A stretch of 63,764 bases of DNA, filler included, from Chiloscyllium plagiosum (taxonomy: Eukaryota): NCBI RefSeq assembly GCF_004010195.1. It is 8 parts of 8 records of this genome, joined end to end, with 100 filler letters (N's around TTAATTAATTAA, not from the genome) between each part and the next. Parts side by side here need not be neighbours in the genome. Positions count along the whole stretch, not along the records: positions 32,628 to 47,995 come from NW_025208844.1; 7 more parts are not named here. One strand, given 5' to 3'. The position numbers and the translations under genes are program-made. The notes beneath the pieces were generated by a model, which saw nothing but the letters and a program-made list of their open reading frames with translations, made no database searches and was not told the origin of the DNA. Positions 1-63,764 of this stretch are shown here, one piece after another. Position 1 is the first letter of the stretch, and the number at the start of each line of letters is the position of its first letter.

Positions 1-820
1 GAATGTGGACAAGACAAAAGAAATGGTTGTTGACTTTAGAAGGGCACTGAGCAACCACTCTCCACTGGGGATCAATGGCTCCCCCGTGGAGGTCGTGAAG
101 AGCACTAAAATTCTTGGCATACACATGGTGGGGAATTTCACTTGGACCATCAACACCAGCTCCATAGTCAAGAAAACCCAATAGTGTCTCTACTTTCTGC
201 GTAGGCTGAGGAAAGCCAACCTCCCATCCCCTATCCTCACCATATTCTACAGAGTATCCATTGATAGTACCCTGGCTATTGCATCACTGCCTGGTTCAGG
301 AATTGCACTGTCTTGGATCATAAGACATTACAATGGATAGTGAGGGCAGCTGAGAAGATCATCAGGGTCTCTCTTCCCTCCATTACAGGCATTTGCTCCA
401 CACTCTGCATCCAAAAGGCTAAAGAGGATTGTGGAAGACCCCACACAGTTCTCACTCAAACACTTCTCCCTCCTGCCATCTGGCAGAAGATACTGGAGCA
501 TACTGTCTCTCATGGCCAGACTATGCAACAGTTTCATCCCCCAAGCCATCAGGCTCCTTAACACAGTATAATCAGGCTATTTCCCATCTGAAATTCTTTT
601 GTATTGCAGCTAGCAAAATGTCTAGTATTCACCATTCTTTTATTACACTGTAATTTGTGTGTTTTGCACTTCTTATGCATTTTATGCTGCGTCTGATTGT
701 ATAGTTTGTGCTGTCCATGTAGCACCCTTGGTACTGGAGAAATGTTGTCTCGTTTTTACTGTATCAGTTGTATATGGTAGAAATGACAAATAAAAGCTAC
801 TGTACTCTCTACTCTACTCT
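1..820 (+). mobile_element. Rex1/Babar-like non-LTR retrotransposon, 3' part (decayed RT C-terminus, 3' UTR, tail)
   Basis: Translates as NVDKTKEMVVDFRR..HSPLGING..VEVVKSTKILG..WTINTSSIVKK.Q*CLYFLRRLRK, typical of Rex1/Babar RT; AATAAA near 789 followed by a (TACTC)n tail. Confidence 0.7.
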
Positions 821-929
821 AAGAAATGTATAAAACCAGAGCTCAGTATTACTGACCTTAACAGCAAGGAAGCTTTTGAACAAGAATGGCATTAAGGAGA
901 CTCAGTAAGATTGATATCAATGAGCATGA

Positions 930-1800
930 TTGACCAGAGGTCTGTCCGATAGTTGGAATCATACATAGCAAAAGGGAGATACCTAAGGTCATTGAAAGCC
1001 AATCATTCCAGTTCTGTGACATCAGGGTGGTGACCTATATTCAAATATCTTCAGTTACTTCAACTCCCTTCATCATAAAACCAGAAATAAGAATGATCAG
1101 AAATAATAATATCTGCTGAAGATTGCAGTAGTCATAATCATTCATGATTGATCAAGTATTGAATCTCAGCCTATCCATAGCAGAATCTAGACAACATTCA
1201 TGGTTGAACTCAGAAGTTCTCACAAGTACTAAGCAATGACCACCTGCAACATAATGGAATTTAAATGCGTCCCTGTGATTTTCAACTGCATTACCACCAC
1301 TAAGACCAAGCTCCTGGGGCTATCATTGACCAGGAAACAAAATAGTCAACTATGTACTATCTGTGGTTAAAAGACCAAGTCGGAGGCTGGTTTTGTTGTG
1401 AAAAAACTCAATTCCTCACTCCCTAAATCCTGTCGACCACCTACACATCAGCAGAATGGTGAAATTATCACCAATTTGCTGGATGACAGTGGCTATAACA
1501 ACAATCAAGATGCTGAACACCATCCAGAGAAAAGCTGCTCACTTAACTGGAACTCCATTCAACACACTTTCCATCAATAGTTTACAATAGCAGCAATGTG
1601 TTCTGCAAGATGTTCCACAGCAAAGTCTCATCTTCAAAGAGAAAAGATAGTAGGTTCATGGGAAACCACTATCCCTATAAGATTTCCTGCAAACCCCACA
1701 CTGAACTGCCTGGAATCATATTACTGATTTTCTCTGTCACGAGATCAAAATGTTCATACTCCCACCTTAACTGTGCTGAGTGCACGTGCACTGCAGTGAT
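930..1800 (+). mobile_element. Highly decayed CR1/L2-clade LINE fragment
   Basis: Degenerate RT-like motifs (ctggggctatcattgaccaggaaac...ctgtggttaaaagacc) that also appear in the fragment at about 18030-18750; boundaries approximate. Confidence 0.4.
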
Positions 1801-2194
1801 TTCTGTAGTTCAGGAGTGCACATCCCACAAAATATGAATAACCTTTAATAACAAAATATGTTTAGGCCCAGATTTAGATTTCTCAAATGAATTAGCGTGT
1901 GTTGCTTATTTAAAAAATGCCTGGGTTTTCCTGTTTTCAAGCTTAACTAAGCTTCATTTTCATTGTCTTTTATGATCGCACTGGATAGGGAAACTAGACT
2001 ATATAAACTTTCACAAAGATTAAAACCAAAAATTACAAGTGTTGACCCACATTATATTCTATGTTGTTTCCAACTTAGTTAATGTGTATATTCATTTGCA
2101 GTATCTTTGTGACATTGTCAACACTTGTGTTTCCAAACATATATTCGTTATCTACAAACTTGGCAATAGTACATTTACTTTCCTTATCCAAGTC

Positions 2195-3435
2195 ATCATA
2201 GAGTCATAGAGATGTGCAACATGGAAACAGACTCTTCGGTCCAACCCGTCCATGCCACCCAGATATCCCAACCTCATCTAGTCCCACCTGCCAGCACCCG
2301 GCCCATATCCCTCTAAACCCTTCCTATTCATATACCCATTCAAATGCCTCTTAAATGTTGCAATTGTACCAGCCTCCACCACTTCCTCTGGCAGCTCAGT
2401 CCATATATGTTCCACCCTCTGCGTGAAAAATTGCCCCTTAGGTCTCTTTTATATCTTTCCCCTCTCACCTTAAATCTATGCCCTCTAGTTCTCCCCCACC
2501 CCCGGGAAAAGATTTTGCCTATTTACCCTATCCATGCCCCTCATAATTTTGTAAACCTCTATAAGGTCACCCCTCAGCCTCCGATGCTCCAGGGAAAACA
2601 GACCCAGCCTGTTCAGCCTCTCCCTGTAGCTCAAATCCTCCAACCCTGGCAACATCCTTGTAAATCTTTTCTGAACCCTTTCAAGTTTCACAACTTCTTT
2701 CCAATTAGAGGGAGACCAGAATTGCATGCAATATTCCAACAGTGGCCTAGCAAATGTCCTGTACAGCCGCAACATGACTTCCCAACTCCTGTACTCAATA
2801 CTCTGAGCAATAAAGGAAAGCATACCAAACGCCTTCTTCACTATCCTATCTACCTGTGACTCCACTTTCAAGGAGCTACGAACCTGCTCTCCAAGGTCTC
2901 TTCATTCAGCAACACTCCTTTGGACCTTACTATTAAATGTATAAGTCCTGCTAAGATTTGCTTTCCCAAAATGCAGCACCTCACATTTATCTGAATTAAA
3001 CTTCATCTGCCATTTCTCAGCCCATTGGCCCATCTGGTCAAGATCCTGTTGTATCTGAGGTAACCCTCTTTGCTGTCCACTACACCTCCAATTTTGGTGT
3101 CATCTGCAAACTTACTAACTGTACCTCTTATGCTTGCATCCAAATCATTTATGTAAATGACAAAAAGTAGAGGACCCAGCACCGATCTTTGTGGCATTTC
3201 ACTGGTCGCAGGCTTCCAGTCTGAAAAACAACCCTTCACCACCACCCTCTGTCTTCTACCTTTGAGCCAGTTCTGTATCCAAATGGCTAGTTCTCCCTTA
3301 CCACCCTTCTTAAACAGTGGCACCACGTTAGCTAGCATCCAATCTTCCGGCACCTCATCTGTGACTATCAATGATACAAATATCTCCACAAGAGGCCCAG
3401 CAATCATTTCTCTAGCTTCCCACAGAGTTCTTGGG
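2195..3435 (-). mobile_element. CR1 (HER1-like) LINE, 3' RT fragment
   Basis: Minus-strand ORFs 2485-2871 and 3003-3476 carry CR1 RT motifs (SVLGPLLFVIYINDLD, KFADDTK, RPLLEYCMQFWSP, RRLRGDLIEVYKIM); CTATGACT-type tail at about 2195. Confidence 0.9.
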
Positions 3436-3439
3436 TCAT

Positions 3440-4600
3440 AAATAATTGTGATCCAACACTGACCCTTGATGCACACTATTTATTATAGGTTGTTATTCTG
3501 AATATGCCCCCCCACCCGCCCCTTATACCAAATGTCTGCCAAATTGTTTGCAAGCCTTCTTTTCACTAGCTAATCTATAAACCATGCTAATTATTTCTTC
3601 CAATACAGTGGTCTCTAATTAATTATCTTAATGTATGGTATCTTATCAAGCACCTTCCGAAAATCCAAATATCTTACATGCATTGCTTCCCTTTATCTAT
3701 CTTGCTTGTTACATCCTCAAAAGATTCTAGTAAATTTGCCAGGCATAACTTCCCCTTCTTGATACCATGCTGATTCTGCATGATCATATTCTGTATTTCT
3801 GAATGCTCTGCGATTACATCCTTTACAAAAGACTTGCATTTCCCCAATATCAGTCATTAAGCTAACTGGCCTACAGCTACCTGCTTTTTTGTTTTCTTTT
3901 TTTAAGAAAAGCATTACAGTAGCAATTTTCCAATCCTCCAGAACCATTCAGAATCCAAGATATGTGGAAGATTGCTATGAGATTACTATCTCATCAGTTA
4001 CTTCCATTAATATCCTAGAATGCATCCCATCAGGTCCAGGGAGCCTTTTAGTTTCTTTAGTTCTGTTAGTTTCCCAAGCATCTTTTTTTTCTAGTGACAG
4101 TTATTGCATTTATTTCCTCTCCTCCCACTGCTCCTTAATATTTAGTTACTTTCGAATGCTATTGTGTCTTCTATTATGAAGACTGATGCAATTTATTGAA
4201 TTAACTCATCTGCCATTTCTTGGTTCCCAGTTGTCATTTCCCAGCATTATTCTCCAAGGCCCTGTGTTCACTTTAGCTTTTCGCTTCCTTTTCATATATT
4301 GAAAGAAGCTCTGAATTCCTATCTTAATATTACTTCCAAGTTTACCCTCTTCTCCCTCTTTATTTCTTTTTGTTGTTGGCTATCTTTTGTTGGTTTCTAA
4401 AATGTTCCCAATCCTCTGGCTTACACCTAATACTTGCTACATTGTATGTTTCCTCTTTCAATCTGATGCTATCCTTAATTTGCCTGGTTAGCCATAGTTG
4501 GTTTATCTCTGTCCTCAAATCCTTTTTGGTCACTGAGATATTTTAAAGCTGCTAGCTATGAACTGTTTTCTTAAATATCTGTCATTGTTTCTCAACTGCC
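3440..4600 (-). mobile_element. Older decayed CR1 LINE fragment
   Basis: Minus ORF 3717-3947 (EDWKIATV.LFLKK...CRPVSL) is a CR1 ORF2 motif; boundaries approximate. Confidence 0.6.
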
Positions 4601-5704
4601 TTTGTTGCTAAACTCCTTTTTACACTCTATTCAAGCCAACTGGACTCACCCATTTCCAACCACCCTCATTTAATTTTCATCCAAATTCCAATGATTGGAA
4701 GAGTGGTTTTCCCAATTTTCATTGACTGAAATTTTATTAGGGCTCCTTCATGCCACACTTGATGTCATCTTCCCTCCAGTATTCAGATTTAGTGTTTGAG
4801 TTTGGACCAAGGCTATAATGAGGTCAAGAATTCATAGGACTGGCTCTGGTGGAACCGTGTTTGAGTATCAGTGATCAGACTATTTCTAACCATATGCTTC
4901 TTTATAGCATTATTGATCATATTTTCCAAAATTTTACTAATAATCAAGAGCAGACAGATTAGGTGGGAATTGGCTGAATTGCATTTGTCCTTTTCTTTGT
5001 ACTTGACATAAATCAGAAATTTTCCATATTTTTGGGTTGATGCCAGTCTTGTAGCTGTACTGGAGCAGTTTGATGACAGGTGCAGCAGACCTTCATTGAT
5101 ATTGCCATAAGATTGTCAGGGCCCATAGCCTTTGCATAACCAGTGCCTTCAGCCATTGTTTGATACTCTAGGGAGTGAATTGTGTGGGTTGAAGGAAAAC
5201 AGATTCTTACAAATGCCTGAGCCATATCTTTTGCACCAATGCACTCATCCTCCCTTTCATTGAAGGTGGAGATATCTGTGGAACCTTCTCATCCAGATAA
5301 TTGTTTAATTGTCCACCACCATTCATAACCAGATATGTTAGGATTGTACAGATAAGCTCTGATCCATTAGTTGTGGAACTACTTAGGTCTATTTATAACT
5401 CAATGCAAATGCTATTTGTTGTAAACAAAGCCTGTGTTCTAGCTTCATAAAGTTAATATCTCATTTTGAGATATGCCTGGTGTTTCTTCTGGCAGAGCCT
5501 CCTGTACTCTTCACTGAACCAGCGTTTCTCCCCTAATCTGATAGTCAGTGGTGAATACGTTATACTATGAAATTACAGACTATGTTTGAGTACAATTCTG
5601 CTGTTATTGATGCCCTCAGCATCTCATGGGCCCTCAGTCTTGAGTTGCTAGATTTTTCTAAATCTATCACATTCAGCATAGTGGTAGCAATGTGCAATCA
5701 ATCA

Positions 5705-5955
5705 TGGTGGCTCAGTGGTTAGCACTGCTGCTTCACAGCACCAGAAACTTGGGTTCAAATCCAGCATCAGGCTGTGTCTGTGTCTATGTGGAGTTTGCAC
5801 ATTCTCCCTATGTCTATGTGGGCCTCCTCTCGTTTCCTCTCACAGTCCAAGGATGTGCAGGCTAGGTGAGTTAGCCATGGGAAATACTAGGTGGGATGCT
5901 CTTTGGAGGGTCAGTGTGTTGAGTGGCCTCCTTGTACACAATAGGGTTTCTATGA
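5705..5955 (+). mobile_element. HE1-like tRNA-derived SINE
   Basis: GGTGGCTCAGTGGTTAGCACTGCTGC..CACAGC (A box), GGGTTCAAATCC (B box) and the GTGGAGTTTGCACATTCTCC core. Confidence 0.8.
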
Positions 5956-8517
5956 TACAATGGAGGATATCCTCAGCATGAAGAATTATGCACCTGTCTC
6001 ACCAACTCTCATTTTACCCGAGTAATTCCCAACTTGACAACCTCTCTCAACTCAGCTCAACTACTGACCTCACCTTTTGCCTACCCTAGCCATTTTCTCA
6101 GTTTCTATCCTTGTCAGCTGCTATGATACCCATCTGCCACTCAAGCCACCTACCACCCAACCAAAGTTCGAATCCTCCAACCTGTTACCTATTCACTTAT
6201 CGCACCCACTTACACATCTACACAATCACTGTTTATGCATTCAGTCACACATTCATTCATTAACATGCTGAGGTTGTTTAAATGACACAAAACTGTTCAG
6301 CGAGTTAGTGAACATTTACAAAAATACAGCAGCTAATGTCTGAAAATGGAGTGCAAGTAGTTCTCCCCTGATGATCCAGCAATAGGTTCAATTTGCTTAA
6401 ATTTAAGATGTGCTTCTAATTTCTTAAGAAGTCAGAATGTGGGGATTGCTCATGGCACAGAAACACAGAAACAGACCAGCAATCCTGTGGTGATTGCCAT
6501 TCCTCAGACGAAGCTGGCCAGAGTTAAATTTTCAGATCATGATCTTTAATCAGAAGAGGAATGAAATGTTCGTATCTAATCCTCAATTTTCATACAAAAA
6601 GGTTGTAATATTTTGCATTCTAGTGAGTGTTGCGATATCCTTCAAAGGTGATACCTGTCAGTCAGTGATGGAACTACTTCATTACAACTTTAGGTAATTA
6701 CATTTGCATACCCAAGGAGCACAGCCCCATAGGAATAAGAATTAGTTGGATCGTTCTTTCAAGGAACTTGCACATACATGATGGGGCAAATGGTTCCATT
6801 TTGTGTTGCATGATTCTCTGATCCTCTCAGGGTATAACACAGACCCTAAGGACATGAGAGCAAAGCATATACCGCAAAGCAAAGCAAACATTTGCATCTA
6901 TATAATACCTTTAAAGATGAGAGGCTATCATAAAGTACTTTGCAGCCATGAAGTTCTCACTTTTCTATTTTCTATTTCAACTTGCTTTTGTAAACTTCCT
7001 ACAGTGTTGAAAGGAAAAACGTGGCAGTCAATTGTGTACAGCAAATGCCACAAATATCAATATGATAACAAAGAGATTATTTTGCGCATTCAATTATAGG
7101 ACGAACATTGGCCAGAACATAGGGGATAAATTCCTGACTTGCTTCAAAATTGTGTGATTGGATCTTTTACACACACCTGTCAAGGCCTTGGATTAACATC
7201 TCATCCAAAAAATGGCTGCTCGCATCATCTGTCAATGCTGTACTGGCTTGTCAACCTTGATTGCTAGAGTTTAAACCCGAGAGTTAGACTGAAACCCACA
7301 ATCTGCTGACTCACAGGGAAGCATGTTATGAGCTGAGCCACAGCTGTGGTCACTTTGGTGACCTCCAACCCCTGCGCCACCCCAATTCCCATTTGAATGC
7401 ATGATGCAAACCCAGGAACAAGAGGTATGATATTTCAGGATCGTACTTTTCCTCTACCTGAATTTTAACCTCAATGTTTAATGACCAATGAATTATCGAT
7501 TAAAATTTTAAATGAATAGAATAGTTGCCACTTTTCTTCTGTAAGGTTCTGCTGATTACCTACCTACACCTCTATAACCTCATCATGCTCTACAAACATT
7601 TCCATTTATGTAATATTCTCCAGTCTTTTGAACCCTGAAATTTCTGCATTCTTCCCTTGATGGATTCTTGTGCAGTTCCAATTTCATTTGCTCCATCTGT
7701 TTTGTGTCTTTCAAATATCTTGGAACTGAATGTTGGAATTTCTTCCCTAACCTTCTCTGCCTCCTATTCCTTCAAATTTAATTCTTTTGCCAAGTTTTAG
7801 CTCACTTGTACTACCATCTAGTTATGTGTCAAACTTAGTCTAGTAAAAATTTCATTGTTGTCGAGGGATATTGTATCATACATAAGATGCTGTTAATTTA
7901 CAATTTGTTGATATGATTGCACATCTAGTACCATATGGATCCTAACTAATCCTTGAATACTAAACCAATCTGCAAGCAACAATTTTCAATGCAAAGTACC
8001 CCAGAATATCAAATTCTCCCTAAAACATACTCTGGGGTATCAGTCGCAGAAGAACATGGATCAGTTTACTTTGCCCTATCTGTATCGACCAGATTTTCAT
8101 CATCCATGTTCGGTCTGTAAATTGCTGCTTGAACTAATTCTGATTAAAACTCACCAGTTTGAAGCTTTTCCCATTGATGTTGGTTGTCTCCTAAGAATTG
8201 CAAGTACTGGACACTTTGGTGTGTTAGATTTCCAGCATCCTCAGGATTTCCTTCTTTCCCAAAGTAACAACGTAGCAGATAGCAAATGTAACATTCCTGA
8301 CCAGCATCTTGTTCATTTTCAGTCCTCTGAACATCTGGTTGAGAATATGCGCAGGGCTTCTTGGCAGCTGGAAGTATTTTTCCAACATGGAATGGGCATT
8401 AGGAAAGAGATGACTTGATCAGGTGTCCACTATAACCATGTGGGAAGCTAGGGAAGTGATTGCTGTGCCTCTTACTGAAATATTACAGATTGAAGATATA
8501 ATATGGTAGAAATCTGA

Positions 8518-9842
8518 TAGTCACAGGTGAGATGCCGGAAGACTAGAGGCTAGCTAACATGGTGCTACTGTTTAAGAAAGGTGGTAAGGACAATTCAGGG
8601 AACTTTACACCGGCGAGCCTGATGTCGGTGGTAGGCAAGTTGTTGGAGGGAATCCTGAGGGGCAGGATTTGGATGTATTTGGATGTACACGTATTTGGAT
8701 AGGCAAGGACAGATGAGGGATAGTCAACATGGTTTTGTGCATGGGAAATCATGTCTCACAAACCTGATTGAGTTTTTTGAGGATGTAACATAGAGGATTG
8801 ATGATGGCAGAGTGGTAGACATGATCTATACGAACTTCAGTAAAGCATTCGATGAGGTTCCCCATGGGAGACTTATTAGCAAGGTTGGATCTCATAGAAT
8901 ACAGGGAGAACTAGCCATTTGGATGCAGAACTGCTCAAAGATAGAAGGCAGTAGGTGGTGGTGGAGAGTTGTTTTCAGACTGGAGGTCTATGACCAGTGG
9001 AGTGCCACAAGGATTGGTGGCAGATTACAATTAGATTTTGATCAGATGGGCAAATTGGCTGAGAAGTGGCAGGTAGAGTTTAATTTAGATAAATGTGAGG
9101 TGCTGCATTTTGGGAAAGCAAATCTTAGCAGGACTTATACACTTTATAGTAAGGTCCTAGGGTGTGTTGCTGAACAAAGAGACCTTAGAGTGCAGGTTCA
9201 TAGCTCCTTGAAAGTGGATTCGCAGGCATATAGGATAGAGAATAATGCATTTGGTATGTTTTCCTTTACTGGTCAGTGTATTGAGTACAAGAGTTGGGAG
9301 GTCATGTTGCGGCTGTACAGGACATTGGTTAGGCCACTGTTGGAATATTGCGTGCAATCCTGGACTCTTTCCTATCGGAAGGATGTTGTGAAACTTGAAA
9401 GGTTTCAGAAAATATTTACAAAGATGTTGCCAGGGTTGGAGGATTTGAGCTACAGGAAGAGGTTGAATAGGCTGGGGGGTGACCTTATAGAGGTTTATAA
9501 AATCATGAGGGGCATGGATAAGATAAATAGACAAAGTCTTTTCCCTGGGGTGGGGGAGCCCAGAACTAGAGGGCATACGTTTAGGATGAGAGGGGAAAGA
9601 TATAAAAGAGACCTAAGGAGCAACTGTTCCATGCAGAGGGTGGTTCGTGTGTGGAATGAGCTGTCATAGGAAGTGGTGGAGGCTAGTACAATTGCAACAT
9701 TTAAAAGGCATCTTGATATGTATAGGAATGGTTTAGCGAGATATGGGCCAGGTGCTAGCAAGTGGGACTTGATTGGGTTGGGATATCTGGTTGGCGTGGA
9801 CGAGTTGGACCGAAGGACCATGCTATACATCTATGACTCTAT
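8518..9842 (+). mobile_element. CR1 (HER1-like) LINE, 5'-truncated and internally deleted
   Basis: ORF 8812-9669 has DMIYTNFSKAFDEVPH, KCEVLHFG, RPLLEYCVQ and GDLIEVYKIM; ends in a CTATGACTCTAT tail. Confidence 0.9.
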
Positions 9843-10631
9843 AATTGATGTTAAGTGGCAAAGGAAAGGATACCTTTACTCAGCCTGTTTAACGTACAAA
9901 AGTACCTCTGGGCTCCTTTGTAGCAGTAGATCCAGCAAAATGGAAGAAAATATTAGATGAGAGGAGCAAACGTTTGACTAAGGAGGTGTGTTTTCAGAAC
10001 AGTCTTACTGGGTGTGGAGGGAGAACTGGCGTGACTTGGGAAATATTTTCACTGTATTGGACTTTGATAATTAAAGGTGGGGGGAAAGGCAAAAGAATGT
10101 GGAGGTTCATAAAGCAGTGGCTTAAACCATGCTTGGAAATCATCCTTGTCCGTGGCACATAGCAGCAAAATCTCTCAACTTTGTCAGAGACTTTACAACT
10201 AAGAAGATCTTTTAGGGAAGTTGTTCTAAGACTTTGACTCATTAACAAAGAAGAAATGGCGAGAGATGTCCTGGTCGTTATTGTGTGACAGGCGAACCCA
10301 CTGCCGCATGTTTGCAGCTCCAGTCTTTGTGAGTGGCGGCCGTTCGTTGGGACGTGCTGTTGATTTGTATCTTGTATCACAGCGTTGAAACGGTCAGGTT
10401 GAAAAGTGCTTGTGTAATTCAATCGTTTTACAGATTGAAGATATAATATGGTAGAAATCTGACTGAAATGCGTGGCTTGTGACAGATGTCGGATAGAAAC
10501 TAGGTCACAACCATAAGGAGCAGTGCCTCGCTATATACCGAGAGGAAGTTGTCAGCCACACAATATTTTGTCATATTCATTGCCCTTTATATTTGGTGTA
10601 GATTAGTACAAGAGCATCACAGTCTGGAACC

Positions 10632-10671
10632 ATGTTGCTCTGTTGGGTCGCTTTAATACCACTTTTTCTGT
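10632..10671 (+). CDS. TRGV: Leader exon of TCR-gamma-like V gene 1 (MLLCWVALIPLFL, phase 1)
   Basis: ATG at 10632, hydrophobic signal peptide, GTAAGT donor at 10672, 77-nt intron to the TCCCACAG acceptor; TATATA about 100 bp upstream. Confidence 0.85.
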
Positions 10672-10748
10672 GTAAGTTGATTTTATTTTGTTTTTTGTTT
10701 ACTTCAGTCTGTAAAGCTATCTCTAATTTGGTATTTATTTTCCCACAG

Positions 10749-11040
10749 GCAAGTGTTTTGCACAAGATTTAAAGCAGAATCAACTTTCGTTCACCAGGAA
10801 AATGGGGAATACTATTTTAATTACGTGTGAGCTGAGTGAATCAATCGGTTCTGTCCCCATCCACTGGTACAAACAGGCATCAGGGCAACAACCTGTCTGG
10901 TTGCTCCTTAACGATGGGAAGGATAATACACTCAATGAAAAATTTAAAGCTGTGAAATCCGGACTCAGGCAACACTTACTGCGTATTGCAAATGTGCAGC
11001 CAGAGGATACCGCCACCTATTACTGTGCCTATTGGAGAGT
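10749..11040 (+). CDS. TRGV: TCR-gamma-like variable exon 1 (intact)
   Basis: In frame with the leader: QDLKQNQLSFTRKMGNTILITC..PIHWYKQ..VQPEDTATYYCAYW. IHWY and YYCAYW are V-gamma hallmarks; followed directly by a 23-RSS. Confidence 0.85.
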
Positions 11041-11079
11041 CACAGCGTGAAGCGGCAATTCAGTCCGCTTACAAAAAAC
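11041..11079 (+). promoter_or_regulatory. 23-bp-spacer recombination signal sequence of V1
   Basis: CACAGCG, 23 nt, ACAAAAAAC. Confidence 0.9.
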
Positions 11080-12519
11080 CCTCAATCTTGCAATTCAAAT
11101 ATCGTGCCAAAACCAGACCCGACTCATGACTGAGAACAGTCACAACATTCCTTTAAATAAAACGTACACTCTAGAATATTACAATATGAAGTAAATAGCT
11201 ACCCACATCTCCCAATGAAAGTAAGAAACTGCAGACGTTGTAGACTCGAAGTAAAATCGTGAAGTGCTGGTTTGGTCGCATTTGCGATTATAATGGACTC
11301 GAAACGTTAACTCTGTTTCGCTTGCCACAATACTCTTAGGCCGGTTGAGTTTCTCTGGCACTTTCTGCTATGATTACTTCCTCGCCATTCATTCTCCATT
11401 CTGTTACAGATCCCGGAATATCACAGGAGAACAAAAACAGGCAAAGCAATTGTGTGAAATATCCCGTTGATTCTTCCATTGATGGGAGTAAAGGTGTGCT
11501 CAGGACGGCACTAACACCGACTAAGTCTTGTTCTCCCTCCTTCACCCCATTGTTTGCCAATCGTGATTGTTTGCCATTTGTTTTCGTCATTCAACATTTA
11601 ACCACCTGTAAATCTTTATCCTCATTGATACGCGTTTCCTTCCGCAATCTTCCATTCTTTCTGTCTTAGCCCACATTTTACGGTTTACTCACATCCTTAT
11701 CTTGTGTTTCGCTACCCCACCATTATTCAGTTCCTAAGGTTACACGAGTAACGCTTTTGGTGACACTCTCTCCCTTTCAACTTTTCTCTTGACCTCCAGA
11801 GCGCTAACCCCAAACCCAACGTTGAGTCTACAAATACATCGCAAATTCCTCTGCTCATTCTCCCTCTTTTTCGCAGCCACGTCTCCTTTATTAATAACTT
11901 CATTCTGGATAATTAAAAAAAAAGTACGTACAAGCACTTACCCATGTGAACTTATGCCATTCAATGAGATTATGGTGAATTCGAAGCTCAACTCAATTTA
12001 TTATCATCTACTCGATATTTCTCAATCTGAAAGATTCGAAATTGACCTGGAAAATGTGAATTGACTCCTAGCAGCCACAGTTGTTTTTGAGAGGGTGTGG
12101 AGGTGGTGGAGGGTTGGAATTCCAGCTTCCACTCCCCTTTATGTGAAGAAGTGATTCCTTACATCGTCCCCAACAGTCCACATGTCATCATTGCTCTGTG
12201 TTCCCCCCGGAAGAACTTGTTCCCCTGTATCTACCTAATGACATTATTCTAATATTCTAAAATACACTAATTCGACTGCACTTCAATTTACTGTAATCAA
12301 AAGAGCAAAACGAGATTTCTGCAATTTATTCTTGTTCTGGTGAACCTACTCTGCAAATCTTCCAGCACAAAGTTACCTTCTGGAGTTAAAGCGTCAGAAA
12401 TTGCAATACTTTCAAATTGGATCTGGTCAAGATTATACACATCTGAACTAGAACCTTTTCACTTCGTATTCCAATTTTTTGACAATGTGATTCATTGGCA
12501 AATCTTTCAATACTGAGTT

Positions 12520-12800
12520 GGAGATCATGGAACAGCACATATAATTTAGGCTGACTTTCCTGTGTAGTACCGAGGCAGTGCTACATTATTGAGGCGCTTC
12601 CTGCCAGATGGTACATGAAACTGAGGCCTTGCTTGCGCTTTGAGAAGACAAGACTCGTGCCAGAGCAGGAAAATTCTCCTTGGGTGCCCTGGCCAATCTT
12701 TATTCCTCAACCAAAACTACATCTCCTTCCGCTGGTCTCATTGCCGTTTGTTGGGCAATGCTTTGCCGCCGTTTTTATTACCTTACCACAGTCATTACAC
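12520..12800 (+). mobile_element. Decayed Deu-domain-type SINE fragment
   Basis: Resembles the Deu-SINE core (gctgac...gtagtac.gagg.agtgct...ctggccaat.tttat.cctcaacc); a similar minus-strand copy lies at about 6950-7350. Confidence 0.4.
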
Positions 12801-14389
12801 CAGAGTTTCGTGGTTTTGTTGTCCAAGCGAGCAAGATCGGAGTATTCTACTTGATTACACTTTGTTCCTGAGGCCTATCTTGTAGCCACACGATCACCAA
12901 AATTCTATTTTTCTTTCACATTGCCTAGATTCTCATCATTAAGCAGTGTAAATATTCCAGTTTATCTTTTTCAGATTCAAAGTCAATTATTCGCATCGAA
13001 CTGCATTTGCCTTAGTTTTACCCATTCACTTAAGCAATTATTTTTCCTTTGTAATTTGCTGCTCTCATCTAGACAGTCGGCTGCGTTTAATTTGCAAATT
13101 TGGATACACAGCTCTCCACTAATACACATGGTCAAAATATGACTCAGAAAGTCCAGCACCAGATACCCAAGTAAAACAAAAGCTGTAAATTCCCATCAAA
13201 CAGAACACACCCTCATGGCAAATTCCTCACTATGTTTTGCTTTCTAATTCCAAAATAATTAGCATCCCTTGTCACCTTGAGTTTTGAATTTTACTAATAA
13301 GCTTGTGCAGAACCTCATAAAATCCCGTCAGAAAATCAATGTAAATCACATTTAAAAAAATCCTCTGTCCGCTATACTAGTCATCACCAGAAAAAAAGTC
13401 AACTAAATCGGACAGATATGACCTTTTTTTACAGAGATATGCAGATTCTCTGAGTTCATATTCCTTGAAGTGCGCGGTCAATGCTTACTCACGAAGACAG
13501 AGATCTCTCAGGAATTAATGGTAAACACATTTATAATGTCCTTACTCTTCTTTTACAGTCCAGGTTGGAATATACCAAATCGTGGAGATTCATTTTTCTG
13601 AATTCCCATTATTTCCACAATTATCCTTATTTTTAAACTAAGCCCTTCGCCCTGACATACTTTTAGGTTTCCTGGTACCCATTCATTTATTCGTGTTTTT
13701 TTTCTCCTCGACTGTGAAAATTGAAAAACAAATTAGCACTTATAGTCTCACCTGCATGTGCGTTTAATGGGCCTATAATTCCAAACTGACTGATGTCTTC
13801 CTGTTGACTTCCACTGAGCAGAATTAAATAAAGACGACAAACTAAATATATTATTAAACTAATATTACCACCACTGGTCTCCGGCAGTACTAAAACATGA
13901 TAAAATTGGGGGGAAAAACACTTGGCAGATTTGATAGCGTCTGTGGAGAGAGAATCAGAGTTAACATCTCGAGTCGAATATGTCTCTTCTTTGGAACTAA
14001 AACCAAATAGAAATATGTTAACTTTTATGTTGGCCTGGTGAGGTTCAGGAAAACTGAAAAGGATGTCTAGGATTAGACAAAGAGTGGGAGAGATAAACTA
14101 ACAAAGATGTAATGGAACAAAACTCATTGAGTGTATTTAAGATAGAAGTAGACAGGTTCTTGTTTAGTAAGGGGATCGAGGGTAATGGGGAGAAGGCAGG
14201 ACAATGGAGTTGAGAACATATCAGCTATTACTGAATTGTGGAGCAGAGTCCATGGCCCCAATAGACTAATTCTGCTCTTACATCTTACAGTTTTATCTTA
14301 CAAAATGAATGGTAATGGTGAGAGGGAGTGATAATGGCAGAATAATGAATAGTTCTGTCTCAAAGCAAAAATATGAAAGGAATATACAA

Positions 14390-14772
14390 ATCATGGTAGG
14401 GCCTTGAGTGGTATAGAACAGAGGATCCTCAGGGTGCAGGTACATAATTCTTTGAAGTTTGCATCAAATATAAACAGGATGGTCAAAATGTGTGTGGCAC
14501 ACTTGCCTTCAGTGCTCAATCTTTTGAGTAAAGGAGTTAGGAAATCACACTGAGGCCGAACAGGATATTAGTGAGGCCTCTTTGGAATATTGCACCAAAT
14601 TCTGGTCGTGTAATTATGGGAGAGATATTATCAATCTGGAGAGGGTTCAGAAGAGATTTAGCAGGATGTTGCCAGGTATGGAAGGTTTGAATTATAAGGA
14701 AAGGCTCAATGGGCTGAGACGTTTTCGCTGGAGCTTGCAAGGTTGAGAAACAACCTGATAGAAGTTAATAAA
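14390..14772 (+). mobile_element. CR1 LINE fragment
   Basis: CR1 RT 3' motifs (gtgaggcctc...ggaatattgc...gagggttcagaagagatt...aggatgttgccagg). Confidence 0.7.
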
Positions 14773-14775
14773 ATA

Positions 14776-16785
14776 GAGTCAGAGCCATGGAGATGCATAG
14801 CATGGAAGTAGACCCTTCTGTCCAATTCATCCATGCCAATCAGACAACCCAACCTAACCTAGTCCCATTTGCTATCACTTGGCCCATATCCTTCTAAACC
14901 CTTCCTGTTCATATACCATCCAAAAGGCCTTTAAATGCTGTACCAGCCTCCACCATTTCCTCAGGCCGCTCATTCTACAAACACACCACCATCTGGGTGA
15001 AAAGGTTGCCTCATTAGGTCCCTTTTAAATTTTTCCCCTCTCACCCTAAATCTATGTCCTATTGTTCTGGAATCCCCCACCCCAGGGAAATGGCATTGTT
15101 CATTTACCCTATCTCTGCCTTCATGATTTTATAAACTTCTATAAGGTCACCCCTCCAACACTCCAGGGAAAACAGCCTTTTCAACCTCTCCCTATTACTT
15201 ATACTGTACCTTTAAGAGAGAGTGAAAGCTGAAAAAGCTGGTAAATATCTGTCATGTGACTGCAGGTAGAAAGCGTACTGGACAACTTGAAGTTGTAACA
15301 TTTAAGCTGTAACTCAGATACTGAGTTATTTTCACAACAATTCGAATTTAGCTAATCAATTTAAATTATGCCTCAAGATACTAAAACCCAATCGAATTTG
15401 AATATCATGATTTTGACAATATTGAACAAATGCGATGATACAATGTTTTGAGGTATAAAAAGCAGGCATTTTCGACAATTAGTCAGAGAAAAAGAGTACC
15501 TTTTGCAATCTAATGACTGCTATTCCAAACACTCTCTCCAAAAGGTCACTTTTTCATATGAAACATCTCTGCAGCAGAAGACCAAAGATGGCCCAGGGAG
15601 ATCGACACTGCTGTCTGGCTTTGAAAATTGATTTGCTGTAAATTTAACTGGGGCTTTATCGGATCAGTATATTGTTACAGAGTGGGAGGCAGATAACAAA
15701 TTTTTAAGAGGAAGGAGGATTAGGGTTGTGAATATTTGTTGTTTAATGTTCACATTTGGAGTTAAAGAATAAAATTGCTATTTTTCTTAAATAGTGAAAT
15801 TTGGGGTAGTTCTCTGTCACTCATATTTTAACAGATTATGAGGTGAGGTGAGCTTGGTTTAATTAGCAAAAGGGTTTACCCCGCATCATAACATGTTCAA
15901 ATCCTGCAACTCTGGCAACATCCTTGTAAATCTTTTCTGAATCCTTTCAAATTTCACAGCATCCTTCTGATAAAAGGGAGACCAGAATTGCACATAATAT
16001 TTCAAAAGTGGCCTAACCAATGTCCTGTACAGCTGCAACATGACCTTCCAACTCCTATACTCAATGCTCTGACCAATAAAGGAAAGCATATCAAACACCA
16101 TCTTCACTATCCTATCTACCTGTGACTCCACTTTCAAGTAAATTTGAACCTGCACTCCAAGGTCTCCTTGTTCAGCAACATTCCCCAGGATGTTACCATT
16201 AAATGTATGAGTCCAGGCCTGATTTACCTTTCCAAACTGCAGCACCTCACATTTATCTAAACTAAACTCATCTGCCACTCCTCAACCCATTGGCCCATCT
16301 GACCAAGATCCTGTTGTACTCTGAAGTAACCTTCTTTGCTGTCCACTACACCTCCAATTTTACTGTAATCTGGAAACTTATTAACTATATCTCCTACGTT
16401 CACATCCAAATCATTTATACAAATGACAAAAAGCAGTGGACCCAGCACCAATCCTAGTGGCACACCACTGATCACAGGCTTTCAGTCTGAAAAGCAACCA
16501 TCCACCACCACCCTCTGTCTTCTACCTTTGAGCCAGTTCTGTATGCAAATGGCCAGTTCTCCCTTCACTGCATGTGAGTTAACCTTGATAACCAGTCTAC
16601 CATGAGGAACCTTGTTGAAAGCCTTACGGAAGTCCATATAGATCATTTTCACTGCTCTGCCCTCTTCCTTACTTCTTCAAAAAAACTCAATCAAGTTTGT
16701 GAGACATGATTTCCCACACACAAAACCATGTTGACTATCCCTAATCAGCCTTTGCCTATCTAAATACATGTAAATCGTATCCCTC
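14776..16785 (-). mobile_element. CR1 (HER1-like) LINE interrupted by an LTR-like insertion
   Basis: Tail at about 14776 and RT ORFs 15886-16278 and 16257-16475. The CR1 sequence breaks at about 15192 and resumes colinearly at 15894. Confidence 0.85.
15193..15893 (+). mobile_element. Putative solo LTR (Gypsy-type termini)
   Basis: About 700-bp insert splitting a CR1; starts TATTAC (TGTTAC-like) and ends ATAACA; TATAAAAA at 15454 and AATAAA at 15768. Confidence 0.55.
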
Positions 16786-17133
16786 AGTGTTTAAATCACC
16801 ATACTCCGGTGTGTATATTAGTAACGGAAATCATATGCTAAAAAACAGTAAGACAAAGTGCGCTTTTATTTAATTCATGGATCATGCCGTGGCAAGAGGA
16901 AAAAAAATATAATGGAGGACTGAAGTCATAACCTGAAACTGTTGAAGAATATGGTCTCCTCCTGTGAGGTCAGTAATTCCATGACTCCTCCCACTGTTGT
17001 GATGATCCAGGTTCCAACTAGAGGCAGATCACACTGGCCGACCGGGTCGGAGTCACTTCCTTCAGACTGTCAGTGCCCTCCAGTGGGACTAGGCGCAAGA
17101 CGTTCTATGCAAAAAGCTCCGGATTGGGACAGT

Positions 17134-17173
17134 ATGTCACTTTATTTCGTCCTGGCGGTCACCCTGATATCTT
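17134..17173 (+). CDS. TRGV: Leader exon of TCR V gene 2 (MSLYFVLAVTLIS, phase 1)
   Basis: ATG at 17134, hydrophobic peptide, GTAAGT donor at 17174; same 40-nt length as the V1 leader. Confidence 0.85.
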
Positions 17174-17354
17174 GTAAGTTTGCTACAAGAAAATTAAACC
17201 GTTTTGACTATTCACTCTGACACGGCATCGTTGAATGTGTACTCCATTCTATCCATGTTGGTTCTCTTATGAACTGCGGTATGATGAATTGTAAACACTA
17301 ACACCAACGGCATGGGTCTCTCTGATGAAAATAATTCTGTGTTTGTGTTTCCAG

Positions 17355-17652
17355 CTGCTGGTGAAGCCCTCGTCACCTTGAAGCAGGTTTTATCGCTCAC
17401 CCGGGCCACGGGGATGACGGCACGATTCATCTGTCAGATTGAAGGGTTGGATAACATAGCATCCCAACCCATCTACTGGTACCAGCAGAAAAACACAGTC
17501 ATTCGCGGGATAGGCGTTCTCCGGTCCCAGCAACTCACCTGGCTTCACACCGACTTCAACTCCCGATTCAATCTCGAAGTTGTGGAAAGTTCCACCCTTC
17601 TTATCATCAATGACATTGTACTGAGCGACACAGCTATCTACTACTGCGCTGT
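17355..17652 (+). CDS. TRGV: TCR variable exon 2, probably a divergent gamma family (intact)
   Basis: After TTTCCAG: ..LVTLKQVLSLTRATGMTARFIC..PIYWYQQ..IVLSDTAIYYCA. V-gamma-like FR1, same orientation and contig as V1, perfect 23-RSS. The gamma assignment is inferred. Confidence 0.7.
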
Positions 17653-17691
17653 CACAGTGCTTTGGTTGTGTTAAAACTTCGTACAAAAACC
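17653..17691 (+). promoter_or_regulatory. Consensus 23-RSS of V2
   Basis: CACAGTG, 23 nt, ACAAAAACC. Confidence 0.95.
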
Positions 17692-18029
17692 TTTTGTTTT
17701 CTCAAGCTGAAGAAAGACGTTCCTACAGTTTATTGATCTATCAGCAATCACCCTACCCCCATCCCCAAAACGCAGATGTGGAATAATGGTAGTTCTGAAA
17801 GGGATTTCCTCCTTTCCATTCCCAAACCACAGAGCCAATTCCTCCATCCAGTGGCCGGATAAGCCATAGTTTGTTCAGCATAATACCTGGGACACATGAG
17901 TTCACGCTACAGATACCTTGTGCATTGTGACAAGTTGTTGGTTTTCCTCCACCCACCATCCTCCTCCTTCGCAACGCAAAGAGCAAGGAGCATCCACATA
18001 CAGCAAATGGCAATGACCATTTCCAGCAG

Positions 18030-18750
18030 GAGAGAGAATTTAACCATCGAGCCTTGACATTCAATGGCATTGCCATCAATGAATCCGCCATTTTGTGGGG
18101 CTTATCATTAATCAAGAAGTGATCAGGTTAAAGGCTATACTAAAAACAGTCTCGCAAAACTGGAATCCAAAGGAATGAGAGGGAAAACTCTCCACTGGTT
18201 GGAGTCATATAAAGGATAATGGTAGTGGTTGTTGGAGGTCAGTCATCTCAGCTACTGGATATCTCTGCAGAAGCTCTTCAGTGTAGAGTCCTTGAACTAA
18301 TCATCTTCAGGTATTTCATCAATTACCTTCCCTCCATCATAAGTCTGAAGTGGTGATGATTGCTGATGACTGCAAAGTGCTGAGGACCATTTGCAAATCT
18401 TCAGGTACTGAAGCAGCCCCTGGGCAAGTCACTTTTGCACCCAGCCCCCATGCCAATCAATGACCACCTCCGAAAGGCAAAATTGACTTGATTGGCACCA
18501 CATTTACAAACATTCATTCTCCACCTCTGATCCACAATCACAGCATTCTGAACCATCTACAAGATGCACTGTAGACATCATCAAATTTCCTTAGACAATA
18601 CCTTCCAAACTCATGATTGCTACCATCTAAAAGGGCAAAAGCAGTACATAATTGGGAATACCACACCTGCAAAGTCCTCTCCAAAACACTCACCATCCTG
18701 ACTTTGTAATATATTGTTTTGTCTTCATTTTTCACTGGGTCAAGAGGCCG
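18030..18750 (+). mobile_element. Decayed CR1/L2-clade LINE fragments
   Basis: ggaatgagagggaaaactctccactggttggagtcata...catcttcag...ttcatcaat.accttccctccatcat is RT-like; boundaries approximate. Confidence 0.5.
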
Positions 18751-19959
18751 GAATGCCCATGTAGAACAGACACTTTGCATTGGCCTTTTGTTGGTTGGAC
18801 CAATATTCTTTTGCCCTTATCTAAGTATCCTTCAGAAGGTAGAGATGAGCTGCCTTCTTGAATCATTGTATTCCATTTTGAGAATTCACAATTTAGTTAG
18901 GGAGGGCATTCCAGGGTTACATTTGCATTTAGAATAAAAAAAGTTAGAGTCTAGGCTAACTACTTAAAATATTTTGAGGCAGTCTGGTCTGGTCCACAAC
19001 AATTCCCTTTTGACATTATTAATCATCTAGAGTTGCATGACGTGTTCTTAGTTTTATTATATGTTATTTAAAAAGGCTCTTCTTTATAGTTAACCTGCAT
19101 TTATTGCCTAAAACCTTAAATCTGTGGCTCCAAGTTTTTTTACAATCACCTAAGCAAACAGCTATTAGTGTGTGATTCAAAGTATATATGCCAGATATCC
19201 CAAAGACTAGAGGATCATATCAATCAAAATATACCTTTGGCTGTTCACAACACGCATGGTACCAGCCATTCTCAACCAGCCCACAGTTGCTTTGATAATT
19301 ATTCTCTCAGTCTGTCCTGAAATCTTCAAAGATTTATGTAGATAAAATCCAAGTCCCTCTGTTTCAGTGAACCCTTTAAATTGGTGCCTTTATGTCTCGA
19401 TGACCTCTTGCTAACCCTTGTGCCAAAAATTCACACTTCTCTTTATAAACTGTACTAAATTCCATTTCACAACATTCAGCATATTCCACCTTGTTTCTAT
19501 CATACATTCAAAGATAGCATCATTAGCAAATTTTGCAAAGTTACTATGTATTCCTATATCATATAGGTATCAAAAAGACGGTTATACCAGCTCTGACTGT
19601 CAACTATTCTCAAGTTGGGTGTTGCCACAATCACAGATTTGTGAGCAACTGGATTCAATGGCATAGTCATGATGTAATAAATCACAATTCCCTCTTTTAG
19701 AATTTAGTTGATACATTTTTACATTGTTAATTTTAATTCAAGCCTCAAAACCTCCTTTATGCTGTCACAATTGATGCAATTTCTTGATCTTTGATTTTTT
19801 TTTCTAGTATTTTTCCCAGACTCAGGAAGTGTTGCAGCACTTTATTTCTTTTTAATTGGGAGGACCACAGACCCAGTTTAAATGTGAATGAATTTGCAGC
19901 ACTGGTCATATGTGCTAGGTTTCTACTCTTTCCCTTCCATTCACAGGTCAGCTTGATAT

Positions 19960-20120
19960 GATTAGATTAGATTAGATTCTTTACAGTATGGAAACAGGCC
20001 CTTTGGCCCCACAAGCCCACACCGACCCTCTGAACAGTAACCCACCCAGACCCTTCCCCTACCCTATGTTTACCCCTAAATAATGCACCTAACACTATGG
20101 GCAATTTCGCATGGCCAATT
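19960..20120 (-). mobile_element. HE1-like SINE, 3' part
   Basis: (ATTAG)n tail followed by ggaaacaggccctttggccc..aagcccacaccgaccctc. Confidence 0.7.
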
Positions 20121-20445
20121 TTTGCTTGTCAGGAATCCAATGTTGAACAACTGTGCACTGTCTCACAGCTCATTGTGCTTTTCATTCCTTCTTTTAAGAA
20201 AAGTGATGATTTCAGACCTAAAAATCTTTGTAGGACCTTTGTTCAACTTAAGCAGCACTCATCAGCAAGGAATATTGATTAACAATGGGCAGCATTGAGT
20301 TTGTTGTAAGAATTTCAACAAATGGTGCTGCAGGGGTCTTGCTCAAATCCAGTTTACAATCTTAATGGCATCTTTCGTTATACACAAAAAGTCCAACATT
20401 TTACTTTTTAGTATTTGTGATGAATTATACTGTAGTAAATTTTGT

Positions 20446-20775
20446 GGGCGGCACGGTAGCACAGTGGTTAGCACTGCTGCCTCACAGCGCCGGAGACCCG
20501 GGTCCCGCCTCAGGCGACTGACTGTGTGGAGTTTGCACATTCTCCCCGTGTCTGCGTGGGTTTCCTCCGGGTGCTCCGGTTTCCTCCCACAGTCCAAAGA
20601 TGTGCAGGTCAGGTGAATTGGCCATGCTAAATTGCCCGCAGTGTTAGGTAAGGGGTAAATGTAAGGGGTGAGTGGGTTTCGCTTCGGCGGGGCAGTGTGG
20701 ACTTGTTGGGCCAAAGGGCCTGTTTCCACACTGTAATGTAATGTAATGTAATGTAATGTAATGTAATGTAATCTA
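20446..20775 (+). mobile_element. Full-length young HE1-like SINE with (TGTAA)n tail
   Basis: GGGCGGCACGGTAGCACAGTGGTTAGCACTGCTGCCTCACAGCGCC.. through GGGCCTGTTTCCACACTG, then about 8 TGTAA repeats. Confidence 0.9.
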
Positions 20776-20937
20776 AATAACAAAAGAGGGCTAATCATGA
20801 CCATTTCTGCAAAATGCAACAAAATTCAAATTCATGTCAAGTATGGCTGGTGCACCATCTGTTGTGAAAGAAACCAATTTCTTGATTGGAACTTTTTTTT
20901 TCAAGAGTGCGCCTTTTGAATTCAGCGTAGATGCCAT

Positions 20938-21192
20938 GTGCGGCACGGTAGCACAGTGCAGTTAGCACTGCTGCCTCACAGCACCAGAGACCCGGGTTCA
21001 ATTCCCACCTCAGGCGACTGACTGTGTGGAGTTTGCACATTCTCCCCGTCTCTGCATGGGTTTCCTGCGGGTGCTCTGGTTTCCTCCCACAATCTAAAAT
21101 GTGCAAGTTAGGCGAATTAGCCATGCTAAATTGCCTGTAGTGTTAGGTGTGGGCAGAAGGGCCTGTTTCCACACTGTAAGTAATCTAATCTA
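20938..21192 (+). mobile_element. HE1-like SINE, internally deleted
   Basis: Same head and core as the 20446 copy; (TAATC)n tail. Confidence 0.85.
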
Positions 21193-23044
21193 CCCAACCC
21201 TGGACCTCTCTTTAAGGGTCAAAGGAGTGAGATGATCCTCTTTTGTTGTCATATCCTTAAAAACTATGCATATGAGAAGAATTAGCTGGGCTGTTTCGGT
21301 CATGTTGATAGATTCACCAAATTACAGTGAGAAGTGTTCACAGATCCTGCTGAAGTTGCTGAAAGCTGTGTTAAGACAAAGATTCTTCTCTCTTGCTACT
21401 GTGAAATCATCAGGTGACAAGATCTGGAGACATTATTATTTCTTCTTTGTTCTTAAAGCCTTTAAATAAAGAGTCAATGCCCACAGTCATTGCTTCTTTG
21501 ATTACTCTGCCATCTGCAATGATTTCCTCTGTTTCTCCAGAAAATGGGGAGTGAAAAATAATGCTTCAGTGCAAGCCTTATCCTTTGCTGCTGATTTAGA
21601 AAAAAAACAGTTCACCGTACAAAAGCACTTTCAGTTCATCAACTTTCTTTGTCTCAAGCATATTACTTAATAGAAATCTATCCTTGAGTCACATGTACCA
21701 TTATTGCATGTCATTCCATATGTTCCCTTTTACTTAGCAATATACTTTAGTGACATAGAAAGCAAATTTTCCTTTTATGTTAGTAATTGTGAACTAGAAT
21801 TCTGCTTCCCATTCCAAATTTTCCTTTTTATTTAGCAATATACTTGGTGATCGAGAAAGCAAATTTTCCTTTTTTTTATCCGTTGAATAAAAATTCATCT
21901 TCCCATTCCAGCTGGAAATATATTTTGATTTCTTTTTACATGGTCCATGTTAAGCACACATCATTATATCTTCACGTCTAGTTCATGATACCACTTTACC
22001 ACTGGTCACACTGCAGGTCAACCTCTCGATCTGTGCTTCTGGATCATTCAGAATTTTGCTTGATACTTTAAAGTGTAAAGCATGCAGGGTCACTTTTGTG
22101 GTTGTGGTTTATTTCAGGACCCTAAATTGGCTTGCAATGTGCAGATATTGGATGTGAGGTATAGCAGTGTTCCTCATAATTTTTCTTCACCCTTCACGGA
22201 CCAATTAGATAAGCAGCAGAAGAAGGTCATTGCAGGTCTATAGAGATTGAGCAGAGGGACAGGATTAGCTGAACATCTCTCATAGACAATTCACATGGAC
22301 ATGATGTGATTATACACACATTGATCCTAATATATTTCTTATTCATTTGTTTGCATTGCCATCTCAACACTTACTTTACCTTGCAATGGTCATCTATCCG
22401 GACCAAAAAAGAAACACAATGCAACAAGTTGACAAAACCTGTGAAAAGTACACACTTTTCTCTAGTTGTGTAGTTTCTGGAAATGGAAGTCATGAAGTGG
22501 CATGGTGATCAACATGCAGATGGTAAGAAATGTGGCAGAGGATGTTATCAACTGTCAGAGACATACTCACTGAAGGAAAGTGCGCAGGTAGTGAAATTGA
22601 CTGTCATAGACTCAGTGATTGATCAATCAAATGTAATCTATGTGTTGGAGACCACAGTTCACAGACAGCCAATGGTTTAAAAGGCTGAATGACTTCTTTC
22701 TGTGTCTTAATCTCATAATGATTTGATGACTGTCTGACTCATTAAAACCACTACTGACAGTTGACAGACTGGGGCTGCAGCACATAGTAAAAGAATGAAT
22801 ACAAAGAAAATCTCTTTTTTCACTTTGCACTTGCTAATTAAAGAGTTAGGAGAAAGTAGGACTGCAGATGCTGGAGATCAGAGAAAAAACAGTGTCATGC
22901 TGGAGAAGCACAGCCAGTCAGGCAGAATCTGAGAAGGAGGAGAGTTGACATTTCAAACATGAGCTCTTCATCAGAAACATCAACTCTCCTGCTCCTCAGA
23001 TGCTGCCCGATTAAAGAGTTAGTTATTTCTAACTTTAAGAGTTA

Positions 23045-23295
23045 GGGGTGGCACAGTGGCTCAGTGGTTAGCACTGCTACCTCACAGGGCCAGGGACCTG
23101 AGTTTGATTCCCACCTCAGGTAACTGTCTGTGTGGAGTTTGTGTGTTCTCCCTGTGTCTGTGTGGTTTCCTCCGGGTGCTCCAGTTTCCTCTCATAATCC
23201 AAAGATGTGCAGGTCAGGTGAATTGGCCATGCTAAATTGTCCATAGTGTTAGGTGCATTGGTCAGCATTAAATGTAGGGGAATGTGTCTGGGTGG
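23045..23295 (+). mobile_element. HE1-like SINE, 3'-truncated by a CR1 insertion
   Basis: SINE head and core, then an abrupt switch to a (GACAATA)n CR1 tail. Confidence 0.8.
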
Positions 23296-24008
23296 ACAAT
23301 AGACAATAGACAATAGGTGCAGGAGTAGGCCATTCAGCCCTTCGAGCCTGCACAGCCATTCAATATAATCATGGCTGATCATTCCTAATCAGTATCCTGT
23401 TCCTACCTTATCTCCATAACCCTTGATTCCACTATCTTTGAGAGCTCTATCCAACTCTTTCTTAAATGAATCCAGAGAGTGGGCCTCCACTGCCCTCTGG
23501 GGCAGAGCATTCCACACAGCCACCACTCTCTAGGTGAAGAAGTTTCTCCTGAGCTCTGTCCTAAATGGTCTACCCCTTATTTTTAAGCTGTGTCCTCTGG
23601 TTCGGCACCCACCCATCAGTGGAAATATGTTTCCTACTGCCAGAGTGCCCAATCCTTTCATAATCTTATACGTCTCAATCAGATCCCCTCTCAATCTTCA
23701 AAACTCAAGGGTATACAAGCCCAGTCACTTCAGTCTCTCAGTCTAAGGTAATCCTGCCATTCCAGGAATTGACCTCAATAGAATGTCTTTTCTCAAATTT
23801 GGAGACCAGAACTGCACACAGTACTCCAATTGTGGTCTCACCAGGGCCCTGTACAGCGGCAGAAACACCTCTTTGCTTCCATACTCAATTCCTCTTGTTA
23901 TGAAGGCCAGCATGCTATTAGCCTTCTTCACTACCTGCTGTACCTGCATGCTTACCTTCATTGACTGGTGTACAAGAACACCCAGATCTCTCTGTACTGC
24001 CCCCTTAC
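23296..24008 (-). mobile_element. CR1 LINE, 3' part
   Basis: Minus ORF 23743-23961 (KKANSMLAFI..RPQLEYCVQFWSP); tail at 23296. Confidence 0.85.
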
Positions 24009-24108
24009 NNNNNNNNNNNNNNNNNNNNNNNNNNNNNNNNNNNNNNNNNNNNTTAATTAATTAANNNNNNNNNNNNNNNNNNNNNNNNNNNNNNNNNNNN
24101 NNNNNNNN
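24009..24108. other. Artificial 100-bp contig linker; identical linkers at 32528-32627, 47996-48095, 52218-52317, 57705-57804, 61002-61101 and 62637-62736
   Basis: N44-TTAATTAATTAA-N44 in all seven cases; the core puts stop codons in all six frames. Confidence 0.97.
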
Positions 24109-25642
24109 CTGTACTGCACCGTAATGTTCTATATTCTATATTTCAGATGGACATATGATCTCAATCCCTTTCACTCATTTACACTCCTGCCGCCCTGCAC
24201 CTGGCCCATGGTGAATCTGGCCCTGACTGGACCTGGCACCATCATTTTCACAATCTCTGACAAAAGCCCACTACCCAAGACATGACCTCAGCCCTTGATC
24301 ACTGACCTCTCATCTGACCCAAGTGAACCTGTGCACATTGCATCCTAGCTCCTTTCGCATCTGTGCTTTACAACCTACCATTTTGCCAGACTCCGAGCTT
24401 TGAATTTTGACAACACGTCCCTCTGTCACTTCATTACAGTGACCTTCCACCCCCGAAACATCCTGGCACTCTGCCCGCCTCTACACTAACCAGCCTGACA
24501 TCCTGTCCACCTCTCCATAAACCTGACTGGCAAAGACAGACCTACTGCATCTCAGCTCAAACTACCCCTCACCTACCAAGCACAATTCGACCTAATTATC
24601 CTGTGACCATTACCATTTGCCTTGATGCCACCTTGCCAGACAGAGTGCATGCAAGCTTACCCAGCAGCCAGCCAACACCTCACAGCCTACCAGCCCAAAC
24701 TCTCCTACATGCCCAATCTAGCCCCTCACTTGCTCACCACCTCCCAACTTTGAGCGTACTCCACCATAAAGTCAGTGAGTCATAAAGTCGTACAGCACAG
24801 AAACAGTTCCTTTGGTCCAGCTCATCCATGCTGACCAGAGTTTCCAAATTAAACTAATTCCACTTGCCTGCATTTGGCCCATATCCATCCAGACAGATCC
24901 AGTTCCTGGAGCTGTTCAAATGTCTTCTTAATATTGGACCTATCTCAGCATTTACCATTTCCTCTGGCAGTTCATTCCAATGTTTTGGACAGTTACAACA
25001 TGAAGCCCTAACTCCTGCACTCAGTGTTCTGACCAATGAAGGTACATGTGTCAAACACCTTCAACGCACTAGCTACTTGAGACAACGCTTTCAAGAATCT
25101 ATGCGTCTTGAATCTATGAATTTCTGTGGTGGAGAATTCCAAAAGAATTCACCATTCTTTTGTTGAACAGTAAACAATCAGGTTCAATGTTATCGGTGTG
25201 TTGGGAAGACTGGTGAGCAGCAAGATTACTGATGATCCCATGAATGGAATAGCCTTCTGGAGAGGCCGAGATGCCTTCTTCAGCTTCCAGTTTGACATGT
25301 CCCTTCGGCAGCATGTTCCAAAATTCTGATCCTTGAGGATAAGGGCGCGCATGCATGTAAAGTTCTCCTCCAAATCAGACTTCAACTTGACTCTCAACTA
25401 TTTCCCTGCCCGTTTCCTCTTCCTCAATCACAGCCATGGGACTCACTTCCTAACAGCGCTGTGAATGTGCTAATACCACACAAACTTCAGCAATTTAAAT
25501 AGGCTGATGATAACTGGTTTCTCAAGGCGATATAAAAAGTCGGACACTTCCACACCTGTCTAGAGACTCAAACAACCACTGGAAGAATTGAAAACTATTT
25601 GAGGCACTTCTGTGTTGACACAAGATGACATGGCTTCCTTTT

Positions 25643-25808
25643 TTAAAAATCACACAACACCAGGTTATAGTCCAACAGATTTAATTGGAAGCAATCTAGC
25701 TTTCGGAGCGACGCTCCACTATCACCTGATGAAGGAGCGTCGCTCCGAAAGCTAGTGTGCTTCCAATTAAACCTGTTGGACTATAACCTCGTGTTGTGTG
25801 ATTTTTAA
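25643..25808. repeat. Long near-perfect palindrome, probably a Penelope-derived hairpin element
   Basis: TTAAAAATCACACAACACCAGGTTATAGTCCAACAG..GGAGCGACGCTCC / GGAGCGTCGCTCC..CTGTTGGACTATAACC..GTGTTGTGTGATTTTTAA; arms about 75 bp. Confidence 0.8.
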
Positions 25809-28599
25809 CTTTGTACACTCCAGTCCACGCTTTTCCAGCAACACATTTTCAGCTCTGTTCTCCAGCATCTGCAGTCCTCACTTTCTCCTCATTTTTAGCA
25901 AGGCAATCACACATTATCTTTCTTTATTCCAGGGAAGTATAGTGTTAAATTAATGAAATATGGTGATTGGGATGTTTCAATTGGAAATTGTCAGAGATTT
26001 AAAGTTTACTTTCATGAGCAATTAATTCCAGCCTCATTGTGTCACAGTACTCACAGGAATGTCTTTCAGAAATGGTGTCTCCCTTTGTTATGGGCAGTCG
26101 AATCAGTAAATCTGGGATAGTTTTTGCTTGTTAATCAAAGGTGTTAAAGAGTTTTAGCCAAAAGGCGACCTGTGGATTTAGCTCACAGATGCTCCATGAT
26201 CTAAGTAAATGGTGGAACAGTTCGAGGGGCTGAGTGCCCTCCTCTTGCTCCTACCTTCCTATCATTGTGTCATTCATTAAGCTAGCACTGGCCATGAATA
26301 CTTTTTCATTAAAATATTTCAACAAATTAATTGTTTCACACATGCTTTAAAAAATCTTCTGTTGATTATTTGGAACGGGATCATTGACATTCTCTATTTG
26401 AGTGATCAAAATAACTTCCACCCAATTACAGCAGCCACTGCACTCTGGAGTGTGTTGTTACTTCATAATAGTTTCTTGTGAAACTACAGCTCGAGATCAG
26501 GGCACTCAAATTCAATGATTCTCTGATATTTAATATCTCTGAACATTCGCAATTTGTTCAAATGCATCTTTTCTCTGAAGAACGTGTGAAATCGAACAGA
26601 ACGTTTTTCAATGAAACAACAAACTTTAAATGCTTGAAAACCAAAATAAAAGACAGAAATTTCTGAAGAAACTCAGCAGGTCTAGCAGCTCCTGTGGAGA
26701 GAAGGCAATGTTACCCTTTCGCACACAGAGACCCCCTCTTCACCAAATTGTTTTCATTTTTTTGGCACAAGAGCTCAACCTGTTGAGATAAACAGTGATT
26801 ACGTTGGCTTGACTCCTGTTGGAAAAAGAATTCTTAGCAGAGGTACTGGATAGTCTGAGATAGCAATTGAAGACCAACTGAAAAGCTATTGCCATCTGCT
26901 GCAAGTGTTGGATTCAGCGGAACTCCCAGCGTACTGAACAATCAAATTCAGCTACAGCACTGGTTTAATAAAAAGTAAAACTGCCTAAGCACAATCTCAT
27001 CAAATATGCTTTGAAAATGTTTCATTCTGGATTAGTTATAAATGATATTGTTAGAACAGCAAGTCAAAAGCTGGGATTTCTTTGAGCACTTACTCCATTA
27101 ACCCCATCTAGTGATGCCCAAAAGCTTGTGAACAAATATTGCTCTGAAAAAGCTGCTAACCACCAAAATTCTGTTTAATATCTAAGAGACACAAGTCAGG
27201 ATAGCGATTGAATAGATTTCACTGGCCTGTGTGAGTGGAACTCCAACAAACACCCAAACATTTCAATCTGCTTTCTTGCACTGAAGTAACCTGATAAGAG
27301 AGAGATGGTGTTACATATCTCTCTAAAAGGTTGTAAGTGAACACAGGCCACCTGCCACAGAATCAGGGACCCTACTACAGCTTCACAACAGACATGAACA
27401 CAATGAGCTCGGCACTATCACGGAGAACACAGCCCACCTCTTTTGACAGTACATAAACCATGTTAGTTATTAACACCTTCCAACAACCAGGGATTGTTCC
27501 AGAATGTTTGTACAATGAAAGTAACATTTCAACATTTATCCAAGAATACTTTGACAGCAGCTCCAAATTGTTCAAACTCTATGGGAACTACAGAGGAATA
27601 AAACTAGGAATTGCATTGCCATCAAATCACGGTCACTGGATTTCACCCGAGAACTCCCTTCCTTTTTCCCCTGTGAATGTTGATGCACCAGACGGTCTAC
27701 TTAGTTTGAAAAAGATTAAAATGTTTTGAAGTGTAATATGACCTTTGCCAGTGACATTAAAAGCTGATAAATGGTTTTCAAATAATAAGATGCAAAAAAA
27801 TTCTGATTCTACATTGTGCCACGAAACATGTCCTGCATAACTGAGGCACAAAGAAAATATACAGCATATTTCCCTCTACCTCGCTCAATCAAATATCTCT
27901 TGTTGCCAACAACCAATTTCAAAACTCTTGCTAACTGCCTTTTGTTCCTGAAATGTTTGTTCTGATTGGAACAACTTTGTGAGGGCTCTCAATTCTGAGG
28001 CAAAAATTGAATATTGTATTTCTGGCAGTTAAAAGTGGTTTTGAAGCGCGAGATGAAATTGAACTGTCTGAGATTCAGGTATCCGAACTGGACAATTTAC
28101 AAATGGTCAGGACCGTTGACAAGTTACTCAGAGATAGCACTGAAACAAACTGTACAACAGACTTAATCCTAGAGGATACATTGCGCAATTCCTCACGTCA
28201 AATATATTCACTGTAATTGAACATTCATCCGAGGAACTAACTAGTGGATAAATGTGAACGAGAATGTGTTCACAAGAACACAAATAAGCACTGAGCTAAT
28301 AAACTTAATAAGTCATTGTATTTAACAAAATTAATGAGGTTGGAAATATCGCCAATTAAAGCACAAATCCGGAGGAAATGGATAATTCTCTAAATTATTT
28401 TTACATATTCTTAAAACGGTCCGTGAACAGTGGAGATTTTGCATGCACTGCATAAAGTCAATACTGCATTCCAGTGTGGAAAGCATTTCTGTTGAAGGAA
28501 TTAGGGCAAGGTCATTTTCTTGTAAACTGCTTTTAATGAACGAAAATGTTTAAAAAGGTATGAATTGAAAACATGCTTCTGTCTGGAGTTGACCGCTTT

Positions 28600-28895
28600 A
28601 GCGGTTGTCTCAGTAAATGTGGGCACTGCTGCCTCACAGATCCAGGTACCCAGGCACGGTTCCAGCCTCGGGTGACTGCCTATGTGGAGTTTACACAATG
28701 TCCCCTGTGTCTGTGTGGATTTCCTCCCACAATCCAAAGATGTGCATGCTCATGTTATATCGTCCATCGTGTTAGGTGCATTAGTCAGGGCTAAATATAG
28801 GATAGGGGAATGGGTCTGGCTGGGTTCCTCTTCAGAGGGTCGGTGTGGACTTGTTGGGCCAAATGGCCCGATACATACTGCAGGAAATCTAATCG
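28600..28895 (+). mobile_element. Decayed HE1-like SINE
   Basis: GCACTGCTGCCTCACAG..GTGGAGTTT..GGACTTGTTGGGCC. Confidence 0.7.
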
Positions 28896-29134
28896 AAATG
28901 ATTGTCACACTAAACTAATGTGAGCAGATTCCTTCTGAACGCTACATTGCAATAAATCGGTCAAGTATATTATTAAAATAAATATTACTCTATTTTCAGT
29001 CTCTGAATAAACAATGTGCTCTGTTATCCTCCAGTTCATGTCTTCTGCAAATTTGTGAACTCTGCATCCGTCTGAACACATCGATGTAAAATGAATTCTC
29101 TGCGTTTGCAGCAAGTACTCCCATGGTTTTAAGA

Positions 29135-29482
29135 GTAGGGTTCCTACAATATGGAAACAGGCCATTTGGCCCAACAATTCCACACTGACCGTCTGAACAG
29201 TAAGTAGCCCACCCACACCCATTCCCCCTAATTTATATTTACTCCGACTAATGTACCCTAACCTTCAAATCACTGAACACTATGGCTGTGCTAAATTTCA
29301 CAATCACCTGACCTGCACAACTTTTGGACTGTGGTAGGAAATCAGAGCGCCCGAAGGAAACTCACGCAGACACAGGGAGAATGTGTAAACTCCACACAGG
29401 CAGTCACCCGAGGGTGGAATCGAATTTGGGACCCTGGCGTTGTGAGGCAGCAGTGCCAACCACTGAGCTACCATGCTGCCCT
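29135..29482 (-). mobile_element. HE1-like SINE
   Basis: Reverse complement of the SINE head (GGGCAGCATGGTAGCTCAGTGGTTGGCACTGCTGCCTCAC) and core. Confidence 0.85.
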
Positions 29483-30767
29483 GCGAGTTCATGGGTGGAT
29501 TATTTTAAGTAATTCGAAATTTGGCCTTGGTCACATAATTTACTATAGCAGTTGTTTCCTAAAGAATGACTCTTCAGTTGATATTTTGTTGTAAAATGTA
29601 ACTATTTATTTAAAATTCACAGATTGGTTTCACCTAAAGCACTGTGCAGATTAAATAATTCAGTTAATGTTTTATTTTTATCCTGCAAATCCAGTTTAAT
29701 CAGGGACATAACAATTAATTAACTCAAGTTACATGTGAAACTGATCAAAGCAGTGAAACTGACCTGTTCTTCAAAAACATTTGCGATTTGCCTTTCACTT
29801 AATAATAGGCTTTATGAAATTTCAACTCGCATGCTGATCGCATTGAATGAGGAACCTGGAGGGGTTCACTGTCACCAATCGTGTTAACATTGCAAAAACA
29901 ATGTAGAAACCAGAAACGGTTTCCCAAATATAAAACATTTAATGTTACCCAAGGACAGTCCCTACTCAACAGATCAACGATCACCAGATCACAACACGGT
30001 GTGTTTGCAGCAGAACTAGCTCTGCAAACAGTTTCAACAGAACCAAGAACATGATGTAACCTCACAAAAAAAAACAAATTGAAGTCTAACAAAACTGCTC
30101 AGAATCAAGCAAACTAATGATTAACTTGAATAGAAATAACAAGTCATAACAGCAAACATGTTTGTGGGGGGACTTAACACTTAAAGCTGTAACGTTTCTG
30201 GCAATATTTCAACTTATTTCCAACCTGCACACCCTTCTTGATCGTGACAATCCTGTGCAGCACACAGTAGAGCGGTTGAAGGCATATATTGATTAATCAT
30301 TTCATTACAAAACAAAATTACTGAATGCACAAATATTACCACATTATAATTTTAAATTAGTATCAATTACATAATCTGATCAATTCTGTCGTTTCAGATT
30401 TTAGTCCCAAATTTTATTTTGAATGAGGCTACTCAAAACAAAATTCAGTTAGTTTACAATTAGAACTGAGTTTTTTTTTTAAAAAAAAGTCGATGCATTA
30501 AAAACTCGTTTTTTTTTTGCATTTCTCACACTTCCGGGTGTCTGCCTTAAGTTGTTTTTCAGACCGTTACAAATGGATGTAACGTTTTCAATCAAGCAGA
30601 TAAAATGTGTCATCTAAGTTTAACAAATGCAGAAATGATTCATGAAAAACAAAAGAATTTCACAAATATTGGCAATGAAAAGGTATCCAGAGAGACAATC
30701 TCCTCACCAGAAAGAAAACACCAGTTACAGAAAGCATGAAAATGCTGATCAATTTCACAAACTGAAT

Positions 30768-31062
30768 AAGAATTCAATCAACTCAATTCAACAGAATCAA
30801 GGAAAAAAAAAGAATCCAATCAGCTTAAAACAACAGATTTGAATGAAACATAATCAGAATCCAACCAATTCAATGCAACAGAATTAAATAAAACAATTTC
30901 AAAAACCAATCAACACAATTCAACAAAAACAAGTAAAAACAAAGTCAGAATCTAATCAACACAGTTCAATCGAATCAACTAAAGCAAAGCCAAAATCCAA
31001 TCAAATCAATTCAACAGAATCAAGTAAAACAAACTCAGAATCTAATCAACAGAATGCAATAT
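30768..31062. repeat. Degenerate tandem repeat of about 45 bp (6-7 units) in the IgM JH-C intron
   Basis: Units resemble AGAATCCAATCAACACAATTCAACAGAATCAAGTAAAACAAA(G/C)TC, starting near 30768, 30811, 30856, 30901, 30947, 30992 and 31037. Confidence 0.8.
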
Positions 31063-31566
31063 AGCACCGCAAGAAAATTTTATGACAGTTTCTAACCTGC
31101 TTGTCATCAACAAAATTATCAAAATAAATGTGAAAATAGAGTCATGGTAAGAACATATATTAAATAAATGAATAATGATATTTTAGCATTTTTTAATCAT
31201 GTTTGGTAATATCTCGAACATCTTTGAATTCTTAGCGTTTGTTATTGATAATAAAACTCACAGTCAGGGTATCACTGACATTAAACATTATTTATAGCTG
31301 ACTGATTAAGAGACATTAGGTGTTTCAAGTAACCCAGCCACCCAGAATGCCTATCTGATCAAAAAAGAGATACACCGAACAACTGACTCCATCATCACCA
31401 TTGTAACTATTTGCTGAGTCTTAACTGAAGTCTATAATCAGTCTGAACAAAAATCAATCCGAACCAAACCAAACTCAGCACAGAATCTGAGTTTCAGTTA
31501 ATTCAGAAATTAGTCACATCAATAGAAAGTTTTTAAAAAGTCACTAAGAAAGTCCAAGGGTCTTAC

Positions 31567-31614
31567 CTGAAGTCACTGTCACCATGGTCCCTTGGCCCCA
31601 GTAATCAAGATCGT
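31567..31614 (-). CDS. IGHJ: Ig heavy-chain JH segment (DLDYWGQGTMVTVTS)
   Basis: WGQG motif, phase-1 GTAAGA donor, adjacent 23-RSS. Confidence 0.95.
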
Positions 31615-31653
31615 CACAGTGTTACATCCTCTGGACTCGGTCGCACAATAACT
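31615..31653 (-). promoter_or_regulatory. 23-RSS of JH
   Basis: On the plus strand: CACAGTG, 23 nt, ACAATAACT. Confidence 0.85.
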
Positions 31654-31980
31654 GGCTCTGCATAAAACAAATCAAAAATCTACCATCAATTTAAATTTTC
31701 AGAACCACAGGCTAAATAAAGTCACGATAAATCTTCATCACATAATTGCGCTAGTGAATTCTGATAATTCTTGATAAATTTTAATACTGTTTTATACTTC
31801 ACAGAGTAACACATGAGCTGATTCTCAAAATCCCCAACTGGTGTATCAATAATTACCCAACACTTTTACAAATTAAATAGTGATACTGGCAACAAACCCC
31901 ACAGAACTAATACTGCACTGCAACTTAAGACGTTTTGTAGAAGTAATCACTGACTAGTTTCAAACAATGGAGGCTGAATA

Positions 31981-32050
31981 GGTTTTTGTATTGATCATAA
32001 TTGCAGTGTCACCCCAGTTATATCACTTTGAGACAGTTGTGTCAAATACT
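31981..32050 (-). other. IgH D2 segment (ATATAACTGGGGTGA, 32009-32023) with a 12-RSS on the J side and a decayed 11-bp-spacer RSS on the V side
   Basis: GGTTTTTGT-12-TGCAGTG, D, CACTTTG-11-TCAAATACT; paralogous to 62751-62821. Confidence 0.85.
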
Positions 32051-32447
32051 ATGACAGACTGTAAACTGTAAAATGCAGATAATTTCTTCACTTCCTAGAA
32101 AGCAGTGATTCAGACTCCTCTAAAAATGATTTGATGCATTATTTCAGCTTTTACTATTCATCGTATTTTGATAGCTTGGAATACTTTTCCAGGTTTGGTC
32201 TGCATTTAACTTGATAATCAACACGAAGAAGGTAGGAAAAAATTATACATTTGTACAAACTAGCACTACTGGATTGCGTTTAAATTGCATCTCACATTAT
32301 TTCTCGCTCCTGCCATGGTAGAAATCACCAATTTGAGATAAACACTTGTCAGTGGTTATTGCATGAGGATGTCGCTGTGCACAACACTATTTAAAACTCG
32401 TACTGACCGTCAGTTTATGATGGAATTGAAAAAATGTTCCCTCGAGC

Positions 32448-32527
32448 TGTTATTGATTGGTCCAGCCCTGGTTCCTCTCGCTGTGGTATCTTGCACAGTA
32501 ATAGATGGTGGTGTCTTCGATCTTCAG
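32448..32527 (-). CDS. IGHV: 3' end of an IgM-type VH (LKIEDTTIYYCAR, 32486-32527) and its RSS; truncated by the contig end
   Basis: YYCAR followed by CACAGCG-22-TCAATAACA. Confidence 0.85.
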
Positions 32528-34949
32528 NNNNNNNNNNNNNNNNNNNNNNNNNNNNNNNNNNNNNNNNNNNNTTAATTAATTAANNNNNNNNNNNNNNNNN
32601 NNNNNNNNNNNNNNNNNNNNNNNNNNNTACACATCTTTACTCTTGATGTGAAATTAATGATTCGTGACACTATGAAAAGAGAGTGGTTTGCTCAGCCAGT
32701 CTGTACCATTGCCACAAAATGCCACAGTCACTCTGCATTTTATTCTGTCTTTTTCATTATTCCAAATAAACTTGAAATGGACGAGAGAGCAGAAAGGAAT
32801 AGAAGAAGCAAAGGTATTCAAAGAACAGAGGAAAGAAAGTCTTGGTCAATTAATAATTGCATTGCAAAAGCAAAAGGCAAATGTCTTCAATGACAATGAT
32901 ATCCAAGCGACAGGATAAGAAGTGCCCACTCATGAGATATTTAGTATAATCACAGCATAAGTATGTAATAATAATTGCTTCAGAAAAGTAAATGTGGACA
33001 TGAAGTTAACAGTGAGGTGGCCGACTTCAATTTTCAAATTACTCTGAAACTTTCGATGTAAATACAGATCCTATCTAATGTGCCATGCCAGAACAATACC
33101 CAGTGCTCCGTATATGATCTAACCAGGGTTTTGAAAAGCAGCAGCCAACCTGACTTTCAATTTTCTCTATCACAGCCACCACAACACGTTGAACGTCGAC
33201 TGATATAAATTAAGACATACTTGACTTGAAAATTGTCTTAAAATGGACATCAGATTTGAAATCAACTTCTTAAAATCATACATAGAGTTACACAGCATAG
33301 TAACGGACCTTTTGGCAAGCTTTTTCGTGCTAATCAGATGTCATATATTGATTGTGCTCCATTTGCCAGCATTTGATCAGTATCTCTCTAAACCCTTCCT
33401 ATTCATGTACCCATCCAAATAACTTTTAAATGTCATAATTGTACCCGCCTCCAAAACTTTCTCTGCCACCTAATTACTTCCATGCACCATCCACACACCT
33501 TTTTTATTGCGCTTTTATTATTTCACAAAACGTATCAGAGGCCAGACTGTAAGCCTAGATTTTGTCGGGTAAGGAAAATGCGTTTAATAAACACAAACTC
33601 TGCATATGCCCTGAAACTACGCGGAATCAAATTTAAAAACATAAGCAATATCCCCTTTCCATGTCCAGACCGTTGCAGTAGGATCATGAGTAATGCAATA
33701 CCGACTTGATCATGAGCCGTAAGTATTGCGAAGGGCGCATGTGCAATAAGGTTACTTGGTCTCTGTCAAATATGAAAGAAAGCAGAATGTGGGAGGATCA
33801 TTGGAGGTGGTTGCGCGAGCGTGGAGCTTTCATAAACACCGAGTGCACACCTCAAACCTCGAAAAAGACACTCATGGTCCTACACTGACAGTGAACTAAC
33901 CTGAAGATATTCTGCCACGTGTCTCAGCGACAAACCCCGACTAATGGTTGACATCTTTTTTGGTGGGACGCAATAGGCAACAGCGTGCGTGCACGCCAAT
34001 CCTGAGTTCAGAGAGGAAAGCCATGATTATATATGCAAAATGGACAGGGATGGAGTTTATAAAATCTTTTTGCAGGGGATTTACCCAAGGGGAATTTAAA
34101 GCAAGAGGAATAGTGAAGGAAGACTGGAAGTGCAAAGAAACTCAAGTCTGATAGAATCTTTGAAGGGAAATGCAGCGAGTCCAATAATGCAGAAGAGTGG
34201 CTGAACTTGAAATTTTAATCATAATTTACTCTCTACACATGCTGCTGTGCTAGCTATGTTATTCCTTCATTTCAGATCTCCAGCATTTGCAGTATTAAAC
34301 ATTTACTCAAGAGAAATATTTGGCACTTCTGCATTTCTATTCTGAACGGGTATTGAAGGCATTAATTACGTTTTATTTTTTCTGCAGTACATTTCAAGCA
34401 CGCAATTAATAGCTGAGAAGCTGAGCTCATCTGTCACATCAAGATACGACACAGAGTCGTGAAATTCATCATGTCTGAACATCATTTGTTTTGAAGTTGG
34501 AACACAAGTGTTCATTTATTCTGTCTGTCGGCAAAGGCTGCAACTAAGAATGAGAGCCACTGGGTGGAGAGCCAATTTCAATGGGTATGAATGGATTGGA
34601 GCCAGATAAATTGCAATCAAAATGATGGGTGAACATTGTATTGCTTTCAAGCAGAAATAGTTCTGACAAGATTAAGGTATGTCCCCATCAATGGTAGAGA
34701 CATTTGGTCGCAAAGCCAAAACTGTTTTAATGACAAAATAGAGAAAGAAATTGAGATTCCCAAGGAAAAGACACTTGTTGACAAACATGAAGTTGATAGT
34801 TCAATGATAACCAGGGCAAGTTTGGACTGTTCTGGGATAAAGGATTAAATAAATTTCAGAAGCAGAACGAAAGTTTCGAAAGATGGCAAAGCTAACTTGG
34901 CTGTGCAGCAAAGGCTGTTCAATAGGCATGTAACCAATAAATTTGCAAT

Positions 34950-35580
34950 TAAACGAAAATGCATTGAGTGTGGAGAAGACTTTAAAAGATCATCCAAACT
35001 GGACAGATTCAGTTTCACCCGCGCCAGGGACTGTGAAAAAGGTTTCAAATACCTGTCCGAGTTGGAAATGTATTGAAGCAGTCACACTGAGTAGAGGCCC
35101 TTCATTTGTTTGAAGTATGGAAAGGAATTCATTGGGCGTTCACATATACTGACACTGAGGAGAAAAGAGACCTTTTAAATATCCAAAATGCGAGAATTTC
35201 TATAAAAGTTCGAGTGAACTGAATCTTCACCAACGTGTTCATAATGACGAGAGGCAGTTCTTCTCATCTCACTACAGCACTAGATTTAAGTAATCATCTC
35301 AACTCGCTGTACATGAGCGAGTTCACACCACGCGACACCATTGTCCCGCCATGAGTGTGGGGAAATATTTATCACCTCATCCAAACGTTTGGCACACCAA
35401 TGATTCGCCTTGTGAATAGACCACATTCCTGTCTTGTGTGGGGGAAGGGTTTCACTAATTCATCTGAACTGCTGATGCTTCAGCGTCTTCACACTAGAAC
35501 AACGCCGTTCTTATGCCCTGAATGTGGGAAAGGATTCATTGCCGTTCAATCTGGTCATACAGCAACAAATTCACAAATGA
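34950..35580 (+). pseudogene. Decayed C2H2 zinc-finger array
   Basis: Fragments CIECGEDFK, HTE*RPFIC, SSQLAVHERVHT and GKGFTNSSELLMLQRLHTRTTPFLCPECGKGF, with stops and frameshifts. Confidence 0.8.
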
Positions 35581-35649
35581 TATCTCATTCATATCTTATA
35601 ACACATTGTTGTATGTCTTCACGTATACAACGAATCAAATATTTTGTAA

Positions 35650-35826
35650 TGCAAAGATGTGCAGGTCAGGTGAATTGGCCATGCGAAATTGCCCATAGTG
35701 TTCGGTGCGTTCGGGGTAAATGTAGGGGAATGGGTCTGGGTCGGTTACTCTTCGTGGGGCCGGTGTGGACTTGTTGGGCTGAAGAGCCTGTTTCTGTACT
35801 GTAGATAATCTAATCTAATCTAGTCT
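35650..35826 (+). mobile_element. HE1-like SINE, 3' half
   Basis: AAAGATGTGCAGGTCAGGTGAATTGGCCATGC.. through a (TAATC)n tail. Confidence 0.75.
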
Positions 35827-36487
35827 AAATACTTTGAAGAAGGTCTATTTTCGATTGGTCATTGAGAAGGTGATCACAGAGACATCCAAGGTGTCAGACC
35901 GACCCCGCAGTTTCCACTCGTGCAGACAACGGTTCCTAATGTTGTGGCTGAAGGGGTGTCACCAGGAAAGAGCTTTCCACTTATCTGCTGTGATTTGATT
36001 TATTTTTGTTGGGGACATCGATGACCTGGTGGTATATTTTAATGGTAGTTTGATAGAGTTTTCGGGGGACATGAGGAACAATACATTAACCAAATGACTT
36101 GCGAAAGTTCAATTCACTGCCTTTCAGGGTGGTGGAGGAGAAACTCAAAAGATATATAACAAGAATTTAGAAGGTCACTTACAATGTCAATAAATGTCTT
36201 CAATATCAGTGATCCTGACAATAATTCAATTTGTTTTAGCTTCCTTTACATAGTCCTACAATGCACACATGTCTTCCCGAAACTATAAGCGTTCTGGGAT
36301 TGGAAACCACCGTAGTTTAAGATTCGCATTTTTGTTTAGCTCCATGATTATAACAAATCCTGTCGAAGTAATCTCTGCAGAAACACAAACTTCTAAAATA
36401 TCTGCACTCATCTCATTCAGGTCTGTTATGTATTCTTGATGTAAATTGCTTCATGACTGGGGGCCATTCTTTTCAGTTGCACATGAC

Positions 36488-36825
36488 AGAAGTTCTGGAA
36501 TTACCTCCTTAAAGTGCTCCCCCTCAATGCATCCCTTTCCTCCTTAAATACAGCGAATTCCTCCGGGACCAACATATCTGTCACCTGTTCTGGTATCACC
36601 GAGGCAAAAAAAACAAAACATTCCCGTCCTGGATACCTGAAATAAAAACCGAAAGAAGTTCTGGAATTACCTCCTTAAAGTGTTCCCCCTCAGTGCATCC
36701 CTTTCCTCCTTAAATACACCCCTGAGAGAATTCCTCCGGGACCAACATATCTGTCACCTGTTCTGGTATCACCGAGGCAAAAAAAACAAAACATTCCCGT
36801 CCTGGATACCTGAAATAAAAACCGA
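36488..36825. repeat. Recent tandem duplication of about 165 bp (36488-36652 and 36654-36825)
   Basis: Two near-identical copies of AGAAGTTCTGGAATTACC...GAAATAAAAACCGA. Confidence 0.9.
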
Positions 36826-36899
36826 CATTGCTGCAGAAACTCGGCGTGCCTGGTAGTATCTGTGGAAGAGAAACGTTTCTAATTGAGAAAGACAGTTCT

Positions 36900-37260
36900 C
36901 CAGAACTGAAGAGACGTGGAAAATTGGTGGAATTTAGATTGTACTCAATGTTATACAATCAATGCCTCCCTCGTGTGGACTTGCTGATGTTTCAGCAGGG
37001 TGGAATGACTGAATGAATCTCTTCCACACTTCTGGCAGGTCAGTAGAGTTGGCTGAGTTTGATGCCACCAAAGTATTTTCTGCACAGAACGGGAAATGAA
37101 TCCTTTGTTATATACTGCATCGTTTCTCTGCTTTCGGAATCCAATTTGAAATAGAACATCCTTTATTATCCGTTCTGCTGAATCAGACATTTGAATTAAG
37201 CTTTGTCCACACAAGCAAGACAAGTACAGTTTCTCTTCACTGTGAACGGGGCTTTTTCCT
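36900..37260 (-). pseudogene. Second decayed C2H2 zinc-finger array, convergent with the first
   Basis: Minus-strand fragments HSEEKLYLSCLCGQSL and TCQKCG...STLLKHQQVHTRE (ORF 36951-37223). Confidence 0.65.
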
Positions 37261-37292
37261 CACATCTTCCAAAACCGACAATGTTTAAATAA

Positions 37293-37518
37293 TGAGGTTA
37301 AAAACAATGACTGCAGATGCTGGAAACCAGATTCTGGATTAGTGGTGCTGGAAGGGCACAGCAGTTCAGGCAACATCCAAGGTGCTTCAAAATCGACGTT
37401 TTGGGCAAAAGCTCTTCATCAGGAATATTCCTCATGAAGGGAATTTGCCCGAAACGTCGATTTCGAAGCTCCTTGGATGCTGCCTGAACTGCAGTGCTCT
37501 TCCAGCACCACTAATCCA
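37293..37518. repeat. Palindromic Penelope-derived hairpin repeat; related pieces at about 22850-23010, 45995-46080 and 56100-56190
   Basis: GGATTAGTGGTGCTGGAAG..CAGTTCAGGCA.CATCCAAGG ... CCTTGGATGCTGCCTGAACTG..CTTCCAGCACCACTAATCC. Confidence 0.7.
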
Positions 37519-39871
37519 ATGTTCAAATAATGATAAATTAGACGTCTTCTCCCAGTTCTCCAAGAATGGTTGGCTCAATTTTCCATCCGTCTGTCAATTT
37601 ACATTCCCTCTTCATTGCCTGTGAATTGATTTTAAATAGAAAAGCATCAGAGTGAGGACATTCAAAATTACGAAGGCAAGTTTTGAAATTGTGATGAAAG
37701 AACCTGATCATTTCTGGGGACATTACGAGGAAAACGTGACCAAGAACACCTATCGTATTGCCATTGAATCACGAATAGTTAAGTAATACACTGGCCTCTA
37801 TAGAAAGAGACAAATAGGAGAGGCAGGAGAAGAATAATCGGGTTATTCCTTTCCGACAATAGCACCGGAATGTTGATAGAATCTCCCAAGCCGTTCACTT
37901 CCATCAATCAGAAGGACCAGGGCAGCAGGTCTCACACATTTCACTTCAACGCGCACACTCTCCTGTCTTGCGTAACATCTAGTACTGGAGATATCGATGA
38001 CCAGTCACATCAACGAGTTCGTTCCAGGACGGAAAGAAGACCTTCGGCCCAGAGTCAATGCATCAGGTTCAGTGGCTCTTCTTCAGAACACCTGCATCGT
38101 CCCTGTGAGACACAACACATTCATAACTCGGGCATGTTTTTCGGGTGCAAAAAAATGCAATGATATTCGTACAAAACTACAGCCTAGTTACAGCAAAGAA
38201 CGGAGGCCTTCGATGACGCCTCAGTCCGCGTTACTCTCCTAGTTTATACTGCCTCACCTCGTTCCTCAACAAAGGTGTTGTTACACGATCTTGACAACAG
38301 GGCAGGAAAATGAAACTGCAGTCTCTTAGCTCTGTCATCACAGCTCTGACAGAGTACAGTTGCCTGACTCAGGGAATACTATCACTTAATTCCAGCTCTT
38401 TTGAAGCAACCTGTCTCTTTGGACTTATATTGGTACAGCCTTTTTCATTCAATCAGGGATCTGTTCTCACTCAGCAACAACTTGATGGCGAGAGCTTTCA
38501 CGTAGCAAAGCGTCTCGGAGTTTCACAGGTATTTCAGGTCATATTTAATCACATGACCGAATGCTTGGCCAAAGCGATCAGTTGTAGTGAGTGTTTTCAA
38601 GGAGGAAAACAAAGTCAAAGGTTTGCAAATATTTGGGGAGAAAATTCTAGGTTTCAGAGTCCAGGCAGCTCAACAGGAGCGTATTCGAAATCGGCAATGA
38701 AGTGTGTTCGGAATCGGTGTTCAATGCACGTGGGCCCACAGCCAGAAATATGCGGATACTGGAGATCGAAACTAATGATATTCAAGTGTTGGAGAGATTC
38801 AGCACATCTGACAGCATTTGTAGAACACGTTTCAAAGGTGAATCTTTGGAATCGGAGCATTAACTATCTCTGTCTCTGTGAATGCTACCAGCGCTGCCGA
38901 CTTCCTGATGCACTTGCTCTTTTTATAAAGGTCTTACAATCTTCTTGTTTATTGACATGTTGTAAAGTGAATGCCAGCTGAATCCACCTGTGCAATGGAT
39001 AGGGATTCACTTTAACAACCTTTTAAAAAGTCTGAATCGCAGTGTTTCACCCAGAAGAGGTTTTAGCAGAGGTTAAAGGGGAAATAAACAAAGTACAGTA
39101 ATAGAACAAAAATAGGAACATTCACAAGAGATCACACATCGTTAGCTATTGGTAAAGTCGTAGATGAAAAACATTCAGAATCCACAACCAACGCTAAACC
39201 CTCGTCCAGAGAGGAAGAGCAATGATACTTCGTCAGACTAATTGTTGGAATGGTCGGATTGTCCCTACAGTAAACTCCATCTGAATCCTCTACTGTATGG
39301 AAGAATGGGCGATAATCTTATTAAAACATGGAAAATCTTTCTCGGGTTAAATTATTACAAGGACTGTTGTAGAAACGGTTTGTTTAAATGTCTGAGAAAG
39401 TTAATTCATCATGTAAGTTCTGTGCATCCACCACAGCATTCTGACTGGATGATATCATTTTTGTCATCCTGACCTCAGTTGCATGACTGAGTGAAGCCAC
39501 GTGCTTTAAGGTTCAGGTTTCCTGATCAGATGTTTGACTCGGGTCCCACAGAGGTGCTCAACATTAAATAATCACCAACACTATTGAATTAACATGAGAT
39601 GGGGGTGAGGCAGGGAGTTAAAGAAATTGATGCTGGGGACAGTGGAGTGGGATCGCTGTTTTTGACTCCTTGCAGCAACATATCCCCACATTCTTTGTTC
39701 AATACATATGACTAAATGAACATGGATCGGGTACCCAGCTCATTACTGCGGGGCCAAGAAGGATTGCACGATGGCTGACAGAAAATGTCCTCATCTTCAA
39801 CCCAAACCCCTCCCTTTGTTCATTGCGCGAGTGTGGGAGGTGGCTACATATCTAGCTCACAGAGCTTGTGA

Positions 39872-39881
39872 AGTGACATAA
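39872..39881 (+). promoter_or_regulatory. CRE-like TCR V-promoter decamer candidate
   Basis: AGTGACATAA about 200 bp upstream of the NAR-TCR leader ATG; one mismatch to AGTGAYRTCA. Confidence 0.35.
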
Positions 39882-40079
39882 AACTGTACGTTCCCTCCTC
39901 AAAACCTACTTATTCAAACAGAGCACGCCCAGAGACCTTGATTCCACGGGGCTCTTTAATCACCTCGTGGACACTGCAAAACAACCCAATTCATCTGAAA
40001 TGCTTCAGTACAGGTCACGAAAGAAAATCCCAGAATAATTTGTCTTCCCATCATCAAACTATCAGCTCCAAACACGGGA

Positions 40080-40125
40080 ATGATGGGCATCCTCCATGGT
40101 TTGATCCTGTATGTTGGTTTACCCT
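40080..40125 (+). CDS. Leader exon of NAR-TCR V (MMGILHGLILYVGLP, phase 1)
   Basis: ATG at 40080, GTGAGT donor at 40126, 150-nt intron to TTTCCAG. Confidence 0.85.
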
Positions 40126-40275
40126 GTGAGTATCGATCACAGAAACAAACATTGCATGAAATTTAAAATACACTGTTGCCGATTTCGTCCACATTACAGG
40201 GATGGGTCTGCAGTTTTCACCGCGTTGTGTCGGTCAGTTGTAATGTCCGCTCATTTCTCTCTGTTTTATTTCCAG

Positions 40276-40562
40276 GTTATTTCAGTCAGTCAGTGACACA
40301 GAGCCCAGTAGCGGTTAATAAGAAGGAGTGTCAGTCTCTCACCATCAACTGTGTTTTTAAAAGTCGTTCTGTTCATCATTTTGAGAGTGGACATTTCTTT
40401 AGACAAACGCGGACAGCAACGGAATGGAAGCGGATCTCCAGTGGTGGGAGATTCGTTATGTTCACAGATAAAGCACAAAATTTATTTTCGTTGGAAATTC
40501 GGGATGTCAGAGTTGAAGACACCGCCACCTATTACTGTAAAGCTCGGTACCGGTACTACACA
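40276..40562 (+). CDS. NAR-TCR V exon (IgNAR-like V domain lacking CDR2)
   Basis: QSVTQSPVAVNKKECQSLTINC..HFFRQ..EWKRISSGGRFV..FSLEIRDVRVEDTATYYCKA. Short VNAR spacing, RISxGGRF and YYCKA motifs, and an extra FR1 Cys (40329-40331). Confidence 0.92.
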
Positions 40563-40600
40563 CACAGTGATGGGCCTCGGCTTCCCGTCGCTCAAAAACT
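40563..40600 (+). promoter_or_regulatory. RSS of NAR-TCR V (22-bp spacer)
   Basis: CACAGTG, 22 nt, TCAAAAACT. Confidence 0.88.
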
Positions 40601-40902
40601 CTCACTGGAGATTGTTACAGAAACAAATTGACAACTGAGCCAATCTGCCCAGAAAATCCCACATTTCTGCCTCTCAGCTGCAAGTCAACCAATTTGCAAT
40701 TAGACTGCATTATTGTTTATAAAAAGTGTGTTTCACTGATAACAAGTGCGCTCTGATGGTGATGTCTTTTTTCAAGGCTTGTGTGGGTGAATCGAAGTTA
40801 GGAATGATTGATCCCAATTAAAGGAGACTGACGTGAGAAGTCAAACAACTGGAATCGGGATTGCAAATCAGCTGTCATGCCCAACTCCCAACAAGCCCTT
40901 GG

Positions 40903-40974
40903 AAGTTTTACACAGACTTATAGCACTGTGTCATTTTGGAGCAAGACACAGTGAAAGGAGCCAGATCACATACC
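40903..40974 (+). other. NAR-TCR D segment (TCATTTTGGAGCAAGA, 40931-40946) with 12/12 RSS
   Basis: AAGTTTTAC-12-CACTGTG, D, CACAGTG-12-TCACATACC; lies between the 22-RSS V and the 23-RSS J, consistent with the 12/23 rule. Confidence 0.85.
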
Positions 40975-41286
40975 TCTTTACAATTAAATTACAAATTCTC
41001 CGTCCCCAATAGTTAATTGTCAGCTTGAAGTTCACTTCGCTGTAATGCAGGTTGATATCTTTTCAATCTGCAGCAAGCACTAATTTCTTTACTCGATTCT
41101 TCTTCGCTGATATGAAGTGAAAATCCACCTCATGTATTCCTGTGCCATTTGAGAGAAGAACAAGAGAAGAACTTGAGTCAAAGGAAACTTGGACACAGAG
41201 GATATGGTCTATTTATCTAAATCTCGTGAATAATTAGTTTGTTCAAGCAGGGTGCTGATGATTTTTGGATGCTTTGAGGTACCATT

Positions 41287-41325
41287 GGTTCTTGTACAGA
41301 GGAGACCGAGAGGAGTATTACTGTG
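41287..41325 (+). promoter_or_regulatory. 23-RSS of NAR-TCR J
   Basis: GGTTCTTGT, 23 nt, TACTGTG. Confidence 0.88.
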
Positions 41326-41375
41326 TTATTATGACCATGTAGATGGATCCGGAACGGCGGTTACTGTCACAGCTG
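41326..41375 (+). CDS. NAR-TCR J segment (YYDHVDGSGTAVTVTA)
   Basis: xGSGT-VTV J motif; phase-1 GTAAGT donor compatible with the acceptor at 43937. Confidence 0.9.
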
Positions 41376-43289
41376 GTAAGTGACTCTGCATTCCATCTTG
41401 CTATTCATTATGTTGCTGAACGATCGATTTATTTTTGTTAGTTTAAATGTAAAGAAAGTAAACAAATATCTCAGGAAAAATATCGCTTCTGCTCCAATGC
41501 CGGAGTTGCGTGTCAGCAGAATATGCGAATCAGGTCTTTGTTTCCTCGGGCGAAAACAACGAATGACACCTGGCCCTGAGTCAGCGGTTTCACTGTACCT
41601 GTGGTATCAATGGCCCAGCGGGTCCACAGAGGGATACCACCAACATGACGAACAGGTGCTTAAATGAAGGAGTACCGACTGTCTGGAATCGATTCTACGA
41701 GTTACCTGCGACTGAGGGAGCTCCGTCTGTTGCTTAGGTCTGTAAGAAAGAACTTTGTACCAGGCAGAGATTCAAGCCCGAATTTCAAAAGTTCAACAGA
41801 AACATTTAACCCACAAGAAAATCAGAAACACTACTCAGCGAACCTCAGATATAAGAGATCTGGCTGTATGTCAAGATGAATTATCCTATTTGAGGAATGG
41901 GTGCCAGGAATGATCGACTTGCTGTTTCTTTTCAATTCCTTTCATATATGCATTCATCTGACCAATCATACATCCATTTTACCAGCCTCCGAATTAAACG
42001 TGAAACTGTAAAGAATTTTGGTTTATTTAATGTAGGTATTTTGAGAAATCGATTTGTTGTAATTGGAACCAGTTCAAACTGAAGAATGCTCATTCGAGAC
42101 AGCAAGTAACAATTCATCGAAAGGAATATTTGACAATTTCTGGGGCATCGATCAAATTACAACTCCTCATCAAGCTGTTGAGTGAGTCATGCAGAGGGAA
42201 GGGCTGGAATGGGTTCTAGCCTGAAATGATAGTTAGACATTTGTTGTCCTTAATTGAGAATGACTCGATTGGTTTTCGAGCAAGTAAAGCTACGCTTCAC
42301 CAAGCATTCGCTTGGGATAGCGTTATTGTCTTCTGTGAAGCTATTCTGAAGCCTAAGCTCCATTACTTATCGTTTGAAAGAAGCAGAAGTGTTCTAATTT
42401 GAGCATATAGAATTTTAAGGGGTAGACATTATATGGAATTTTCTCCAAACAGGAAAGTCTATCCAACGGTCACAATTTGTGATTAAGGGACAGCAATTTG
42501 GACTACGAAGAGAAGAATGTTTTTCAGACAAACAATTGCCTTGAATTAGTGGCATTCTATATCTCAGAAAGTAGTGGAGACCCAAGCGTTAACTGCTATC
42601 GCTGGTTCTGTTTTGCATTAGGAGCAGCGAAGCACGAAGTGACTTCATGAAAATCTTAAATACGATGGCCTCGAAACTGGGATGGATGAGACTGAGGTCA
42701 GAGCAATCGGCCACTAGCAGAACAAATAAAGTAACAAAGGTGAAGAAATGTGCAAAATGTGGAACTTGCCACCAGAGTAGTTGGAGCATATTGTATTGAA
42801 TCATTTATAGAAGGTTTTGAAAATACAGGGAGGAGAATGGAATACACCAACACACTGTGTTAAATGGGAAATATGAATTAGATTTCAGGCAGAAGTGAAC
42901 GTTGGCATAAACGAGCAGCAATAAATCAGTTTGGCTGAATGGTCCTGTCTACAGTTTTACTGCAAAACTGAAAAGATTTCCACTCAGAAAACAATAATTC
43001 AATGAAAGTAATTGCAATTGAGGAAAATCTGAAAGGTAGTTTCCAATGTGTAACAGTAAAACCACCGTAGAGACACTACAGACAGAACCAAACAGACTGC
43101 TGAGAGACGTTTGTGCAGGTTGCCATGATCGCAAGAAAAGAAAAAGGCACAAAGGAAAACCAGAAATCAATTGATACAAAATTGTAATATTTCACGTCAG
43201 CTGTGAATGCTGTGAGAAGAAAGTGACGCGATTGGCGACAAAAGTGGATCAAAAATCGGGTATACTCCCATGAACAGAGGTAACATGCA

Positions 43290-43570
43290 GACAATGATTG
43301 AACTAACCAGTGCTGATCAAATCCGTCGTTTATTTTGGATCAAACAAATTATCAGGTCTCCCAAACCAAAGTTTTCCATTTGCCTGCGTTTGGCCTGTAT
43401 CTATTTAAACATTTCTGCCCATCATATGTTTCCAAACGAGTTTTAAATGATTTCACTATACCTGGCTCGAAGACTTCCTTGGAAATTCATTTCATATACA
43501 CTCCACGCTCTGTCATTTGTGTCCCTTTTAAATCTTTCTCCTTTCACCTTCACCTTATGCCCCCCAGCTT
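43290..43570 (-). mobile_element. Decayed CR1 3' fragment in the NAR-TCR J to supporting-V intron
   Basis: ccatttgcctgcgtttggcc..tatct.tttaaac..ttttaaatg..ccctttaaatctttc matches the other CR1 3' ends. Confidence 0.55.
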
Positions 43571-43937
43571 TCAAGATGACGACAAGATGATCGCTGGAGT
43601 TTGCCTGTAAACAGAATATGTGGATGCTGTCTTCTTCAGAATCCTTTGTAATTTTTCCTACTGCACTCACGTTCTCCATATAGCCCTGCATTATTTTTGC
43701 CTGATTCAGTTGCAATCGATTACCAATTTGAATTTTACTGTTGATTCTGTTTCCAGCAGCCGTTTTTGCAATGTATTGCACATCACAAGAAGAAGAATTG
43801 CCACCTCATCGCCTCATTGGTTTACATTCTGATAAAATATGACATATTCAAATCTAATATCAATAAAATGAACAGAATAACTCCCGTGATTTGCAATTTC
43901 AACGGAGACTCAATATCTGTTGAATGTCATCCCACAG

Positions 43938-44247
43938 GTTTCGGTTCCCTGGTGTCCCGGAGTCCACCACTCCAAACCTCTGCTGCGGGTGACACCGTTA
44001 CATTAAGCTGTGAATACTCAGGGATCTGCCAGTACACAGTTTACTGGTACTGTCAGTCCCCAGGCCAACCTCCGAAATATATGCTTCAAAGACACACCTC
44101 AGGAGAGCAGAATAAAGAAAATGTTGCAGGCGGACGAATTTCTGCTTCTCTTGACGCTGCGGCGAAAATCGGTTGGTTAATGATCTCGCAAACACAACTA
44201 AGTGACTCCGCTGTGTATTACTGTGCACTGAGTCGGCTCTCAGCCCG
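43938..44247 (+). CDS. TRDV: NAR-TCR-supporting TCR-delta V exon (leaderless)
   Basis: CCCACAG acceptor, phase 1; GFGSLVSRSPPLQTSAAGDTVTLSCEYSGICQYTVYWYC..LSDSAVYYCALSRLSA. Non-canonical CDR1 Cys; no convincing leader exon seen; in frame with the NAR J. Confidence 0.92.
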
Positions 44248-44286
44248 CACAGTGATACACATTACGGAGAGACCCGCACAAAAACC
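44248..44286 (+). promoter_or_regulatory. Consensus 23-RSS of the supporting V-delta
   Basis: CACAGTG, 23 nt, ACAAAAACC. Confidence 0.95.
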
Positions 44287-44535
44287 TGAACATGCTAGGA
44301 ATTACAAACAGAGTGCCACAGATCACGGAGACAGATCTAAAATACCTGAATATGGGGTGATTACAGACACAATAATACACAGCACGGAGAAAGATTTCAA
44401 GTAAATGTTACTCAGGGTGGAGTATATTGTTGTTGACACAGTAACACAGAGCACGGAGAAACCCACACAAGAAGCTGAACACGATGGGGTTAGACACCCA
44501 ACATCACAAAGTGCAGGGAGAGCTGCACAAAATCA
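44248..44535 (+). repeat. Tandem array of about five RSS-derived units (about 60 bp period)
   Basis: Heptamer-like starts at 44248, 44309, 44368, 44437 and about 44495; units 1-4 share the spacer core ACGGAGA. Confidence 0.75.
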
Positions 44536-46194
44536 TGTTGGCAGAGGCCTGAGGAGGTGGACTTTGAGCTCGGGTCTTGGATGGGTTTGAGCCGGATTGT
44601 CTTTATCCAGATTCAGCTCGATTGATTAGTATTGATTGCTTGTTAATGCACTGTTTGTAAAGGAAACATCCTGTTGACGGGAAGAATTCTCGCTTTATGT
44701 AAACCAGCGTCTAACATAATGCGTTTCTTCTTTACACACTGTTAATAGAAAATCAATCAGTTAAGGAGATGGCGTATTACATTTTACACAAGAGGTAAAC
44801 AGCATGAGCAAATTCGTCAATAACTCGTGTATGCTAATTGAATTATTATTCGAACAGGAAATGCGTGTTTGACAGATGGGAAACAGCAAAGGTTTGAGGA
44901 CTATTTGGTTTCCAGCTTCATGGGTGGGGATTGGCATGCATACCGAGTAACATTCCTCTGTACTATGTGAGTTCGTGATTTCAGTTTTCAGTTTATAATC
45001 TTTTCTGAAGAAACATAATTCTAAAAATACATTCAGACATCAGTGGCATGTTTCATTTCCAAAAAGCATGTTTCTGAGACATACCAATCTGGCTTCTCTC
45101 AGGAACTGCGCACAGGAACATTTAAACGAAAGTATATACACTTAAATTGAACACCGACTGTCAGAGATCAGTGATTTTGACACAGCAACACTTCAGGTAA
45201 TGTTCTGTTTTTTTTCTCTAGTGTTGATCAAAAGCAGGCTCGATATAATTGATTTCAAATTATTTTGAATTTTCACAGTCAGTTTCTTTTAGTTTCTTCA
45301 ACTACTTTGTTCTGTTTGTGGTTTATGCCATCGTGGGAGATTGTTCCAAAGTCTCTGAGTTGTCGGTTGGTTTCAGTTTGTATAGATTCAGCTGCGGTTT
45401 TACTGTTACTCAGTGGGGAGATTTCTCTTCAGCATATATGACCATCCCAATTCCCTCCAATCAATTGTTCGATTCTTTCCCATCTTGTGGGGGGCCTAGC
45501 TTTCTCTGAACTTTATATTATTAACAACCTGTAGAGCAGGTTCAGGACATTTACCTAATTTGATCCTGCAAATGTATGCCAATCACATGAACCTCCCTCC
45601 ACTTCACACTGAATGATATATTAACAGTTGGAATCATGCAAGTGTCTATTCCTTTCGCCATTCTTTCGCTTCCCTGTCCCATCTACTGCTTGCATGAGTG
45701 TTTGTACTCTATTCTAATATGCCTTTGCATGGATGCATTTGCCTTAATATCTCCATTTGTTGTTCTAGTGAACTTTGTCACGGAGTCACGAATTCAGTTC
45801 ATTTAACCAGGGCATCATTTAAAACATCCCTGTTCAGTCACCTTCTGGTTTCATATTTTCTGGAGAAGAGTGATCCAACTGCACACTTTTCTTCAGCCGC
45901 AAAATATAGATCTATAATGCAGGGAGTGAACTTGTGTGGAGTCAGTGCTCATCAGGTTAATTCCTTTTTACTGGATGGCATCGAATTTCTAGTCGGATGC
46001 TGCCTGAATTGCTGTGCTCTTCCAGCACCACTGATCTAGAATCTGGTTTCCAGCATCTGCAGTCATTGTTTTTACCTCGAATTTCTAGAATCTCACTGAG
46101 GAGATCAGCCACCATCATACCAAATACCACACAAGGCTCGAGGTTAGACTGCCCTTCTAACTTTTACTTTCGTGCACAACTATCGATAACGTAT

Positions 46195-46500
46195 TAGATT
46201 AGACTCCCGACAGTTTTTGAAACAGACCCGAAAGCCCAACAAGTCCACACCGGTCCTTCGAAGACTAACTCACCCAGACCCATTCCCTGACCTTACATTT
46301 ACCCCTGACTAATGCACCTAACACTATGGACAATATAGCACGGCCAATTCACCTGACCTGCACATCTTTGGATTGTGGGAGGAAAGCCACGCAGCCATAA
46401 AGAGAATGTGAAAACTCTACACAGGCAGTCGCCCATGACGTGAATCGAACCCGAGTCCCTGGTGCTTTAAGGCAGCAGTGCTAATCACTGAGCGATCATG
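46195..46500 (-). mobile_element. HE1-like SINE
   Basis: (ATTAG)n tail and reverse-complement SINE core and head. Confidence 0.8.
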
Positions 46501-48399
46501 CCTTTGCAGACATGTCTTAGTAACTATATAATTTATATTGAAAAGTAGGAGGTAGCAATCATTTTCTTTCTGAGCATTTTATCATTATAAATTCAACCAA
46601 TTTTGATTGCAGTTCTGCAATTCTCTGCAGTGCCCTGAATCCTCGGGATTTTGTTTTCACATCTTCTCAAGTCTTTTATTTGGATTTATTGACAAATCGC
46701 TTTCTCCGCTCTCAACATCAGAATATCGCAAAGCATAACGTCACTTTTATTTCTATTTTCAATTAATACGAATATTGAACCTTCTAACTTAGCCTAACTG
46801 GATTTCTCAAACGTTTTTTCTCTGATTTCTGAATTCAAGCTAAAATTTAAAATTTACACTAGATCCACTTTCCCTTGTCAAGAGTTTTTTTAAAACTATC
46901 TCAAATATCTGTGTCATTAAGATTTCCTTGCTATTGAACCTTCTATTTGATTGATCTAAGATACTTGCAGCAAATAATTCAGAAACAGAAAAACTTGATA
47001 ATTTCTTGATGAGCACATGCTCATTATAATTTTTCCAAGGCTAATGTCGAGTCCTCATCAAAATAACCTTTACTGACACCATTTTCCTACACAGATTGCA
47101 ATGACATTTCTTTTGTGGAAAATGCAGAATTAAAATAACTTTAATATTTAACAACTTTTTCAAAATGGGAGAGATAGGACCAGCTGTCCACTACAATTGC
47201 TCTGATTTTAATCATAAATTTATTAATGCAAGCAGAAATTCTTCTGAAAGGAGTGAGATGCATAGCTTTCCTTGCTCCAAGAATACGTGAAGAAAAGCGT
47301 GTTAACTGGCTTGGTTAAACCTGACTGATCTTGCAAGATGGACCATGGTTCTTAATGGAACCAACACCTCCTTACTGAGTTTTATAAGCGCAGTTAGTAA
47401 ATGGTTCTGTTTTATTCTGAAGTTAGTAGCGCGACGTTTGGGGACATGTATAACCTGTCTTAAGTTCTGATAACTTTTTAAACATTTTTTGTTACTTTAT
47501 TAATGAACAGTAACTCTAATTTATGTAGTCTCAAGACCATTATACATCGTTAAGGAGTCAGATTGGAGCAGATCACCATTTCTTTGGCCTGCTGCACATT
47601 GCTTTTAAATTAAATCTCTAATCATTTGACCCACGGTAGCTGTACTGGAAAGCTTTGAAGGAACAGTTTTCAAGTATATCTGGTCGGCATGGACGAGTTG
47701 GCTGGAAGGGTTTGTTTCTGTGCTGTGCGCCTCAATGACTCTATGCTCTGTGGTTATGGCTCCCTTAGTACTACCCCAGTTACAAAATTTTATTTTACGA
47801 GTTCTATCTCTTTAATCATTACATTTTTTTCCCATTGGAGCTAATGTTTATGCCAGTGTTACAACGTCAAAGGACCCCGTGCTCTATCTGACTTAGTTTA
47901 CATCTAAGTACGCTCTGTAACTCTTACAGTTTCACTAGGCCATGATTCTAATGTGTCCAGTCCGTGCCTCCTTGATGACCAGACAGAGCACGCAGNNNNN
48001 NNNNNNNNNNNNNNNNNNNNNNNNNNNNNNNNNNNNNNNTTAATTAATTAANNNNNNNNNNNNNNNNNNNNNNNNNNNNNNNNNNNNNNNNNNNNTGATT
48101 ATATTTCCAGGGCAGATGAAAAGTATACCAAGCGGTTGAGCGAACCAAAGGATGAAACATTTGGGTCGCTGACAATAATTTAGAATTCCTGTCTGGCCAC
48201 AGCAGTTGTGCCAAGTGAGTGTAGATCAGCCAACGTTGCACTGTTATGCAGGACGAAGGAAGGGATAAATAATGAAAACACAGATCTGTCAAGCTAGTCT
48301 CAGTGGTAAGGAAACTATTGAGAAGTGAAATTAGTCTTCATTTGGAAGATAAACCAACAATTTTTAACACGGTTGTATTGAGAGGAAGTCATGTGTAAC

Positions 48400-49530
48400 A
48401 ATCTGATAGTAGTTTTCATAGAGATAACTCGATGTCCAGATGATAGCAATAATCAGAGCCAATGGGATCCGAGTTAATTTGACAGATTGGATCTGGAACA
48501 GGCTGAGTGATGGGAGCAGGGGATAATAGTCATAGGGTGTCTGCATGACTGGAAATCTATGTCTCCTGGTGTTCTGTAGGGATTGGTATTGATTTCCGTG
48601 CTATTTCTCTTACACACCAATGATTGAGACTCAAATTTAGGAGGATTAACCAGTGAATTCACAGATGAAATGACAACTGTCATGTTGGTAAGTCATGAGC
48701 ATAATGGCTTTAGATTGCAGGAGGATATAAAAAGGTTGGTTGCATGTGAAGCGAAAAGTTGCAAATGGAAATTATTCTGAATAAATGTAAGGTGATGTAA
48801 TTCGGCAGAAGAATCTGTGAGGTATGACGTTTTGAATGGTGGAACCCTGGAAAGGCCTGAGGATCTTGGGTGCATGTACCCACCGATCCCCTCTAGTACT
48901 GTGTCGTCTTGATAAAGAAGCTAAGAAAGTGGGAGGATATTTGCTTTTATTAGCCTAGACATTGACAATGAAGAGTGGTGAGATGATACTGGAACTTAAT
49001 AAAACACTGGTTAGGCCATACTGAAGCGTTGTGTGCATGTTATGGAAGGAATGTGATTACACTGAAGGCAGTATTGATGAGATTTGCCAGGATCCTGCCT
49101 GGGTTGGAGGGTTTCAGTTATGAAACTAGTTTAGATGGACAGGGGTTTTCCTTGGAGCAGAGGAGAATTAGGGAGATGATTATCATGATATCTAGAATTA
49201 TTTTAGGCATAGACAGGGTAAACTGGATGAAACCTTTCCCCTTGATGGAAAAATCAATGCCTCAGGGGCACAGGGTGAAGGTAAGCCCAGGAGGTTCCAA
49301 GTGGATCTCAGGGGAAAACAAAATCAAACAGAGGGTGGCGTTAGCCTGGAGCTCAGCACCTATAAGTCATGTAGAGACTGAGCCCCTCATAATAAGTATG
49401 AAGTATTGAGATGCATCCTTGCAAGGGCAAGTCACACAAGGCTGGCACATGAGACTGGAATAGTTAGGTGGCTGTTATTGATAGGCGTGAATTGGGTGGA
49501 TCAAAGGGCCTTTTTCCTGTGCTGTATAAG
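48400..49530 (+). mobile_element. Old decayed CR1 LINE in the IgM CH1-CH2 intron
   Basis: ORF 49029-49409 (RFARILPGLEGFSY..LEQRR) and degenerate RT motifs upstream. Confidence 0.7.
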
Positions 49531-49615
49531 GTGCTTCTATGAAAATGGTTATAAATAATGCCTTATTCATGTTAATCACAGATGATCTGTTTATCTCAGT
49601 TCCCACAACACGTCC

Positions 49616-49921
49616 CTGGACATGGCATTACTTTGCTTTTGTGTGACCCGCGGTGTTGAATCTCACAGGAGATTTTGCTGGGGTAATCTACCGCTGACCC
49701 GGGCAGGGTTAACTGGCTGCTCAGGGTGTAGGTTCCCTTCTTGTTTCTCACTGATGGGTAAGTCTTCAATCCAGTCGTGATCAGCTCCCCTCCTTTCTTC
49801 CAGTTTACCTTGGTGACGTCATGGCAATAGTCCATCGCCAAACAACCAAAGATCACAGAACCGGTGTTGTGCTCCTGACAGGAGGAGACCAGGCCATAAA
49901 GCGTGGGGGGAGACGGTATCT
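49616..49921 (-). CDS. IGHM: IgM heavy-chain CH1 exon (open frame, splice donor mutated)
   Basis: [59 protein letters not shown] matches shark C-mu1. TTGTAG acceptor; the donor reads GGACGT. Confidence 0.9.
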
Positions 49922-50259
49922 CTACAATAGAATGACCAATTGAGCATGTTAGTTTCTGTTAATTCGACCTTATCAGTTACTCAAATGTACCATCAGCTGT
50001 AAACGTTTGCCAGTATGCTCCCGCTGAGTCTTCAGCATAACTGGGGTTTATTTTTGTTTCCTACCAGTTGCTGATCATGATCATTGGTTCCCTCTTTAGA
50101 AACATGCCCTCGACCTTGACCATTACCACATAATTTAGGAAAAACATCCTGATCCCACACCAGTAACTGAAGATCTCACCAACTGACACTTTCACTGAAT
50201 TGCTGTGAAGAGCAGAGACGTTTCACAAAATACAAACCAAGGAAATCCAGATTCATCGA

Positions 50260-50577
50260 AATTCTACAGTGTGTGCAAACAGGCCATTTGGCCCAACAAG
50301 TCCACACCCACCCTCTGAAAAGTAACGCATCCAGATCCATTCCCCTACCCTATTATGCTACAGTTAACCCTGTCTAATGCACCTAAACTCCCAATCACTG
50401 AACACAACATTTGCAATTCCCCCAGCTTGCACATCTTTGGACTGTTGGAGGAAATGCACAAAGACATGGGGAGAAAGTGCCAACTCCACACAGACAGTCA
50501 CCCGAGGCTGGAATGGAACCCGAGTCCCTCGCACTGTGAGGCAGCAGCGCTAACCACGGAACCAGCGTGCGGCCCCA
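50260..50577 (-). mobile_element. HE1-like SINE
   Basis: Reverse-complement SINE head (GTGGTTAGCGCTGCTGCCTCACAG) and 3' core. Confidence 0.8.
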
Positions 50578-50640
50578 CTAGGTACCGTGCTGCTGGAAAT
50601 ACCCAACAGCTGTCAGTACCCCCGGAGAGAAATCAGAGTG

Positions 50641-50940
50641 AATCATAGAACATAGAACATTACAGTGCAGTAAAGGCCCTTCGGCCCTCGATGTTACGCT
50701 GCCCTGTCATACTAATCTGAAGCCCATGCCAGCTACACTATCCCATGTCCGTCCATATGTTTGTCCAAAGACGACTTAAATGTACTTAAGCTTGGCGAAT
50801 CTACTACCGTTACAGGCAAAGCATTCCATACCCTTATTACTCAATGAGTAAAGAAACTACCGCTGACATCTGTCTTATACCTATCTCCCCTCACTTTAAA
50901 GTTGTGTCCCCTCGTGTTTGCAGTCCCCATACTTGGAAAT
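50641..50940 (-). mobile_element. CR1 3' end fragment
   Basis: (CATAGAA)n tail followed by CR1 3' UTR sequence. Confidence 0.65.
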
Positions 50941-51409
50941 CAGGTCCAGTGAGCCTTCCTCACTTATCAATGTAAGGCGGAATGTTCTCTCTGGGAGGAA
51001 GGTCACTGCAGCAGCAGCACAGGCAGTAGCTGAGAACTGGGACGGGGAGGATGGCTGTTACGGCTGAACTCATGCCAATTGGCTGGAAGTTGAAACATCT
51101 AATTTACAATTATCTGAAGTCTGGAGGCCTCTGAAAAATGGAGGACCATTAAGGTTCAGAGACTTTGGAGTGTTATAGCTGAGTATTTACGTAAATATGA
51201 TTTGAGAAATGAACAAGTAATCTTTAACTTTAGTAACTATCAAGCTGACACGCAGTTCACCACCAAACCTCATCTTTCAGACTAACCACTGCACTTACTC
51301 TGTCTAGACCTAAATTCCCACTCACATTGACAAACCCTACCCTGCTATACACCCATTCATGCCTGGAACACACAACCCCTATCACACGAAACACATCAGA
51401 GGCAATCCA

Positions 51410-52076
51410 TATTGGTAGTGTAGCTGAGCAGAGAGATCTCGGTGTCCACGTACATAGATTCCTAAAAGTTGCCAGCCAGTTTGATAGAGTTGTTAAGAAG
51501 GCATACTTTGTGTTGGCTTTTATCGATAGAGGGACTGAGTTTCAGAACCAAGACGTTAGGCTGCAGATGTACAAAACTCTGGTGTGGCCGCACTTGGAGT
51601 ATTGTGTACTGTTCTGGTCACCACATTATAGAAAGAATGTGGCAGCTTTGGAAGACTTCAGAGGAGGTTTACCAAGATGTTGTTTGGTATGGCGGGAAGG
51701 TTTAATTAGGAAAGGATGAGGGACTTGAGGCTGTCTTTATTTGAGAGAAGAAGGTTGAGAGGTGACTTAATTGAGGCATAAAAGAGGGTGGACAGTGAAA
51801 GTCTTTTTCCTTGAATAGTGATGGCTCGCAGGAGAGGACACAGATAACAAATGTCAGAGGTTGTTTCTTTACTCAGAGAGTAGTAGGGGCATGGAACGCA
51901 CTGCCTGCAACAATAGTACACTTGCCAACTTAAGGGCATTTAAAAGGTCATTGGATAAACATATGGATGAAAATGGAATAGTGTAAGATAGATACGCTTC
52001 AGATTGGTTCCACAGGTCAGCGCAACATCGAGGGCTGAAGGGCCTGGACTGCACTGTAATGTTCTATATTCTATAT
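51410..52076 (+). mobile_element. CR1 LINE, 3' part
   Basis: ORF 51327-51719 (EQRDLGVHVH..PHLEYCVLFWSP); (TTCTATA)n tail. Confidence 0.85.
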
Positions 52077-53910
52077 TCCAGATGGACATATGATCTCAAT
52101 TCCTTTCACTGATTTACACTGCTGCCCCCCTGCACCTGGTCCATGGTGAATCTGGCCCTGACTGAACCTGGCACCATCATTTTCACAAAAGCCCACTACC
52201 CAAGACATGACCTCAGCNNNNNNNNNNNNNNNNNNNNNNNNNNNNNNNNNNNNNNNNNNNNTTAATTAATTAANNNNNNNNNNNNNNNNNNNNNNNNNNN
52301 NNNNNNNNNNNNNNNNNGTTCGTGTGATATTGTATACATGCTGATCAATGAGGTTTAAAAATAACTAATTAAGCTGCCTCTGTCATCGTATGTTTGTAAT
52401 TCTGAAAATGGGAAAATAATGATATTAATATTTATCTCTGTGCACTTATGTGCCTGTGTGAGTTGACATGTGGGAGGACATTTTTCAGAATTTGTATCTG
52501 TGTTCATGTGTGTATGTCTGTACGTATTGTGCTGTATATGCATTCATGCCCATTTGTGTGTTACCATGTGTCTATGTTTCTCATGGTTATGTGTGAGTAC
52601 CCCTGTTCATTTGTGCAAATGATTTTCTTTCGGTGTATGTGAGTTTTTGTATGAGCTTAGGTGAGTGTTCAAGTACCACTTGCATGTGTGGCTCTATGCG
52701 AGTATGTGTGTGTGACATCTTATCTATATGCACATTGAAGTGTGCACATAAATATGTGTCTTTAGGTGAGAGCCCATATATGTGTCATTACGTGTGTATT
52801 TGCGATCATCTCTCTGCATCTGTTCTTATACCAGACTGCAATTTTTATTATTCTAATTTATTGTTCTAATTTTAATGGATTGCCCATAATTAGATTTGAC
52901 CTTGGTGGAGAGATACGCGTTTTATGAGCAACTTTCTGTTGCAGTGATAGAATTTCTGTCTCTGAGAGAAAAGGCGTGAGTTCAAATCCCACTGATAACA
53001 TTTCTGAATATGTTTATTAGAAAATTTCTACTTGTGTTCTGTATGTGAAACAAAATGATATCAGGTATTCGAATACCAGAATTGATCCCATGTGCTCCAG
53101 GAAACTGAGACAAAACTATGGAATCCAAACCGGGACGATGCAAACACCAGTTTTCGATAATGGGAATCAATGTTAATCATTTGTTAACAGAGCCAAGCAT
53201 GTCCAACATGCTTCAAAGGTATTGTTTTGCATGGAAATGTTAAATCTTTGGACAGTAAGCAAGAAGCTGACTGTTCCTGTTAGTAACTGGGTTACATTAC
53301 AGAGGACATCTACCATGAAAACTCTGCACATGGAGCAAGAGGACAGACCATTCAACGTTCCTCTCCCCTCTGCTCCACGACAACTTATCTGTCGATTCTC
53401 TTTGGTGTGAACGTGAAGATACATTCTGTCAACTCATGCGCTGGTGCAAGATCCCTGGAAGTTCCCCAGAAACAAAGGTTACATTCAAACTGTTCTGCAC
53501 TCTTTACGATTGGTATGTTCCAATCAAATTTAATTTTAAAATGTCTTAAATTTACATTTCCAATTGGTGCAATGTGGCAGTTTAAAACTGACATGAATTT
53601 TGTAAGAATGTCCAATCGGGGGAATCAAGAACACCAAGTTCAAAACTTGTGCCCTACCCTTGACATAAAATGGACATTGTCAGATTTTGTCACAGAGGGA
53701 TTTAGGATGGATAAGGTACTTGGCAGACTCCTGCAATGAGTGAGCCTTACTCTGTCTCTGATCCAGAGTGTATCTGAGCAGAGAACATTAACTGCACAAG
53801 ACATTCGTCCTAGACCTGTTAATAATCCACTTTAACTACACAGATGCAATGTAAGTCAGAGTGAGAAACAATTGATTCAGTATTTAACTCACAACTGGAG
53901 GAAAAAAAAC

Positions 53911-53916
53911 TTTATT
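53911..53916 (-). promoter_or_regulatory. Polyadenylation signal of secretory IgM mRNA
   Basis: AATAAA on the minus strand about 40 nt after the stop codon. Confidence 0.7.
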
Positions 53917-53954
53917 ACTTTTCTGTTGAATTATTAAATGCAACTTTGAGATTT

Positions 53955-54346
53955 TTATTGACATGAATTAACAGTGTCCATCAGTGCAAGTGAAATGTTT
54001 ACAAAACTCGGTTTACCGCTGGATTTATCGACTGTTCTGTTGATGATCTTCAATGGAATCGCTTCATGTCCCACCACACAGGAGTAAGAAGCACCGCTGG
54101 CCCACTCCTCCGCTGTAATGGATAACAGGCTGTAGATGAAGAAGGAAGTGTTGTCACTCTCCGCCATCACCTCGGTGTTCTTGTAGTTACTGGGATTCAC
54201 CGGCTTGTCATTGTTTGTCCACTTGACGAACATCTCTCGGGGGGAGAAACCTCTCACTAAACAGGTGAGGGAGAGAAACCGTTGAGCGGAGATTTCTTCT
54301 GTTGGTGGCAGGAGGACCGAAACTGATGGCTCCAGCGGATTAATCA
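53955..54346 (-). CDS. IGHM: IgM CH4 exon with secretory tailpiece
   Basis: ..[55 protein letters not shown]|[20 protein letters not shown]. Penultimate Cys, NIS sequon, internal G|GTAAAC donor (54016) for TM splicing. Confidence 0.95.
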
Positions 54347-54627
54347 CTGCAGAATATAGAAGACAAATATAAATCAACCAAAAAAATCCTGAACCAATAT
54401 CACAATTTCACTAAATATTAAAATACGCCATGTTTAATTTGAGATTTATTCACTTTTTTTTTGTAAAGGAGCAGTATGTTACACATTCTGTTCAGTAAAA
54501 AAAGAAAGTTTAATGTGAAAGTTGTCTCCATGTTTCCAGCCCACAACGAGGACATTCTGTCCATTTGTCATTGCTGATGGTGACGTCACAACCCAGGCTT
54601 CTTCCCACCTTATCTGACTTAATCAGA

Positions 54628-54847
54628 TCAGTAGAAATGTCTAATTTGCTGATCACGCTGTCGGGATTCTGTCCAGGCTGCTCAGCAATCTCTGATTTCA
54701 GAGGCTTCTTTTCTTGTTTCCAGGTCACATTGACTCCAGAAGGAAGATTGGACACAACGCAGGTTACCGTCACCGTCGCCTCCAGTAAGACTTGTTCTAC
54801 TGGTGGTGGGAGGGTTTTAACGGTGTTAGGGTGGCACTCGGTATCTT
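54628..54847 (-). pseudogene. IGHM: IgM CH3 exon, 3'-truncated
   Basis: [73 protein letters not shown], then homology stops. The second domain Cys and the normal donor are missing; read-through stop at 54510. Confidence 0.85.
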
Positions 54848-56799
54848 CTATGAAACAAAAATCAAAGTCAATGAAAAATGCCCCTTTATGATATAAACAC
54901 CCAATCTTCAGATTACTTCTTCACAGGGTGAAGACATCACCTTCAAAATGGCAACTCCAACTATTACTGAAACGATGCTTACTATTGTTGATGTATTTTG
55001 ATCTGTGAAACATTTGTGATGACCTATGACATACCCTGTGTAATTATTCCTAAAGAACACTGGCTTTGTAACAAGTGAAACCTGGGAAAAAAGTAAAATC
55101 ATCGAAGATCATGTAACCCATGGAATGACCATTCTTTCGGAGTTTGTCTCTCACTTAAGACCATCTATTGATACTTGTGACAAGAGTAATCTGAATATAA
55201 TGAGTTCATTTCCATGTTCATAACCCTTAGGTGCAAGTGCTGCTGGTCACACTGACTGCCAAATCACATCCCAAATTTTGGACAAATTATAATAAATAAT
55301 AATTATTCTCTTTGCAGAGTTCTAAAGTGTTACAGGAGCGGTGAACAGCCATGGAAATTCTGTTCATTATATTTAACGTGATCAAAAATACTTTGCGTTA
55401 TTGGTGTGATGTCATTCTCTAAGTTATGTCATTGTTCCTTGTGGGCTGTGTTTGGAGTAGATCTGAAAACAAGACATTGAGTACAGCATTGGATATCAAG
55501 AAGGACACCCATCTCCTTAAGTCTTTCCCTCTATTCAGTTAGTTCAGAACTGGTCTGTACTTTCACTTTATTTACCAAGCTGCATTTTTTAATTTCTTCA
55601 TAGAGCAGGGGAGAAAAAAAACAAACAAAAGCGTCTTAAATTAATCTACAAACGCGATGGAAATGCACACTAATTTTATAGACATCCACTACTCACCGTG
55701 TAAACATCGCCACCCCAAACCAGGCTAAATCAGCATGTCTCGAGTTCCTAGTTCATTCATCCCTATTGTAGCATTCTTACCAGAATTTGTTCTCCTGCCG
55801 CATCCACTAATTACAGAGAGCATCTTAAAGCAGCTCAGTGAGATCACGTTTATCCCAGTTCATCAAATGTGATACCCACTTGGTCTGTGGTCTGATCCCA
55901 TAAATGAAGTTAAAGAGCTCAGTATCAGATAAAAATTGATGTTGTACAATGTCCAAAGCCAACAGGTCATTCCTGAGCAGGGAATGAAGCATTGAACGCA
56001 TATTGATTTATTTTCAAGTAAGGGTCACTGCATATTTTAACCACGTCATTTTGAGACCCCAACATCATAAGATAGAGGATCAGAATAAGGCTGTTAGCCA
56101 ATCCAGAGTTTAGATCAGAATGATGCTGGAAAAGCACAGCAGGTCAGGCAGCATCCGATGAGCAGGAAAATCGATGTTTCGGTCTAAAGCCATTCTCCTA
56201 CCTTCTCCCCGTACTAAACAAGAGCCGATCTCTTTCTGGCTTGAGTACACACAATGGCCTGGCCTCCAATGCCCTCTGCAGCAACAAGTTCCACAGACTC
56301 ATCACCCTCTGGGTGAAGAAATTCCTCCCCATCTCAGTTCTAAACGGTGCCCCTTTGACCTGGAGACTGTGCCCTTGGGTCCTAGTCTCGCCTACCAGTC
56401 AAAACATCTATTCCACGTTCACTCGACCTCAGTTTCTCAGTATTTTCTAGTTTCAATCTATCCAATATCCCCCTCCACTCCCAAACTTATCCTTGAAGCG
56501 GCTATTAGGCAAGGATTCAGCACTCTGAATGCCTCTCCCAGCATGGTCAGGCAACAAACTATTTAACAAAGCTCACTGTCTACATATCTATCTTCAACAG
56601 AGAGGAAACATGCTTTTCTGACTTGCCAAAATGTTGAATTATGAGCAATGCTAATGTAACACTCAAACTGAAATGAGATACGTGGCATGTTGGGAAACGA
56701 GAAGCTGTACTGTGCTGTTTACTACGCCTGATAAATTCATGTGTTTGATTCACATCAGAGTTCAGAATGATTTGTACTCTCTCCGCCTGTGTCTCTTAC

Positions 56800-57111
56800 C
56801 CTGGAGTGCGGTGATGTTTTTACTTTGAATGTTCTCTCCATGAGTGACCTGGCAGGTATAAACTGCGCTGTTGAACCATTCACCATAAGGGACCATCAGC
56901 CGACTCGTCACCGAGAAGTTCCCGTTCGCCTCACACACGGGAGACGTGAAGAAGCCAGAATCCAAGGGTCGGCCATTTTTCAACCAACTCACGGAGATTG
57001 ACTTCGGACGGAACTCGATGATTGAACAGACAACGGTTGCAAACTTGCTGCTTGCGATTTCTTCACTGGAGCTCACAGTTAGGAGAAGGGTTGGTTGGAG
57101 AATATCTGGAC
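56800..57111 (-). CDS. IGHM: IgM CH2 exon (intact)
   Basis: [68 protein letters not shown]; AG acceptor and G|GTAAGA donor; 312 nt. Confidence 0.95.
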
Positions 57112-57819
57112 CTTTAGGAAACACATCGCATACATTATCCGACGAATTTCATAACAAATAAATCAGTTCTCATATATCATGGTTTCTTGTGATTCATGGA
57201 TACAAGAATCATAATTGTGCAGAGTGCTGGAGAAGCTGGGATCCATACAGAAAGATAAGCAGGACAAATGTGAAAGGCTAAATTTAGAGGACACAGCAAG
57301 GGAGTCAAGGAGGCACAGAAACAACAGGCCGGTAACATCAGAAGAAAGATAGCAACGTTGGATGGTATTCGTTTTAATGACAGAATATGATGAACAAGGC
57401 AGACGAATTACTGGCATAAATGAAGAAATGATGCCGTTGCTATCATGGAGACATATTGAGAGCCTGGCAGGAGTGGCTATTCAATATTCCAGGATTTAGT
57501 GCCTTCAGGCGAGACAGGGAAAGATGGAAAATGATGGGGGCGGGGGTGAGCGGTACAGAATGTTGCGTCTGTCGCAATTCTGACAAGAGTATTTTAGGCT
57601 GTAAAGAGAAATGAAATCATGGATACCTCCTCGAACAAATGCAAATGGACAGTACTTCAAAACCAAAACACAGCAAACATAACTACTGGGAGAGCACGAT
57701 AGACNNNNNNNNNNNNNNNNNNNNNNNNNNNNNNNNNNNNNNNNNNNNTTAATTAATTAANNNNNNNNNNNNNNNNNNNNNNNNNNNNNNNNNNNNNNNN
57801 NNNNGGACATGCATCCTTG

Positions 57820-58100
57820 GATATTTAGTTCCCAGCCCGGATCCCCTTACAGCCATGTCTCTGTGATACCCACAACATCGTTCCTGCCAGTTTCAATCTG
57901 CACGACAAGCTCATTGTGTATATTGTGTGCATTAAAGTACAACACCCTCAGTCCTGCATTGACTGCCCTCCTTCCCATCATTGTCCCCTTATCTGCTGTG
58001 CGTGACATTTGATTCCTGATCCTTTCCACACTCTCTGTCCTTTTACATCTTCTAGAATCTTGAATAATCTCTCCTGAGCCCTCCTCCACTTTAACTAGTT
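57820..58100 (-). mobile_element. CR1 endonuclease-region fragment
   Basis: ORF 57847-58089 (LRVLYFNA..DVVGITETWL) is the APE domain start. Confidence 0.7.
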
Positions 58101-58569
58101 TAAATTCCTTCGAAACTCAATTTACCTTGATTTGTGACATCATTTTCCTACCTTACGCGGGTTGCTTTGTGCATTTAGACACAAAGTCTTTACGTTTGAT
58201 CTATTATTGATTTTCCCTGTACTTTTATGATCCCTTTAATATTCAAAAATTCTGCCCCTTCCTTTTATTTTCTGGTCACAATCAATCCCATCACTAACCA
58301 GTAATCCTACCTTCTTCTTTATCTTCCATTTTCTCATTTTCCATCCAACTGAACCAAATTACTTTCTCTTTGGGTTGAGTTCAGGACAATATTTATCCTT
58401 GAACCAAAATCATGAAGAATGCTCTTTGATCTCATTGCGTCCAGTGGGATCTTGCTGTGTAGAAATTGTCTGCCCCTTCCCTGAAATTGCAACAGTGACT
58501 GGTTTTCAAACAAAATGTAAATGTTTTGGGAGAGCCTGAGGTGCTGAGGGTTTGATTGAAACACAATTA

Positions 58570-59256
58570 GATAGAGTCATAGAGTCAGAGAGATATACAC
58601 CACAGAAACAGACCCTTCTGTCCAACTCATCCATGCTGACCAGATAACCTAATTTAATCTAGTCCCATTTGTCAGCATTTGGCCCATATCCTTCCAAACG
58701 CTTCCTATTCATATACCCATACAAAAGCCTTTTAAATGTTATCATACCAGCCTCCACCACTTCCTCTGGCAGCTCATTCCAAAAATGTACCACCCTCGGC
58801 AGGAATACGTTATGCCTTAGTTCCCATTTAAATCGTTCTCCTGATACTTTCCATCTATGCCGTCTAGTTCTGGACTTCTTCACTCTGACCAAAATATCTT
58901 CTTGTTTCACTTGATCAATGCCCCTCATGATGTTAGAAACCACGATATGGTCATCCCCCAGCCTCCAGCGATCCAGGGAAAATAGTCTCAGCCTATTCAG
59001 CCTGTCCCGATCACTCCAACCCTCCAACTTGGCAACATCCTTGGAAATCTTTTCTGAACCATTTTAAGGTTCCCAACATTTTTCCTACAGCAGGGAGGCC
59101 AGAATTCCACACAGTATTCCAAAAGGGGCCAAACTAATGTCCTATACAGGTACAACAGCTCCTAACTCCAATACTCAATGCACTGCCCAATAAAGGAAAG
59201 CAAACCAAATGGCTTTGACACCCCCCTACCTACCTGCAACTCCACTTTCAAGGAAC
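58570..59256 (-). mobile_element. CR1 (HER1-like) LINE, 3' part
   Basis: ORF 58659-59027 and a CTATGACT tail. Confidence 0.85.
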
Positions 59257-59359
59257 TAATCTTTTTTGGGAGGAACTGGGAGTCTTTCAGTTGTGCTTTT
59301 TCTAATCACCCTGTTCAGAAACAAACTTCTTGCTTTCACTCTCAGCTAAAAATAAGATA

Positions 59360-59670
59360 AAGGAGGTGATGATTTAATGGCACTCTTGCTGAGCTGTTCA
59401 TCCAGAGATCCAGATTAATGTTCTGGGTGCCAGGGTTAGATGGTGGAATGTGAATTCAATTTTAAAAATCTGTAATTAAGAGTCTAATGATGACCATGAA
59501 ACAACTGTTGATTGTCAGGAAAAAGCCATCTGATTCCCTTTAGGGAAGGAAACTGCCATCCTTACCATGTGACTCCAGACCCACAGCAATGTGGTTGACT
59601 CGAAACTGCCCTCTGGGTGATTAGGGATGGGCAATAAATGCTGATCCTATCAGTAACACTCACATCCCAA
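59360..59670 (+). mobile_element. Second SINE-like repeat family, decayed
   Basis: tggtggaat.tgaattcaat..gatgaccatgaaac..ctttagggaaggaaactgcc..gtgactccagacccacagcaatgtggttgactc..agggatgggcaataaatgc resembles a common elasmobranch SINE. Confidence 0.5.
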
Positions 59671-59817
59671 GAAGCACTTTGAACAATGCCTGTTTATTCA
59701 TGGGGTTTGTTAGGTATTGGCTACAAATGTTCAAACGGATTGTTTTGCCAGTGAATATTCAGAGAGTTAAAATCCCTTTGAAAGGCAGGGATTAAAATTG
59801 TTTCTTTTGTCTTTCAG

Positions 59818-60146
59818 GCCATGAGAACTCTCAGCCCAAGCTGACCCTGCTGCCACCCTCCCCAGAGCAGGTCAATGCCAAGGGCACTGACACCCTGGTG
59901 TGCCTTGCCAATCACTTCTATCCCGATGAGCTGGAGGTGCAGTGGAAGAAGGATGGTGTAGTCATTTCGGACGGGGTTCAGACCAGCAACTACCTGCGAG
60001 CTTCGGACAGCACCTACAGTGTCAGCAGTCTGCTGACTCTCTCTGAGTCTGACTGGGAGTCCAACGCTCGATTCTTCTGTGCCCTCACCCACGTGACCCT
60101 CCCCTCTCCCCTCAGCAAGAGCATCAGGAGATCAGAATGTGTGTAG
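59818..60146 (+). CDS. IGKC: Ig light-chain constant exon, kappa (type III/NS4-like), intact
   Basis: TTTCAG acceptor; HENSQPKLTLLPPSPEQVNAKGTDTLVCLANHFYPDE..GVQTSNYLRASDSTYS..CALTHVTL..RSECV*; AATAAA at 60800. Confidence 0.9.
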
Positions 60147-60352
60147 AGTGTTGGAGACAGTCCACAGAGGAGACACAACTTTAAATAGAACAGGGCTGAG
60201 CTGGCAGGACAAAGGTCATTGTCAGCACTGACTTTCAACTCTCTTCCTTCTCAGGACTGGCTCAGAGACATTTCTGAGGTTCAGGGGTTATGGAAGTTCA
60301 TTGGGACACTGTAGATGGAGCTTTACACTGTGTCAAACCCCATGCTGTCCCT

Positions 60353-60601
60353 GTTCTGGGAGTGTTTCATGGGGACAGAGTTGACTTGTGATGCCAAGCT
60401 AAATCTCTGGAAGTTGCTGAAGACTGTCAACTGTACAAAACAATGTGAACCTCAGAAGTCTCTGCTTCAGTAAAACAGAGTTCTGGGAGTGTTTCATGGG
60501 GACAGAGTTGACTTGTGATGCCAAGCAAAATCTCTGGAGGTTGCTGAAGACTGTCAACTATACAAAACAATGTGAACCTCAGAAGTCTCTGCTTCAGTAA
60601 A
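60353..60601. repeat. 127-bp tandem duplication in the kappa C 3' UTR
   Basis: GTTCTGGGAGTGTTTCATGGGGACAGAG...CTCTGCTTCAGTAAA occurs twice; single copy in the paralog. Confidence 0.9.
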
Positions 60602-62171
60602 CCAGATCTCCTTCCTTCTCGGCCGCCAGTTCCAATTTAAGGTTTTTTCACTGTTTGAAGGGACAGGATTCTCATGTTATTGAGAAAATCTCCCCAAGTG
60701 TTTTTCTCAAGCTCCATTGTGGCTGTAAATTGGTGCAGCTTCCTCTGTCTGGGCTATTAATTGCTGACTGTTTTCTGTCAATATCAATCTGGAAAAGGGA
60801 ATAAAGATGAAGAAGATTCAGTCTCTGTCTCGTGTGTGCTTTGGGAATGGCCCGAGCTGAAGCCTCAGGGAAAGGGTGTATGAAGTGAAACCCACCACCC
60901 TCAAGGCCCGGAACACGATGGGGAGAATAGAGAGGACAGTGGGGTCCCGGGAGCAGGAGAGAAATACTACAGTTAGGGCCAGAAGGGGCACTTTCAGCAG
61001 GNNNNNNNNNNNNNNNNNNNNNNNNNNNNNNNNNNNNNNNNNNNNTTAATTAATTAANNNNNNNNNNNNNNNNNNNNNNNNNNNNNNNNNNNNNNNNNNN
61101 NTTACAGGCAACACTGAGTAACATACACACTCAGCGAGACAGGCAGCATTGAGTAACATGCTCACACTCTATGCTGCCTGGAGGTGTCTCTTTGAATAAC
61201 ACACCCACACTCAGAGTGACATCGACAGGCAGCATTATGTAGTACACTCGCACACAGAGACACAGCCTGCAGTGACAGCGATTGGCCTAAGATCATTTCA
61301 GGTACTATCCAGCATGCAGCAGAGAGTGGACAGTGCAATCCCAGCAACTGGGCCTGGACCAACAGAGTGAAGGGTTATGCCTAAGATTGTAATCATTGAG
61401 TCCCAACAGATTTCAGTTTCTGTTCTGGTTGGAATCTTGTAACCTCCACAGATTCCAGATCGAAGAGATCATTTGAAAGTGATTGATGATTGGCTGTCAG
61501 TCTTTACAACAACAGATGTTTTATTGATTGACAGGCCAAGCAGCCAATTGTGACAACGTCATGCTGAAATACAGCCAATCAGCTGAACGGAGTGGTCCAT
61601 TTCCAAAGCACACAGAGACAGAGACTGCATCTTCTTCATCTTTATTCCCTTTTCCAGATTGACATTGACAGAAAACAAACTGCAATTAACAGCCCAGACA
61701 GAGGAAGCTGCTCAAATTCACAGCCACAATGAGCTTGAGGAAAACACTTGTGGAGATTTTCTCAATGACATGAGAATCTTGTCCCTTTAAACAGTGATAA
61801 AAACCTTAAATTGGAGCTGGTGACTGAGCAGGAAGGAGATCTGGTTGACTGAAGCAGAAACTTCTGAGGTTCACATTGTTTTGTACAGCTGACAATCTTC
61901 AGCAACTTGTCGAGATTTTACTTGTCATCATAAATCACCCCTGTTCCTATCAAACACTCACAGGACAAGGACAGCATGAGATTTGACACACTGTAAAGCT
62001 CTCTCTACACTGTCCCAATGACCTGCCTGAACTCCTGAACCTCAGAAATGTCTCCGAGGAGTTCTGAGAAGGAAAAGAATTGAAATTTAATGCTCACAAT
62101 GATCTTTGTCCTGCCAGCTCAACCCTGTCCTATTTAACGTTGTGTCTCCTCTGTGGACTGTCTCAAACACT

Positions 62172-62505
62172 CTACACACACTCTGATCTCCTGATGCTCT
62201 TGCTGAGGGGAGAGGGGAGGGTCACGTGGGTGAGGGCACAGGAGAAACGATCATTGGACTCCCAGTCAGACCCAGAGAGAGTCAGCAGCAGACTGCTGAC
62301 ACTGTAGGTGCTGTCCGAAGCTCGCAGGTAGTTGCTGGTCTGGACCCCGTCCAAAATGACTGCACCATCCTTCTTCCACTGCACCTCCAGCTCATCGGGA
62401 TAGAAGTGATTGGCAAGGCACACCAGGGTGGCAGTGCCCTTGGCATTGACCTGCTCTGGGGAGGGTGGGGCAGCAGGGTCAGCTTGGGCTGAGAGTTGTC
62501 ACGGC
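62172..62505 (-). pseudogene. IGKC: Second kappa C exon with a +2 frameshift
   Basis: Close paralog of 59818-60146. CTGCTGCCCCACCC versus CTGCTGCCACCC (2-nt insertion at about 62467-62470) plus a 3-nt insertion (SSLLL); AATAAA at 61641-61646. Confidence 0.85.
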
Positions 62506-62750
62506 CTGAAAGACAAAAGAAACAATTTTAATCCCTGCCAATTTCAACTTTCAGAATATTCACTGGGAAAATGTTTGAACATTTGTAGCCAATCCTAACA
62601 AACCCGATGAAAGAACAGGCATTGTTTAAATTGCTTNNNNNNNNNNNNNNNNNNNNNNNNNNNNNNNNNNNNNNNNNNNNTTAATTAATTAANNNNNNNN
62701 NNNNNNNNNNNNNNNNNNNNNNNNNNNNNNNNNNNNATGGAGGCTGAATA

Positions 62751-62821
62751 GGTTTTTGTATCGGTCATAATTGCAGTGTCACTCCAGCTATATCACTGTG
62801 AGACACGTTGTGTCAAATACT
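62751..62821 (-). other. IgH D2 (ATATAGCTGGAGTGA, 62779-62793) with 12/12 RSS
   Basis: GGTTTTTGT-12-TGCAGTG, D, CACTGTG-12-TCAAATACT. Confidence 0.9.
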
Positions 62822-63123
62822 ATGACAGACTGTAAACTGTAAAATGCAGAGAATTTCTTCACTTCCTAGAAAGCAGTGATTCAGACTCCTCTAAATATGA
62901 TTCAGTGTGTTATTTCAGCTTTTACGATCCATTGTATTTTGAAAGCTTGGAATACTTTTCCAGGTTTGGTCTGCATTTAACTTGACAATCAACACGAAGA
63001 AGGTAGAAAAAATTATACATTTGTACAAACTAGCACTGCTGGATTGCGTTCAAATTGCATCTCACATTATTTCTCGCTCCTGCCATGGTAGAAATCACCA
63101 ATTTGAGATAAACACTTGTCAGT

Positions 63124-63203
63124 GGTTTTTGTATGAGGATGTCGCTGTGCACAACACTGTGACCCACTGTAGTATCACAATGATGTAGACCAGTACACTC
63201 ATT
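63124..63203 (-). other. IgH D1 (ATACTACAGTGGGT, 63162-63175) with a 12-RSS on the V side and a 22-RSS on the D2 side
   Basis: GGTTTTTGT-22-CACTGTG, D, CACAATG-12-ACACTCATT; fits the known shark IgM V23-12D1(22)-12D2(12)-23J layout. Confidence 0.9.
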
Positions 63204-63563
63204 CTCTGTTCTTTACTCGAGGTCTCAATTTTCATTTGAAAGAGCCATTTAGTACTGATCATGTTTAGAATGAATGCCATAGTTGACATAACAATTAGCA
63301 GTGATTTCCTGAGCTGTCAGATATATTAAAACGAACATTTTGTCCGAGCATTTAATTGATGGAAGTGTTAGCAGTACATATGACATGCCCAAAACATCGT
63401 CCCATTGTGTCAGCAGTTTGCTAGTTTAAATGGTACATTTCCTCTTTGATAGTTTTGTAAGAGGCAGCCTGAGGTCTGCTTCAGATCGCAGTTGGTATAA
63501 TTGCATTTAAAACTCGTACTTACCGTCAGTTTATGATGGAATTGACAAAATGTTCCCTCGAGC

Positions 63564-63764
63564 TGTTTTTGAACGGGTCCAGCCCTGGTTCCTCTCGCTG
63601 TGGTCTCTTGCACAGGAAGAGATGGCGGTGTCTTCGATCTTCAGGTTCCCCATGTCCAACGCGAAAATGTTGTTTGAAGTGTCTTTGGACGCAGTAAATC
63701 GACCCTTAATCGCTGGTGCATAGTTATTGTAGGATGAATCATAGTAGTTCAGCAGCCACTCCAG
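63564..63764 (-). CDS. IGHV: IgM-type VH 3' half (63603-63764) and 23-RSS; truncated by the window end
   Basis: [54 protein letters not shown] followed by CACAGCG-23-TCAAAAACA. Confidence 0.9.

What the first reader, a model, noticed from the sequence alone, without database searches (positions are those of the whole stretch)
40080..44286. Complete, apparently functional NAR-TCR cassette (doubly rearranging two-V-domain TCR-delta)
Seen within one contig: leader, VNAR-like V with 22-RSS, D with 12/12 RSS, J with 23-RSS and donor, a 2.56-kb intron, then a leaderless V-delta with acceptor and its own 23-RSS. All splice phases match. Established: this is the cartilaginous-fish NAR-TCR, where two separate VDJ events build one chain and an antibody-like single domain sits on a TCR-delta V. 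The extra Cys in NAR V FR1 (KKEC, 40329) and in supporting-V CDR1 (SGIC, 44027) fit the proposed inter-domain disulfide. The system is known, but the D, J and leaderless V are easily missed by gene prediction.
Basis: partly seen in the sequence, partly recalled or inferred. Interest (0 to 1): 0.7.

Follow-up and report, generated by a model that had tools for sequence, protein, structure and literature searches.

The report
Intact shark double-V T-cell receptor cassette
This is an intact, unrearranged copy of a known shark immune-gene unit (NAR-TCR) that likely puts a nanobody-like domain on top of a T-cell receptor delta chain through two separate DNA joins; it is an ordinary member of its family, followed by a mostly decayed row of spare cut signals.

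Summary
Confirmed and known. Leader, NAR-type V, D, J, 2,562-nt intron and leaderless V lie at the stated places, with open frames and phase-1 splice sites. It meets the published NAR-TCR hallmarks: A-B loop Cys, no FR2 Trp, leaderless second V with CDR1 Cys. 39 database models from sharks and rays hit both V domains. Relatives lie in the TCR V array of C44, upstream of D-delta, 10 J and a delta-signature C.

Corrections: the D's 5' signal is weak and fits an 11-bp spacer best; the contig holds no D/J/C-delta; a third Cys (44051) was missed. Function is inferred, not shown; most C44 copies are broken.

Extra: supporting Vs carry a ~60-nt tandem row of 23-RSS units (7 of 7, against 1 of 38 conventional Vs). 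Here the spares are decayed, and as a set they show no significant selection as signals (p=0.27). The scan noted this row before on other DNA, including this genome. The cassette is a mosaic with its neighbours, with a switch inside the intron. Low interest.

The parts
40080..40125 (+). Leader (signal peptide) exon of the NAR-type V, phase-1 donor at 40126
   Evidence: matching leaders in 5 of 5 NAR Vs scanned
40276..40562 (+). NAR-type V exon; extra A-B loop Cys at 40329; canonical Cys at 40350 and 40536; Phe in place of the FR2 Trp
   Evidence: (best hit a VNAR, E 5.7e-17)
40563..40600 (+). V RSS, 22-bp spacer
   Evidence: 21.0 bits
40904..40930 (-). D 5' RSS: perfect heptamer, weak nonamer, best with an 11-bp spacer
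   Evidence: 9.4 bits at 11, 7.1 at 12
40931..40946 (+). D segment, 16 nt, open in three frames
   Evidence: a homologous D in 9 other cassettes
40947..40974 (+). D 3' 12-RSS
   Evidence: 12.1 bits
41287..41325 (-). J 23-RSS
   Evidence: 21.4 bits
41326..41375 (+). NAR-type J (Asp-Gly-x-Gly in place of Phe-Gly-x-Gly), phase-1 donor at 41376
41376..43937 (+). J-to-supporting-V intron, 2,562 nt; similarity switch near 42,500 against the C44:12.18 Mb copy
43938..44247 (+). Leaderless supporting V exon; CDR1 Cys at 44027; extra FR2 Cys at 44051; canonical Cys at 44009 and 44222
44248..44286 (+). Perfect 23-RSS of the supporting V (unit 1 of the row)
   Evidence: 27.1 bits
44309..44545 (+). Four decayed tandem copies of the RSS unit at offsets +61, +120, +189 and about +247; only the copy at 44437 keeps a plausible signal

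Best explanation
This is an intact germline NAR-TCR cassette, which likely builds a three-domain TCR-delta chain by two separate V(D)J recombinations. Shown: the parts, open frames, splice phases, signals and family membership. Inferred from the 12/23 rule: RAG joins NAR V (22-RSS) to D to J (23-RSS) by short deletions (gaps of 368 and 379 nt); D is obligatory because the V and J signals are both 23-type. Separately, the supporting V's 23-RSS joins the 12-RSS of D-delta (or a J-delta) far downstream. Inferred: transcription starts at the NAR leader, and splicing links leader, NAR VDJ, supporting VDJ and C-delta. From the literature, as hypotheses: the chain pairs with TCR-gamma, the NAR domain binds antigen unpaired, and Cys 40329 and Cys 44027 form an inter-domain disulfide. 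The spare RSS units behind the supporting V are, in this copy, most likely decayed relics.
For: Anatomy. VNAR best hits for the first V. NAR Vs form one clade at 99/94 support, apart from conventional Vs. Leader-like exon found for 0 of 7 supporting Vs, 5 of 5 NAR Vs and 22 of 39 others (crude scan; three supporting-V contigs have short upstream DNA). 39 database models hit both V queries. Extra Cys in 38 of 39 (NAR A-B loop) and 37 of 39 (supporting CDR1) aligned models, the latter above the canonical Cys23 at 33 of 39. 8 of 64 models carry a constant domain, all 8 with the published delta signature and none with the alpha one. On C44: cassettes at 12.18-13.00 Mb in a V array, then D (12/23), 10 J, a delta-signature C at 14.569 Mb and 108 further J motifs. 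A copy with an identical NAR V lies at C44:12.18 Mb on the same strand as C-delta. A public DNA run covers all 30 bins of the region.
Against: No transcript of this copy was seen. Both D signals are weak (bottom 3% of 144 reference signals) and the V and D 5' spacers are each one base short. 7 of 9 cassettes examined on C44 have stops, frameshifts or lost parts, including the near-twin at 12.18 Mb (frameshifted supporting V, broken D heptamer). The contig is unplaced, so linkage to C-delta is inferred from relatives. The database models are computed gene models, not cDNAs that I could inspect. An unpaired third Cys (44051) occurs in only 4 of 39 models.
Confidence: 0.85

Rival explanations
1. 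A NAR-TCR cassette that looks intact but is silent or rarely used, because its D signals are too weak or its promoter is dead.
For: D 5' signal at the 1st percentile with an 11-bp spacer; 7 of 9 C44 cassettes broken; the near-twin at C44:12.18 Mb is a pseudogene.
Against: All heptamers keep CAC; both V frames, J and all splice sites are intact. Weak D signals are the rule in all 10 cassettes scored, so they are not a recent lesion. Epaulette-shark models keep 94-97% identical supporting Vs.
Confidence: 0.15
2. The pairing of this NAR V-D-J with this supporting V is an assembly chimera of two paralogues or haplotypes, not a natural unit.
For: Against C44:12.18 Mb the identity is 93-100% up to about 42,500 and 78-90% after it; NAR V 100% but supporting V 87.7%.
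Against: A second contig (C84158) follows the window at 95-99% across D, J, the whole intron and the supporting V, so the odd one out is the C44 copy. A third (C75653) shows the reverse pattern (NAR V 88%, 3' intron 94.7%), as expected from real crossovers in the intron.
Confidence: 0.07
3. The V-D-J is part of an IgNAR or other immunoglobulin cluster, and the second V is an unrelated neighbour.
For: The first V's best solved-structure matches are IgNAR V domains; Ig and TCR genes are linked in this region of sharks (PMC12227049 passages).
Against: No constant exon on the contig. The FR2 Trp of IgNAR V is absent. The same V-J-V order recurs in 39 models and across C44. No leader for the second V.
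Confidence: 0.02
4. The spare RSS units are a working device, either extra landing sites that draw RAG to the supporting V or alternative cut sites that lengthen its CDR3.
For: Present behind 7 of 7 supporting Vs against 1 of 38 conventional and 0 of 6 NAR Vs. In 4 of 7 the spares score 21-27 bits, as good as primary signals, against at most 12.3 behind conventional Vs. The frame here stays open for 154 nt past the first heptamer. An unnamed database protein shows five units (P0049).
Against: The 7 are paralogues, so they are not independent cases. Signal positions of 10 spare units are not significantly better kept than their spacers (20% against 25% mismatches, p=0.27). In this copy the best spare scores 10 bits, no better than chance hits behind 4 of 38 conventional Vs. 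Weak primary with strong spare is only a trend (rho -0.40, p=0.37, n=7).
Confidence: 0.3

Closest known systems
NAR-TCR of cartilaginous fishes (Criscitiello et al. 2006, not held; seen only as described in PMC1845163, PMC12227049, PMC5931798, PMC6795676 passages)
   Same: Leader + NAR-type V with A-B loop Cys and no FR2 Trp; own D and J; leaderless supporting V with CDR1 Cys; relatives in the TCR alpha/delta locus.
   Different: No difference in kind. Local traits: 22-bp V spacer, 11-bp D 5' spacer, extra FR2 Cys, and a row of RSS repeats that the passages I could read do not mention.
IgNAR V (VNAR)
   Same: Best solved-structure matches to the first V (E 5.7e-17); short CDR2 region; similar J motif.
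   Different: No FR2 Trp; followed by a TCR-type V instead of constant exons; one D here (three D in IgNAR is recalled, not from a call).
TCR-mu of marsupials and monotremes (PMC3457774 passages)
   Same: Three extracellular domains, with an antibody-like V on a supporting V.
   Different: Uses VH-related Vs in a separate locus; supporting V germline-joined or D-less; described as convergent.
Conventional shark TCR alpha/delta V
   Same: The supporting V is a V-set domain with a 23-RSS in the same array, able to pair with the same D-delta and J.
   Different: No leader, CDR1 Cys, its own group in the tree, RSS repeats behind it.

Membership tests
NAR-TCR | N-terminal V related to IgNAR V, with its own leader | tested here: met
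NAR-TCR | Cys in the A-B loop of the NAR V (PMC1845163) | tested here: met
   Cys at 40329; 38 of 39 aligned models
NAR-TCR | NAR V lacks the Trp of the WYRK motif (PMC1845163) | tested here: met
   Phe-Phe at that place; no Trp in 39 of 39 aligned models
NAR-TCR | Own D and J with signals that obey the 12/23 rule | tested here: met
   22 / 11-12 D 12 / 23; the C44:13.00 Mb cassette has a clean 12/12 D
NAR-TCR | Supporting V lacks a leader and has a CDR1 Cys (PMC1845163) | tested here: met
NAR-TCR | Lies in the TCR-delta locus and uses C-delta | tested here: inconclusive
   Own contig unplaced; near-twin and 8 other cassettes lie upstream of D/J/C-delta on C44; 8 of 8 C-bearing models have the delta signature
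NAR-TCR | Two independent rearrangements in one transcript | tested here: inconclusive
   The runs laid gave no test
NAR-TCR | Inter-domain disulfide (putative in print) | not testable with these tools
   The model of a homologue gives no coordinates; only conservation was measured
IgNAR | V-D-J followed by Ig constant exons | tested here: not met
   No C-set domain in 30 frames of the contig; J is followed by a V
IgNAR | Canonical FR2 Trp in V | tested here: not met
Conventional TCR V | Own leader exon upstream of the V exon (second V) | tested here: not met
   The only ATG-donor candidate in the intron is not hydrophobic

The most novel reading that the evidence does not exclude
The supporting V of NAR-TCR is the one antigen-receptor segment that carries a selected ladder of recombination signals: spare 23-RSS units draw RAG to it, or give alternative in-frame cuts, so that the second of two joins is made often enough. 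Cassettes with a perfect first signal, like this one, let the spares decay, and crossovers in the long intron shuffle NAR V-D-J modules among supporting Vs.
Probability: 0.25. Interest if true: 0.6.

Novelty: new member of a known kind. Interest (0 to 1): 0.25.

Why it matters
As a member of a known family it matters for annotation. Databases name these units 'uncharacterized', 'DSCAM-like', 'lachesin-like' or 'TCR alpha-like', and in this assembly few placed copies are intact (2 of 9 examined on C44), so intact copies on small contigs are easy to lose. It gives exact germline D, J and signals for repertoire work and is a natural single-domain scaffold on a T-cell receptor. If the RSS row is a working device, it would be a new way to bias V(D)J choice and would bear on how a chain needing two in-frame joins is made often enough; this copy, with decayed spares, is the natural control.

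Tried and rejected
Primary papers were not held: Criscitiello 2006, Ott 2021 (17), Deiss 2019 (18), Criscitiello 2010 (21). Their texts and supplements may describe the D signals or the RSS row. The supplement of PMC3964593 was searched with no hit for NAR-TCR or RSS, which may reflect poor text extraction.

Searches for the RSS row in print gave nothing relevant: 'tandem RSS / multiple RSS / duplicated RSS + shark + TCR' (0 papers); 'NAR-TCR + recombination signal + shark + locus + supporting' (41, 3 papers on other taxa, listing only); 'tandem recombination signal / additional RSS / extra RSS / redundant RSS' (42, 30 of 46 listed, none on shark TCR by title); 'NARTCR, cysteine, leader, supporting, shark' (65); 'shark, recombination signal sequence, tandem, TCR delta, leaderless' (71). 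Searches were general NAR-TCR searches. This is weak evidence of absence.

RNA: no RNA holder listed. Two single-cell runs and one RNA-guess run gave only repeat matches on the cassette. On the J/C-delta stretch the single-cell runs had no read on the C exon, so they are no test; one 177-nt contig of the RNA-guess run matches the start of the C exon over its last 119 letters, the rest not shown.

Structure: AlphaFold2 on an epaulette-shark homologue (P0002, 39-row alignment) gave two V domains, mean pLDDT 76.3, pTM 0.57, without coordinates. Foldseek gave only generic tandem-V hits, TM 0.3-0.4. No complex job was sent, because it would not give a Cys-Cys distance.

Tandem Repeats Finder does not see the RSS row here. 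A protein search with the translated row found only the query. A PDB search with the C exon did not separate delta from alpha; the published signature and gene order did. Selection on the spare signals and compensation for a weak first signal were tested and not significant.
Full report
Observation. The window is a pack of eight stretches. The finding lies in stretch 32628-47995, which is the whole unplaced contig G000:C95439. Both splices are phase 1 and keep the frame. The D is open in all three frames. The two extra cysteines are at 40329 and 44027.

Signal quality. On a matrix built from 144 V and J signals of this genome (median 25.1 bits, 5th percentile 15.0) the signals score 21.0, 9.4 (D 5', 11-bp spacer; 7.1 with 12), 12.1, 21.4 and 27.1; the intron background peaks at 7.4 over 9,840 positions. 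So the D signals are real but weak.

Identity of the domains. The first V matches VNAR structures best (E 5.7e-17) and lacks the FR2 Trp. The second gives only generic V hits in PDB. A tree of 51 V exons (81 columns, many forks open) puts the 6 NAR Vs in one clade (99/94) and the 7 supporting Vs in one group with a long-branch Ig-like V (90/79). Searches for longer proteins gave 54 of 771 and 49 of 69 candidates; 39 are hit by both queries, 64 in all, from sharks and rays. The closest are epaulette-shark models (supporting V 94-97%, NAR V 76-87%). These are computed gene models with names such as 'uncharacterized' or 'TCR alpha-like'. In 39 of the 64 that I aligned (chosen as short two-V models), the A-B loop Cys is in 38, the CDR1 Cys in 37, the canonical supporting-V Cys23 in 33 and the FR2 Cys in 4. 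A pattern count that parsed 49 of 64 gave 48, 47 and 46 with both.

Published definition. PMC1845163 (passages) lists leader, A-B loop Cys and missing Trp for the NAR V, and no leader and CDR1 Cys for the supporting V, and calls the disulfide putative. PMC12227049 (passages), PMC5931798 (passages), PMC6795676 (passages), PMC3457774 (passages) and PMC3964593 (passage) describe the chain as a three-domain TCR-delta made by two rearrangements, with pairing to TCR-gamma as a hypothesis. The primary papers were not held.

Locus. The contig has no constant exon (30 of 31 frames scanned). A DNA search found 15 matches and a protein search a V array on C44 from about 12.2 to 14.5 Mb. Downstream on the + strand lie one D with 12/23 signals, 10 J, a C exon at 14.569 Mb and 108 more J motifs up to the end of what I fetched. 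That C has the delta signature of PMC10322711 (passages); a C with the alpha signature is on contig C93099. All 8 database models with a C domain have the delta signature. I examined 9 cassettes on C44; only those at 12.32 and 13.00 Mb have both V frames open. The copy at 12.18 Mb has an identical NAR V but a frameshifted supporting V and a broken D heptamer.

Mosaic. Against that copy the window is 93-100% identical up to about 42,500 and 78-90% after it; contig C84158 follows the window at 95-99% throughout; C75653 has an 88% NAR V but a 94.7% 3' intron. Three sequences at 93% or more over D-J mean at least two loci. The simplest reading is crossover in the intron between paralogues (inference); mis-assembly of the C44 copy is not excluded.

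Leader test. A crude scan finds a leader for 5 of 5 NAR Vs, 0 of 7 supporting Vs and 22 of 39 others; the only ATG-donor candidate in this intron is not hydrophobic.

RSS row. Behind the supporting V lie four more copies of a ~60-nt unit (heptamer, 23-bp spacer, nonamer, linker). Among 51 V exons with a signal, from a sample of fetched stretches and not the whole array, a second unit in register is found behind 7 of 7 supporting, 1 of 38 conventional and 0 of 6 NAR Vs. A profile of the unit hits only the 7, but it was built from them. In 4 of 7 the spares score 21-27 bits; here the best scores 10, which chance hits behind 4 of 38 conventional Vs also reach. The 7 share ancestry, so the contrast is one event, not seven. 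Over 10 spare units the signal positions are not significantly better kept than the spacers (32 of 160 against 58 of 230 mismatches, p=0.27). Read-through tails of database models show the units in epaulette shark and five units in an unnamed record; tails in whale shark, sawshark and sawfish models look similar by eye, but my patterns caught only their first unit or none. I found the row before looking at earlier notes; 19 earlier findings in at least 11 genomes matched my search words, and the 8 shown all describe it. My paper searches did not find it in print, with the key papers unread.

Expression and structure. The runs offered gave no test of expression. A run that covers the intron as well, and so is DNA, holds the region in all 30 bins. 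A model of a homologue shows two V folds but gives no distances.

Mechanism. Shown: parts, frames, signals, family. Inferred from the 12/23 rule: NAR V to D to J by two short deletions; supporting V to D-delta and J-delta at long range (2.37 Mb, by deletion, if placed like the 12.18 Mb copy; most other cassettes face the other way and would join by inversion). Inferred: one transcript from the NAR leader. From the literature, untested: pairing with gamma, unpaired antigen binding, disulfide. Confidence 0.85 overall; about 0.97 for identity and lower for use of this copy.

Verdict. A new, intact member of a known family. Interest 0.25. The most novel open reading concerns the RSS row (probability 0.25, interest 0.6), for which this copy is the decayed case.

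Noticed in passing
window 44051: Extra Cys in FR2 of the supporting V, with no evident partner; in 4 of 39 aligned models (6 of 49 by pattern: epaulette shark and sawshark) and in the C44:12.18 Mb copy.
   Followed up: partly
P0021, P0030, P0032, P0035, P0041, P0043, P0047 (catshark models): Supporting Vs have Trp in place of the canonical first Cys, and three also lose the second Cys, yet all keep the CDR1 Cys: the supposed inter-domain Cys outlasts the core disulfide.
   Followed up: partly
window about 42,500; G000:C44:12.18 Mb; C75653; C84158: Similarity switch inside the intron suggests that NAR V-D-J modules and supporting Vs are exchanged between cassettes, or that the C44 copy is chimeric.
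   Followed up: partly
L058 (G000:C44 about 14,338,700, - strand): An Ig heavy-like V with a 23-RSS inside the TCR V array, a candidate TAILV-type segment.
   Followed up: no
window about 10,740-11,079 and 17,350-17,691 (stretch 1): Two other V exons with 23-RSS, unlike the C44 alpha/delta Vs in the tree (possibly TCR-gamma; not tested).
   Followed up: no
window 62,800-63,704 (- strand, last stretch) and about 32,495: Ig heavy-type pieces: a V end with an altered YYC motif and a 23-RSS, a perfect 22-RSS at 63161, and another V end cut by a stretch border.
   Followed up: no
window 35,355-37,259: C2H2 zinc-finger fragments below Pfam cut-off and a 173-bp tandem duplication (36488-36825) upstream of the cassette.
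   Followed up: no
G000:C44:14,552,209-14,688,528: One D, 10 J-delta, C-delta and at least 108 J-alpha motifs, many in near-repeating pairs; C-alpha lies on unplaced contig C93099.
   Followed up: partly
L032, L033 (G000:C17418, C22974): Supporting Vs whose second and third RSS units are perfect consensus while the first has 3 mismatches.
   Followed up: partly
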